Shown here: positions 1 to 64,000 of the stretch, in pieces
Layout: each line of letters starts with the position of its first letter
Position numbering within the stretch: the first letter of the stretch is position 1
The notes under the pieces: generated by a model
The model's database searches: none
What the model saw: only the letters and a program-made list of their open reading frames with translations
Told to the model about the DNA's origin: nothing
Position numbers and translations under genes: made by a program
NCBI RefSeq assembly: GCF_004010195.1
Contig: NC_057728.1
Span: 61,749,956 to 61,813,955, forward strand
From: Chiloscyllium plagiosum
Taxonomy: Eukaryota
Length of the DNA: 64,000 nucleotides
Direction: 5' to 3'

Positions 1-3000
1 GGGTGAACAGGTTGATAAAGACCACTGATAGTCGAGTCCAAAGATTACAAAGGCATAAGTGAGAATTTTAACCAAAATGGCAGAAACAAGTGATGCTTTG
101 GAGTTAAGAAGTGGTTCATGGAGAGAATACGGCATCAGTAGCTCAGTGCGAAATAGAAGTTTATGCTGTGAACAATCTGTGTAAGCCTCAGCTTGTGGAA
201 ATGGAGCAAGATGAAGTTGGCTGTTAATAAAAGGAGAACATTACCTTATACCTGTCAGTTCACATTACCTCGGCCCTACTGCAGAAAAATATTAGCTGCT
301 TTGTTATTAGAGAACTTGCTGGTAGATCTAAATGATGATAAGTGCATGCATTTTGAGGCAGAAAACATCACAATGGCTCTGGAAAAGCTGAAATGATCAT
401 ATATTTTCCCTATGTCTCACGCTTAATATATAAATCTCCAGCTTCCTCTCTCCCCTTTGACCTTTCAAATGGCTGTATTTTAAATGCTTTATTTAAAAGG
501 TCACAACCTAAGATGGTGACAACTAATGTTTATCATAAAATGTACACTGTTGTGAATAGTTAAACTTGATTAACCTAGTTTAACTGGCTAGACATCAGTG
601 CCAACAGATTGGAACAGGTTCTACAAAGATTTCTGAACAGCAACCTTATTGTTTAATTGGACTTTTCCTGTTCATTGCAGATTTGTTTTCACTCTACCTT
701 TCAGTTCTTTTTCTCTATTCTGTAAATGAGTACAAGAATCTATAAACATTGAAAAACAGTATTACATCAAATCAAGTATGAACAATACTTGATCTTGTGT
801 TGTTTCATTTAAATTAAATTTCTTCTGCTCGAGGTAATGTCTCCCAGTTGAAATCATGGCACAGTTAAGACCGAGCTAGCCATCATTTTACAGATTAGGT
901 TTTCACAATTGGCACTTCCGTGCAAATTTCTCCACCTCAAGCACCAAGCTTTAAAAACATTAGCTCTTTTTTAGTTTCCAACAGTTGCATGCTACTGCTA
1001 CACAGCTAATACACACAATACTTAATGGCTCACCTTAACTCATTCCCTTTGTTAGGAGTCCAGTGGGAGAACGTTCAGTGTTACCCAGGCTTTGAGAAGC
1101 ATCTGGGATTGTTAAGCCTCTCACTTGCTAAACAAGAAACTAAACACACAACGGATCTACTTAAAGCAATGTCACATGTGATCCTACATGAGCTACACTA
1201 CTCATTTGCCATTGCATACAGAATAAGTTGCCATAACATTTTGGTGTTTAGTACTTAGAAAAAACCTCATCTAAAGTTTTTACCCAAAATCAAATGTGCC
1301 CGCAGCAGTTTACAATCACACTGCTCCTTTAAGAACATGTTTCCTTTTTGTTGTTTCTAGTACTTTTGATTTTGCCTGAAATCAACTGAAAAGACGATGT
1401 TACGTAATATAAAAAATTAGCATCAGCTAAATTAATGTGGAGCAAGTCTGCAAAGGTGAGAAAAAAAACCACTTCATTTTGCTAACACCATACCGCGGAC
1501 TCTGAAAAAAACCGTTCAAGAAAATTCAAGGCACACTGCCAAATATGTTGATTTCATTCAGTTTTTTTTTTAAAAAAGTTAATCAAAATTTGTTTTAAAA
1601 CAGTTTAATTAGGAAGAGATTAGTTCTTTGGTCTTAATGAGGGAAAATAAACAGAAATAGAGACTACTTATTTGGAACAAATCTGAGAGTAAAATGGTCC
1701 AATTATGAATGTAACCACATGCACTAAATATACTGCAGTGTCAGTTATGGAGTTCTGCAGTGAAATCATTCTTCTGTTCCTACTCTGCTATCTTCAGCTC
1801 ATTATCTTTCAAATCAGATTCTGACAGCATGGTGACTTGCTGCATGCAACATTTTACTCTCTGCCAAGAGAGACACAATGGCAAGAGAAGTGTGCAGAAG
1901 AGAGGCTGTTGCATTCCAAATTTAGGGCCTTTGAAACTTGCTACTTAAACTTGAGAAGAAATTAATGAGCGTTCTTAAAAAACAGACAGCAAAACCTGTG
2001 TAGATTGGCAATGCAATTAACTTTTTAAAAAATGTATATTTGTGTTGGGGTGAAAATACAAAAGGAGAATAAAGGTGATGTAGCTTTTTTTAAAAAAGAA
2101 ATTCAACTTTGCCTTATTTAAATTCAAGTGTATATGTTAATTCTAGTTTTTAAACTGGAACCTGTTTTAACAAAAACATTGCTATTTGTAGAAGGTCAGA
2201 AATAAGATCTACATTTTTTCAGTCCTTCAGTGTTTGCTGGATGGTCAGAAAAATCACATGATGATCAAATAAGAGCAGAATTAGGATTTCATATCCCCAA
2301 CCCTGTCCCACCATTCGACAAAATCATGGCTGATCTGTCCCAGGCTTCAACTCCTCTTTCATGCCCACTCAGTGGTCAACTCCTTAATATTTCTGCCTCC
2401 TCTTTAAATACTTTCAGTGACCTATCCTTTACAACTCTTTGGGCAGAGAATTCCAGACAATCACTAGCCTTAGGGGAAAATCCTTTACATCTCAGGTTTA
2501 CAGTGAACATCCCGTTGTTCTGTGAATATGTCCCCACATCAGGATTGCCCCACTAATGGAAATATTTTCTCAACATCTGCCTGGTCAGGCCCCCTCAAAA
2601 ATCTTAGGTTTCAATAAGATTGCCCTCATTCTTTAAAACTCTGAATGCGTAAAGGACATTAAGCCTTTCTTGATCTTTCGACCACTTTATCCCAGGAAAC
2701 TGCCAAGTAAAACTCTTTTCAACTGCCTTAATGTCAGTATATTTTTTTCTTAAATACATGGACCAAAACTGTACAGAGTACTCTAGGTACAACTTAACCA
2801 ACATCCTATATAATTGCGACAATGGTCCCTGGTTTTTAAACTCCAAACTCATAGCAATAAAAGGTCAAAATTCCATCTGTCGGCTTAATTACTTGCTGCG
2901 TCACCATGCTAACATTTTGTGTGCATCATACTCGGACCTTGTTTTGCAGTAATTATTTGGCGTGTCCACTCCATCCGGTTTTTGATTTTTCCTACCTCAC

Positions 3001-3372
3001 ACTTACATTAAATTCCATCTGTCACACTTTTGACCACTTACTCAATCCATGCATATTTCTTGCAGATTCCTTAATGCCCTTATCACAACATGCCTACTTA
3101 CCTATTTATTTTTTTAAGTCAGCTTCCTCTCCTTCAAGTCATTAATATAGATGGCAAACAATGGAGCCCGAGGACAGATCTTTGTAGCAATCCATGAGTC
3201 ATGCATTTCCAATATGACAAAACCTATTAATTACAACTCTCTATGTTCTATGCTTTAATCAGTCCTTAAATCATGGTAATGTATTAGCCAGAGGGTTGAG
3301 AGTTCCTATCAGTGTCACCATACACAAAGGCTTCTGGAAATTTAAAAACACAACATCTAACAATCCCCTTTA

Positions 3373-5860
3373 TAAGAGAAAGATACAGAATTAGGCCAGA
3401 TAGCCCATCAAGTTCTGCTCCGCCACTGGCTAAGATGTTTCTCAACCTCATTCTCTTGCCGGTCCACATAACCTTTGATCCCCTTACCAAGCAAGAACTA
3501 CCTATCCCAGTCTTAAATATACTCAATGATTTGGCCTCTACAGCCTTCTGTGACAATGCGTTCCACAGCTTCACCACCTTTTCGTTAAAGAAATTCCTCC
3601 TCTTCTCAGTTCCAACAGTTGTTCCTTAAGACCATGCCATTTGGTCCCAATATCCTCGTCTCATGGAAAGATCTCCACAATACCCATTCTATCCAAGCCC
3701 CTCTGTATTGTGCAGGTTTCAATGACATCCCCCAATGTCCTTTTAAACTCTATTGTGTACAGACCCAAAGTCCTTAACCACTCCTCAGATGGCAAGCCCT
3801 TCAACCCTGGGATCATTCTTATAAACCTCCACTGAACCCTCTCCAAAGTCAGCATATCGTTTCTTGGATAAGGGCCCAAAACTCCTCACAGGATTCAAAT
3901 GTGGGCTGACCAGAGATTTATACAACTTCAGCAGTACATTCCTGCTCTTGCATTCTAGCCCTCTCGAAATGAATGCTAACACTGCATTTACTTTGTAATT
4001 GCCACATGAACCTGCGTGCAAATCTTAAAAAATATTGAACTAGAACTTCCAAGTCCCCTGATGCTTCAGATTCTTTCCCTATTTAGAAAATAGTCTCTGC
4101 TTTTATTCTTCAACAAAGTGCACAACCTCACTTTTCCACTTTGCATTCCATTTGCCACTTTTTTGTCAACACTGCTAGCCTGTCCAAATCCTTCTGTAGC
4201 CTCCACACATCCTCAACACCACCTGTCCCTACACCCATCTTTGTGTCATCCTAAAACACACCAACAATGCCCTCAGATCTTTTGTCCAGATTTTAATGTA
4301 TCATGACAATAATATGGTCCCAATACTGATCTGTACTAACCCCTCCACTTGTCAACAGCTGCCACCCTGAAAAAGACTACTTAATTCCCAATATCTGCCT
4401 TCTGCCAGTCAGTTGATTCCTTATCTTTGCCAGTACCTTGCCCCTAATGCCATGGGCTCTTCTCTTATTTAGCAGCCTTCTGTGTGGCATCTTGTCAAAG
4501 ACCTTTTGGAAATCCAAATAGATCATGTCCACTGGCTCTCCTTGGCCTAACCTGCTCGCTACCTCCTAAGAGAATGCTAACAGAGTTTTCAGGCGTGATC
4601 GCCCCTTGACAAAGCTATGTTTACTCAGCTCTATTTTACTATGCACTTCCAAGTATTCTGTCATCTCATCCTTAACAACAGATCCTAAAATCTTACCAGC
4701 AATCAAGGTCAAGCTAACTGGCCCACAATTTCATATCTTTTGCCTCCCTCCCTTGAAGTGTGTCATATTAGCCATATTTCATTCCTCTGGGATCCTCCCA
4801 GACTCCAGTGCTTCCTGAAAGATCACCAATGCCTCTACAACCTCCTCAGCTATCTCCTTCAGAACTTTGGTGTAGTCTGCCACTTTCAGATCTTTCAGCT
4901 TCCCCAGCACCATCTCCTTAGCAATGACCACTAAACTCATCTCTGCCACCTGACTCTAAGTTCTGCTGTGCTACTAGTGCCTTCCATCACGAAAACTGAT
5001 GCAAAGTACCTATTCAGTTCCTCCTCCATTTCTTTGTTCCCCATTACTTTGTCCAGAGCCTCTTTTCCAGTGGTCCAAAGTCCATTCTTGCCCCTCGCTT
5101 ACCTCTTACGTAAAAAAAACTTTTGAAGTTAGATTAGGTTAGATTAGATTCCCTACAGTGTGGAAATAGGCCCTTCAGCCCAATCAGTCCAAACCGACCC
5201 TTCGAAGAGTAACCCACCCAGACCCATTTCCCTCTGGCTAATGCACCTAACACTATGGGCAATTTAGCATGGCCAATTCACCTAATCTGCATATCTTTGG
5301 AATGTGGGAGAAAACCGGAGCACCCGGAGGAAACCCACGCAGACACAGGAAGAATGTGCACACTCCACACAAACAGACTGGAATCTAAGTTCTGCTGGGA
5401 CCCTGATGCTGTGAGGCAGCAATTCTAACCACTGAGCCACTGCAAGTTCTTATATTACTAGATAGCTTATCCTCATATTTCATCTTCCCCTCACTTATTA
5501 CATTTTTGGTTGCCCTCTGCTGGTTTTTAAAGGATTTCCACTAACTTTCATTACACTGCAGGTTTTTGTTTTTGCTCTTATGCTGACATGGACTTCCCTT
5601 GTCAGCCATGGTTGCCTCATCCTCTACTTAATAGGTTTCTTCTGCCTTGGGATGAATTTCTGTGTATCCCGATTTACCCCCCCAAAAACCCTACCATTGC
5701 TGCCTTATCACCTTTTCTGCTAACAAACTCTGGCCAGCTAATGTCTTTGTATTTACCTTTGCTCAATTGTAATACTGCTACATCTGAATCATCTTCTCCT
5801 TCTCTGCAGAATGAATTCTATCACATCTGGTCATTCCCCCTCAGGGTTCCTCATCAGCTC
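3373..5860 (-). mobile_element. CR1 LINE, 5'-truncated and decayed
   Basis: Minus-strand ORFs LERVQWRFIRMIPGLKGL and LLKLYKSLVSPHL; 3'UTR-like end near 3380. Confidence 0.88.
5128..5442 (-). mobile_element. tRNA-derived HE1/V-SINE-type SINE inserted in CR1
   Basis: Reverse strand begins gtggctcagtggttag (A box), contains the V-SINE-like core gtgtggagt..gcacattct..cgtgggtttcctccggg, and ends in an (aatct)n tail. Confidence 0.9.
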
Positions 5861-6617
5861 TGATCGTCATATCCTCAAAATGTTAGTAAATTTGTGAAGC
5901 TTGATTTTCCTTTCACAAATTTACAGTACCTGCATTTAAATGTATTTAGCTTTTTTTAAAAATGTTCTGCTATTTCTTCCTTAATAATGGACACCAGCAT
6001 TAGGCTAGCTGACATATCGTTTCCTGATTTCTGACACCCTTTCTTCTTGAAGAGGGGTGCCACGTTAGCACTTTTTCCAAACCTCTGGAACCCCCTAGTG
6101 AGGTCTGGCATCTTTTGACCATTGCTTCACTATCTCTGCAGCTACTTACTTGAAAACCCCTGGATGCAAATAGTCAGGTCCTGCCAACTTTCTCCCTTTA
6201 GTTTGTCAATACTTTATCCTTTCATGGTACAGTGAGTTATAAGACCTATGCTCTCATTAGCACCTTTCTTACCAGATATCTTTGGAATGTCTACACTATC
6301 CATCACCATGAAAACTCTTGCAAAATATTGTTCAAATAATTTGGCATTTCCATGTGACCAGTCATCAATTCCCAAGCCACACAAAATCCCAGAGAAAAAG
6401 TGAGCATCTGTACATTTCAGTAAAAAAGGGTGAAATGTTTTTGAAACCAGTAAAAAGCATAACAACTGAATTCAGGAAAGATACCAACACCTATTAAGTG
6501 GCTTAAATTCAGAGGTAGGGAAGGGATATATTTTGGATAACAACAAAGTTTGAGAGAAGATTTGTAGCTCGGGTGCTCGTTGCTGTGGTTCTGTTCGCCA
6601 AGCTGGAAGTTTTTGTT

Positions 6618-6657
6618 GCAAACGTTTCGTGTCCTGTCTAGGTGACATCCTCAGTGC
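6618..6657 (-). ncRNA. Minimal hammerhead ribozyme motif (PLE type)
   Basis: GCA-CUGAGGA-U-GUCACC-UAGACA-GGACAC-GAAAC-GUU-UGC. Helix I is GCA/UGC; helix II is partly mutated. Confidence 0.7.
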
Positions 6658-6884
6658 TTGGGAGCCTCCTGTGAAGCGCTTCTGTGGTGTTTCCTCCGGC
6701 ATTTATAGTGGCCTGTCCCTAGAAGCATGGCACTCATCCACAAACTCCATCAACAAACACATAGACCTGGACCCAATATACCGGCTACAGCGGACAGCTG
6801 AAACTGACAACCGGAAGCGGCAGGGACAGGCCACTATAAATGCCGGAGGAAACACCAGAGAAGCGCTTCACAGGAGGCTCCCAA

Positions 6885-6923
6885 GCACTGAGGATGTCAC
6901 CTAGACAGGGGACGAAACGTTTG
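6885..6923 (+). ncRNA. Minimal hammerhead ribozyme motif (PLE type)
   Basis: GCA-CUGAGGA-U-GUCACC-UAGACA-GGGGAC-GAAAC-GUU-UG. Confidence 0.75.
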
Positions 6924-8282
6924 GATGACACCATATGATTAAGGAGAATGATAGCAAAAATAGCTTGATTTTACAGTCAACAGCAAAGTGAAAAGGTGCT
7001 TTCCACTGTTTTTGAAGAAACCTGCTCACAAAGGTCGAACAATATCAAAAGGCAGGAATTCCTCTTTCTACAGAACAGTTTAAAATCTGGCACCAAGTCA
7101 AGGGGATGGCTTAACCTGCTGAAGCTGTGACATCAGCAAACATAATAAAGTTTCACACAGGAAACCAAGTAGTTAAAAGCTTTTACAATCCATTACTTCT
7201 AACTTATGTTCTCAGATTGTGGAATAAATTATGACAGTGTTAAGATAGAAGCTAAAAATACTACTTAAAAACATTTACTATTGAGTGTTGATAAATGTGT
7301 TTTTTTTAATACCTTGGAGATATTTTTGACTCCTCAAAAATTAGCTTTTCTGTCTAAATACATTAGCTTTTCAAGGCCAATTTGGCAACAGTATAAAATT
7401 ACTAAGCCATTAAAAACTCAGCTGCACATCATTCAACAGGCTCCAACCCTTTTCTATGCATTTTACAATGCAACTAATGTCAATTGACTGGAAGTTTTTG
7501 TCAATGCATGAGTGCAAGAGAATTAAAGGACTTTGTGCTATTGTTTTCATATCCAAACTTTCAAATGCTGCTTTTACTATCATTACCAAAGCAAAATCCA
7601 AATCAACTTGTCTGACTTCGCTATCAAACTGGTCCTAAGACATGGCACACAATTTCAGCGGCATGATCCTTAGGTTTGTGCTACCTCAAACACAATTAAG
7701 CTGGTGAAATTAAGCTGGTCCTCGACAAATTTGCTGGAGCAAATGCATAAATTTGTGCTGGCTTTTCTTAATTCACAATTTTCAAGATGACTTAATTCTA
7801 CATTGCTACAATTTCCAGAGTTCTTACAACATTGATGTTAAATAGATTAGCCTCTGAAGCAGGACTTATTCTTGGGCATTTTTTAATTAACCGAAGTTGG
7901 AACATTTACAAAAATGTTCCAGTGCCCTAGCATTACTTTTGTATGAGAGGAGGAATGAAAGTGGCTGCGCCAATTTCCACTCCCGATTTCCTCAGTATCT
8001 CAGTCACACTATTTGGTTTTGCAACCTGTCAACTTCAAGTTCAGCCAGCCTTTCTAAAGCTTCCTTTTTAACAATTTCAACCCACCAAACGTGGCAACTA
8101 TACCTTCCTTCATGAGGTCTATGGCAGTACCTACTTCCATGGTCAAGACAGGGATGAAAGTAGTCATTTAGTATCTCAACCCTGCCCTTTGTCTCCTGTA
8201 TGGGTCAGACATCAGCATCACTCTTCCAATTACCAACATTTTATTACTTACATGCCCATGGAACACTTTGAATTCTGCCGAA

Positions 8283-8360
8283 AAGAGGGAGAACACGAGC
8301 GAGAGCGAGGAAAAGAGCGCAAGAGAGAGAAAAAGAGAAAGAGCGATAGAGCGAGAGACA
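8283..8360 (+). repeat. AG-rich low-complexity tract
   Basis: gagagcgaggaaaagagcgcaagagagagaaaaagagaaagagcgatagagcgagaga. Confidence 0.7.
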
Positions 8361-9424
8361 CACTTCACGGCAACCTCAGCTGTTGCGGGAATTGAAACCT
8401 CGTTGTTGGTATTCCTCTGCATTTCAAGCCCAGGTAGTCATCAAACCAATTGATATTTAGACTGTTAAGATGTTACCTCAGTGTAAGCAGTCTAGGTTGG
8501 AAGTTCCAGACAAGAGGCATTTGGTTACAACTTTAGATTTCATCTGAAGCTGAGAAAGCTCAGCTGGGAAGAGGCGGTCATATTGTCTGAATTGCAGCCA
8601 CAATGAAACTAAGTCCCATAGATGTGAAATTAAAGAAAATTCCCTCTGATGTGTATTATGAAGGACTATCATTGGGATTAAATTTTATTGTGTTAAGTTA
8701 TTTGTATGTGTGCTATATATAAATAGTTTGGTTTATTCGGTTGTCTTAATTTGTGCAATAAACTTCTCATTTACTGCTTTATTGTTAAGTTTGAATCTGC
8801 AGCATTGCATGCTGTGTTTCAATGAAAGACCACATATTTAAAACCAAAAGAAATCAAACAAGCAAGATTTTAGTCTGGGATCTGGCTTGTCCAATAATAA
8901 CATCAGCTGGAAGGAAAACCCAAATTTTTAATTGGGTTTTTAACTGCTCTGGCTTGGAAAGGATAAAGTCAGTCATTGGCTAAAGGAGAGAGATAGGAAG
9001 ATCATGTTTCTAACTATACTTTCTTTTAGCTGCAACAACTGTTTAAATTTCACAAGTGGGGAACAATAAATAGGCACAACAGATTATGTTAAAAATCACA
9101 ACGCCAGGTTATAGTCGATTATGGTTCATCTTGAGCTTGAATACTCAAACCTTTCCATTGGAAATGTGAGGACCATCTTCCCGATAATCTCATCCCTCAA
9201 TTATCAGGTGCACAGTAGCAATACAAGTTGCTGTACCAATTATTCCTCTAGATGGCACTCCAATAGAAATTTTAGATATTAAATGCCAAGTTGAAACATT
9301 ACGATCATATTATTATTTTGATTAAAGGAAACTGGTTAAAAGCTGACGCAGAATTACAATGGAGTGGTACAAATTACAGATTCAGTCATATCAGACATCA
9401 GCCATATCTGTACAGGGAAGAAAA

Positions 9425-10955
9425 GGTGGTTTCTTTTCATTCACTTGTGGAATGTGGAAATCGCTGGCCAGCCCCGCAGTTATTGCCTGTTCCTACAGCC
9501 CTGAGGTGGTGGAGGAGAGTTCCCATCTTGAACTACTGCAGTCCGTATACTAAGTTGATGCATAAAGACCGTATGGAGGGAATTCAAGAATTTTTACGCA
9601 GCAAGAGAAAAAAAGAACAGAGATATATTTCCAAGTCAACATGGTGAGTGACTTGGACAGGAACATGAAGATGGTGGTGTTCCCATCTATCTGCTGCCCT
9701 TGTCCTGCTCGATGGAAATGGTATGGGTTTGGGATGATGTTGTCTAAGGATCTTTGGTGAATTTCTGCAGTGTATCTTGTACTGCTGCTGAACATCAGTA
9801 CTGGAGGGGTAGGTGCCTGTGGGCATGGTGCCAACCAAGTGGGCTGCTTCATTCTGGATAGTGCCAAGCTTCTTGAGTGTTAGACCAGAAGACTAAGAAC
9901 AGAAATTAGGCCATTCAGCCCATTGAGTCTGCTCTGCCATTCAATCATAGCTGGTAGGTTTCTCAACCCCATTCTCCCACTTTCTCCCTGTAACCCTTAG
10001 GTTATTGAGTATCAAGGGGACTATCTATCTCAGTCTTAAAATATACTCAATGGCCTGGCCTCCACAGCCTTCTGTGGCAATGTGTTTTTGGAGTTGCATC
10101 CATCCAGGTAAGTGGGAAATATTCCATCACATTCCTGACTTGTTACTTGTAGATGACAGACAAGCTTTAGGGAGTCAGGAGGTGAGTTACCTACCACTGT
10201 ATTCCTAGCCACTGACCTGCTCCTGTAGTCACTGTTTCTGTGGCAAATTCAGTTGAGTTTATGGTCAATGGTAAGGTAACCCTAATGTTGTTGATAATTG
10301 GGGGGGGGGGGGGGTCAGTGATAGTAACACCCTTGAATGTCAAGGAGTAGTGGTCAGATTGTCTCCTCTTAGATATAGTCATTGCCTGGCATTTGTGTCA
10401 CACAAATATTATTTGGCATTTGTCAGCCCAAGTCTGGATATTGTCCAAATTTGGTTGCATTTGAACATGGACTGCTTCAGTATCTGAAGAACTGCAAATG
10501 TTACTGACCACGGTGCAATCAATGAACATCCCCACTTCTGACTTTATGACAGATGGAAAATAATGGATTAAACGGCTAAAGATGGTTGGTTCTAGAGCAC
10601 TACTTTAAGGAATTCCTGCAGAGATGTCTTGGAGCAGAGGTGACCAACTGCCAACAACCACAGTTGTCTTCCTTTGACTCCAAACACCAGATAGTTTGCT
10701 CCCGCCACCCATTGATTCCAGTTTTGCCAGGGCTCCTTGATGCCACACTGTCAAATGCAGCCTTGATGTTATGGGCTGTCACTCTCCCCTCTGAAATTCA
10801 GCTCTTTTTTGTCCATATTTGAACCAAGGCTGTAATGAGGTCAGGAGCCAAGTGGCCCTGGCGGAACCCAAACTGGACGTCACTGAGTAGGTTATTGCTG
10901 AGCAGGTGCTGCTTGATAGCATTGTTGATGACTCCTTCCATCACTTTAATGATTG
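9425..10955 (-). mobile_element. L2/CR1-group LINE RT and 3' end, with a CR1 3' fragment inserted at ~9885-10085
   Basis: Minus-strand IKAAFDSV, GMFID and AGIPxSSAL remnants. 3' tail resembles gggcaataa..gctggccagcga..cacattc at the left end. Confidence 0.75.
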
Positions 10956-11480
10956 AACAGATGCAAGATAACACAGATTTCCTTTTGCTTGTAGTAGCTG
11001 CACTTCTTCATTCTTTGTAATATGCAATTGCATATAATAGCCGATATGAGACTTTAGTGTTAGGCCTAAATATAACGGTTTCAACAAACTTTGCTATGAA
11101 CAGATCCCAAAAATCTGCTTACTTATTTCAAGGATGCATCTCTATAATACAGTACCCCTGCCATCTTTTTGCTGTCCTTTGTTTGTCTCACATGAGAAGA
11201 GCAGCACTGCAATGAATCAAAGTAACAATGCAGGCAAGGACAAAACACAACCCAAGCACTGAAGTTCATTTCAAGAAGAATAGAATTGAAAAGTATAAAC
11301 ACGGAGCCAAATTTTATGCTGGAGATGTAGAGGTCAAGTTGGGAAACTTCATGACTTTGCTTAGTCTGCCATATTTTCATTGTAGGGAGGCTAGGCACTA
11401 TAGAATCAAGCCCACAATACCTAGAGTTAAGAAATAAGTAGCAGATATGGGTGAATAGCAAGTCCAGGCAACTGGAACAC

Positions 11481-13050
11481 TTCCATGGTTTTGTGCGTGG
11501 GAAATCATGTCTCAATAACTTGAATGAAATTTCTGAAGTAACAACGTAGACAATTGACAAGGGCAGGGCGGTGGAACTGACCTAAGAACTTCAGTAAGGC
11601 ATTCAACAAAGTTCTTCATGGTAGACTGGTTAGCAAGGTTAGATCACACGGAATACAGTGAAAATTAGTCATTTGGGTATAGAACTGGCTTGAAGGTAGA
11701 AGACAAAGGGTGGTCGTGGAGGGTTGCTTTTCAGAATGGAGGCCCATGACCAGCTGTGTGTCACAAGGATTGGTGTTGGGTCACTGTTTTTCATCATTTA
11801 CATAAATGATTGGGATGTGAACACAGACGATATGCTAAGTTTGCAAATGACACCAAAATTGGACAGTAAAGAAGGTTCCCCCTCAGAGTACAACAAGGTC
11901 TTGATCACATGGGCCACTGGGTTGAGGAGTGGCAGATGGAGTTTAATTCAGGTAAACGTGAGGTGCTGCATTTTGGAAAGGCAAATCAGAACAGGACTTA
12001 TACATTCAAGTGGTAAGGTCTTAGGGAGTGTTGCTGAACAAGGAGACCTTGAAGTAGTTCCTTGAAAATAGATTTGCAGGTCGATAGGGTAGTGAAGGCG
12101 GCGTTTGGTATGCTTATCTTTATTGGTCAGTACATTGAATGTCAGGGTTGGGAAGTCATGTTGCAGCTACACAAGACATTGGTTCGGCCACTATTGGAAT
12201 ACTGTGTGCAGTTCTGCTCTCCCTCCTATAGGAAGGATGTTGTGAAACTTGAAAGGTTTCAAAATAGATTTATGGTACAAGGACGTAGCCAGGGTTGGAG
12301 AGTTTGAGCAATAGGGAGAGGCTGAATAGGCTGGGGCTGTTTTCCCTGTATGTCAGAGGCTGAGGGATGACCTTTTAGAGATTTATAAAATCGTGAGGGG
12401 CATGGATACGGTAAATAGACAAGGTCTTTGGCCTGGGATGAATGAGTCCAAAACTAGAGGGAATAGGTTTAAGGGGAAAGGTTTACAAGGGACCTAAGGG
12501 ACAACGGTTTCATGCAGAGGGTGGCTCGTATATGGAATGAATTGCCAGAGGAAGTGGTGAAGCTGGTACAATTACAATACTGACAATATGCGGGCAGCAC
12601 GGTGGCACAGTGGTTAGCACTGTGCCTCACAGCACCAGAGACCTGGGTTCAATTCCCGCCTCAGGTGACTGACTGTGTGGAGTTCGCACATTCTCCCCGT
12701 GTCTGCGTGAATTTCCTCCGGTTGCTCCAGTTTCCTCCCACAGTCCAAAGATGTGCAGATTAGGTGAATTGGCCATGCTAAGTTGCCTGTAGTGTTAGGG
12801 GCAGGGGTAAATGTAGGGGAATGGGTCTGAGTGGGTTGCGCTTCGGTGGGTCAGTGTGGACTTGTTAGGCCGAAGGGCCTGTTTCCACACTAAGTAATCT
12901 AATCTAAAAGGCATCTGGAGGGGTATATGAATAGGAAGGGTTTAAGATAGATATGGACTAAATAGGACTAGATTTATTTTGGATATCAGGTCAGCATGGG
13001 CAAGTTGGACTGAAGGGCCTGTTTCCATGCTGTACATCACTCTGACTCTA
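11481..13050 (+). mobile_element. CR1 LINE 3' part (RT) with a nested SINE
   Basis: GKSCL motif, LFFIIYINDWD, LHKTLVRPLLEYCVQFCSPSYRKDVVKLER; ends gtttccatgctgtacatcactctgactcta. Confidence 0.92.
12592..12907 (+). mobile_element. HE1/V-SINE-type SINE
   Basis: ggcagcacggtggcacagtggttagcact...gggttcaattccc (A/B boxes), V-domain core, tail gtttccacactaagtaatctaatctaa. Confidence 0.93.
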
Positions 13051-14924
13051 CCAGAGGTGAACAGAATAGATGCATTTTAGGAGAAGATAGAGTAGGACAC
13101 GAGAAAGAAGGTAATCAAAGGCTGTGAAATTGGGATAATGAATTAGAATAAAAGACTAGGTACTGTATATGCTGGAAATCTGAAATAAACATAGAATGAT
13201 GGGGAAATTCAGCAGTTCTGGCAGCACCTGTAGAGTGAAAAAAAGAGATTTCTATTTGTTTTAAATAGAGTTGTAGTTAGAAGGCAGCTCATGTCAAGCA
13301 TAAACAGAGGCACTGGCTAATGTGACCAAATGACTTAGTAGGTGGGATATAGGAAATTGGAAAACCAGGATGGCACAAAGAACACAAATGAGACTCATTT
13401 ATAGACTAACATAGCTAAAAGCCTTTTTCAATATTACAATGTCTGTGATTCTATGCAACTGTTACAAATAAATTTAATCTGTTTTAAAGACAACTTGGGG
13501 TTCTTCTGTCACAGCGATCATGTCCCCATCTCTGGGGCAGAGGATCAAGGTTCAGGTCCCACAGAACATCTGAACAGACTGACTTGAAAAAATAATGAAA
13601 AGCAACTTACCAATCCAAACATGACTTGCTGCATTTGCCTGTAGCCCTTGCTCTCGGTCTGCGTGATCAACTAACGTAAATAGGCTATTACTGCCTAAGC
13701 TCCTCCTTAGTGGATGCTAACGAGAATTCAATAATGCATACTCTACTGGCTTGTTTCCCTGTTTTGACTGTCACCTATCTCACATTTCAAAACACTCTCC
13801 CTTAACAAGGGCATTCATCATTGATTTTGCATACACCATACACCCATGGGCTTCTCCTGTCCACTAGCCCCTTTTATTTCCTCTCAACAGGTCACGCCTC
13901 TCCCTACACATTAGCTGCCTTCCACCTGTCCTTCCAGCCTATATTCACCAATCTCACTGCCTTCACCAATCCAAATTATCCCTCATTCCTGTTACATCTG
14001 CCTGACCTGAAAAGTGCTGTTCATCTCAACTCTCCATGGGAGGTGAATAATAATTAACATTAGAGTCACAAGGGCCCAACTGCAATCATACAACAGCTCT
14101 AAATTCTGCAGTCCTCAAGTTCTGCCACTAGATAGTGCTGGGATTGACAGTTTATAGAATTATCAGGCAAAATATAGTATTATAAGTCCTGAAGGTAGCT
14201 GTGTATCACAACCTGATATTTTGGCTAAGAAATGCTATTTCTCCTTAAAAGAACATATCTTTTAGTTTTAAATAACAATAAAGCATATTATTCACCAAAT
14301 CTTCACATTGTGGTCAAGGCTGGTAATGAGATACCACTTTCTATAGTTGTCAAGGGATTGGAATTGAACACTTTGGTGACCCAATGGAAATGATTTCAAT
14401 TATTATACTACATACTGTGATTGCATTCAATTGTGAGATTTAGCACATCACAAATGCAGGTTCAATTTATTTTCAAGTCCATTAACACACACTTGTACAA
14501 ATACAATTCAATTTTTAAAATAATTTAGTCAAATCGCATTTGGATCACTATGTCTAAACATTTAATGGTTTATTTCCCATCTGAGATAGCAAACAGTTGC
14601 AATTCTTCATTTAACTCAAATAAAGAGACAAATTTTGCAATTCATTAGCTTTTTCTACTGCTTAAGTTAATATATTTTGGGTAAGAGTTCCCAAGTACCT
14701 AAAATTTAAATATTTATATGAAGAGATTGAACCAATAAACCACATATTATTAAAATAATATTTCTTGGGGTACTAAGGGGATTTTTGGGTAGCTGGAAGC
14801 TAGCTTCTACTGATCATTGGCCTGCAGCATTCAACAGCTCATAATTGAGCACTAATTTTGAGATATCACTCAAAAGGCTACTGGATGATTCATGTTCATT
14901 GCTTTAAAACTGTCACACTGAAGT

Positions 14925-15722
14925 GAATTTTGAGAAGATTTGTAGTTCAGATTGAGGTTTTGGATGTAGGTTTGCTCGCTGAACTGGAAGGTTGATTTCC
15001 AGATGTTTTGTCACCATTCTGGGAACATCTTTAGTGGGCCTCAGGCAAAGCATTGCTGAAAGTTCCTGCTTTCTATTTATATGTTTGGTTTTCTTTGGGC
15101 TGGTGATGTCATTTCCTGTGATGATGTTATTTCCTGTGGTGAAGTCACTCCCTGTTCCTTTTCTCAAGGGGTGGTAGATGGCGTCTAACTCGATGTGTTT
15201 GTTGTTAAGAGTTCCGGTTGGAATGCCATGCTTCTAGGAATTCTCGTGTGTTGTTGTTGTTTGGCTTGTCCTAGGATGGATGTGTTGTCCTCGTCAGAGT
15301 GGTGTCCTTCCTCATCCGTATGTAAGGATACTAGTGAGAAAGGATCATGTTTGTTGCTAGTAGGTGTTCATGTATCCCGGTGGCTAGTTTTCTACCTATT
15401 TGTCACAGTCCTTGCATGGTATTTTGTAAATGACAATAGTTTTGCTTGTTGTCTGTGTAGGGTCTTTCAAGTTCACTAGCTGCTGTTTTAGTGTGGGCTG
15501 CCATGATGTCAAGAAGTCTGACTAGTCTGGCAGTCATTTCAGAGATGTCTTGGATGTAAGGAGAGTGACTAGGGTTTCTGGACGTGTTTTGTCTGCTTGC
15601 TATTTCAACGAGCCAACACAGTGCAGCACAGAGGAAAATCACCTACACCGTGTATTCAAAAAGAGTGGGTACCCAATGAACACAGCCCGCCGATTTCTCA
15701 GCAACAAACCCAAACAAGCAAA
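14925..15722 (-). mobile_element. Penelope-like element fragment (pLTR and GIY-YIG on minus; inverted RT-thumb piece on + at 15601-15722)
   Basis: Same pLTR family as 46881 and 59808. Minus strand PYIQDISEMTARL; plus strand EENHLHRVFKKSGYPMNTARRFL. Degenerate hammerhead at ~14998-15037. Confidence 0.8.
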
Positions 15723-16075
15723 AGTCAGTGTTGAAATAGAAGGTAGTGTTGAGTTGGTCACCGGAGATAGAGACAGACAGATCCAGGAAGGGGAGAGAGA
15801 TATCCGAGATGAGCCAAGTGAACTTAGGTGAAGTTGATAAACTGTTCAACCTTTTCACAGGAGCATGGGGTGGCTCCAATACAGTCATCGATGTAGAGCA
15901 GGAAAAGGTGGGGGATGGTGTCGTTGCAACTGCGGAAGATGGACTGTTCCACCTATCCTACAAGGTGGCAGGCATAGCTGGGGCCCATGCGGGTGCTGAT
16001 GGCTACCCCTTTGGCCTGAAGGAAGTGCCAGGATTCCAAAGAGAAGTGATTGAGGGTGAGGACAGTTCTGCCTCA
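15723..16075 (-). mobile_element. Penelope-type reverse transcriptase fragment (second PLE family)
   Basis: Minus strand gives GVAISTRMGPSYAC...PHLFLLYIDDCIG...FTWLISDISLPFLDLSVSI, which is the PLE RT motif B, YIDD and LPFLD. Confidence 0.8.
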
Positions 16076-16099
16076 GGGGCAGGGGCAACAAATCAGAGA

Positions 16100-16490
16100 C
16101 AACAACTCTCGTTTGCTCTCACTCTAAGCTTCCAACCTAGCTCCCTGATTTTCTGCCTTAGATCCCCACCTTTCCTCCTACCCATGTCGTTGGTGCCTTT
16201 ATGGACCATGACTTGGAGCTGCTCCCCCTCCCGAAAACACGATCAGAGGCCCCAGTGGCACCTGGGAGGCAACAAACCAATTGGGAGTCTCTCTCGTTCC
16301 CACAAAACTTCCTATCTGTCCCCCTAACTATAGAGTCTCCAATGACTAAAGCTCTGCTCCTCTTCCCCCTTTTCCCCCAAGCAGCAGGGACAAACTCTGC
16401 ACCCGAGACATGTGCCCCATTGCTTACCCCAGTAGGCTGTACCCCCCAACAGTATCCAAAACAGTATACTTGTTGTTATGGGGAACCATC
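16100..16490 (-). mobile_element. CR1 ORF1 (esterase region) remnant
   Basis: Minus-strand remnants resembling the GDS / CLPGA / VVHxGTND blocks of SGNH-type CR1 ORF1. Confidence 0.6.
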
Positions 16491-17357
16491 GTCCCATTCC
16501 CCCCCTCAGTCGAAGCAAAATGCTGAGACAGTATAATTTAACCTCCATCTTTATTACGGGCCCTAGAGGGAGACAGAATGATCGTCCATGTGCACAGGTA
16601 CATGAGTTCTCTGTCTTCTCTGGAATAGCAGTTTCTTAATGAATTATATAGTAATTTTACAGGGATAATCATCCAGATAAGGCAACATGCATATTGAGCA
16701 TCAGCAGTAAAGACTAAGCCATCTGCTGTTCCATAATGAATGTTCTTAACCTTAACTGGCTTCACATAATAAATACCCTTCGCCTTGTTAACTAACTTTA
16801 CATACTGAATGCTTCCAATATTGTTAAATAGTTGAACGTAATGACTGATTTTCCACCTTGTTAATCCATTATCTTTGCCTCTAGCACCCCATTGGTAACT
16901 AAGTTCTTATTTCTCATCTTTCACAAAACTCTCATACCTCTTCTTTCACAAAACTCAGAACTTAAGTTAAGTTAACTCTTTCCCTGCCTGCTTATACCCT
17001 GTATACATTCTCATTCCTCCTTTTATCATTTCATGATAGCCAATGGCATTACCAGCTTTCATGAAACTCTGACAGCCAGTATTTAAGCAAGTTATTGATG
17101 CACAACATGCAGTGATAACAAAAATTACTAGTCCGTTACAGTAAATAGAATTTGAAGAATCCTTTCATGTGGGGAAAAAAATTCAAAAGTTCTTAAATCA
17201 ACAGTCCTTAATGACCACTCCATTCCCTCCAGAGTGAAAATGAGCCAGTTTTCCAAAGTTTCCTTCAGTAAAGTCCAACCTGAAAACAAAATTCAGCCTG
17301 TCCTTGTGCATCACTCCACAGAGAAATCTGAAGTCTTGGATAATGGCAGTTAAATAC

Positions 17358-17673
17358 TTAACAAAACTGACGAGACAGCCATCCTTCCGGAGATGCTTCA
17401 GATGGAGGATACCAGTGCATCTGAGCGTGCGTGCAGCAGCTACAGCTGCAGGCTAGATGAACACATCATTCTTTGCTGCTTCTGCTCCCACTTTGCTGTT
17501 AAACGTAACAAAGACAACTGGCTGTTTGATGTTAGCTTGATCAGAGAACCTTCATTTTCCTTAAATGATCAAAAGACAAGGTAAACCTCATGTGGTTTAA
17601 TGTCCATAGGAAGGCCACTGACAAAAAGCGTACCGAACTCCTCTTCACTATTGTTAGTTTCTTTACTTTTCAT
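17358..17673 (-). pseudogene. RBPMS2: Processed retropseudogene of RBPMS2/RBPMS (RRM protein) with an internal deletion
   Basis: Minus strand reads [101 protein letters not shown]. It is colinear with the RBPMS family across several exon junctions without introns, and has stops and frameshifts. WYP, VTF..GAEAAKN and the poly-Ala favour RBPMS2. Confidence 0.9.
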
Positions 17674-18949
17674 GCTCGTGACTGAAGAGCTGATTGAATC
17701 AGTTGATCAGGTTGTGGAGGGGTGAGCGGTGGTCTGAAGGTATGCTTTACCTCTAGAAACTCTAGAGACGATGTTAGCTTCTGAAAGTAAGTGTCTCTGC
17801 ATTTCTTCTCTCATTCCTTCCTTGCCAAGGTGGTTATCAGTATGAAGGCAATCACACATTTAACTACACTAAATTGTGTCTACCCATTTCAACATTCTTA
17901 GGCATCTTGAAGTCTGTTACTCTGTTCACTATTAATGACATTATCAAGTTTTATACAATCTATAAACTTCTAAATTGTGCTACCTAAACAATTCAGTCAG
18001 TCAATTATAAACAACAATGGTTCTAAAATCAAACCCTTGGGGGACCCATTTTAGGATATTCAAAAATTATTTTTCTTTAACAAGTTAATACTTGGTTAAT
18101 GTCAAAGCTTTCCGGAAAAGTATTTCCAAAATCTAGAACAGCAAGAAAACAAAATGTTTCCTGTGCTTTAGCAATTGAAGAGGCAGTTTCAGTTCAGATT
18201 TAAGTCTCGAACATTAATGGGAAACAAATGCTGAATATTTTAAAATATGTTCTCCAAATGAAACTTCCCAAATAAAACACTAAGAATTACACTGGCAACT
18301 TTGGTAGAGATCAATATTGTTTGTATTTGCAATATGAAGGGGGCCAATGAAGTCTTAACAATAATTAACATAACTGAAACAGCTCATCCTCAAGTTCAAA
18401 TATTCTCTAAAATCTTAAAACATTAAACTTAAAACGCACTCTTCTTTTTGTGAACACTCTGCATTAAAAACACAAAGATATTTTAATACAATACTCTCAT
18501 CTGACTAAAGCATGACCACTGACCTAACTGTTTTTTTAAACAGGCATTGTTGGATTTGGAACAACTCAGGGGCTTAAGGTTCTCATTCAATTTGTTTTGA
18601 GGACATAATGTTGTACAATTTCAATGTACAACTACACAGTCCACAAAACACATTGAATTGAGATCCGGATTCAAATAAGGCAAAACACAGTTACTTAAAA
18701 GAATTTTCTGAACCAAGATTTTAACAAACCAGCATTCTTAAACATCAAATACTCTCAGCATGGCACAATTTACATTGAAACTTTTTTTCAACCCAAGTAT
18801 TAATACAACCTTAATTTCAACCCTTTTTCGGTTTTTTGGTATCCTCTCACGGAAATTACACTTGTAAAAAGAGAAAGCCCTCTCAGCGGACCACATGGCA
18901 CCACAATCCAAGCCACGCTCTTCCCCCAGAGCTTCAAAATTTCACCACC

Positions 18950-19295
18950 AGGGGACTTGAACCCCTTTCTCACTTTACTCCTCAAGGAGGCTCGAGCCTC
19001 AGCACAGCATGGAGGACTGGAACCTCAAATCAATCCACCCAGTAGACTCAAGCCTCAAATCACACCCACTCCAGGAGACCACCACAGGAGATCCCTGCAT
19101 TGCCTGCCAGTTCCCTTTTCTACCCCTGACGGTAACCCATCTACCTTCATGTGGCTGTGGAGTAACTACCTCCCTGTAACTCCTCTCAATAACCCCCTCC
19201 ACCTCCCGAATGGTCTGAAGTTCATCCAGCTCCAGTTCCCTAAGATGGTTCTCGAGAAGGTGGAGTTGGGTGCACTTAGCACAAATCAAGTCTTC
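18950..19295 (-). mobile_element. CR1 ORF1 N-terminal remnant (zinc finger/leucine zipper)
   Basis: ORF ICAKCTQLHLLENHLRELELDELQTIREVEGVIERSYREVVTP..RWVTVR. Confidence 0.75.
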
Positions 19296-19397
19296 TCCCC
19301 TTGCATGTGCCTAAATAAAATCTTTGTTTCTTTAACTCTCAGACTCCAGAGCGAACATTTTTCACAATACTGCCTCTTACTACTTCGCTTTTTTTTT

Positions 19398-19478
19398 TTA
19401 AGATTAGATTCCCTACAGTGTGGAAACAGGCCCTTCAGCCCAGCAAGTCCACACCGACCCTCCCAAGAGTAACCCACC
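19398..19478 (-). mobile_element. 3' tail fragment of HE1-type SINE
   Basis: ttagattagattccctacagtgtggaaacaggcccttcagccca, matching the tail of the 5128 copy. Confidence 0.8.
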
Positions 19479-21433
19479 AGGCCAATCTCACCAAGCCACA
19501 GCTAAAGTGTGTTTAGGGTATCTTTAAGCATTTTATGTCTAGAACTGTCCATCAGCTATTTATTGCTTAGGTCAGTCAGTTACCTTTAAACACTGCAGCC
19601 TTGAGAGCGGGGGAAAATTCCAGGAATTTGATCTGGCAAGACTGAAAGAGCAGATTGCTCTTGCTGCACGGTTTTAAGTTTTTTGAGCTCGTTGGAGCTA
19701 TTCCGTCATGATTCTTGTTTGTGTCTTTCAGATAGGACGACAGGTTTTGGGGAGTCAGTCTGTGAGTTACTTGCTGCAGGATTGCCAGCCTCTGACCTGC
19801 TTTTGTAGCCAGGATGGGTCTGGGTGGGATGCTCTTTGGAAGGTTGGTGGGACTTGTTGGGCCAAATGGCCTGCTTCCACACTGTGGGGATTCTACATAT
19901 GGCTAATCCATTTCAGTTTCTGGTCAATGGTAAGCCCTAGGATATTAATACTGCAGGATTCAGTGATGGCAATGCAATTAAAATGTCATGGGTAGATTGT
20001 TAAATCTTCTCTTTTGAGGGATGATCATTGTCTGGCACTTGTGGTGAGAATGTTACTTGCCACTTGTCAAACCTAGATCATCATCCAGATCTTGCTGCAT
20101 TTCAGCACGTCATCTGATAGAGTATAGGACACTGCCTTGAGGAAGTCCTGCTGTGATGCCCTGGGGCTGAGATAACTGACCGCCAACAGCCAGGCACGAT
20201 TCCAATCGGTGTTGAGTTCCCTCCTCCTCCTTCTGCCCCTGATTCCCATTGTCTCCAGATTTGCTCATGTTTCCTGATGCCAACCTTGGTCAAAATGTGG
20301 CTTTGATGTCAGGGACAGTTCCTTCCACCTCATCTCTAAAATTCAGCTCTTCTGTCATTTTTGAATCAAAGATGTAATCAAGTCAGGAATCAACTAGCTC
20401 TGGTGAAATCTGAAATTATATGTCAGTGACCAGGTATTGTTAAGCAAGTGATGCCTGATAGCACTGTTTATGACCCCTGCCATCACTTCATAGATGTTTG
20501 AGAGTGGACACATTGGGTGATAATCAGCCAGGTTGAATCTGTCCTACATGTGTATGCAGGACACACCTGTGCAATTTTCCACACGATTTGGTAGATGCCA
20601 GTGTTATCGCTGTACTGGAACATCTTGACTTGGTGTGACAAGCTCTGAAGATCAAGTCTTTAGTACTACAATGGAATGTCATCAGGGCTCATAGCCTTTC
20701 CAGTATCCTATGCTTTCAGCCATTTCTTGACCTCAAATGGAATGAAATGAATTGACTGATTGAAGACAGCTATGTCATGCCTGGCACATCTGGAGAACGA
20801 GGACAAAGCAGAGATGGATTATCCACTTGACATTTCTGACTAAGACTGTTGTTAATGGTTCAGCATTATCTTTTGCAATAACATGCTGGGTTCCTTCATT
20901 GAGAATGGGAATATTTGAGAAGCCCCCTCCTCCAATAAGTTGCTCAACTGTCCACCACTATTCATGACAGGAAAGTTTACATCTGATCCATGGTTGTGGA
21001 ACGGTTTTGTTCTATCACTCAATGTTACACTGTAGGTGCTCAAATAACCTTGTTTGTTGCTTCATCAGATTGACATCTCATTTTTAGGTAAGTTTGACAC
21101 TGTTCCTGGCATTTCCTTCTACACTTTTTGTTGACTCAGGGTTGTTCCCGGACGTGATAGGGATGACAGAGCAGGGGATTTGCTGGGCTAAGCGAATGCA
21201 AATTATGTTGGAATATAAAATTCTGCTGGCCTGCAGCACTTCCAAGCATGCCCAGTCTCGAGATGCTACATTTGTTCACAGGTTGTCTCATTTACACAAT
21301 GGAAGGCATCCCCATTGTAAAGACAGGACTTCGGCTTGACAAAGACTATATGGTTTTTGCAGGTTTTGCAAGGTTTACAGCTCAGGTTGAGGTTTAGGGT
21401 GTAGATTTGCTCGCTGAGCTGTAGGTTTGATAT

Positions 21434-21473
21434 CCAGACGTTTCATTACCTGGCTAGGTAACATCATCAGTGG
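21434..21473 (-). ncRNA. Minimal hammerhead ribozyme motif, sense to ARID2 pre-mRNA
   Basis: CCA-CUGAUGA-U-GUUACC-UAGCCA-GGUAAU-GAAAC-GUC-UGG. Core intact; helix I CCA/UGG. Confidence 0.82.
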
Positions 21474-22184
21474 CGACCTCCAAGTGAAGCGAAGCTGTTG
21501 TCTTCTGCTTTTTATTTATATCTTTCTCCTGGATGGGGTTCCTGGGGTTTGTGGTGTTGTCATTTCCTGTTCGTTTTCTGAGGGGTTGATAGATGGCATC
21601 TAGATTTATGTGTTTGGAGTGCCAGGACTCGAGGAATTCTCTAACCTAACCCAGAAATCCTAACCACCTTACCAATACATCAAAGAAGTTTCAGAAATGA
21701 CAGCCAGACTACTGAGACCCCTCGAAATCCTAGTAGCACACAAACCCAACACTCTCAAACAAAAACTAACAAACTTAAAAGACTCAGTCCAACCCATGGA
21801 CAAAACCAACGTAATCTACAAAATTCCATGCAAGGACTGCCACAAACACTACGTAGGATAAACAGGAAGAAAGTTAGCCACCAGGATACACGAACACCAG
21901 CTAGCCACAAAAAGACACTACCTTCTCTCCCTCATAGCCCTACACATGGATGAAAAAAAAACACCATTTCAACTGGGACAGGCTAAGCAAAGACATGCCA
22001 GAGAATTCCTCGAGGCGTGGCACTCCAACCACAACGCCATAAACAAACACAGATCTAGATGCCATCTATCAACCCCTCAGAAAACGTACAGGAAATGACA
22101 TCACCACAAACCCCAGGAACCCCATCCAGGAGAAAGATATAAATAAAAAGCAGGAGACAACAGCTTCGCTTCACTTGGAGGTCG

Positions 22185-22227
22185 CCACTGATGATGATGT
22201 TACCTAGCCAGGTAATGAAACGTCTGG
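22185..22227 (+). ncRNA. Hammerhead motif (mirror copy with an extra UGA)
   Basis: CCA-CUGAUGAUGA-U-GUUACC-UAGCCA-GGUAAU-GAAAC-GUC-UGG. Confidence 0.72.
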
Positions 22228-23844
22228 ATATCAAACCTACAGCCCAGCGAGCAAACCTACACTCTAGACTATATGGTGGTCACTCTTACCGATACTATTG
22301 TGTACAGATGCACATGCTGCAGGTAGATAGGTGAGGAAGAGATTAAATATGCATTTCCTTTCTTGCTGGTTCACCACAGACCTAGTCCTCAAGAACCCAA
22401 TCAACACAGTCAGCAGTGGTACACCGACCTACTCTTGGTGGTGAACATTGAAGTCCCCATCAAGAGTTCATTCCCTTATCACTCTGTGCTTCGTCCAAGT
22501 AGTTGTCAATATGGAGGAGCACTGATTCATCACCTGAGGTTTGGAGATGATGTGTGGTAATTAGGTTTCCTTGCCCATATGTAATCTGATGTCATGAGAA
22601 CTTCAGGAGGTCATAAATTTATAGCACTTTTTAGAATGATGCACAGTAATGCAAGACTCTGCAGTTAAGCACCAGTCACAGATAGGTGTAGTAGAATAGA
22701 ATTCAAGTCTTTGCCAGTTATTTGTAAAATAATATAAAGAAATCAGATCAATGTCTCACACTTTAATTAAATCTTTTAATTGAAAGGCGATCAAGAAAGA
22801 AATAATTTGCCAAACAGTAATCAAACATGTATACAACAGACAGCAAGCACATTTTTCCTGAGTTTACTTAAAGTTTCTTTTTCAGAAAACAAAGAACTTT
22901 TCAAAAGATTCTCAACTAGAACACCAAACTCTATAGTAGACCGATTTTGGTACGGAGCAAGCAACTTAAAAAGGTGAAGCATTCAAATCTCACAATGGCA
23001 AATAGTGAAGAAACATTTATTAAATTTAGAAACTGCGAAGTAACCACACACCACCAAATTAAAAAAAATTCAATGGGTGCATTAAAATCCTAGAGAAAAA
23101 GTAAACCATCATTTCGAGTTGGTTAGGCCACTTGTACACGTGATACTAACACAAGTTAAATCAGATGTCAGTGAAATTTGGCTTTATATTGTAAGTTTTT
23201 TTTCTATTTCTTTGCTGTGGTAGGCACTGAACATATTCACAAGAGACTGACAATGTACTTTTATCAAAAGAATATAAATGTTTATTATTAACACAAAACA
23301 AAAAATTATATCAGAAATAAAGATTCAACCCTTTTATACTCAACAACCTTATATTAAAATCTTCAATGATCATGCAGTCTTCACTCAAGTTCCTTGTTCA
23401 GTTTCCACAGCTGTAATTGTTTTTAATGGCAACTTTTTCAATTTTGCTATTTTCTTTAGTTAATGGGTCATCCTAAGAGCTTTAAACAGATAACACAGTT
23501 CACTTATTAATTAATATGAACTCCTTCAACTCAAGTTTTTTGCAGTCTTCTACTTTTAGAACTTTCTATTAAATAACTCCGGTTGCATTGCCCATTCCTA
23601 AGTATTTAGGATTCTGCTAAACTATCACCTCTGCTGTTAGAAACTTTTTCTCTGAATGAATCTGCACACTACTTGACTTCTTCTGGATTGTTCTGACTTG
23701 GTGTTCTATTCAACCCTTTGTTCGAAGGCATTTAACAATTCACCTCAAAAGGTTAAAGACTTAATTTAAATGGATGCAAACAAAACATACCTCCAGACAT
23801 CATAATACCACTGAAAGAACACATCTAAAATTAAACTGAAAAAC

Positions 23845-23931
23845 TATGTTCTTTCATTCTTAACACCCAAGTTTGATTTGTGATATACACACACAAAAAT
23901 CAAACTTGTGTGTTAAGAATGAAAGAACGTA
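23845..23931. repeat. Near-perfect ~35-bp inverted repeat (87-nt hairpin)
   Basis: tatgttctttcattcttaacacccaagtttgattt pairs with aaatcaaacttgtgtgttaagaatgaaagaacgta, with one mismatch and one G-T pair. Confidence 0.9.
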
Positions 23932-26254
23932 TCATTCCTGTATTTTAAATCCAAGCCCAAGCCATAATATTATGAACTTTCATCACATTACTTTCTCAGG
24001 TAATTCAAAGTTGGACAGTAAATGCAGATTTACAACCATTAACTATATCTGGCACTCTAATTAAAACCCGCAAGTATGATTGTTAACTTGCAGACATTTT
24101 TATACTGTATTGCCCATTTCAAAAAAATGGCATTCTACTGTCCAATCAATACTACTCCCCTTACTTATATTTGCAGCTAGTACCTTGTCAAATGCAAGTA
24201 ATTCAGAAGCAGTTAGAACAACGCAGGCTGACAGTTTACATTTGCAATTACAGCCAATGACAAGAGACTCCTTCTTTGCCATTGGTAATTATAGAAGCTA
24301 AAAAAAAGTGCCTTCCAAAATCAATGTGCTGTGATGTGTGGATCAGGTAGGTGAGCAGTACAAAACCTCTCAGTACAGTGGGAGAGAGAAAAATAACAAA
24401 GTAAATGCGTCGAGGTGTACAGACAAAACTTGTTAGTGCATGCTGAACAAGTTTGGTCTACAAGCTCAGATGATTTTAAATTTTAAGATTGCAATCAACA
24501 GCTATTTTGCAACCACTAGCTGCATTTAAAAGCATTTTATTCTCGGAACGAGCCATTTTCTTTTGGGGCTTATAAGCTGTCAGCAAGATGACATATGGAA
24601 AGGAATACCTGAAATCTCACAGTTAAGACCCATTCTACCTCCCAGAAACACATAACAAATGCAGTTGGAGATGTTGTTCTATGATGGGGCTCATAAGCCA
24701 TGCTGGTACCCATGAACCCATGGCCAGTGACACAAATTTCCCAGGTGGACAATCGTATTCATTAGCAAATAATTGCTGACAACGACAATGAGCATCTACA
24801 AGAAGGCCTGGCCTAATTTCTTCCCATGAATTGAACTATATCAAATGATAGCTATGAAATTAGTACAGCACTGCCCCACTTAATCCAGAGGTATATCATG
24901 ATATCTGTAAAAAAAAAATTGATTACACTGCTTACCCCAAAGCCTGCACCATTATTTAAGTATACCTTAACTACATGGCTGTTGAGCGCGAAGGACGTTC
25001 CAGATTTTAAAAATTAACTTCGATTTTACAAAGTACAAGTGAACAGAACACTTTGAATTATATACCAGTATACACACTTGCATTTTCAATAGATTCTATA
25101 AGATTGAGTTCTCAATGACTAGGGAGACAGTCTGAAAACAAGAGTTGAACTGAAGCCAAAGAAGCGAAGGAATTTGGGTACATACAAATCACAGCAAGAA
25201 GCTACACAGCTTTAAGTCCATTAAAAACATGTTTCCAGCAACAGTTTTATTTCTAGAGAGAACTAAAAAGTGAGAAAAACCAATCTACATAAGAATAATG
25301 CCAGAAGTGAGAGGATATACTTATAGAATAAAGAAGCAACAGATTTATGAGTTTTAAAGCTTTAAAAGAGAAGCTTTAAAGGTAGGTTTGTAAGGAGAAA
25401 ATCCATTTATGGTGGAGATCTAAATTACATTTTGTAAAAACAAGTTACAGCGTGTTCTCAATTAAAATTGTGGTTGCATTACTGAAAATCAGAACTTTAT
25501 GTAGCACTGTCTTAAGTGAAACATAAATTATTACGGGAGATAACATTAAAAATGTAGTTCAGTTCTACAGGACTCTCAGCAGAACAAAAAATGTTAAAAC
25601 ATACCTTCCAAATTGAAATATTTTACATTATTAAATGAAATAACTAAAATAAATTCTTATTTTTAAAACAAATTGCAAGTTACAATACAGGAAACTCACT
25701 GTATCCCACTGACTGTTTCCCTTTCTCAAATGCTTGCCCTGAGCCAAGATTTAAGAAAAGATCAGCAAGGCAGGAGCAGCTTTGAAGAGTCATCTTTGTT
25801 TTAAAAGATGATTTTAAGTCTGAACACTTCTGAAGCATTAATACTTTCACTTGCATGACATCAGAGTTCCAACTTCAGATTGAATCTGGAACAGGAACTC
25901 GTCCGAGAGAGAAGTAATGACAACTCAGAGGTCATGAAGCAGGGAAGCACAGGAAACAATATTAAAATCAATCTTGTATCAAGATTAGGAGGCCCATTTA
26001 TGTCTCACATTTGAAGCAAATAAACATTAAATTAGGCAATTTTAAGTAAGGACTTATTGGATTCGTTAATCAATCAAATTGGGGATTTAGGTGAAACTCA
26101 CTTATCTGGAGGCTAGACACAATATGAAGCAAGCTAACAAAAGGAAGCACGACTACTTTAGATGCATTTAGCATTCAATCAACTACGTCAGCCACCTACC
26201 TCCGTTCCAGTCATAAACTTTCTCCAAGACGCCCAGGTTGTCCTAGCTTTAAAC

Positions 26255-27195
26255 CTCACAGAATCAAAGAAGTCTTGTACATAGAAGGTAGTTTGGCCAA
26301 TCATGCCTGCACTGGCTCTTTCGGGAAGTATTACCTAGTGCCAATCCCTTGCTTTTCCCCAAAACCTTGCACATTACTTTTATCCAAATAATCATCCAAT
26401 GCCCTCTTTAATGCCTCAACTGAATCGGTCTTCACCATATTGTAAGGCAATGCATTCCAAATCCTAACTTTTTGCTGAGTGAAAAAGCTTTTTCTCACAT
26501 CACTCTTAATTCTTTAGTACATCACTTTAAATATGTGTCTTGTCCTTTGAACAAGAGAATTTCAAGATTTTGAAAACCTCAAACAGATCTCCTCTCAACC
26601 CATTTTATCTCCAGGGATAACAGTTCCAACTTCTTCAATCTATCCTCATCAGTGAAGATATTCATTCCTGGAATCATTTTCATAAATCATTTCTACACTC
26701 TCTAATGCATTCACATCCTTCCGATAGGATGGCATCCAGAACTGAACACAACACTCCAGCTGAAGTTTCACAAGTGTCTTGATACAAGTTCAGCATCACC
26801 ACCTTGCTCTTTTACTCTGTCCCTATGAATAAAGCTGAAATTATGCTATATTTGCTGTTCTCTCCATCTGTCCTGCCACCTACCACAATCTGTGCACATA
26901 CAGCCAGTACCTTCCGCTTCTGCCCTTTTAGAATTGTACCACCTATTTTAAAATACCTTTCACTGTTGTTCGCACTAAAATATATCACTTCACACTTCTC
27001 TGCAAAGACCTACACTTGTCACCTATCCACCCATTCCAGCAACTTGTCTATGTCTTCTTTGAGCTCTGTACTGTCATCCTCAGTTTATTACACATCAACT
27101 TTGCATCATCTGCAAACTTTGAGGATGTCCCCTGCCCATCAAGATTTAGATCATTAACATAGATCAGGAAAAGCAATAGTCCCAATACCAACTTG
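26255..27195 (-). mobile_element. Old CR1 LINE 3' fragment
   Basis: Minus strand LVLGLLLFLIYVNDL...SKFADDAKL. Confidence 0.8.
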
Positions 27196-27423
27196 AATGG
27201 CAACATTTTCACACAGAGTGGTGCATGTTTGGAATGAACCATCTGAAAAAGTGGAGGTGGGCACAATTACAGTATTTAAAAGGCATCAGGATGGGTATAT
27301 GAATAGAAAGGGTTTAAAAAGGGAAATGGACCAAATGCTGGCCAATGGAACGAGATCAGTTTGGAATGTCTGGTCAATGTGGACGAGTTGGAGCAAAGGG
27401 TCTATTTCCATGATGCATGACTC
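27196..27423 (+). mobile_element. CR1 3' terminal fragment
   Basis: FSHRVVHVWNE..VGTITVFKRHQDGYMNRKG plus CR1 3'UTR. Confidence 0.85.
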
Positions 27424-27449
27424 CAGGCAGTTGTGGGAGTCGGTGGGTC

Positions 27450-27570
27450 ATTACTGGATTACACTCTCCCCCCCCTTCTCCCCCCCACCCAGCCTCATGC
27501 AAAAATGGTATCCCTTATTCCCAATTCCTCTGCCTCCACCGCATCTTCCCCCAGGAGGACCAGTTCTTCT
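27450..27570 (+). mobile_element. PLE RT C-terminal fragment
   Basis: HPASCKNGIPYSQFLCLHRI, similar to the PLE HP..K..IPYSQFLRLRRI motif. Confidence 0.65.
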
Positions 27571-28029
27571 GCCCAGTCCTTCTAGATGGAAGTGGTCATG
27601 GGTTTGGAAGGTGCTTTCTAAGGAATCTTAGTGAATTTCTGCAATACATCTTGCACGCTTTACATCAATGGTAAAAGCGAGCAAAATGTCTGTGAAGGTG
27701 GTGCCAGATTAAGCAGGGTGCTTGGTCCTGGATGATGTCAAAGTTTCTTGAGTGTTGTTGGAGCTGTACCTATCCAGTCAAATGGGGAGTATTCCATCAT
27801 ATTCCTGACTTGTGCCTTGGACAGGCTGGGATAAAGGCAAGTTAGTCACTACAAGATTCTTAATCTCTAATCTGCTCTTCTAATGACAGTATATCTTTGG
27901 CTCATCCAGTTTCCAGATAACAGTAATCTTGAGTACGTCAACAGTGGGAAATCCAATGATAGTAGTGACATTGTGACTGTTATTCCTTTTTTGTACAATG
28001 TCACATTGTGACTATGACAAAGGCAAAAG

Positions 28030-28380
28030 ATTCCTCAACCTTCTTGATTGGTCTGCAGCCTTTGACATAGCTTTAGATGCATGTCATCATCATCCAACTA
28101 GGTGGGATTGCATTTCCTAGTTCCATTCTTATCCAGTTTAATCAAAAAGCAGAAAATTGCCAATGGCCGTTCTTCCAATTCCTACTCCGTTACCTTTGAT
28201 TTCTGCAAAAGATCTATTCATAGCTGCTTCCTTTCCCCATATGCTGCACCTTCAACAAACTTGGATAATTTAATTCACATACAGGTGATCACACAATCTC
28301 AATACCAACTTTCTTTTCCTCTGACATTGCTAGATTTTCAAAGTGCTTATCTGGCATCTAGTACAGGAGACAGGAAAAAT
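28030..28380 (+). mobile_element. Ancient L2 LINE RT remnant
   Basis: LLDWSAAFDI (L2 LLDLSAAFDT motif). Confidence 0.5.
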
Positions 28381-29834
28381 GAATAGCTTTCTGCATCTGC
28401 ATGAATTTTAAAAAAGGTGTAGTATATTCTTGTTTTCCCAATTGTAGTGTTTTGTTTATAGGTTTCAAATAGTCAGAAAACAAAACATTAAAAAAAAGAA
28501 ACATCAGAAGCTTACATTCTTTAATCACAAATTTTCATTAGCACCAACACTCCAGAAAAAAAAGTGTCTTTTCAATTGTTTGTTTGAAATGTGCTTTTAA
28601 AAGTGTATCATTCTAAAATTTCATAACACATCTCAAGTAAAATAAAGTGGAGATGCAAACATGCCTGATATACCAAAGTAAAACATTATTTTTCTGTTCC
28701 ATGTTATGATTTCCCAAATTCAGAAATATTTTTCAGCAATTTACAAACTTTTTAATCAGTTCTGCTTGCAAAGCAAATACAATAGATCTTGTTCATCTTG
28801 CTCAAATACAATTTTAAATTTACATACACACATTTCTGTTGTGACAGCCAATGACATGATCACCACCTCTTTGTGACAAGTTACTAGATTAGCCTCACAA
28901 AAGTGATATGAATTAATCCACCTAAGTTACCAATGTCAACTCGAATTTATGCATCACAAACAATCAATATTTTTCTTAGTCTTTCTGAAACAGCTACCAT
29001 AGGCTAACTTTTTGTAGAGGACCAGAGATGGACATGTTGAGTCTGCACTAAGTAACATGCCAGTTTGTTAGCATGATTCCATCTTCACCTCAAAACCTGG
29101 GCTGCAAAATCTTTCAATGCCGGACAACCTCTAATCAAATCCCAAACTCAAGAGCACACGGTCACCTTAATTGGAAGGAGCAACATACTACTGCATATTA
29201 CAGAACCTCAATCAGGTACAGAAGAAAGAGCAGATATGTAGAAAATTACTAATACAATGAAACAGCATTAAGAAATAATTTCAAATATCCAATTTATTGA
29301 TTTTTAAAATCCAAATGTCCAAGTTACAGAAGACAATGAAATCTGCAAATACTTGCAGGAGAACTTATTTAGCAAGTCCAACAGGAGAAGGGACAACTCT
29401 AGATTACGTTCTAGGGAATGAAGATCGAAAGAGCATCACCATGGAATATTTTAGTGCAAGTGATCGTACATCAACTAGATTTAGATTTAACATAGTTGTG
29501 GAGAAAGATGGAACAAAGAGTAAAAGTTCTGAATTGAAGCACAATTTTACTCAGGTGAGATGAGATTTGACTGAAGAGGACTGAAAACAACTTGAAAATA
29601 ATCAGTGTCAAATGCACTGAGAGATATTCCAGGAGAAAAAACATTATGAGCTCTTAACAAATACATTCCCACTAAAAATAAGAGAAGCTTCTAAATTTCA
29701 ATCCCTGGACATCAATGAAGGCACAAATTTAAGAAGAGAGAAAAAGCATGGAAAATATTGGAATAAACCAAGAAGGATCACTAGACTCAAAACAAACTCC
29801 ATTGCTCTCTCCACAGATACTGCCAGATTACTAC

Positions 29835-30357
29835 AATCGGTTCAGGTCTTCCTGGTATAGGAAAGAAGTTGTGAAACTTGAAAGGGTTCAGAAATGATTT
29901 ACAAGGATGTTGCGAGATTTGAGCCAGAGAGAGAGGCTGAAAGGCTGGGGCTATTTCCCCTAGAGCATTGGAGACTGAGGGAAGACCATTTAGAGGCTTA
30001 TAAAATCATGAGAGGCATGGAGAGGGTAAATAGACATGGTCTTTTTCCCCCAGAGCAGGGGAATCCAAAACTAGAGGGGATAAGTTTAAGGTGAGAGGGG
30101 AAAGATTTAAAAAGGGACCTAAGGGACAACTTTTTCCATGCAGATTGATGTGTGTATGGAATGAATTGCCAGACGAAGTGGTGGAGACTTGTACAATTAC
30201 GACATTTAAAAGTAATCTGAATGGGTATATGAATGGGCAGAGTTAAGGGATATGGGCCAAATGCTGACAAATGAACTACGTTAATTTAGAATATCTGGTC
30301 AGCATGGACAAGTTGGACTTTAGGACCTGTTTCCATACTGTACATCTCTATGATTCC
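29835..30357 (+). mobile_element. CR1 3' fragment
   Basis: ERLGLFPLEHWRLREDHLEAYKIMRGMERV; CR1 3'UTR end gtttccatactgtacatctctatgattc. Confidence 0.9.
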
Positions 30358-33300
30358 TTGAATGGAAGCATCCGCTAAACATCCAAAATGTCAAGCCCCT
30401 TCAGAATCCTGTGCTTCAATAAGATCACTTCTCAATCTTCCAAAAAAGACAAGGAGTGTAGTTTCCAACTTTTCAATCTTCCTAAGATAACTGTTCACCT
30501 CAATTTGGTCTCCCAGGGATGGAGAGATGGAAACAGTGCTTTCCATCCATTCTATTAACTGAAAGGTTACAGCAAGTGCATTGATTGCAAGTGATCAGCA
30601 GAAAGATTAGACAAAAATTGAGGACAAATGTTTTCACCTAATGGAGAGTGATGTTCTGAAACTCTGCCCGAAAGGGCAATAAAGTCAGATGTCATCGTCA
30701 CATTTTAAACTACTGGGACATGCGTGAGAAATAATGTAATTTTCAGGGCTACAGATCAATAGCTGGAAAATGAAATTAAGAGAAACAGCTTTCCTTTTAG
30801 TCAACACACACATACCTGTAATTTTCTACGTTACTATCTATTTCATTCTCACCTTAAATGTGGAAAAAACTGATTTTGTTTGTTTAAATTTATCAACAAG
30901 GCCTTACAGTTAACCTGGAAGAGCAACTTCCATGAATTAACTAATTTTATCGCTTCTTCCCAAATGCTGAAGAACATTGTGTCATCTGAACAAATTGCTA
31001 TGAACCTTGTCAAACTGAAGTGATCACAATTAAGGCTGCTAGTGGTGAGGATCCAACTCCACCGGGCTGTCAGCAAGTTGAATTTATGGGAGCACAAGTA
31101 GTAGTGGTCCAAATCAATTAACAACGCATACTAATCAGTTTGAAATAAGTGACACAGGCTTTTAAAAATTAAAAGTCCTTCCTATCAATATCATTCCACA
31201 AATTGAATATCCGTCCAGTAAAGAATCTTGCTAAATTGAAGCAAGGATAACCTGTTCCATTGTACAGAACAGATATATAAATTTAACCATATCATATTAC
31301 ATTGCTTATCTTACCTACTTCCCTTGTACAAAATTAATGACAAATATAAATTTGCTTCCATGTATGCAATAATCATGGTTTTTTAAATTTCAAAGTTTTC
31401 TTTGTATTCGTGCAACAATCTGCAGCTTTTCGTGTATGTAGTTGAAATATTATAAAGTATATTATAAGTATTTGCAATAAATCGACATGGACATTGCAGG
31501 CTTTTGGGTTATTTAAAATGTACAGATATATTTAATTTGTTCTTTGCCACATTTGGCTCTCTTTATCTAAGCATACCCTTTTGAATGTTCCACTGCTCCA
31601 ACATAAATAAATCATTCCACTTTACTTCCCCTACAAACATTGTACACTGACCATGATCCAAAGGGACAAGCTGTTTTTCTTTTTGCTGTATACTCTGACT
31701 CAATTGCTCCCCCAACTGATTAGCATTTAAAGAATACAGGTTGTCAAGTGATAGCTACCAATTTTCAGTTCATCATGTGCATTTCTGAAGTTGCCTCTTA
31801 TTCACCATGGGATGTGCTCATCATTGACAAGTTGAATATTTGTCACACATTCTTAATTTCCCTCAACATGGTACTGGACAGGTGAAGTCCATCTAGTGCG
31901 GTTACACAAAAGGTCGAATGCTGTTCAATAAAGTGAATGGTCTTTGTGTACACTGCAGCTTTGGATTAATCATAACTGACCAAACTCAAATCACCATGTA
32001 GTCATAGTCATAGAGTCATATATAAAACCAAAATATTAAACCTATGTTATAACATAAGAAAAAGCATTATACTATATATTGCCACACATGATTGTGGTTA
32101 CTAGTGATTTTACAGAATGGCTTCAAAGATATCAAACCAATTAGTAAAATACAATTTGATCTTCTTTACAAAAATCACAGGAACTGAATTTGCTACATGA
32201 GGCATTTCATCATGACTGATACTACATGGCAAGAAATCCCAAAAGTTAAAAATGTTGCAGTTCACTTGCAATATTGTTTTTTACCCAAAGACCACGTCTC
32301 AATTTTGGGCTACTTAATTCACTCACAATTGATTTTCTAAACAGCATACAGCTTGATCAATGGAAATATTTTTCAACAAGATCGGTTAAAAAATCAAAAA
32401 CCATAATATGGCATATCTTTACACAAGTACTGAAAAAATGTACTCCACATTAGAGATTAAAGTATGATTCATGGGACAAAATGAATGTGAGTTTCACATT
32501 ATAACAAAATGAAAAAATATACAGTAAAATTTCTCTTGGATTATTTTAATCTTGCAAAATGTATACAGTTTATAAATTTAAATAGAAAAGTCCTCAGACT
32601 GTTATGTATTTGGTAACAATCATAAACTGAATGCAAGTCAATTAACTACATTGATCTGCAAACCTCCCATCTTTAAACACTTTTGTAATGCTTAATTCAA
32701 GTTCTGAAATATAAAATATTTGCTTGCAGCACATATCCAAAAATAAGTAGTGTTGATTCAAAGTGACTTTACAACTCAAGTATAGCAAGAAGCCCCACTA
32801 TTAAAATTTCATCCACAGGGTATATGAGCATTTTGGAAATTAGTTATCTACGATAAATTGTGCAGATTAGGATCAACATCTGTCTGGAGGAAAGGTTGAA
32901 GGGATGTTTGTGTACAAAAACTGCATTAATGCAACATATCCATTGTGCAACAAAATTAGTTACAAAGTCTACAAATGAATGTCATTTGTCAACTTTCTAG
33001 GTGCTGTATTTACAAAAGATAGAGGCAGGATTTGAAATATTTTTGTAACATTCTGGCATTAGAAGTATTATCAGTTCCATCACACAATTGTCAGAAATAC
33101 AAATAGTTGCTATAACAAAACAGTTTAAGTCAAGCACAAACTATGCAAATCAGGTGTTCTGAGGAAACTACAGCAACCCAATACTGTATTTTTCCATCAA
33201 AAATACTTATCAGAAACCGGCTTAAAGCTTTAACATCCCTTCATGCTGATACACATAATGCTGCATTCAAAAGGATGGAAAACATGCTAAGTCAAATTCT

Positions 33301-35474
33301 AACTTCAATCCAATAGTCTTACATTATAGCTTTTAATGTTACAAAGTAGGATATTTGACATCCTCCCTGCAAGTTTCAAGATCTATTACATAAATAAAAT
33401 TTTGGAAAAATTCCCTCATTTTAAATCAGGAGTTAAACATAGGTACATTATTTCGATTTTCTTAAACATGTTAACCACATCTCATATCAGGCAAAAAGCC
33501 AGCCTTACACAAGATAATCCCTATGGCTTACTAAAAGAAATCTAGACAACACAAAGGTTGTTTACAAGATTGTTCAATACTGTAAAAGGGGTTGTCTCAG
33601 AAATTAAATAGGGTGATTTAATACTGTACCACAACATTCCAGTCATCCTTAATTGTGACAAGCACACATTATTTTTATTGTTAATCACTGCTCCTTGCAC
33701 TCCCTGAAAATCTACAGCATTCTGATTTTTTTAATTGGCCTTTTCCATCAATTTTAAGGCAAGCCCCTCATCCAGCTGCAAGTAAAAGTTTGGCAATGCC
33801 ACAAAAAGTGAGATTTTTATTTACGCCTTGCAAATTGGTATTTAGTTTTATGGTATTCCAGCAAAGATGTTTTGTTTTAAAATTGAAGTTTGAATACTGT
33901 TTATCAACATACAGTAAACTATTTAGCCTTTCAGATACTCACAAAATGCTTGCCATGAATATCAACTACATTTATAAATTAATTTACAAGTGAAGCATAT
34001 GAAATGTATACAACATAACTGTCCTTGTTTATGATTTTTAACAACATGAAAACATTGAGCTTTTCAAATGTTACTAATTTTGATATTCTGTAATGGAAAA
34101 ATAACCACCTACTACATCTTCAATCTGGATTTAGAGCAAGCCAAATCTTAACCCATAACCGGTTTAGTGTCCTACAAATGTAACTGGACTTGAACGGGAA
34201 TACATAGCACTCCATAGATGCTCTCAAATCCACTTTGAATACTCTCTTCTGCATTACTTAAACATGACCAAATTACATTTACGTACTGTCATACCAAGTT
34301 ACTCAAAAGTTGCCAGATAAATTAAGTTGAAACAAGCTTAATTTTTTGATTTCAAACCAATGCAACTTTTCTAGAGTACAATTATTCATAGAAACGAATG
34401 GAAACAACTATTATCGAACATTAACCTCAAAGTTTTACACATTGTCGTGATTAACTTGCACAAAAACTTCTACACAGCTTGTTCAAAACATCTGAAATGC
34501 CAATTTTATTTTGAACCAGTAAATTTGTATGACATTATTGACTGGAAATAATATCAGCTGCCCAGTGTACAAAGCAGGCTACTTCAGAACCCAAATGCTC
34601 CCAAAGCACAATACTTTTATACATGCTTAAACCAAACTTCATTCTTAGCAACAAACTGCCCATCAATTCTAATGCCCAAGAAAAAAAATTGCCCCAAAGA
34701 TATTGGCCATACAATTGTCAGTGATCAGTGAATCTGCTGTTAAATTATTAAACTTCCATAACATTTAAAATAGACAACATTAACCATCCTCACAAAAGGG
34801 GAAATACAAATACTGGGACAAAACAAGACTGAATACCACTACACATTTTCAACCATTTTACAAAATATACCCCTTCTACACCAAATTAGTTTTACTATTT
34901 TGAAAGAGTTATAAAGCAGGATTTCCAAATAAATTAAAATATACAGTAATTATTGACAGTATGTAAAAATATTTCCAAAGATTATTTTGATGAAATGTTT
35001 GAAAAGAATTGAAGTTTAGTGCCCTGATATCACACGGGCACTTGGAAAAGTTCAGTTCTGGCAACAAAATTGACTAACCGAAAACACCTGCCTTGTTTCA
35101 TGTATACTAACTACTTCCTTCCAGGTAGCTTCTGTACTGCTGTAAATGCTGTGGAACACCTCAACTGTAAATTACTGTTAAAGTGGGTCACACCTGTACA
35201 GTCTTTTGATCTGCAAGTTTAATACATTTTAGATCAACTTGCCATAATACTTCAAAGCCCCAAAAACAAAACCACAGTTTAAGCATCAATTTCAAAAGCC
35301 TAAAAAGCATTATTTTGTTTCTATAAACGTAATATAAATCTAATTTTCAAGAGCAAAATAAGAAGGAACGTTTGTAATTATATTACTCTTTCACTAAATG
35401 AAACCCCTTGTCCCAATTTCGAATAGATATAGCAAGAATTGTATTGAACTGAACATAAACGTTATAAACGTTAC

Positions 35475-35572
35475 CGTAAGTAATATTGTTTTAAGGCAAA
35501 CGCTGCGTTAGGGCAACCTTTCGGAAAGTTTAACTCCTCCGTTATCTGTGACCATTTGTTCTTGTCAGTTAC
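35475..35572 (-). CDS. ARID2: ARID2 coding exon 3 ([33 protein letters not shown])
   Basis: 98-bp exon with acceptor tgctgcag and donor CG|gtaacg. Matches ARID2 [33 protein letters not shown]. Confidence 0.96.
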
Positions 35573-36194
35573 CTGCAGCAAAGAAAATCCTGATTAATAT
35601 GCAGACACATTATCAGATACCAGAATATACCATCTGTTCCTTCAACGGGTTTTAACAACACGACCTGAGCCGCAATTTTGCTTTAGAAAAAAAAAGTAAG
35701 CAGCAAAAAGAAGAAAAAAAAACTTTGTAGTACTTTCCTGGTTCAAACGACAAGAAAAAGGGGGTCGAAAATGTTCATATTTTCACCGTCTTAGCCATCC
35801 TATGGGCCTATGTGAGGCCTACGATTTTCCCCCTGAACCACGAAGCCTGATACAGAGAAGTCCGTCCCCTCCGATGCGACGAGTGAAAAGAGGCGAACGA
35901 GTGGTGCGAGCCTGTCTCCTGAAGAGCATTTCCTACCCCAGGCACACTCACGATTATCGATGTTAAGCATGCCCGCTAATTTTGACTTGGCTGAAGTGCG
36001 CGCAGTGGAGCAGCAGCAAGGCCAGAGACAGACAACTGCCATTTACAGATCACAGCCACACACAGACAAAAACAAACCCTTTTTATCCAAAACCTTAAAA
36101 CACAACAACCCTCCCGACCGTTTCTCAAAAGGAAAGTAGATCACTGAAGACGCACATACCACAAGAATTTTTTTTTAATATATAAAACACACAC

Positions 36195-36288
36195 CTTGGC
36201 GAATCCTCCCAGGCTGGTGACTCTGGTGTAGAGAGCGTGAAGATCCAGCTCCTTTCCAGCCACTATAGGGATCTTTTTAAAAGGCGTC
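36195..36288 (-). CDS. ARID2: ARID2 coding exon 2 ([31 protein letters not shown]), ARID domain
   Basis: 94-bp exon with acceptor cttgttcag and donor AAG|gtgtgt. Frame is continuous with exons 1 and 3; carries the ARID-domain motif LDLxxLYxxVxxxGG. Confidence 0.96.
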
Positions 36289-36405
36289 CTGAACAAGAAG
36301 GGGAAGAATAAATCAGACCCACGCCTCCTCTTCGCCAAAGTGCCCATCCAAAGTTTTATCAACCCCCCCCAATTAGCGGGGTTTTTTAAAACATAAAATC
36401 CTTAC

Positions 36406-36500
36406 CCTCTGTTGTGGTGAAACTGCCGCAGCTCCTCCAGGAACGCCTGCCTTTTTCTCCTCGGGTCTGAAGGCTGCATTTTCCCCATCGAATTTGCCAT
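36406..36500 (-). CDS. ARID2: ARID2 coding exon 1 (MANSMGKMQPSDPRRKRQAFLEELRQFHHNR-G)
   Basis: Translation resembles the vertebrate ARID2 N-terminus (MANSTGK...AFLDELRQFHHSRG). ATG in strong context aagATGg; donor GG|gtaagg, phase 2. An in-frame ATG 9 nt upstream (36509) could add MKK. Confidence 0.95.
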
Positions 36501-36586
36501 CTTTTTCATTGTTGTGTGAAGAGAAGAGGGTGTTTTTTAACCAAAAAAAATTAATAAATAAATAAAAAATGCCTCGGGGAAGTTAT

Positions 36587-36628
36587 TCAGTATCTGGAAG
36601 GAGAGCCGGTCCGCCGCTGCTCAGTCAT
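36587..36628 (-). other. Upstream ORF in ARID2 5'UTR (MTEQRRTGSPSRY*)
   Basis: ATG at 36628 and TGA at 36587-36589, ending 86 nt upstream of the main ATG. Confidence 0.5.
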
Positions 36629-37185
36629 TGATGGAGCGAGTGCGAAAGTTTGAGAGAAAAAAAGAAAAAAAAAGAGCAAAGACTCGCTTTTACTCACTCA
36701 CTGCACTCTTTTCGATCTCCCCTCAAACACAAAAAAAAACACAAAAAACAACTTACATCTTGTTCTCTATTGTGCGTTAATGTGGTAGACAATATAAATG
36801 TGTGTATTTATGGTATAAATATATTTTTTTTCAGACGGGCTGCAGTGGCTCCATGCAGTTTAGCATTAACTCAAACACAGGAGGGGAAGGGGGGGTAAAA
36901 CACACATTTATATATTTTTTTGAGAAAAAAAAGAATGAAAACACAGCAGCAGTACTGGTTGGCGGCCGAGACACCGGCGGCAGCGGCTCGAACCTCCCTC
37001 GGAGAAGCGAAACAATAGCGCCTCGTCTCAACCAAACCGGCCACCACAGCCTAGGCCCCGGGAGGGGGTGCCACTATTCAACCATTACGTGACACCCCTC
37101 CCCCTTCCCTGCTCGTGCTCGTGCTCCTTCCCCTCCCCCACTCCGTACACGCTCACTCTCTACTAACCTCTTGCCCCCCCCCGCC

Positions 37186-37216
<31 letters not shown>
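37186..37216 (+). repeat. (CA)n microsatellite preceded by CGCG
   Basis: cgcgcacacacac... read directly. Confidence 0.95.
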
Positions 37217-37511
37217 TAACGCTCCTCGCGTGCCCCTCCCCCTTCTCCTCCTTTCCCGCCCAGTCCCGGGGAAACCGCTCACAAAATGGCGGCGTCCAAG
37301 TAGGACGGGGAAGACGTGTCGCTTCATCTCCGACACGAACGGAGAGGCTCGTATGTATGCGTGTAATGTGCTTTCCCTTTTTTTTAGGTTTAAAATAAAA
37401 TTGTCTCCAGTTTGGCTTGTATTCGATTCAGACGCGCTCCTTTGCAGAAGGCGCAAGCGTTTTCTGTTTTTTTTAATGAAGGAAGGCGGTGGCCGTCGTC
37501 TGGTGAAAATG

Positions 37512-37543
37512 GTGTGTGTGTGTGTGCGTGCGTGCGCGCGCGC
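37512..37543 (+). repeat. (GT)n-(GC)n alternating purine-pyrimidine tract
   Basis: gtgtgtgtgtgtgtgcgtgcgtgcgcgcgcgc read directly. Confidence 0.95.
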
Positions 37544-38559
37544 CCCTGAGGAGACAGAAGAGATACGTTTTATATTTAAAATATAAAAGCCGAAAGATGC
37601 TGTGAGTCAGGCGAAAATACAAATTGCTGTAAAAGGTTAGTATATCTGGTAGCATTTGTGGAGAGAAACCAGTTAATGTTTCTTTTCCCCTTCTGTCTCT
37701 TGGCTTTTAGAGGGTTTTTTTAAAAGCAAAAGTATTTGCTCGCTTTGGCAAGCAGCAGTTGTGGGCACTTTCCTTTCAGTTTAGTCGGTGTTTTTGCGTA
37801 AGTTGACAGGGGATCCCTGGGCAGGCAGTTATCGTGTCTTGTAGTTATTGCTGGTCCAATTATTGGGTTATCCCTGACCCAGTGGACTTTATTGTGCACG
37901 CGTTAATACGCGTCCAGGGGATAAGCCAGAGCTACCTTTTTCCGAAGTCCTTTCGAGGGACTCGGGAGAGAGAGAGATCCGCAAATGTGTGCAGTAAGCT
38001 TCACGTGGAAAAAAGTTGAATCTTCATTCGATAATATTGATACTGCTATGCTTTTACTCCTAACACCACAACATGAATGTTTCGAAGGAGGAATTGGTGT
38101 ATCAAATGTACTACTGAGTGTAAGGAGAGGTGTTATGTTTTCATTTCATTGTATATTAGTGTACTTGACTGGGACGGGTAGAATGTTCAGTGGACACTGT
38201 TCCCGGAACCTCTCCCATGCTGTATGGTAACGAGCTCCGAATAAAGATTAACGTGCTGCTGGGCAGGATCGGAGACTGTTCTTTGACATCTCGCACCCTC
38301 CAACAATTAGTGTCGTTTGCTAGGCCCGCACTTATTACACATCTTGAATTGTCCAGAAGGCTGGACAAGAGCTGCCTGCATTGCTGTAGGTCTGGAATCA
38401 CATGTTGGGCAGACCAGAGAAGTGATTGTCTTCTATAACGAGCATTAGTGAACCAGACAGGTTTTTTTCCTTGATTGACCAATGATTTCATGGTGGTCAT
38501 TAGACTCTTAATGCCAGATTTTTATTGCATTTAGATTGCACTATCTGCCATGATAGTGT

Positions 38560-39872
38560 AATGGTGCAGGGTTACATTTCAGACTGGAGGCCTGTGACCA
38601 GTGGTGTGCCACAAGGGATTGTTGCTGGGTCTATTGGGGTTTTTTTGGTCATTTACGTAGATGATTTGGATGTGAACAGAGGAGGTACAGTAAGTTTGCA
38701 GGTGATGCCAAAATTGGAGGTATAATGGATAGCGAAGAAGGTTACCTCCAGAGTACAATGGGGTCTTGACCAAAAGGCTCATTCCCGAAATGTCGATTCT
38801 CCTCCTTGGATGCTGCCTGACTTGCGCTTTTCCAGCAAAACATTTTCGGCTCTGATCTCTAGCGGCTGCAGTCCTCACTTTCTCCTCTTGATCAAAAGGG
38901 CCAATGGGCTAAGGAGTAGCAGATAGAATTTAATTTAGATAAACGTGAGGTGCTGCAGTTTGGAAAGGTGAATCGGCAGGACTTATACACTCAATGGTAA
39001 GGTTCTGGGAAGTGTTGCTGAACAAACTCCTTGGAATGCAGGTTCATTGTTTATTGAAAGTGGAGTCAAAGGTAGATATGGTAGTGAAGGCAGGGTTTGG
39101 TATAATTAAGTAGTCAAAGCATTGAGAACAGCAGTTAGGTGATGTTGTGGCTGTACAGGACACTGGTTAGGTCCATATTGGAATACTGTGCAATTCTAGT
39201 CCCCCTGCTATAGGAAGGTAATTGTGAAACTAGGAAAAAGTTCAGAACAGATTTACAAAGGATTTGAGCTGTGGGGAAAAGATATCTAGACCTAGAGTGC
39301 CAGAGGCTGAGGAGTGACCTTTTTATATAGATTTATAAAATCAGGAGATGCATGAATAGGGTAGATAGAAAAGTCTTTTCCCTGGAGTAGGGGGAGTCCA
39401 AAATTAGGGCATAGGTTGAAGGTGACGGGCAAGATTTAAAAGGGACCTAAGGGCAATGTTCTCACAGGGTGGTGTGTGTTTGGAATGAGCTGCCAGAGGA
39501 AGTGTTGGAGGCTGGTACAATTATAGCAGTTAAAAGGCATCTGGATGAGTACATTAATAGGAAAGGTTTAGAGAGAAATGAATTGAAGAGTGATGAATCC
39601 CGATGTAGGGATTATGCTCAAAATGTCGATTCGCCTGCTCCTCGGATACTGCCTGACCGGTTGTGCTTTTCCAGCACCCCATTCTTCAACTCCTATCCCT
39701 CTAAACCTTTCCTATTGATATACCCCTCCAGATGCCTTCTCTGCAGTCCTCACTTTCTCCTTTTTACAGGGATATGGCCCAAATGTTGGCAAATAGGACT
39801 GGATTAATTTAGGATATCTGATTGGCATGGGTGAATTAGAGCAAAGGATCTGTTTCTGCTTTATATCTGACT
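38560..39872 (+). mobile_element. CR1 LINE 3' part with small PLE-derived inserts
   Basis: [22 protein letters not shown]; VCVWNELPEEVLEAGTIIAVKRHLDEY. Confidence 0.9.
38778..38885 (+). mobile_element. PLE pLTR 3'-end insert (43331 family) with a 14-bp near-perfect TSD
   Basis: TSD TCTTGACCAAAAGG (38764) / TCTTGATCAAAAGG (38886). Begins inside the hammerhead helix II (cccgaaatgtcgattctcc). Confidence 0.8.
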
Positions 39873-40269
39873 TTATGGCAGGGTTTGCACCCAGGTCCAC
39901 AATATTACCTGAATCTATGGATTAATCATATGAGCATACCAACTAGGCTATCGCATCCCCTTTACATAAGTTATTGGACTTTACACTAGTTTTTAACCTG
40001 AATGTCCAAACTTTTAGATTATGACATTTAATAATTGGCAGTATGTATTTCATATACAATGCAGGTTAGTTGCGACGCTATAAATCAAAAATGTTTTCCT
40101 GGTTTACATTGTTCTCAATGAAATTTGCATAAAGTCAAGCTAAGAATACTTTGTTATACTGGTGTTTAAAAATTTACTGAATACAAATTGCATTTAAAAT
40201 TTGAAGAAGCTTTAAAGACCACGCAGAAGAAATTTGCCAAATTTATACCTGGAATGAAGCACTTCGGTT

Positions 40270-40830
40270 ATAGAGTCATAGATGTACAGCATGGAAATAG
40301 ACCCTTCCATCTAACTCCATGCTGACCAGATATCCTAAATTAATCTAATCCCATTTGCCAGCACCTGTCATTCTATGCACGCACCACTCTCCGTGGAAAA
40401 AGTTGCACCGTAGGTTCCTTTTAAACTTTCCCCTCTCTCAACCTATGCCTTGGAGTTCTGGATTCCCCTGCCCCAGGGAAAAGACCTTGTCTATTTACCC
40501 TATCCATGCCCCTCATGATTTTGTAAACTTCTAAGGTCACCCCTCAGCCTCTGATGCTCCAGAGAAAACAGCCCCAGTTTATTCAGCCTCTCCCTATCGC
40601 CCAAATCCTCAACCTTGGCAACATCCTTGTAAATCTTTTCTGAACCTTTTCAAGTTGCACAATATCCTTCCGATAGGAGGGAGACCAGAATTATGCACAG
40701 TTTTCCAAAAATGGCCTAACCAATGTCCTGTACAACTGCAACATGACCTCCCAACTCCTTTGCTCACCCTGACCAACATATCAAACATTGCCTTCACTAT
40801 CCTGTCTACCTGCGACTCCACTTCCAGTTA
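40270..40830 (-). mobile_element. CR1 3' fragment
   Basis: Reverse complement of the CR1 3' end seen at 62000-62640; tail atagagtcatagatgtacagcatggaaa. Confidence 0.9.
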
Positions 40831-42519
40831 TGTGGAGGTATGAGAGAAGCTTGTATTTGACTTTGAAGCTTATAATGTTAAGGGAGGTTAAATTGGTATT
40901 TAAACTTCCAAAGGATTTTGATAGTGAATGTAAAGAGAGTGTGTTTCTGTTGATAAGAGTATTTATAACAGCATGCAGATATAAGCTAATAAGCAAAAGT
41001 CCCAAATGGGAGCTGAGAAATTTGAGGTTGTTCTTGTGCTAAAGAATGAAACCAAAGCAGATTCAGTGGTAATTTTCAAAAGGCAGAGAGGAGAAACTAC
41101 AGGGCTCTGAGGAACAGGAGAGGAGTGAAATCACCTAGATAGCTCTTTCAAAGAACTGACTAAAAAACATAACCACCTATACTGTAGGATTGTGTAAGAT
41201 CTTCTCAGGATGAATTTAGGAAGCAAATTCCCCAGTACAGTACTTGAGGGGTGGCCACATAAGTAGAGTAAAAGGAGGAAATGCTTGAATTCTCAAATCT
41301 TCTGGTTGATGTTTTTCATGCAATAGGGTCAGAGAAGCTTGCAGTGAGAGTTAGGGGCAGAGTTGTGAAGGAATTTAAGTACAAAACATTTTAAATATTC
41401 ATAAGGACAATAAGTGTTTGGTGCAAGAGTTTAGCTGGTTTAATATGAAAGACTTGAGTCCCTTCACAAGAGCATTGTCACAAAACTAGGTCATCTGTTC
41501 TCTGGTGATTTGGCAGCATCTCTGTTGCAAAGTCCATTTACTAATAGCTAGGCACTTATACCCAAATTGGCAGAGCTATCTGATAGACTATGGAGAAACA
41601 ACTAGGCTAAGTCTTGAAGGCATAATTCCATTTGACTATGCTTCAAACCAGTGCGCTCAAGTCACATTGCTATGCAGCTGTTCCATGGTTCAATTTTTGT
41701 CAATGCATTGATTTTCAGTTTCAAAAGTTGCTGAACTCGTGCAAGACAACAAAGCAGTTTGGTTCAGACATGATTATCACTGCGTATGTCCTGTGCCACT
41801 ACATGTGTGGCACATGTAGTGTGAGCAAGGTGTCCCAAGAGTAGAATGTGAACTCTAGATCTAATGAAGTCCTGTGGTATCAGGTTAAACATGGGCATAG
41901 AAGCATCCTTATGGTTCCCATTTACTAGAACCCTTCGGTTGATTGTTTTTTCTCTCACTGTTGAGCACCACTTGGAAAGTGCCTTGAGAGTTTCAAGGGC
42001 ATGAACGAGCTCTGTCCAAAGACCATTGTCGAGCTTGGTAGCACAACTACTGGCCCCATCCTGAAAGGCACAGACTGCTTGACTAGACCTGCAGCAGATG
42101 CTGGAGAGTCAGTGTGGAACTGGAAAAGCTTTTCCACTGCCTCACTTCTCGGCTCTCACTTCCTCTTGCAGCAGATAGATGAAGGAATTGATGCGAGTGG
42201 TAAACCTACTTAACCTCTTGATTTTTCCATATACTTGTTGTAAATGCATATGACCATGATAGTATTGGTTTGCATAACATTTACATAGTCCTTGTAGAGA
42301 TATAGTCCTGCCTTTACATTGAGAGTGCCTTTCCATCATGTCATGTAGCATTACACTTTGCTGTATGGGAGAGATTTTGAGCAGATCTAGCAACAGAAGG
42401 CTGTACTTCCTTAAGGCACTATGGTCGATTAGCTGACGTTGGATTGTACTCCGCTATCATCTGTAACCTGAGGTGGCATATCTAAACAGTAGTGTTACTA
42501 CGAAGTCAGGGGATTGCCC

Positions 42520-43316
42520 AGATTCAATGAAATACACAGGCATGTCAAGAACAGCAGCAGGCCTACCTAAAAGTGAGGTGTCAACCTGGTAAAACAACTG
42601 TGGAAGAGTACTTGAATAGCAACAGCATATGATAGAGCTAAGCAATCACGCATCCAGTAATACCAGTTGTAAGGTCTGCAGTCCTGCCACATTAATTGGC
42701 GCACAATTAAACCGCTCACTGGAGGAAGTGGATCTGCAAATATCTCCATTGTAAACGAAATGGAGCCAAGGACATCAATGCTAAAGATGTGGTTCAAGCA
42801 TTTGCCAGCATCTTCAGTCCGTGTCAGTGGACTGTCCATCATGGCCTCCTGAGGTTGCTAGACTTCTACCAATTCTATTGACTGTTTGATATTAAGTAGC
42901 TAACAGAACTGTATACTAAAGTTATGGACCCAAAGGGCTGGATGATGGCATTGTCAGTGCTGTCAAGTGGCACTCTCTCGACAATAACCTGTTCATTACT
43001 CTTGTTTGAGTTCCATCATATTTGTTCAGTTCCTGATCTCATTATAGCCTTGGCTGAGACTTAGAGGAAAAAGCTGAAGTCGAGGGGAAGTGAGGATTAC
43101 TGCCCTTGACTTCAGGGTAGCATTTGACCATGTGTCATTGAGGATCACTAGCAAAACTGGACTTGATGCAAGTTGGAAGGATGACTGTCTGCTGTTGGAA
43201 TCATAGCTAATGGCAAATATGGTTTTAACTTTTGGACTCTGGTCTAATAATGCAAGTACACCCAACAGCTCCATAAGGCTTCTCAACATAACCACCTTGG
43301 AGAGTTAGGAGTGGGT
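42520..43316 (+). mobile_element. Decayed L2/CR1-group LINE fragments
   Basis: TALDFRVAFDHV remnant near 43098; same family as 9425. Confidence 0.55.
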
Positions 43317-43330
43317 AATACATTGGCTAG

Positions 43331-43548
43331 TGCTGAAAGTATGTTGCTGGAAAAGCGCAGCAGGTCAGGCAGCATCCAAGGAACAGGAGAATCGACGTTT
43401 CGGGCATAAGCCCTTCAGGAAATTTCCTGAAGAAGGGCTTATGTCTGAAACGTCGATTCTCCTGTTCCTTAGATGCTGCCTGGCCGCTTTTCCAGCAACA
43501 CATTTTCAGCTCTGATCTCCAGCATCTGCAGTCCTCACTTTCTCCTCC
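43331..43548. mobile_element. 218-bp palindromic PLE-derived hammerhead unit with a perfect 14-bp TSD
   Basis: TSD AATACATTGGCTAG at 43317-43330 and 43549-43562. 43332-43422 is the reverse complement of 43423-43510. Confidence 0.9.
43422..43459 (+). ncRNA. Minimal hammerhead ribozyme motif
   Basis: CUGAAGA-A-GGGC-UUAU-GUCU-GAAAC-GUC; the mirror arm keeps the ancestral helix II GGGC/GCCC. Confidence 0.72.
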
Positions 43549-45596
43549 AATACATTGGCTAGGCCAACATATCCTACAAATAGTGTGCTGAGGCTAAAGC
43601 AAAGATTAGCGATTGTTAGAGGTACATGTAGGCAGTTGCATAATAATCAGTAGTTCACCTCGATCAAGCATTGAAGGACTTCAAAGGGAAAATGGAGACT
43701 CATGATGGAGTGATTAGTTTTCACTGAGATGGGAGTATGGTTTAAATACACATTAGCAGTAGAGAAAGTCTCTTACCTTTCAGCTGTGATTAAATGATTT
43801 GCAGTTTTCAAAAAATTTCATAGCACGGAATGTACCTTTTGAACCTATATTTCTAAGACTTCATTTTTATGACTTGATGTCATATGGATTAGTAGAGTTT
43901 GGAACCTGTCTTTTTTTTTTCCTCTGCTTTCTCTTTGCTATAACCCCCATGTCCTTTTGTAAATTTGAGCTCATTTGGATTCTTTATTGCAGAGAGAAAT
44001 GAAAAGCTCATGCTTAGTCCAAGGTGACTGAAATTAATCAGATTAGCTTCCCTTAGATTCTGATGAGCCAAAGGTTCAACCAGTTGATGATTTAATGTGC
44101 TGAGCTGTCAGGGTGATATTTTAAAATAACGTGCTAGTGGTGTCAGAGTTTCCTTAAGTTCTTTTTGGCCAGTCAGAAATAAGTTTGTAGATTATAGCGC
44201 AGGTTTGTTTTGCAAAACTTTATTTACTTTGTCTAATGGGAGAAAAAGCAATTAACTAGTGTATATAGCAAATTATAAACTTTGGAGGAACTTTTAAGTG
44301 ATAATTAAAGTAATCAATTTTTAAAAAGTTGCTATCCATAAAATCAACTCCTAATTTTGTCTTCCCTTTGGACTTTGAATTATAATGTTCCAGAATCTAA
44401 GCTCCTTTGGTTGAGAATATGAATTCCCTTTCTCAATCTTGTTTCCAAAAATGCTGAAAAGGAGTGTTTTTGGAGGATCCACTCACATTTTGGGTGGCCA
44501 CAGCCATTTTGAACCTTTTTTTGTCATGTACTTGTCATACAGTACCCAATAAAGGTGTTGTCTGCATTTTGATATTGTGCCTCTGATAACTAAATCCAAT
44601 AACATTTTAATCAACCTGGTCAGCTATGAAATGACACACATCCTGAACATGGACCTTTTTTGGTCAGCAAGAGGGATACTACCACAAGCACTGTCAAAGT
44701 GCTATTTTTTTCATGGTGGTTACTGTTTACATCCTCGTAATAAAACATACACTTATTAATCAGTCAGTTTGGTGGTTTCCCTGTTTTTTTCGCCAACAGA
44801 TTTTGGCACCGCTTCCCTAATCAAAGATATTTCAAAGATTATGATTAGATTCTCCATTTAGTTATTGAGTATTGTTTAATACTTGCTACTTTTTCCACCT
44901 TTTGGCCTAAGTGGTATTTTACTCACGTCCTTTCTTGTCCTCTATCTCGTTCTTCCAAACTGACCATGTCAACACTACATGTTTCTTGGTTACTTCATTC
45001 CTCCATGAGACTTGTCCTTTCTTTGACTCTAATTCAACCCAAACTTCAAGATCCTAAGCTGCTTTTTTAGGTACTATGATTATATTATATTGAAACAGCA
45101 TTGCTTGCAAATGAAAAACAATTTAATGTTTCAATAGATATCTTACAAATGGTATAAAAACTTTGGCCAGTGTAAAATTTGTTTCAAATTGACAGTCAGT
45201 TGAACATTAGATTGTAATTTATATATAAATACATAATTGGTTAATTCTTTTTGAGTTAACAAGAAGGATATGCACTGTTTCATTATGATTTTTGACAAGC
45301 TGAGTGAGCCTATATTAACCTGGTACATGGAATGAATTCTAACAAAATAGAAAGGGTAGTTGTGGAAAGGAGGTTCTCTGACTTTTGGGGAAGTCCTGAA
45401 TGAGGATATAAGGTAAATCATTTCTTCACCCAGAGAGTGGTGATCTTGTGGATTTTAAATAGTACAGAAAGCAGTTAAGACAAAAGTACTATGATTTCAT
45501 GGAGTTGCGTATAGCACTTGGGGCTAAAGGGATCAAAGAACATGGGGGGGGGGTGGGGGGTAAGCAAAAACAGACTGTTGAGTTGGATCATCATGA

Positions 45597-45830
45597 ACAG
45601 CAGTGGCTCAGTGGTTAACACTGCTGCCTCATAGTGTCAGGGACCCAGGTATGATTCCACCTTCTGCTGACCGTTGTGTGCGGAGTTTGAGTATTCTGCT
45701 TATGTTCTGCCATGGTGTCCAGGGACGTGTAAGTTATTTGGATTAGCCATGGCCATTGCAGAATAGTGGAGATTGATTCCACACAACTTAAGGGCTGAAT
45801 GGCTTGCTTCCATGTTGTAGGGAATCTATG
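45597..45830 (+). mobile_element. Degenerate HE1-type SINE
   Basis: gtggctcagtggttaacactgctgcctc...gggacccagg...tgtagggaatctatg. Confidence 0.75.
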
Positions 45831-46880
45831 ATGTTAGGTTAATCTCCCCTTCGTCTTTTCTTCTTCTCTCTCTCTCTTTCTCCCCCCCCTCCCCCCAAAC
45901 AATGAGCTGTCAAGTAGCCTTACACATGCTACTTACACAGGGAAAAGCCATTTCAGCATTTAGCTTCAAGACCCTGGGAGCAATTGCTGCTGAAACCTAA
46001 GACTAAAAATTCTGGTACTGGGAGCTTTACCTGAACCATTCAGGCTGCTTCTATTGTTACAAGGCTTCACAGGCTGTCTACTTTATTAGCTCTGAGTAGA
46101 CTGCTCATCGCCTCTGACCTTTTTTTTTGAAAAAGACAATTTAAAGCCACAGTATTGTTACAATAAGATGTGGGAAAAATAAGGGGTTATGCGCTTTGTT
46201 CTGCAGCTTTCTGCAGTCTTTCAAGTCAAAGGAATTTGGGGGTGGTCATGCATAAATATCTTCAAACTAGCACTCTATTTCAGATCATATGAAAGGCAAA
46301 TAGGCGATTGGCCATTATTTTAAAGGTAATGGAGAATAAAAATAAGGATTGAGAGTATAAAATTTAGATATCAAATCTGGAATATTGTTGGAGAAACTCC
46401 ACAGATGACAGCATTTGTGAAGAGATAAACAGTAAATGTTTATAGTCTGCTATGACGCTTCTCCAGAACGGACAGTGAAGGAAGAGCAAGGGAGCAGATG
46501 GATAAAAATAGAGAAATCCTATGTGAGACATGAATGAGAACACAGGAGAAGGCAAGTTCAAGATCTGTTTTAGGCTTTGGCTTCTTTACTGTTTGTGTAT
46601 TAATAATGTATGTAACTGCACATGGTGATCAACTACACAAGGCTACTGCACCTATTATTATTAACATGAGATTATTCTCTTCCTGCACTTCTTTCAATCT
46701 CCAATTCTGCGCACACCATACTTACAAAAATCTCAAAGGGATTGGTTCCAAGCCATCATTGCAGTGTAGTTTTAAAGTCCAAAAGCTATTACCCAACACT
46801 AAATCATTAAGGTTGTAAAATTTTGTTTACTGGCTCCAGTAACACAATAATTTTTAAGTTGGATAAAATTCTAAAAGTAT

Positions 46881-47661
46881 TGTGGATGTAGATATGTTTG
46901 AGTTGGAAAGATTATTTTCAGATGTTTCGTTACCGTACTAATTAACATCAGTGACCCTCCGGATGAAGCACTGGTGGCATAGCCTACTTTCTATTTGTGT
47001 TTTAGGTTTCCTTGGGTTTGTGATGCCTTTTCCTGTTTTTTTTTCCCCTCAGGGGATGGTAAGTGGGATCCCACTTAATGTGTTTATTAATAGAGTTCCA
47101 GTTGGAATGTTATCCTTCTAAGAATTCTTGTGCGTGTCTGTTTGGCTTGCCTAGGATGGATGTGTTGTCCCAAAGTGGTGACCTTCCTAATCTGTATGTA
47201 AGGATATGAGTGAGTAAGTCATGTCTTTGTGGCTAGTTGATGACATTAGTTTTACTTTTTGTCTGTACACGAAACATGACCAGAAACCCTAGCCACTCTC
47301 TCCTACAAAGACATCGTTGAAATGACTGCCAGACCACTCAAACCTCTTGCCATCATGGTAGCCCACAAACCAACCAGTACACTAAAACTGCAGCTAATGA
47401 ACTTGAAAGACCGTATACAGACAACAAGCAAAACTAATGTTACTTACAGTTCTTGCAAGGTTGTTTGTAACACACTACATTGGACAAACAGGCAGAAAAC
47501 TATCCACCAGGATACATGAACATCAACTAGCCACAAAAAGACATGACCCACTAAACATAGAAAGCGGTCCATCTGGAAGCTCACTGATATTACCTAGTAT
47601 GGTGATGAAACGTCTGAAAACGAATCTTCCAAATCGGCGAGCAAATCTTTGCAAAACTCGC
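46881..47661. mobile_element. Penelope-like element with inverted structure; 12-bp TSD
   Basis: TSD TTCTAAAAGTAT at 46869-46880 and 47662-47673. Left part is pLTR/EN on minus; right part is on plus (HYIGQTGRKLSTRIHEHQLATKRHDPL). Degenerate hammerheads at ~46918-46955 (-) and 47581-47617 (+). Confidence 0.88.
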
Positions 47662-48892
47662 TTCTAAAAGTATGTTTTAGGATATTCCAAAAACATGCCA
47701 TGTCCCCATGGGAATAGACTGTTGGAAATGATTGGTTCTTTCGTTAAATTATGGGGCTGTTCACTCCAAAAGCAATTTATTCACAGGCTGAGCTCTGGCA
47801 ATCTGCAGATCCCTCAGATGAGAGCCAAAGCTTGTCAGGTCTGCAGCGGAGTTGAGAAAGTAATAACATCGTTCTGTGTGGAATGCAGGTGGAGGTATAA
47901 TTTTTTTTTCCAGATTTTTGAAGGAAAAACCGCTCAAATGTACTATGGCCTGCATTCAGTAGAAGTAATCCAGTGGACCTCTGGAGCCCTGTGCCAAAGA
48001 AAACAATCAATAGAATTGTCTGGAAAGTACCAAGAAGGCAATTGTGACAAGTGACTGATGCATAAACACCAAGTCATATTTGAGAGAATAGCTGGAATTG
48101 AAAATTGTGGCTCAACAGAAGTAAATAACATTAAGACTTCAAAGTACTAGACAATTCTAGTAGTACACAGCAGCCAAACAGGCCCTTTGGCCCAACTCCT
48201 CCATGTCAATTGCAGGCAGATGAAGGAGCAAGCAATAAGACTGAATGTAGTTGTCTTTTTACATCAATAGTTTTTTTGTTTAGTGAAATCTTATGGTGTC
48301 GTTCATTATTTAAAGGGTGTAAGTTTTTATCTTTTGTATTATGGACTGTTAATATTTAATTTGTTTTAATACAGAACATGATTTTGTACACAAGCAATGT
48401 ATTGGAAATGTGAAATAAAAACAAACTTTTGGAGGTAGTGACCATATTGGCTTTGCTAAAAGGTCATCCACCTGAAACGTTAAGTTTTTCCTCTCTGCAT
48501 AGATACTACCAACTGAGTATTTCAAGCATTTCTTGATTTCCTTTAATTGCAGCAAGTGAGAGCTTTGATTGTCATTCTATCCAGGAGCACTCCTGATGGC
48601 TGTTTTAATTTCCTGCAATCGCACAGTTTTGTCTAAGTAATTGTAATAGATCAATTGACTTTTGTCAGACAGTAGTCACGTCATTCTGTTCAAATATTAA
48701 ATGATTGGCATCTTGGGTATGATTTAAAGGAATGTTTCCTTGAAACTACTTGTTTGAAGATCCTAACTAGGATGGTGAGGAAGGCAGGGCCGCAATTTGC
48801 AGATTTTGATTGATCTGTTAAAGTCACGCTCCACAGGTTGTTTTCCTTTGCTCAGCTCACTTCCTCTGTCTGAACCCAACCAAAATATAAAA

Positions 48893-49195
48893 TCCTAGAA
48901 TCCTGACAATGCAGAAAGAGGCCATTACGCTCATAATATCTGCACCATCCCTCCAAAAATCATCCTGCGCAGGAACTCTACACTTACCCAGGCTAATCCA
49001 CCTGCCCTGCAAATCCCTGGACACTGCAGTGTAATTTTAGCCTGGCCAATCCATCTAATCTTTGTAGTGTGGGAGGAAACTGAAGCACCTGGCAGAAACC
49101 CGCAGAGAACATGCAAACTACACACACGTCACTTGAGGCTCGAATCAAGTCTGGATCCTTGGTGCTAGCGACAGCAGTGCTAACCACAGGATACT
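48893..49195 (-). mobile_element. Degenerate HE1-type SINE
   Basis: Reverse strand gtggttagcactgct...; core tgtgggaggaaac..gcacc. Confidence 0.8.
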
Positions 49196-49996
49196 GTGCT
49201 AGCTACTACTTGAGTTCAAAAGGCAGGAAAAACATCTTATTATTATTTGAGTAATAAGGAATATGTTTTGCTTGTGGGGTTCTGGCTAAAGTTTTATTTT
49301 TTGATTTGTCTTTTAGCTTAAACCATGAATTTAAGCTCCAGGTTACGTGTCTATCCTTCAGAAATTGAGGACACCATGTAACACGTAAAAGTGTAGTAAG
49401 CTGAAGCACATTGATAAGCTTTTCTGTTTGACCCCTGGGTTTTGCTAGACTTTCTTGGATATTAGATAAAAGATACATTCATAGTGTATTATATTTAAAG
49501 ACTGATTTGTGATGCTGCTCCTAAGATTACTTTAAAACATTGTAAATTCCAAAAAAAATTAGTTTTGAGTGAGTCGTCTTTCAGGGCTACCCTTTTAACG
49601 ACTGGGAAGCAATCAGAAACCAGAAGAAAAGAATTGTGTGTGGGGACTTGATTTGCTGAAGAGATTTACCTCTGGAGCAATTCGTGGAGGTGCACTGTGT
49701 CCACCGACAAAGAAGATGCTGCAATTTTCTTGAGACTTTCTCTAAAATCTCTAAATTAGACATGATTTACCTTTCATGACTCTGTTTCATTAGATTATGA
49801 TTTTCCAAATGTTCTGCTGTTTCTAATGATAGATGTTAGGCTAACCTGCTTTGCCTCCATTGAGTTTAGAATAGGGGTGTCACTTGGGATATTCCAGTTC
49901 TCTGGTATGACAGGATATTTGGAAAATGACAGCAAATATGTCAAATACCTATCTAGCTACCTCCTTTTTAGTATCCTCTTAGCAATGTTGTCTTTA

Positions 49997-50086
49997 CTGC
50001 TGAAAAATGTGTTGCTGGAAAAGCGCAGCAGGTCAGGCAGCATCCAAGGAGCAGGAGAATCGATGTTTCGGGCATAAGCCCTTCTT
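49997..50086 (-). mobile_element. PLE pLTR fragment (43331 family)
   Basis: Nearly identical to 43331-43415; stops in the hammerhead core (aagaagggcttatgcccgaaacatcg on minus). Confidence 0.85.
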
Positions 50087-51292
50087 ATTTGCCTCCATCC
50101 AAATGGACTCTGCATTATCCATCTCTTGCAAAAGACCTTATTTATTCTCTTATCAATGGTATTGCCACCTTTTTGGTTCTAACTTTCTAATTTAGTTCCT
50201 AGCTGCTTTTATTCCCTCAGCAGAACCTTTTTCCTCCTGTGTTGTTACTGTGACAACTGGATCTTGCCTTTCCCACTTCAAGTACCTCTGCAGCCTAGGT
50301 GAGAGCTGCTAAACCTTGTACTAGATAGATAATATGCCAAATCTGACCACAGTAGTGTTTTTGTCCAGAACCTGTATTATTTCCCATTATGACTATATAT
50401 TTCCTCCTTCTAATCCTACTTGAATTGCTCCCTGTACCATGGTGGTGTGGTCAGTTTTCTTATCCTTCATACTTCCTGGTTTTGTGTACACAAAAAGCAA
50501 GAATTGTGAATCTTAGACAAGGACAGGAGCTGCTACCTGCCTTGCTCATTATCACACCCTAACCACTGAAAATTCAAGGCACTTTAGTCTAAAGTGTGTC
50601 TCCTAAGACAGCGTCCAGGTAACTTCTACCCCTTGTCATGAAACTGAGCTGAAGTTTCTCGAGCAATTAATACTTTCTATAGATATAGCCACTCTGAACC
50701 ACAATGGGGTCTATCACCTCCCACATGCAGCTACAGGTATTTGTTTTCAGGTATTTTTTTTTAATTTCCTTTTTCTTTAATCTAAAGTATTTCTCATTTA
50801 CCTTTTATCTGAAAACAATTTTGAATAGGTATTCAAATTAATAGCTATTACCAAACAGAGTCCACAGGCATCACTCTTGAATTTTTAAAATTATTTCTGG
50901 TGAATTAAGTCTGTCCTCCCAGGTAAGTATAGACCTCCCAGCGCTAGCCTTCGTTTGCTAGCTCCTCTCTATGCTCACCCAGGTAAACGTCCTGAAGCAT
51001 TTGTTTTCAGTAGATTATTTTCTCCTGTTGATAGTCTTGCAATACCATATCTCTCTCTCACCCCACTATTCTAGATATGTGATTAGTGCAAGGTCAGCAT
51101 TCCATTTCCCAGACCAAGTTGCATTTTTGAGGATTTTGATGAACCATCTCATGAACTGCTGCAGTCAATATGGTTATGGTATTCTCAATGAATTTTGTGA
51201 TTTTTGTTTTTGGTTACAGTGAAGGATCTATGCTTTGCTTCCAATGACCTTAAGAACAACAGCATCCGAATTCCCTAAGTAATTAGAGTTAT

Positions 51293-51635
51293 GTTATAGA
51301 ATCCCTACAGTGTGGAAACGGGCCCTTCAGCCTAAAATGTCCACACTGACCCTCTGAAGAGTGCCTCTGAAGTGTAACCCACTCAGACCCATTCCCCTAC
51401 CATATATTCACCCTGACTAATGCACCTATCCTATACATCCCTGGACACAATGGGGCAATTTAGCATGGCCAATTTGACCTGCACATCTTTTGGATTGTGG
51501 GAGGAAGCCAGAGTACATGTAGGAAACCCATGCAGACTCTGACAGTGCAAACTTCACACAGTCAATCACCCAAGGTTGGGATCCAACTCGGGTCCCTGGT
51601 GCTGTGAGGTAGTATTGCTAACTACTGAGCCACTG
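51293..51635 (-). mobile_element. HE1-type SINE
   Basis: Same head, core and tail as the other copies. Confidence 0.88.
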
Positions 51636-52010
51636 TAGGGTAGAGGTAATTAGTTTGGAGTTGTCGGAGTTCATCTTGTAGCTGGAGAAACACTCGCTTT
51701 TCCTCCTTTGGCCACCAATACTTTCTCACCACAAGCTAAATCATGATCAAAACCAAATGTCCTCATAAATGAAATGGAAGATACTTTGTTTCATTAGCTC
51801 AGAAGAACTGTGATTAATTTTGTGGCTGTACTAATTGTTGCATATCATGGCCGGTGATATTTAAGTTTTGCATTTCACTCCATGTCTTAAAACATAGTTA
51901 CTTTTTTCAAAATAACAAAATATAACTTCATCTGATTTCAGTTTAGTGCCCTCCATATCTAAATCCAAGAAAGCATTAGATTTGATTTCTCTGGTTCTGT
52001 ATTTGCTTCC

Positions 52011-52311
52011 TTAGATTACATTGCAGTGTGGAAACAGGCCCTTCGGCCCAACAAGTCCACACCGACCCGCTGAAGCGTAACCCACCCATACCCCTACATG
52101 TACCCCTTACCTAACACTACGGGCAATTTAGCATAGCCAATTCACCTGACCTGCACATCTTTGGACTGTGGGAGGAAACTAGAGCACCTGGAGGAAACCC
52201 ACGCAGACACTGGGAGAACATGCAAATTCCACACAGTCAGTCGCCTGAGGTGGGAATTGAACCCGGGTCTCTGGCGCTGTGAGGCAGCAGTGCTAACCAC
52301 TGTGCCACCGT
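52011..52311 (-). mobile_element. HE1-type SINE, young copy
   Basis: Close to the reverse complement of 61205-61510. Confidence 0.93.
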
Positions 52312-53464
52312 ACTAGGATGCAATTCTGCTTTGATTTTTCAAAGCCCCAATTTTTTAAGAAAAAAGCTCTAAGGCTCAGATCAAAATATCTGAGCACACT
52401 CCTGGTGAGTGCAATACTTTAGTGTAGGAATACCACTGTGGTACTAGTAACTCATGACATTCTTAATAGACTCAACTTATTAAAATTTATTAACAAAAGA
52501 GAGCCCCTATAAGATGCTGTTTAAGCTGATTCCTAGAGAGATTTGGACCTAGAAATATCTGCCAGGCAAAGATGTCTGAAGAAATTAGAAATCAAACTCC
52601 AGTTGCCAAACCATTTCAGATTTTCATAAGGATGGGGGTCATGCTTCATGTATGGATGGTTCTCCAAGGTGAATAAGCAAGTGCCTCCAGTGAGTTCAGA
52701 TTTGAGTTTGTGGTGTATGTAGGCTGAGTGTGGAGTAATAAGAGCTTATCTATTTTCAATGTATTTCTTTTTCGGATGACCAAGAATCCTTTTGGAGAGC
52801 TGAGGTGGCCCTGCAGATAAAGTGTTAGCATAATTTGGGATTAGGGCATCAGGAATCAGCTTAGAATCGTGAGCTCTTGGTATTGTTAAGTATAGAGGCA
52901 AATGAACCTTTATGCACAAACTCCTCAACTATCCAACTCATCAAACAATGTCAACAAGTCTTGTCAAAAAGTGTCCGTGTGTTTTTGAGTGCTTTTCTCC
53001 GTGTTGTCCACAATACAATCAGCGTACCTACAAGTATGCACGCACTTGAGTCGGTATGGTTGATAAAAGATAGTGGGTTGAAAAAGGTGCCAAGTTAGCA
53101 TGAATGGGGGACATTGGGTGACAGTGTGTATGAGGAGTAATGGGATAAGTAGATGGCGTTAGATTATATGGTGAGGCATAGGGAAAATACTTATGCCTTT
53201 TAGGAAAGAAGTCCCAGGTGTGCTTTTTGTGTTTGGGGGAAATTGGATGTGAAAGGAGAGAAGCAAGGAACTGTCCAAAAAAATGTGGGCGACTTATATT
53301 TTAATAAATAGGCTAGGTATTTCCTATTTGCAAACAATGATACGATTTGTGCTGCATGCTCAATTTCCAAACTCATTTTCACAAGGAATGCCTATCGAGG
53401 TGAGCATGTTGATAAATGACTCTAAATGTTGACTGAGCAGAAATGTTTGTTTAAATAAAGGACT

Positions 53465-54585
53465 AGATAGAATCAGATGTATTGCATAGAAACAGGCCCT
53501 TCAGTCTAACTGACCAGATATCCAAACCTAATCTTGAATATAGAACAATATAGGCCCTTTGGCCCTCGATGTTGTGCTGGCCTTGTATCCTACTGTAAGA
53601 TCAGACTAACTTGCATACCCTTCATTGTACTCCATGTGCCTATTCAAGAGTCGCTTAAATGTTCTTAATGTATCTGACTCTACGACCACTGCTGGCAATG
53701 CATTCCATGCACCCACCACTGTAAAGAACCTACCCTAAACTTTCCTCCAATCACCTTAAAATTATGCCTCCTCATGATAGACATTTCTGTCCTGGGAAAA
53801 AGTCTCAAGCTATCCACTCTATCAAGTCACCTTTCATCCTTATTCGCTCCAATGAGAAAAGCCATAGCTTCCTCATAAGACATGCCCTCCGCTCCAGGTA
53901 GCATCCTGGTAAATCTCCCCTTTCTAAAGCTTCCACATCTTTCCTATAATGAGGTGACCAGAATTGAACACAGTATTCCAAGTGTGGTCTAACCAGGAAT
54001 CTAGATCTGCAGCAAAATCTCACTGCTTTTAAACTCAATCCTCCTGCTCATGAAAGCTAACACACATGTTGTCTTAACAACCCTATCGACCTAGCTGGCA
54101 GCTTTGAGGGATCTGTGGACATGGACCCCAAGATCCCTCTGTTCCTCCACACTGTCAAGAATCCTGCCTTTACCCTGTATTCTGCATTCAAATTTGACCT
54201 TCCAAATTGTACTACGTTAGCCAATCTTAAGTCTTCCGGCATCTCACCTGTGACTATCGATGATACAAATATCTCAGATTGGGGGGGCGCAGCAATCACT
54301 CCCCTAGCTTCCCAAACAGTTTTAGGGTACATCTGATCAGGTCCTGGGGATTTATCCACTTTGATGTTTTTTAAGACACCCATTACCACCACCTCTGTAA
54401 TATGGACATTTTTTTCAAGATATCACCATCTATTTCCCCACATTCAATATCTTCCATGTCCTTCTCCACAGTAAGCACTGATGCAAAATACTTGTTTAGT
54501 ATCTTCTCCCATATCCTACGATTCCACATACAGGCTGCCTCGCTGATTTTTGAGAGGCCCTATTCTCTTGCTTGTTACCCTTTGA
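53465..54585 (-). mobile_element. CR1 LINE fragments (composite)
   Basis: [26 protein letters not shown]; LKNIKVDKSPGPDQMYPK. Confidence 0.88.
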
Positions 54586-56761
54586 AGGAATTTCAATGAT
54601 TTCTTACCTCTCCTAGTCATCTGAAATGACATCAGTATACGCTCTCAGCATGTCTTCCTAAAGTTGGTACCAGGTGTGTTGGCATGGAAAGAGATGGGCA
54701 GCAGATAGGATTTATGTTGGCATGTGAACTGTAAAGGCCATAGGGTATATAAGGTGGCACAGAGGTTACAAAGGATTATCATGGATTGGTAAATTGACAT
54801 CGGATGGGATATGGGGAATGAGTTGAGGTGCTGGTGAGAGCAGGAGGGATGTCTTGTGTTGTCAACGGCATTTTTTAAAAAAAAATTGACTTGTCCTGGA
54901 GCCCCAAGACCAGCTTTCTGACCAGTTTGCCTCTGGAACTGACAGCCTTTTGGACTCTTTCAAGTTGGCTTGGCCTGGCCTGGCCCGTTTTATGAAGCTA
55001 GCCATGTGTGTTTGCTCCATGAATGGAGTTTGGAAATGTGGGTGGTTGTTTTTTTTTTAGAAAGGCTAACTTTATAGATCGGGGACAAAACCCACAGCCT
55101 TAGTGAGTTTTATGTCTGACACTTGAGTTGACTTGAAAGCTACAGATGTCAATCTTGAGTTACACTGGCATTGGAGTACTAGACGTGAAGGATACCTGAA
55201 AATATTTCTGTACGTGAAATAAAATCCACAATCTATGATTGATAAAGTATAAAATAAAAAAAGTCACAAAGTAATTGTGCTAGACAAAGCTCACTTCTGA
55301 GTCTAAGTGTGGCACTGGAAAAAGCACAGCAGGTCATGCAGTATCTGAGGAGCAGGAGAGTTGACCATAACAGTTGTGATGCTCAAATGATTAAATGAAT
55401 CCTTGGCAAAAGGCCAGGTGGTGCACCTCACTTTAAATAAAAGCAGAACACTGCAGGTGCTGGCAATCTGGAAAAAGCACAGAATGCTAGAAAATCCCAG
55501 CAGATCTGGTACCATTTGTGGAGAGAGAAACAATGTTTTGAGTCCAGTGTGACTTTTCAGAATTAAAACACTGCCCCACAAATTATTGCAGAAGTCACAT
55601 AGCAATTAAATGTATAATTTTAACAAATTATTGTAGTATTTTAGAGGTCATATAAATAAAATGGTGGTAAAGTGTGAAACAGTACAATTTTTTTCCTGTT
55701 GTTCAGTAATTAGTGTGCTCGTGCATGTTGATCTGCCAACAAATATATCCTTAAACTCCATTTCTAAACATCCCATGTCTTTTTTAAATTACTTGCTGTA
55801 CCTCCATGTGAACATCATGATTAATGTGCAAATGCTCAACTTGCTCTACTGCAGCATGCCAAGCTACTAAATATTCTATTTTATCTGACATTTTGCTCTC
55901 TGCTAAATTTTTGCTCATCCACTTAATTTATCTATATTCCTTTACTAACTCTTTTTGAATCTCTTTGCAACTTGCTTTCCTAGCTCCTTGCGTCATAGCC
56001 AAATTTGATGATAGATGAAGTGACTGACTAAGTCATTAGTGTTTGAGCAAAATAGCTAAGATGACAGCATTGATTGCTGTGGCACTCCCCTTGTTAATCA
56101 TTTTGATAATTATCCTTTTATCCCAACTGTTTTCTATTAGTTCATGAATCTTTCCATGCTGGTACATCACTTCGACCACTGAATTGTGCAGTTACTTGTG
56201 CAGTAACTTATTAATGGGGCAGAACACTGACCCCAACACAGTTTGGGGGAAGTCTGTCTTGATGGTACAGCTTCCAATTTACCCAATACTAGTGCTACTA
56301 TTCCATGAATCCACATCTGTTTTTCCTCACCAATCTTTGATCCACACATTCACTTCTCTGGTTAGTCTTATCCAATGCCATTTTGCTAATGAATTGGTTA
56401 TTAATTTTAGGTCATCACCTTTTGTGGTTCCACCTTTTAATTTAGTACATAGTGTTTTACAAAAAAATTCTTTCTCCTTGCCATACAGTTTTTAAAGGCA
56501 AAAATAAAAAGACACCTTACTTGTACCAGCCACTGCTGGTTGTGGAAACCATTCTAACTGCCTGATTAACTGCTACCTCTGGATTCTAAAGCGGCTGCCA
56601 GAGGCACAGTCCCAAACTAGGTCCATCAAAATTCTTAAGTGAGGAAAAAAAATTGCCAGAAGAGAAGGAAAAGAGTTTCTGTTCTGAAGCAGGGCCACGC
56701 TGGCACAGTCATGTTCTACCACAAGTGTCATCAACTCCTCTGTGAACTAGAACTTGGAGTA

Positions 56762-56959
56762 CAGGTCGTTCTGTAACATGTGTTTCGTTAACATCAATTG
56801 ATGAATTGGGGACACTTTCTGAAGTGCAAAGATTTATAGCTGTATTGGTTACAATGTGATTCTGGCCCCGTTAGTTTAAACGTTGCTGCTATTACACAAT
56901 TTTCTTATAACATGGGATTGCACAAGAATCGGACTGTCGCATTATTGTAGAACTGACTG
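56762..56959. mobile_element. Tc1/mariner (Tigger-like) non-autonomous DNA transposon
   Basis: TA|CAGGTCGTTCTG ... TAGAACTGACTG|TA: imperfect terminal inverted repeats with TA on both flanks. Confidence 0.65.
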
Positions 56960-57834
56960 TATATTGCTGGAAGGCTTCTAACCTGAGCTGCTTCAGCAAA
57001 CGTCATTCTATCTCTTCCAGTGAGATGCAGATCACCATTCACTTCCTGTTAGCCAACACACAATCTCTAAAAGAAGAGGCAATTGCTGAATTTACCAGTT
57101 GCAAATATATTGCAGGTCTCTGTCTCTGCATTTCTTTTTGAATTCTGTCCTCGATATTACCGTCCTCACCCAAATGCACCATTGTCTACATATCTGCATT
57201 ACATTTGATTTGTAACCTGTGCTGTTCTACCAGAACCCTTATACCGAACATTAGCTTGGTACACCACGAATTGATGTTTCTATGTTGCAAGAAATTCCAT
57301 TCTAAAATTACCTTCTTTTTCTGCTTCTACTATCACTTCCTCAGATGAGACTTAGCTAGTAACAGGGCTCTTGCAATGTATGTCATAACCTGAAACAGGA
57401 CCATCCCATATTTGGGGTCAAGGATAATTCACACATGAGGGGGAGCAGCAAGCAACTGCCCAGTCCTTCATGCTTAAATTTGCACAACATGTGGGAATTC
57501 AATTAATGAGCAATAAGACTTCTCAATCCCTTTCCAGGAGCCTACAAACATAAAATACAATTGAAGAGGCTACTTCAAAAGTGCATTTAAATTAAAAATA
57601 GGACCTGTGGAGAGATGTGTCTCAAGGAGGTCCATCACTGCCAGATTTAACACTCTTAAATATTCTCCAGGAAGTAATGATGGTGAACTTTGCATTGCTC
57701 ATTGTAGTTTGTTCAAAACATCTTGCATCATGCCAAGCACAAGGCTGTGTTCCTATCAAAATAATCACTGCCTTTTACAATAATCACTCTTCTGGTTTAA
57801 TCTCCCATCTTTGCACATTCAAATCAGTGAATTA

Positions 57835-58470
57835 GGACATAAAGTCATACAGCATGGATTAGTTGGACCAATCTCCAAAACTAAGCTAGTCCCACTTGCC
57901 TGCATTGCCCTATCATACTTAGAAGTCACAGTCTTCACCTGACAAAGGAGCAGTGCTCCGGAAGCTTGTGATTTCAAATAAACCTGTTGGACTACAGCCT
58001 GGTGACGTGTGACTTCTGATTTTGTCCACCCACTCCAATACTGGCACCTCCGCATCTTTCCTCTTCAAGTACTTATCCAAATGTTTTTTAAATGTTGTAA
58101 CTGTACCTACATCCGCCACTTCCTCTGGCAATTCAATACACTCATGAACTGTACAGTTTTTTTTTAAAAAGTTGCCCCTCATGTCCTTTCTAAAACTTCT
58201 TCCTCTCCTTAAAAATATGCCCCTCGTAGTTCTATAAGTGTCTGTAAGGTAACCCCGCAACTTCCTCTGCTCCAGTGAAAAATGTCCACAGTCTATCTAG
58301 CTTATTTTTATAACTCACTAACCATTTCCAGCAACATCCTGTTATGCATTTTCTGAACCCTCTCCAATTTAATAATATCCTTCCCATATCAGGGCAACCA
58401 GAAAATACCTCACCAATGTCTTGTAAAACGTCAATGTGACATCTCAAGTCATACTCAGTGGTCTGAGCAA
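57835..58470 (-). mobile_element. CR1 3' fragment with a PLE pLTR insert at ~57920-58052
   Basis: ELPEEVADVGTVTTFKKHLDKYL on minus; CR1 3'UTR interrupted. Confidence 0.8.
57936..57970 (+). ncRNA. Degenerate hammerhead motif (fifth family)
   Basis: CAC-CUGACAA-A-GGAGC-AGU-GCUCC-GGAA-GCUU-GUG. Helix I CAC/GUG and helix II are intact; the core is mutated. Confidence 0.6.
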
Positions 58471-59344
58471 TGGTATGCAGGTGTACCTGGTTCACAGCTA
58501 GCAGAGTAATCAACCGTCAAATTTGTCTTGGCCATGCAAGCACACTTCACTTCCCTCAACCTCGAAGGAAAGGACAGTGCTCGGCTCCTTTTACTCCACG
58601 ATCAAGTGCTGCTTTACATTCCTCTTCACTCAGCTCTGTGCCTCCAGTATTAAATGCAAAATACTCTGGTTATTTTACCTTCAAAATCAATGTATGCCTG
58701 CAAGGTCACCCCTGAATGAAATGAACTTGAGTAATTCCTAACCAGCACAAAGTTGTTTCCAGATACCTGAAATAGAAAATTGCCCAAAGTAAAAAGTGGA
58801 AGTTGAAATCATTTCAGAGGACCTCTCATTAGAGAGAGGTGACTGGTGGTAGGTTAAAACTGAGGGTCTTTCATTTCAAGTAAGGGGCATCATTAAGGAG
58901 GTCATTATGGGAATTGAACCCATTGGCCAGTCTGAAATTGAACAAGTTAGTTCAGTTGGCTGCAGAGCTGGTTTTTGATGCCAAATTTTCATAGAAGGTC
59001 GCAATCTCATTCTCAGATTGAGGAACAGGTGAGTCCTTTAAATAGCATTCCTGTAAAACCCTTGCTGGTTGTTAGTGCTAGGCAGACTAGTTTCATGAAA
59101 GAGTCCGGAATCTGCAGTCTTTTTAAAAGGGGGTAGAAAACCTATGTCTGCATTTATGTTTGAGTACTGTAATTTGTTGGAAATTAATTGAGACTTGAAC
59201 CCTGTTGACCTTTGTGAAAAGCAAAAAATGTCAAGTTATTAGCTAAAGACACATTGTGTTCTTGTGCAAACACTTGAACAAACTACAAATGTCAATCAAC
59301 AGTTTATAAAATTGTTGTTTGTGTTTAAGTATCAGTGAAACTTC

Positions 59345-59465
59345 TGCGGCCTATTTGTGGTATAATGGTAGTGTCTATACCCCTCTACCAAGAAGCTCAG
59401 TTTTAAGTCCCACCTATTCCAGAGCTATGTAATAACACTTCTGAACAGTTTGATTAGAAAAATAG
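59345..59465 (+). mobile_element. Short degenerate tRNA-derived SINE (related copy at ~13495-13590)
   Basis: gtggtataatggtagtgtc...ttaagtcccacc...ctgaacagtttgattagaaaa. Confidence 0.5.
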
Positions 59466-60160
59466 GTTAAATAAACAAATCAGCAATAGTTATTCAGTTT
59501 AACACGAGCAGCCATGTCAACAACTTGTTCAGCATGCATAAAGTAGTCATTTTAGTTCTGACAGCAAAACCTACTGACATACAAACATGCTTTTACATTC
59601 CATTTTTTCTAGCATAGCACAGTGCTTCTCAAACTTTCTTTCCCACTATGATGCCCATTTAAGGACTTGAATGTTTTCACAACACCTTGTTGAGTAGTTG
59701 GGTTGGGGAGAGAAGACTTATGAGAGCAGGAGAAAGGTATCAGGTGTCGGAACTCATGGCCCCAAAATTTCAGCTGTCAGTTTTCCCAACAAGCATTTCA
59801 GAAAATGGATGTAAGTTTGCTCACAGAGTTGGAAGGTTTGTTTTCAGACGTTTCATCACTATATTAGGTAACATCATCGGTGAGCCTCCAGTGAAGCACT
59901 GGTGTTACAGCCGACTTTCTATTTATGTGTTTAGGTGGGGTTGGTGATGCTTTACATTCCAACTTGGGTTGGTGATGTCATTTAATTTTCTTTTTCTCGG
60001 GGTGATAGATGGGATCCAAATCGATGTGTTTGTTGGAAGAGTTCCGGTTGGAATGCCATTAGCGTATTGAGCCCTTAGGTGTTAGCAAGTTTTGAGAAGA
60101 CTTACAGCTCAGGTTGAGGTTCTGGATGTAAGTTTGCTCACTGAACTGGAAGGTTTGTTT

Positions 60161-60200
60161 TCAGACATTTCATCACCATAGTAGGTAACATCATCAGTGA
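60161..60200 (-). ncRNA. Hammerhead motif in inverted pLTR
   Basis: UCA-CUGAUGA-U-GUUACC-UACUAU-GGUGAU-GAAAU-GUC-UGA. Confidence 0.7.
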
Positions 60201-60629
60201 GCCTCCGATGAAGCACTGATGTTGTGGCCTAAATGTCTTCAAATACCTAAATGTCTTAAATACAAACCTCCCCTTAACATCCCACTAGCCAAAAGAATAG
60301 CGGAGAAAATCGGCTGCAGAATGCTCAGCCAAATGATTAACAATGCCCACAACAGACTCCGTAAATACAATCGGGAAATTTTGTGACAAAAATACTTTAC
60401 TAACTAAGGTGACAGACTGTACCGTGCCTGCCTATTCACAATGAGCCATTGGCATTAGACAGTGGCAAACACAGAAAACAAAAAAAAACTAGCCCTGCAG
60501 GAACAAGTAGACAAGCTCACAAAGTAACAACACAGAAGCATGGATAAAAAAATTACCTGACTGACCCTTAACAGACATTGAAAAGAGGATTAAATTACAA
60601 CTTCCGTTATGAGGACAAGACTGTGGAAA

Positions 60630-62640
60630 GGATACGGAAGCTATAGACTGTGGGGAAATAGATGATGATATCTTGCAAAATGTCCATATTACAGAGGAGG
60701 AAGTGCTGGATGTCTTGAAACGGGTAAAGGTGGATAAATCCCCAGGACCTGATCAGGTATACCCGAGAACTCTGTGGGAAACTAGAGAAGTGATTGCTGG
60801 GCCTCTTGCTGAGATATTTGTATCATCGATAGTCACAGGTGAGGTGCCAGAAGACTGGAGGTTGGCTAACGTGGTGCCACTGCTTAAGAAGGGTGGTAAG
60901 GACAAGCCAGGGAACTATAGACCACTGAGCCTGACGTCGGTGGTGGGCAAGTTGTTGGAGAATATCCTGAGAGACAGGATGTACATATATTGGAAAGGCA
61001 AGGACTGATTAGGGATAGTCTGCATGGCTTTATGTGTGGGAAATCATGTTTCACAAACTTGATTGAGGATTTTGAGGAAGTAACAGAGGATTGATGAGGG
61101 CAGAGCGGTAGTTGTGATCTATATGGACTTCAGTATGGCGTTCGATAAGGTTCCCCATGGAAGACTGATTAGCAAGGTTATATCTCACGGAATACAGGAA
61201 TAGTGGGCGGCACGGTGGCACAGTGGTTAACACTGCTGCCTCACAGCGCCAGAGACCCGGGTTCAATTCCCAACTCAGGCGACTGACTGTGTGGAGTTTG
61301 CACGTTCTCCCCGTGTCTGCGTGGGTTTCCTCCGGGTGCTGCGGTTTGCATGTCAGGTGAATTGGCCATGCTAAATTGCCCGTAGTGTTAGGTAAAGGGG
61401 TAAATGTAGGGGTATGGGTGGGTTGTGCTTCGGCGGGTCGGTGTGGACTTGTTGGGCCGAAGGGCCTGTTTCCACACTGTAAGTAATCTAATCTAATCTA
61501 ATCTAATCTAAACTAGCCATTTGGATACAGAACTGGCTCAAAGGGAAAAGACAGAGGGTGGTGGTGGAGGGTTGTTTTTCAGAGTGGAGGGCGCTGTGAC
61601 CAGTGGAGTGCCACAAGGATCGGTGCTTGGTCCTCTACTTTTTGTCATTTATATAAATGATTTGGATACAAGTATTAGAGGTGCAGTTAGTAAATTTGCA
61701 GATGACACCAAAATTGGAGGTGTAGTGGACAGCGAAGAGGGTTACCTCACATTACAGCAGGATCTTGACCAGATGGAGTTTAATTCAGATAAATGCGAGG
61801 TGCTGCATTTTGGGAAAGCAAATCTTAGCAGGACTTATACACCTCACAGACTTTGAGGACTTATGCACCTTAATGGTAAGGTCCTAGGGAGTGTTGCTGA
61901 ACAAAGAGTCCTTGGAGTGCAGGTTCATAGCTCCTTGAAAGTGGAGTCGCAGGTAGGTAGGATAGTGAAGAAGGCGTTTGGTATACTTTCCTTTATTGGT
62001 CAGAGTATTGAGTACAGGAGTTGGGAGGTCATGTTGCGGCTGTACAGGACATTGGTTAGGCCACTGTTGGAATATTGCATGCAATTCTGGTCTCCTTCCT
62101 ATCGGAAAGATGTTGTGAAACTTGAAAGGGATCACAAAAGATGTTGCCCTGGATGTTGCCAGGGTTGGAGGATTTCAGCTAAAGGGAGAGGCTGAACAGG
62201 ATGGGGCTGTTTTCCCTGGAGCGTCAGAGGCTGAGGGGTGACCTTATAGAGGTTTACAAAATTATGAGGGGCATGGATAGGGGAAATAGGCCAAGTCTTT
62301 TCCCTGGGGAGTGCAGAACTAGAGGGCATAGGTTTAGGGTGAGAGGGGTGCAGAACTAGAGGGCATAGGTTTAGGGTGAGAGGGGAAAGATATAAGAGAC
62401 CTAAAGGGCAGATTTTTCACACAGAGGGTGGTATGGGTATGGAATGAGCTGGCAGAGGAAGTGGTGGAGGCTGGTACAATTGCAACATTTAAAGGGCATT
62501 TGGATGGGTATATGAATAGGAAGGGTTTGGAGGGATATGGGCCAGGTGCTGGCCGGTGGGACTAGATTGGGTTGGGATATCTAGTCGGCAGGGATAGGTT
62601 GGACTGAAGGGTCTGTTTTCATGATGTACATCTCTGTGAC
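60630..62640 (+). mobile_element. CR1 LINE (RT domain to 3' end), relatively young, inside the PLE
   Basis: ORFs VKVDKSPGPDQVYPR..KDKPGNYRPLSLTSVVGK; [30 protein letters not shown]; LYRTLVRPLLEYC. A 37-bp tandem duplication lies at 62311-62384. Confidence 0.95.
61205..61510 (+). mobile_element. HE1-type SINE nested in CR1
   Basis: gggcggcacggtggcacagtggtta...gggttcaattccc; (taatc)5 tail. Confidence 0.95.
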
Positions 62641-63477
62641 CATATAAAGGCAATATGCAAAACAAATGTCATTTACAAAATACCTTGCAAGAACTGTAAC
62701 AAGCACTACATTGGACAAACAGACAGAAAACTATCCACCAGGATATATGAACATAACTAACCACAAAAAAACATGACCCACTATCACTGGTATTTTTACA
62801 TACAGATGAGGAAGGATACCACTTTGACTAGGACACACATCCATCCTAGGACAAGCAAAGCAGAGACACGCACAAGAATTCCTAGAAGCATGACATTCCA
62901 ACCAGATCTTTATCAACAAACACATTCATTTGGATCCCATCTATCACCTTCTGAGAAAAAGACCAGGAAATGACATCACCAACCCAAGAAAACTTAAACA
63001 TATAAATAGAAAGCAGGCCGTAACACCAGTGCTTCACTGGAGGCTCACTGATGATGTTACCTAGTATGGTGACGGAAAATCTGAAAATGCACCTTCCAAC
63101 TCAGTGAGCAAACTTACATCCAGAGCCTCAACCTGAGCTATAAGTCTTCTCAAAACTCGCTAACAGCTAGGGGTGCAATACGCTAATGGCATTCCTTACC
63201 TAGTATGGTGACGAAATGTCTGAAAACGAACCTTCCAGGTCAGTGAGCAAACTTACATCCAGAATGTCAACCTGAGCTATAAGTCTTCTCAAAACTTGCT
63301 AATATCTAGGGGCTCAATACGCTAATGGCATTCCAACCAGAACTACTTCAACAAACACACCAATTTGGATCCCATCTATCACCCCCTGAGAAAAAGAACA
63401 GGAAATGACATCACCAACCCAAGAAAATCTAAACATAAATAGAAAGCGGGCTGTAACACCAGTGCTTCACTGGAGGC

Positions 63478-63517
63478 TCACTGATGATGTTACTTAATAT
63501 AGTGATGAAACATCTGA
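63478..63517 (+). ncRNA. Hammerhead motif in terminal pLTR (further degenerate copies at 63045-63084, 63196-63223, 59844-59883)
   Basis: UCA-CUGAUGA-U-GUUACU-UAAUAU-AGUGAU-GAAAC-AUC-UGA. Confidence 0.68.
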
Positions 63518-64000
63518 AAACAAACCTTCCAACTCAGCGAGCAAACTTACATCCAGAACCTCAACCTGAGCTATAATCTTCTCCAAGCTCACTATTTCAG
63601 AAAATGTCTGCCCTTAATTTATCAGAAAGACTACATTCAAACAAACATTCTAAAAGAAAGAAAAAAACAAACCAGGTTCCAGTATGTAACAAGAACTACT
63701 GTTTGTTACAATAAGTTCATTCTGATCACAGTTAAATAGCTGTGAACTACTAACTTGTGACGCTACTAGTTAAAACTTGAACCTCCTTTTAAAATACCTA
63801 TATACACATACAGCTAGACAGAGACAACCAAGAAAATATTGGTTTCATGGATGGAGAGAATGAAAATAGGAATGGTAAATCAATAGGACCAATCCACAGG
63901 AGAAAAATACCACACATTTGTACAAAATGGAAAATGTAGTGGGAACATACACTGCAAAATTCAAAATTATTATCCAATCAACTCATCCAGTTGCATTTTG

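What the first reader, a model, noticed from the sequence alone, without database searches (positions are those of the whole stretch)
43317..43562. 218-bp palindromic hammerhead unit inserted as a single event
Seen: a perfect 14-bp TSD (AATACATTGGCTAG) around a non-coding unit that folds into a ~90-bp hairpin centred on GGAAATTTCC. Hammerhead motifs read outward from the centre on both strands; the + copy has a full core and the - copy lacks 3 nt of the core. A 38-nt unpaired 3' tail follows. The fold-back point lies just 5' of the hammerhead core. Related pieces at 38778, ~39590, 49997 and ~55305 also begin or end at or near the hammerhead. Inference: either a minimal PLE insertion with 5' inversion (hairpin/self-primed reverse transcription) or a non-autonomous retrozyme-like family.
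Basis: partly seen in the sequence, partly recalled or inferred. Interest (0 to 1): 0.75.

Follow-up and report, generated by a model that had tools for sequence, protein, structure and literature searches.

The report
Mirror-image Penelope retroelement stub
This 218-base mirror-image insert is a real but ordinary stub of a Penelope-type jumping gene, one of thousands in this genome, and such stubs almost always pair one long and one short end, which likely means that both cut ends of the target DNA start copying the same RNA.

Summary
In detail: a 218-bp palindrome with a 38-nt tail and a perfect 14-bp TSD; a related species has the empty site with one TSD copy. It is a minimal insertion of a Penelope-like element (PLE), not a retrozyme or a palindromic family. 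The parent has a GIY-YIG domain. At least 5,637 head-to-head junctions exist, with variable centres; only 13 loci share this centre and this exact junction is unique. Inverted pLTR plus tail is published PLE architecture, and this scan has noted it many times in this genome. What this work adds is a rule: the outer ends fall at two fixed sites 38 nt apart, one long and one short in 43 of 44 resolved palindromes; either arm may reach further 5' (20 vs 18); both arms share subfamily variants; some inserts invert only the tail. This favours twin priming on one RNA from both ends of a staggered cut (inferred, about 0.6) over fold-back self-priming. The hammerhead is likely a passenger: copies begin just upstream of it, probably at a capped transcript start.

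The parts
43317..43330 (.). left copy of the 14-bp target-site duplication
   Evidence: single copy at the empty site in organism B
43331..43421 (-). inverted arm of the PLE pseudo-LTR end, stopping at the short outer end (no tail)
   Evidence: short-end class defined
43390..43421 (-). hammerhead remnant of the inverted arm, 3 nt of the core missing
   Evidence: sequence; alignment; unique among 13 loci with this centre
43422..43423 (.). two junction bases (AT) not templated by the parent; they complete the centre GGAAATTTCC (43418-43427)
   Evidence: parent reads ...CCTCATTC before CTGA
43424..43510 (+). direct arm from 3 nt upstream of the hammerhead core to the short end position; carries a 6-nt deletion near 43485
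43424..43458 (+). minimal type I hammerhead motif: CTGAAGA 43427-43433, stem II 43435-43446, GAAA 43447-43450, predicted cut after GTC at 43454
   Evidence: sequence compared with the min-HHR description in PMC4209133; no Rfam hit; activity untested
43511..43548 (+). 38-nt PLE 'tail' ending at the long outer end
   Evidence: tail described in PMC3846280, PMC8557442, PMC11167929
43549..43562 (.). right copy of the target-site duplication
38764..38899 (+). separate solo long-end insertion of the same module (38778-38885) with a 14-bp TSD, 1 mismatch
49998..50086 (-). separate solo short-end copy starting inside the hammerhead core; no TSD found
39598..39761 (+). older, rearranged copy (arm 39598-39692, tail piece 39740-39761); no TSD found
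55315..55365 (-). older fragment starting near the predicted cut site; no TSD found

Best explanation
The unit is a minimal insertion of an endonuclease-bearing Penelope-like element, built anew at this site, likely by two reverse transcriptions primed on one RNA from the two 3' ends of a 14-nt staggered cut. Shown: TSD, empty orthologous site, parent with GIY-YIG domain, two fixed outer ends 38 nt apart, one of each per palindrome, arms from the same source, variable junctions. Inferred: (1) a dimeric RT-endonuclease nicks both strands about 14-15 nt apart, leaving two 3' overhangs; (2) one primes at the long site and the other at the short site of the same RNA; (3) both cDNAs run towards the RNA 5' end, which probably lies at the A of TC-ATTCC, 4 nt before the hammerhead core, on an uncleaved capped transcript; the long-site copy passes the short site by displacing the first cDNA; (4) the two cDNA 3' ends are trimmed and joined head to head by host end-joining with microhomology or short inserts; loss of one cDNA gives solo copies of either class. 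The hammerhead in this copy is probably inert. Confidence in the identity (PLE stub made anew) is about 0.95; the figure given is for the twin-priming mechanism.
For: Ends are bimodal: 54 short, 30 long, 3 other of 87 distinct copies. Pairing: 43 long+short, 1 long+long, 0 short+short, 6 unresolved among the first 50 of 5,637 junction-selected loci (p = 3e-12 against 0.5); 13 of 17 pairs, 4 unresolved, in 464 kb taken by position across subfamilies (one of the 13 is a weak distant match). The short-end arm reaches further 5' in 18, the long-end arm in 20, equal in 5. 107 inserts invert little more than the tail; in 20 of 20 examined the partner arm ends at 76-98, never long, 19 with a TSD, so neither arm could be a copy of the other. 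Solo copies occur with either end (21 short, 12 long of 33). Arms agree at four polymorphic columns: 13 differences against 49 +/- 4 in shuffled pairs, minimum 34 of 5,000; rare variants are mostly private (51 vs 4), against ongoing homogenisation. In vitro a lizard PLE cleaves and extends both target strands, starts at two internal sites that bound the tail, uses uncleaved RNA and is predicted to be a dimer (PMC11167929). 61 of 87 copies start within 7 nt of the core; the base before ATTCC is G in 32, A in 9, T in 4 of 45 cases not matching the parent's C (first 100 of 3,910 hits, tallied by eye; expected G share 0.19).
Against: No pile-up of long-arm stops at the short site: 107 junctions there against 141 in a control window further in, which counts both arm classes. 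Arm concordance is predicted equally by fold-back. Later deletions at palindrome centres could create tail-only inversions and blur the asymmetry. One long+long pair and one short+short pair, both without a TSD. About 10 of the 32 G cases can be read from the inverted arm itself (22 of 35 remain). The RNA lay shows no discrete transcript start, so the start site is not shown. The RT domain could not be examined. The 2013 paper prefers self-priming (PMC3846280).
Confidence: 0.6

Rival explanations
1. Fold-back: one cDNA primed at the long site reaches the RNA 5' end, snaps back and copies itself; the element's endonuclease or a bound protein ends the copy at the short site, leaving the tail unpaired.
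For: Explains identical arms, the long+short rule if the stop is fixed, and the snap-back look of the centre. Self-priming is proposed in PMC3846280 and endonuclease resolution of the tail in PMC8557442.
Against: Predicts that the long-end arm always reaches at least as far 5'; observed 20 vs 18. Cannot make tail-only inversions with a full short arm or short-end solos with TSDs (11 of 21) without extra deletions or a second priming route. Both sites prime directly in vitro.
Confidence: 0.2
2. Two RNA molecules from the same source locus, one per subunit of an asymmetric dimer, each primed from one target end at its own site.
For: Gives the same products without needing displacement of one cDNA by the other; fits the lack of a pile-up at the short site and the symmetric 5' extents.
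Against: Needs a built-in asymmetry to avoid long+long and short+short pairs (1 of 44) and needs both RNAs from one subfamily (40 of 43 concordant at the commonest diagnostic site).
Confidence: 0.13
3. A non-autonomous palindromic or retrozyme-like family: the whole 218-nt hairpin is transcribed, cut by its ribozymes and re-inserted as a unit.
For: 39 other near-full-length palindromes among 40 scored candidates; fixed outer ends and TSDs.
Against: Centres vary widely among the first 50 loci; GGAAATTTCC occurs at 13 loci and this exact junction once. Subfamily variants sit in both arms, not in one. One hammerhead per strand, paired with the other arm in the predicted fold, so no unit-length RNA can be cut out. 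The parent continues into a GIY-YIG ORF.
Confidence: 0.03
4. Assembly artefact or a palindrome formed after insertion by local DNA repair.
For: Hairpins can mis-assemble; no single listed contig of the window's own species spans the whole unit.
Against: Empty site with one TSD copy in organism B and both junctions touched by contigs of other samples; opposite-strand joints at the same position in raw reads; TSDs enclose both arms in 44 of 50 palindromes.
Confidence: 0.02

Closest known systems
Insertions of endonuclease-positive Penelope-like elements with inverted pLTR and tail (Adineta vaga Pen2/Pen3, PMC3846280; scheme in PMC8557442)
   Same: Head-to-head inverted terminal repeat, palindrome at the junction, 30-40-nt tail on one end only, TSD around the whole insert, C-terminal GIY-YIG domain in the parent.
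   Different: Here the insert is reduced to the two ends (no ORF), the TSD is longer (mode 15 vs 8-10 bp), and thousands of copies allow the long+short rule to be counted; those papers call the tail optional and propose self-priming or endonuclease resolution.
Poseidon of Anolis carolinensis in vitro (PMC11167929)
   Same: Two internal RT start sites bounding the tail, both target strands cleaved and extended, uncleaved hammerhead RNA as template.
   Different: In the text read it does not say that the two sites are used one per strand in a single insertion, nor derive the inverted structure from that; there the ORF starts inside the hammerhead, here an ATG-led frame begins downstream of the tail.
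Minimal type I hammerheads of metazoan PLEs (PMC4209133)
   Same: Core CUGANGA, extra base before stem II, GAAAC-GUC with no loop III, short stem I; mostly solo copies; pairs on opposite strands 100-700 bp apart were noted in Schistosoma.
   Different: Pairs here are 0-30 nt apart; in this copy stem I is 2 bp and the G10.1-C11.1 pair is G-U.
Non-LTR retrozymes (bioRxiv 10.64898/2026.07.22.740005)
   Same: Short, non-coding, PLE-derived, type I hammerhead, dispersed monomers.
   Different: Defined by tandem same-strand hammerheads that release a unit RNA; this unit has them head to head on opposite strands.
LINE-1 twin priming (recalled, not read here)
   Same: Both target strands prime on one RNA, giving an inversion inside a TSD.
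   Different: In L1 the second site is variable and the two cDNAs cover different parts of the RNA; here the second site is fixed and both cDNAs usually cover the same part, so a palindrome results.

Membership tests
Endonuclease-positive Penelope-like element | GIY-YIG endonuclease at the ORF C-terminus, upstream of the 3' pLTR | tested here: met
   L149:949-1311, directly upstream of the same arm sequence, matches PF01541 at E 6.6e-05, 23.6 bits against cut-off 22.6
Endonuclease-positive Penelope-like element | PLE-type (telomerase-like) reverse transcriptase in the same ORF; clade placement | not testable with these tools
   Bodies of long copies read N in the stretches served (12 of 30 loci); two short N-terminal pieces match no Pfam family
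Endonuclease-positive Penelope-like element | Pseudo-LTRs in partial tandem with an adjacent inverted 5'-truncated copy | tested here: met
   Inverted short copy + direct repeat + long body + repeat with tail inside an 11-bp duplication; partial tandems
Endonuclease-positive Penelope-like element | 30-40-nt tail on one end | tested here: met
   38 nt here; bimodal ends in 84 of 87 copies
Endonuclease-positive Penelope-like element | Target-site duplication | tested here: met
   14 bp with empty site; 44 of 50 palindromes, mode 15
Minimal PLE hammerhead (min-HHR) | Core CUGANGA, GAAA, UH with palindromic 15.2-16.2 and an extra base before stem II | tested here: met
   + arm 43427-43454 by inspection against PMC4209133; not detected by Rfam; the - arm fails (3 nt lost)
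Minimal PLE hammerhead (min-HHR) | Stem I of 4-5 bp and G10.1-C11.1 pair | tested here: not met
   This copy: 2-bp stem I, G-U at 10.1-11.1 (sequence). A sister subfamily has a 4-bp stem I (GAAT/ATTC)
Minimal PLE hammerhead (min-HHR) | Self-cleavage as a dimer or with protein help | not testable with these tools
   Needs an assay; the predicted fold buries the motif
Non-LTR retrozyme | At least two tandem same-strand hammerheads | tested here: not met
   One per strand, head to head
Non-LTR retrozyme | Unit-length linear or circular RNA | tested here: inconclusive
   One poly(A) run gave 2,472 reads on both strands, 92% running into unlike sequence, no discrete ends; the second gave none
Palindromic non-autonomous family with a master copy | Shared central junction and arm-specific fixed differences among copies | tested here: not met

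The most novel reading that the evidence does not exclude
Penelope-like elements integrate by obligatory double target-primed reverse transcription: both 3' overhangs of a ~15-nt staggered cut prime on one capped, uncleaved RNA at two fixed sites 38 nt apart, and the cDNAs are joined head to head. This one rule would account for the tail, the inverted pLTR and the mass of hammerhead-headed stubs, with the hammerhead playing no part in setting the ends.
Probability: 0.5. Interest if true: 0.65.

Novelty: new member of a known kind. Interest (0 to 1): 0.4.

Why it matters
The element type and its layout are known, so the locus itself is ordinary. The value lies in the sample size: how PLEs make their inverted repeats and tail is called unresolved in PMC8557442, and an in vitro system now exists (PMC11167929). 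The long+short rule, the symmetric 5' extents and the tail-only inversions give that system a sharp prediction that separates twin priming from self-priming. It also warns that such palindromes, perhaps one per 30 kb here (17 pairs in 464 kb; a rough figure from three regions), will be mis-annotated as microRNA hairpins, MITEs or retrozymes.

Tried and rejected
Rfam: no hammerhead model reached E 1; the mir-680 hit (31 bits against 104) reflects the hairpin only. ORF listing: no frame of 120 aa or more overlaps the unit. loci (L001-L030) were selected by likeness to the query, so they were not used for any count; the apparent right-arm-only variant seen there does not appear in the junction-selected sample. 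A pile-up of long-arm stops at the short site was looked for and not found. Expression: no RNA holder listed; the RNA lay could not show a start site, and one of two runs laid nothing. The parent RT domain was not seen. The idea that ends are set by ribozyme cleavage was rejected: copies that hold the core start 26 or more nt upstream of the predicted cut, although these searches required the core and so cannot count copies that begin at the cut. A splice acceptor at the 5' boundary was rejected: the parent has no AG there. Literature searches listed no paper on twin priming in PLEs or on these shark-type palindromes; the library lacks most subscription papers, supplementary figures of PMC11167929 are not held and those of the bioRxiv preprint are closed, so a prior statement may exist.

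Full report
Observation. The window holds AATACATTGGCTAG at 43317-43330 and again at 43549-43562, around 218 bp. The insert folds into one long hairpin (z = -18.5, none of 200 shuffles as stable; the other strand z = -15.1). The arms are 84% identical with gaps; the left lacks 3 nt in the hammerhead core, the right lacks 6 nt further out. The last 38 nt (43511-43548) have no partner. Rfam finds no hammerhead, only a sub-threshold microRNA hairpin, so the ribozyme call is by inspection: CTGAAGA, an extra A, stem II, GAAAC-GTC, which matches the minimal PLE hammerhead described in PMC4209133 (parts 1-2 of 4 read). In this copy stem I is 2 bp and the first stem II pair is G-U, and the motif is fully paired with the other arm in the predicted fold.

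It is one real insertion. Contigs of organism B from two studies join window 43316 directly to 43549, so they hold one copy of the 14-mer and no unit; the flank differs from the window at 23-24 of about 617 letters. Contigs of two other samples of the window's species run 30 and 28 letters into the left arm and one starts 21 letters inside the right end; these fall just short of the tool's 31-letter rule, and none spans the unit.

It is one of many, and not a family with a master. A DNA search gave 39 other near-full-length palindromes among 40 scored candidates; a duplication of 8 to 16 bp was found at each of the 30 loci fetched, the window's own included. A 36-nt core motif occurs 28,555 times exactly. 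Head-to-head pairs with at most 30 nt between the stem II halves occur at 5,637 loci, and the first 50 listed have many different centres, none GGAAATTTCC. That centre occurs at 13 loci, and the window's version once.

The parent is a Penelope-like element. Copies taken in genome order continue upstream into a CT-rich region ending ...CCTCATTC before the core. One reaches a reading frame that matches GIY-YIG (PF01541, E 6.6e-05, 1 bit above the cut-off). A long copy shows the textbook layout: inverted short copy, direct repeat, long body, repeat with tail, all within a short duplication. Bodies of long copies read N in the stretches served (12 of 30 loci), so the RT domain and the clade remain untested. 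Inverted pLTRs with a junction palindrome, a 31-bp tail and a TSD are described for rotifer elements (PMC3846280, passages) and as general PLE features (PMC8557442, passages).

Two fixed outer ends. I examined 90 hits of the core motif from the start of the list (30 given as loci, 60 fetched; 87 distinct insertions after dropping three second arms). Their 3' ends are short (about 82-98 nt from the core) in 54, long (120-133) in 30, other in 3. Of 32 with an inverted partner, 29 are long+short, 2 unresolved, 1 short+short without TSD. In the first 50 junction-selected palindromes, which overlap that set by five loci, 43 are long+short, 1 long+long without TSD, 6 unresolved; 44 have a duplication, mode 15 bp, a length that may include a base or two of chance match. 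In 464 kb taken by position, 13 of 17 pairs are long+short and 4 unresolved, across older subfamilies too. The window's unit follows the rule. In vitro, a lizard PLE starts reverse transcription at two internal sites whose spacing is the tail, cleaves and extends both target strands, does not need hammerhead cleavage and is predicted to dimerise (PMC11167929, parts 1-2 of 4 read).

One template, two primers. The arms of one insertion agree at polymorphic columns far more than shuffled pairs (13 against 49 +/- 4), while rare variants are mostly private (51 vs 4; mean arm divergence 2.2%), so they began identical and have since drifted. Fold-back from the long-end cDNA predicts that this arm always reaches at least as far 5'. 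Observed: long further in 20, short further in 18, equal in 5. At 107 loci the inverted arm is little more than the tail; in all 20 examined the other arm ends at 76-98 and 19 have a TSD. Solo copies come with either end (21 short, 12 long of 33, three complex loci left out). A staggered cut that yields a TSD leaves two 3' overhangs, each able to prime (established TPRT geometry, recalled). I infer that one primes at each site. Against this: there is no pile-up of stops at the short site (107 vs 141 in a control), later deletions could mimic part of the pattern, and one versus two RNA molecules cannot be told apart here.

Why the centre lies before the hammerhead. 61 of 87 copies begin within 7 nt upstream of the core; loose read ends pile at the A of ATTC (119 reads, reflecting genomic copies). 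The predicted cut is 26 or more nt downstream, so these copies came from uncleaved RNA; copies starting at the cut were not countable with a core-based search. TC-ATTCC fits the initiator consensus YYANWYY (recalled). Among the first 100 of 3,910 hits, the base before ATTCC was G 32, A 9, T 4, C 28, with 27 parent variants (tallied by eye); G is expected in 19% of non-C cases, and 22 of 35 remain after removing those readable from the inverted arm. An extra G opposite a cap is known from other retroelements (recalled). The fly element has an internal promoter with an initiator (PMC2377424, passages). A transcript start at that A is therefore likely but not shown; the RNA run gave no discrete starts. 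Junction microhomologies of 1-3 nt and templated inserts resemble host end-joining (recalled).

Not a retrozyme. These are defined by tandem same-strand hammerheads (bioRxiv 10.64898/2026.07.22.740005, parts 1-2 of 5 read). The unit has one per strand, buried in a hairpin. Very short PLE insertions are also reported in an alga (median 128 bp; PMC9977147, passages).

Novelty. Architecture, tail and hammerhead are published, and this scan has noted the same elements repeatedly in this genome (173 notes fit the look-up); those notes are unchecked and are not used as support. Searches (listings only) showed no paper stating the one-long-one-short rule or twin priming for PLEs; subscription papers and some supplements are outside the library. 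Verdict: new member of a known kind, interest 0.4, for a testable mechanistic rule rather than for the locus.

Noticed in passing
L119/L120, L122/L123; pairs 224 nt apart in the list: Head-to-tail repeats of 224 nt (hammerhead, tail, start of the ORF, short upstream piece) put two or three hammerheads on one strand; these fit the retrozyme definition better than the palindromes do.
   Followed up: no
L101-L115, L236-L269: At the CpG of the hammerhead's ACGT, G>A private to the short-end arm occurs in 7 of 43 palindromes and never private to the long-end arm; may be chance or a strand bias at insertion.
   Followed up: no
window 43703-44062: This 360-bp stretch beside the unit is absent from the organism B contig: a deletion there or a second insertion here.
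   Followed up: no
window 38764-38899: Solo long-end copy with a 14-bp TSD whose last bases (AAAAGG) stand in for the hammerhead's GAAGGG, suggesting joining by microhomology inside the core.
   Followed up: partly
L108, L248, L252, L254: Junction inserts copied from nearby arm sequence, as in templated end-joining.
   Followed up: partly
window 39534-39738: A 59-bp inverted duplication of flank (39534-39592 vs 39680-39738) interrupts an older copy between arm and tail.
   Followed up: no
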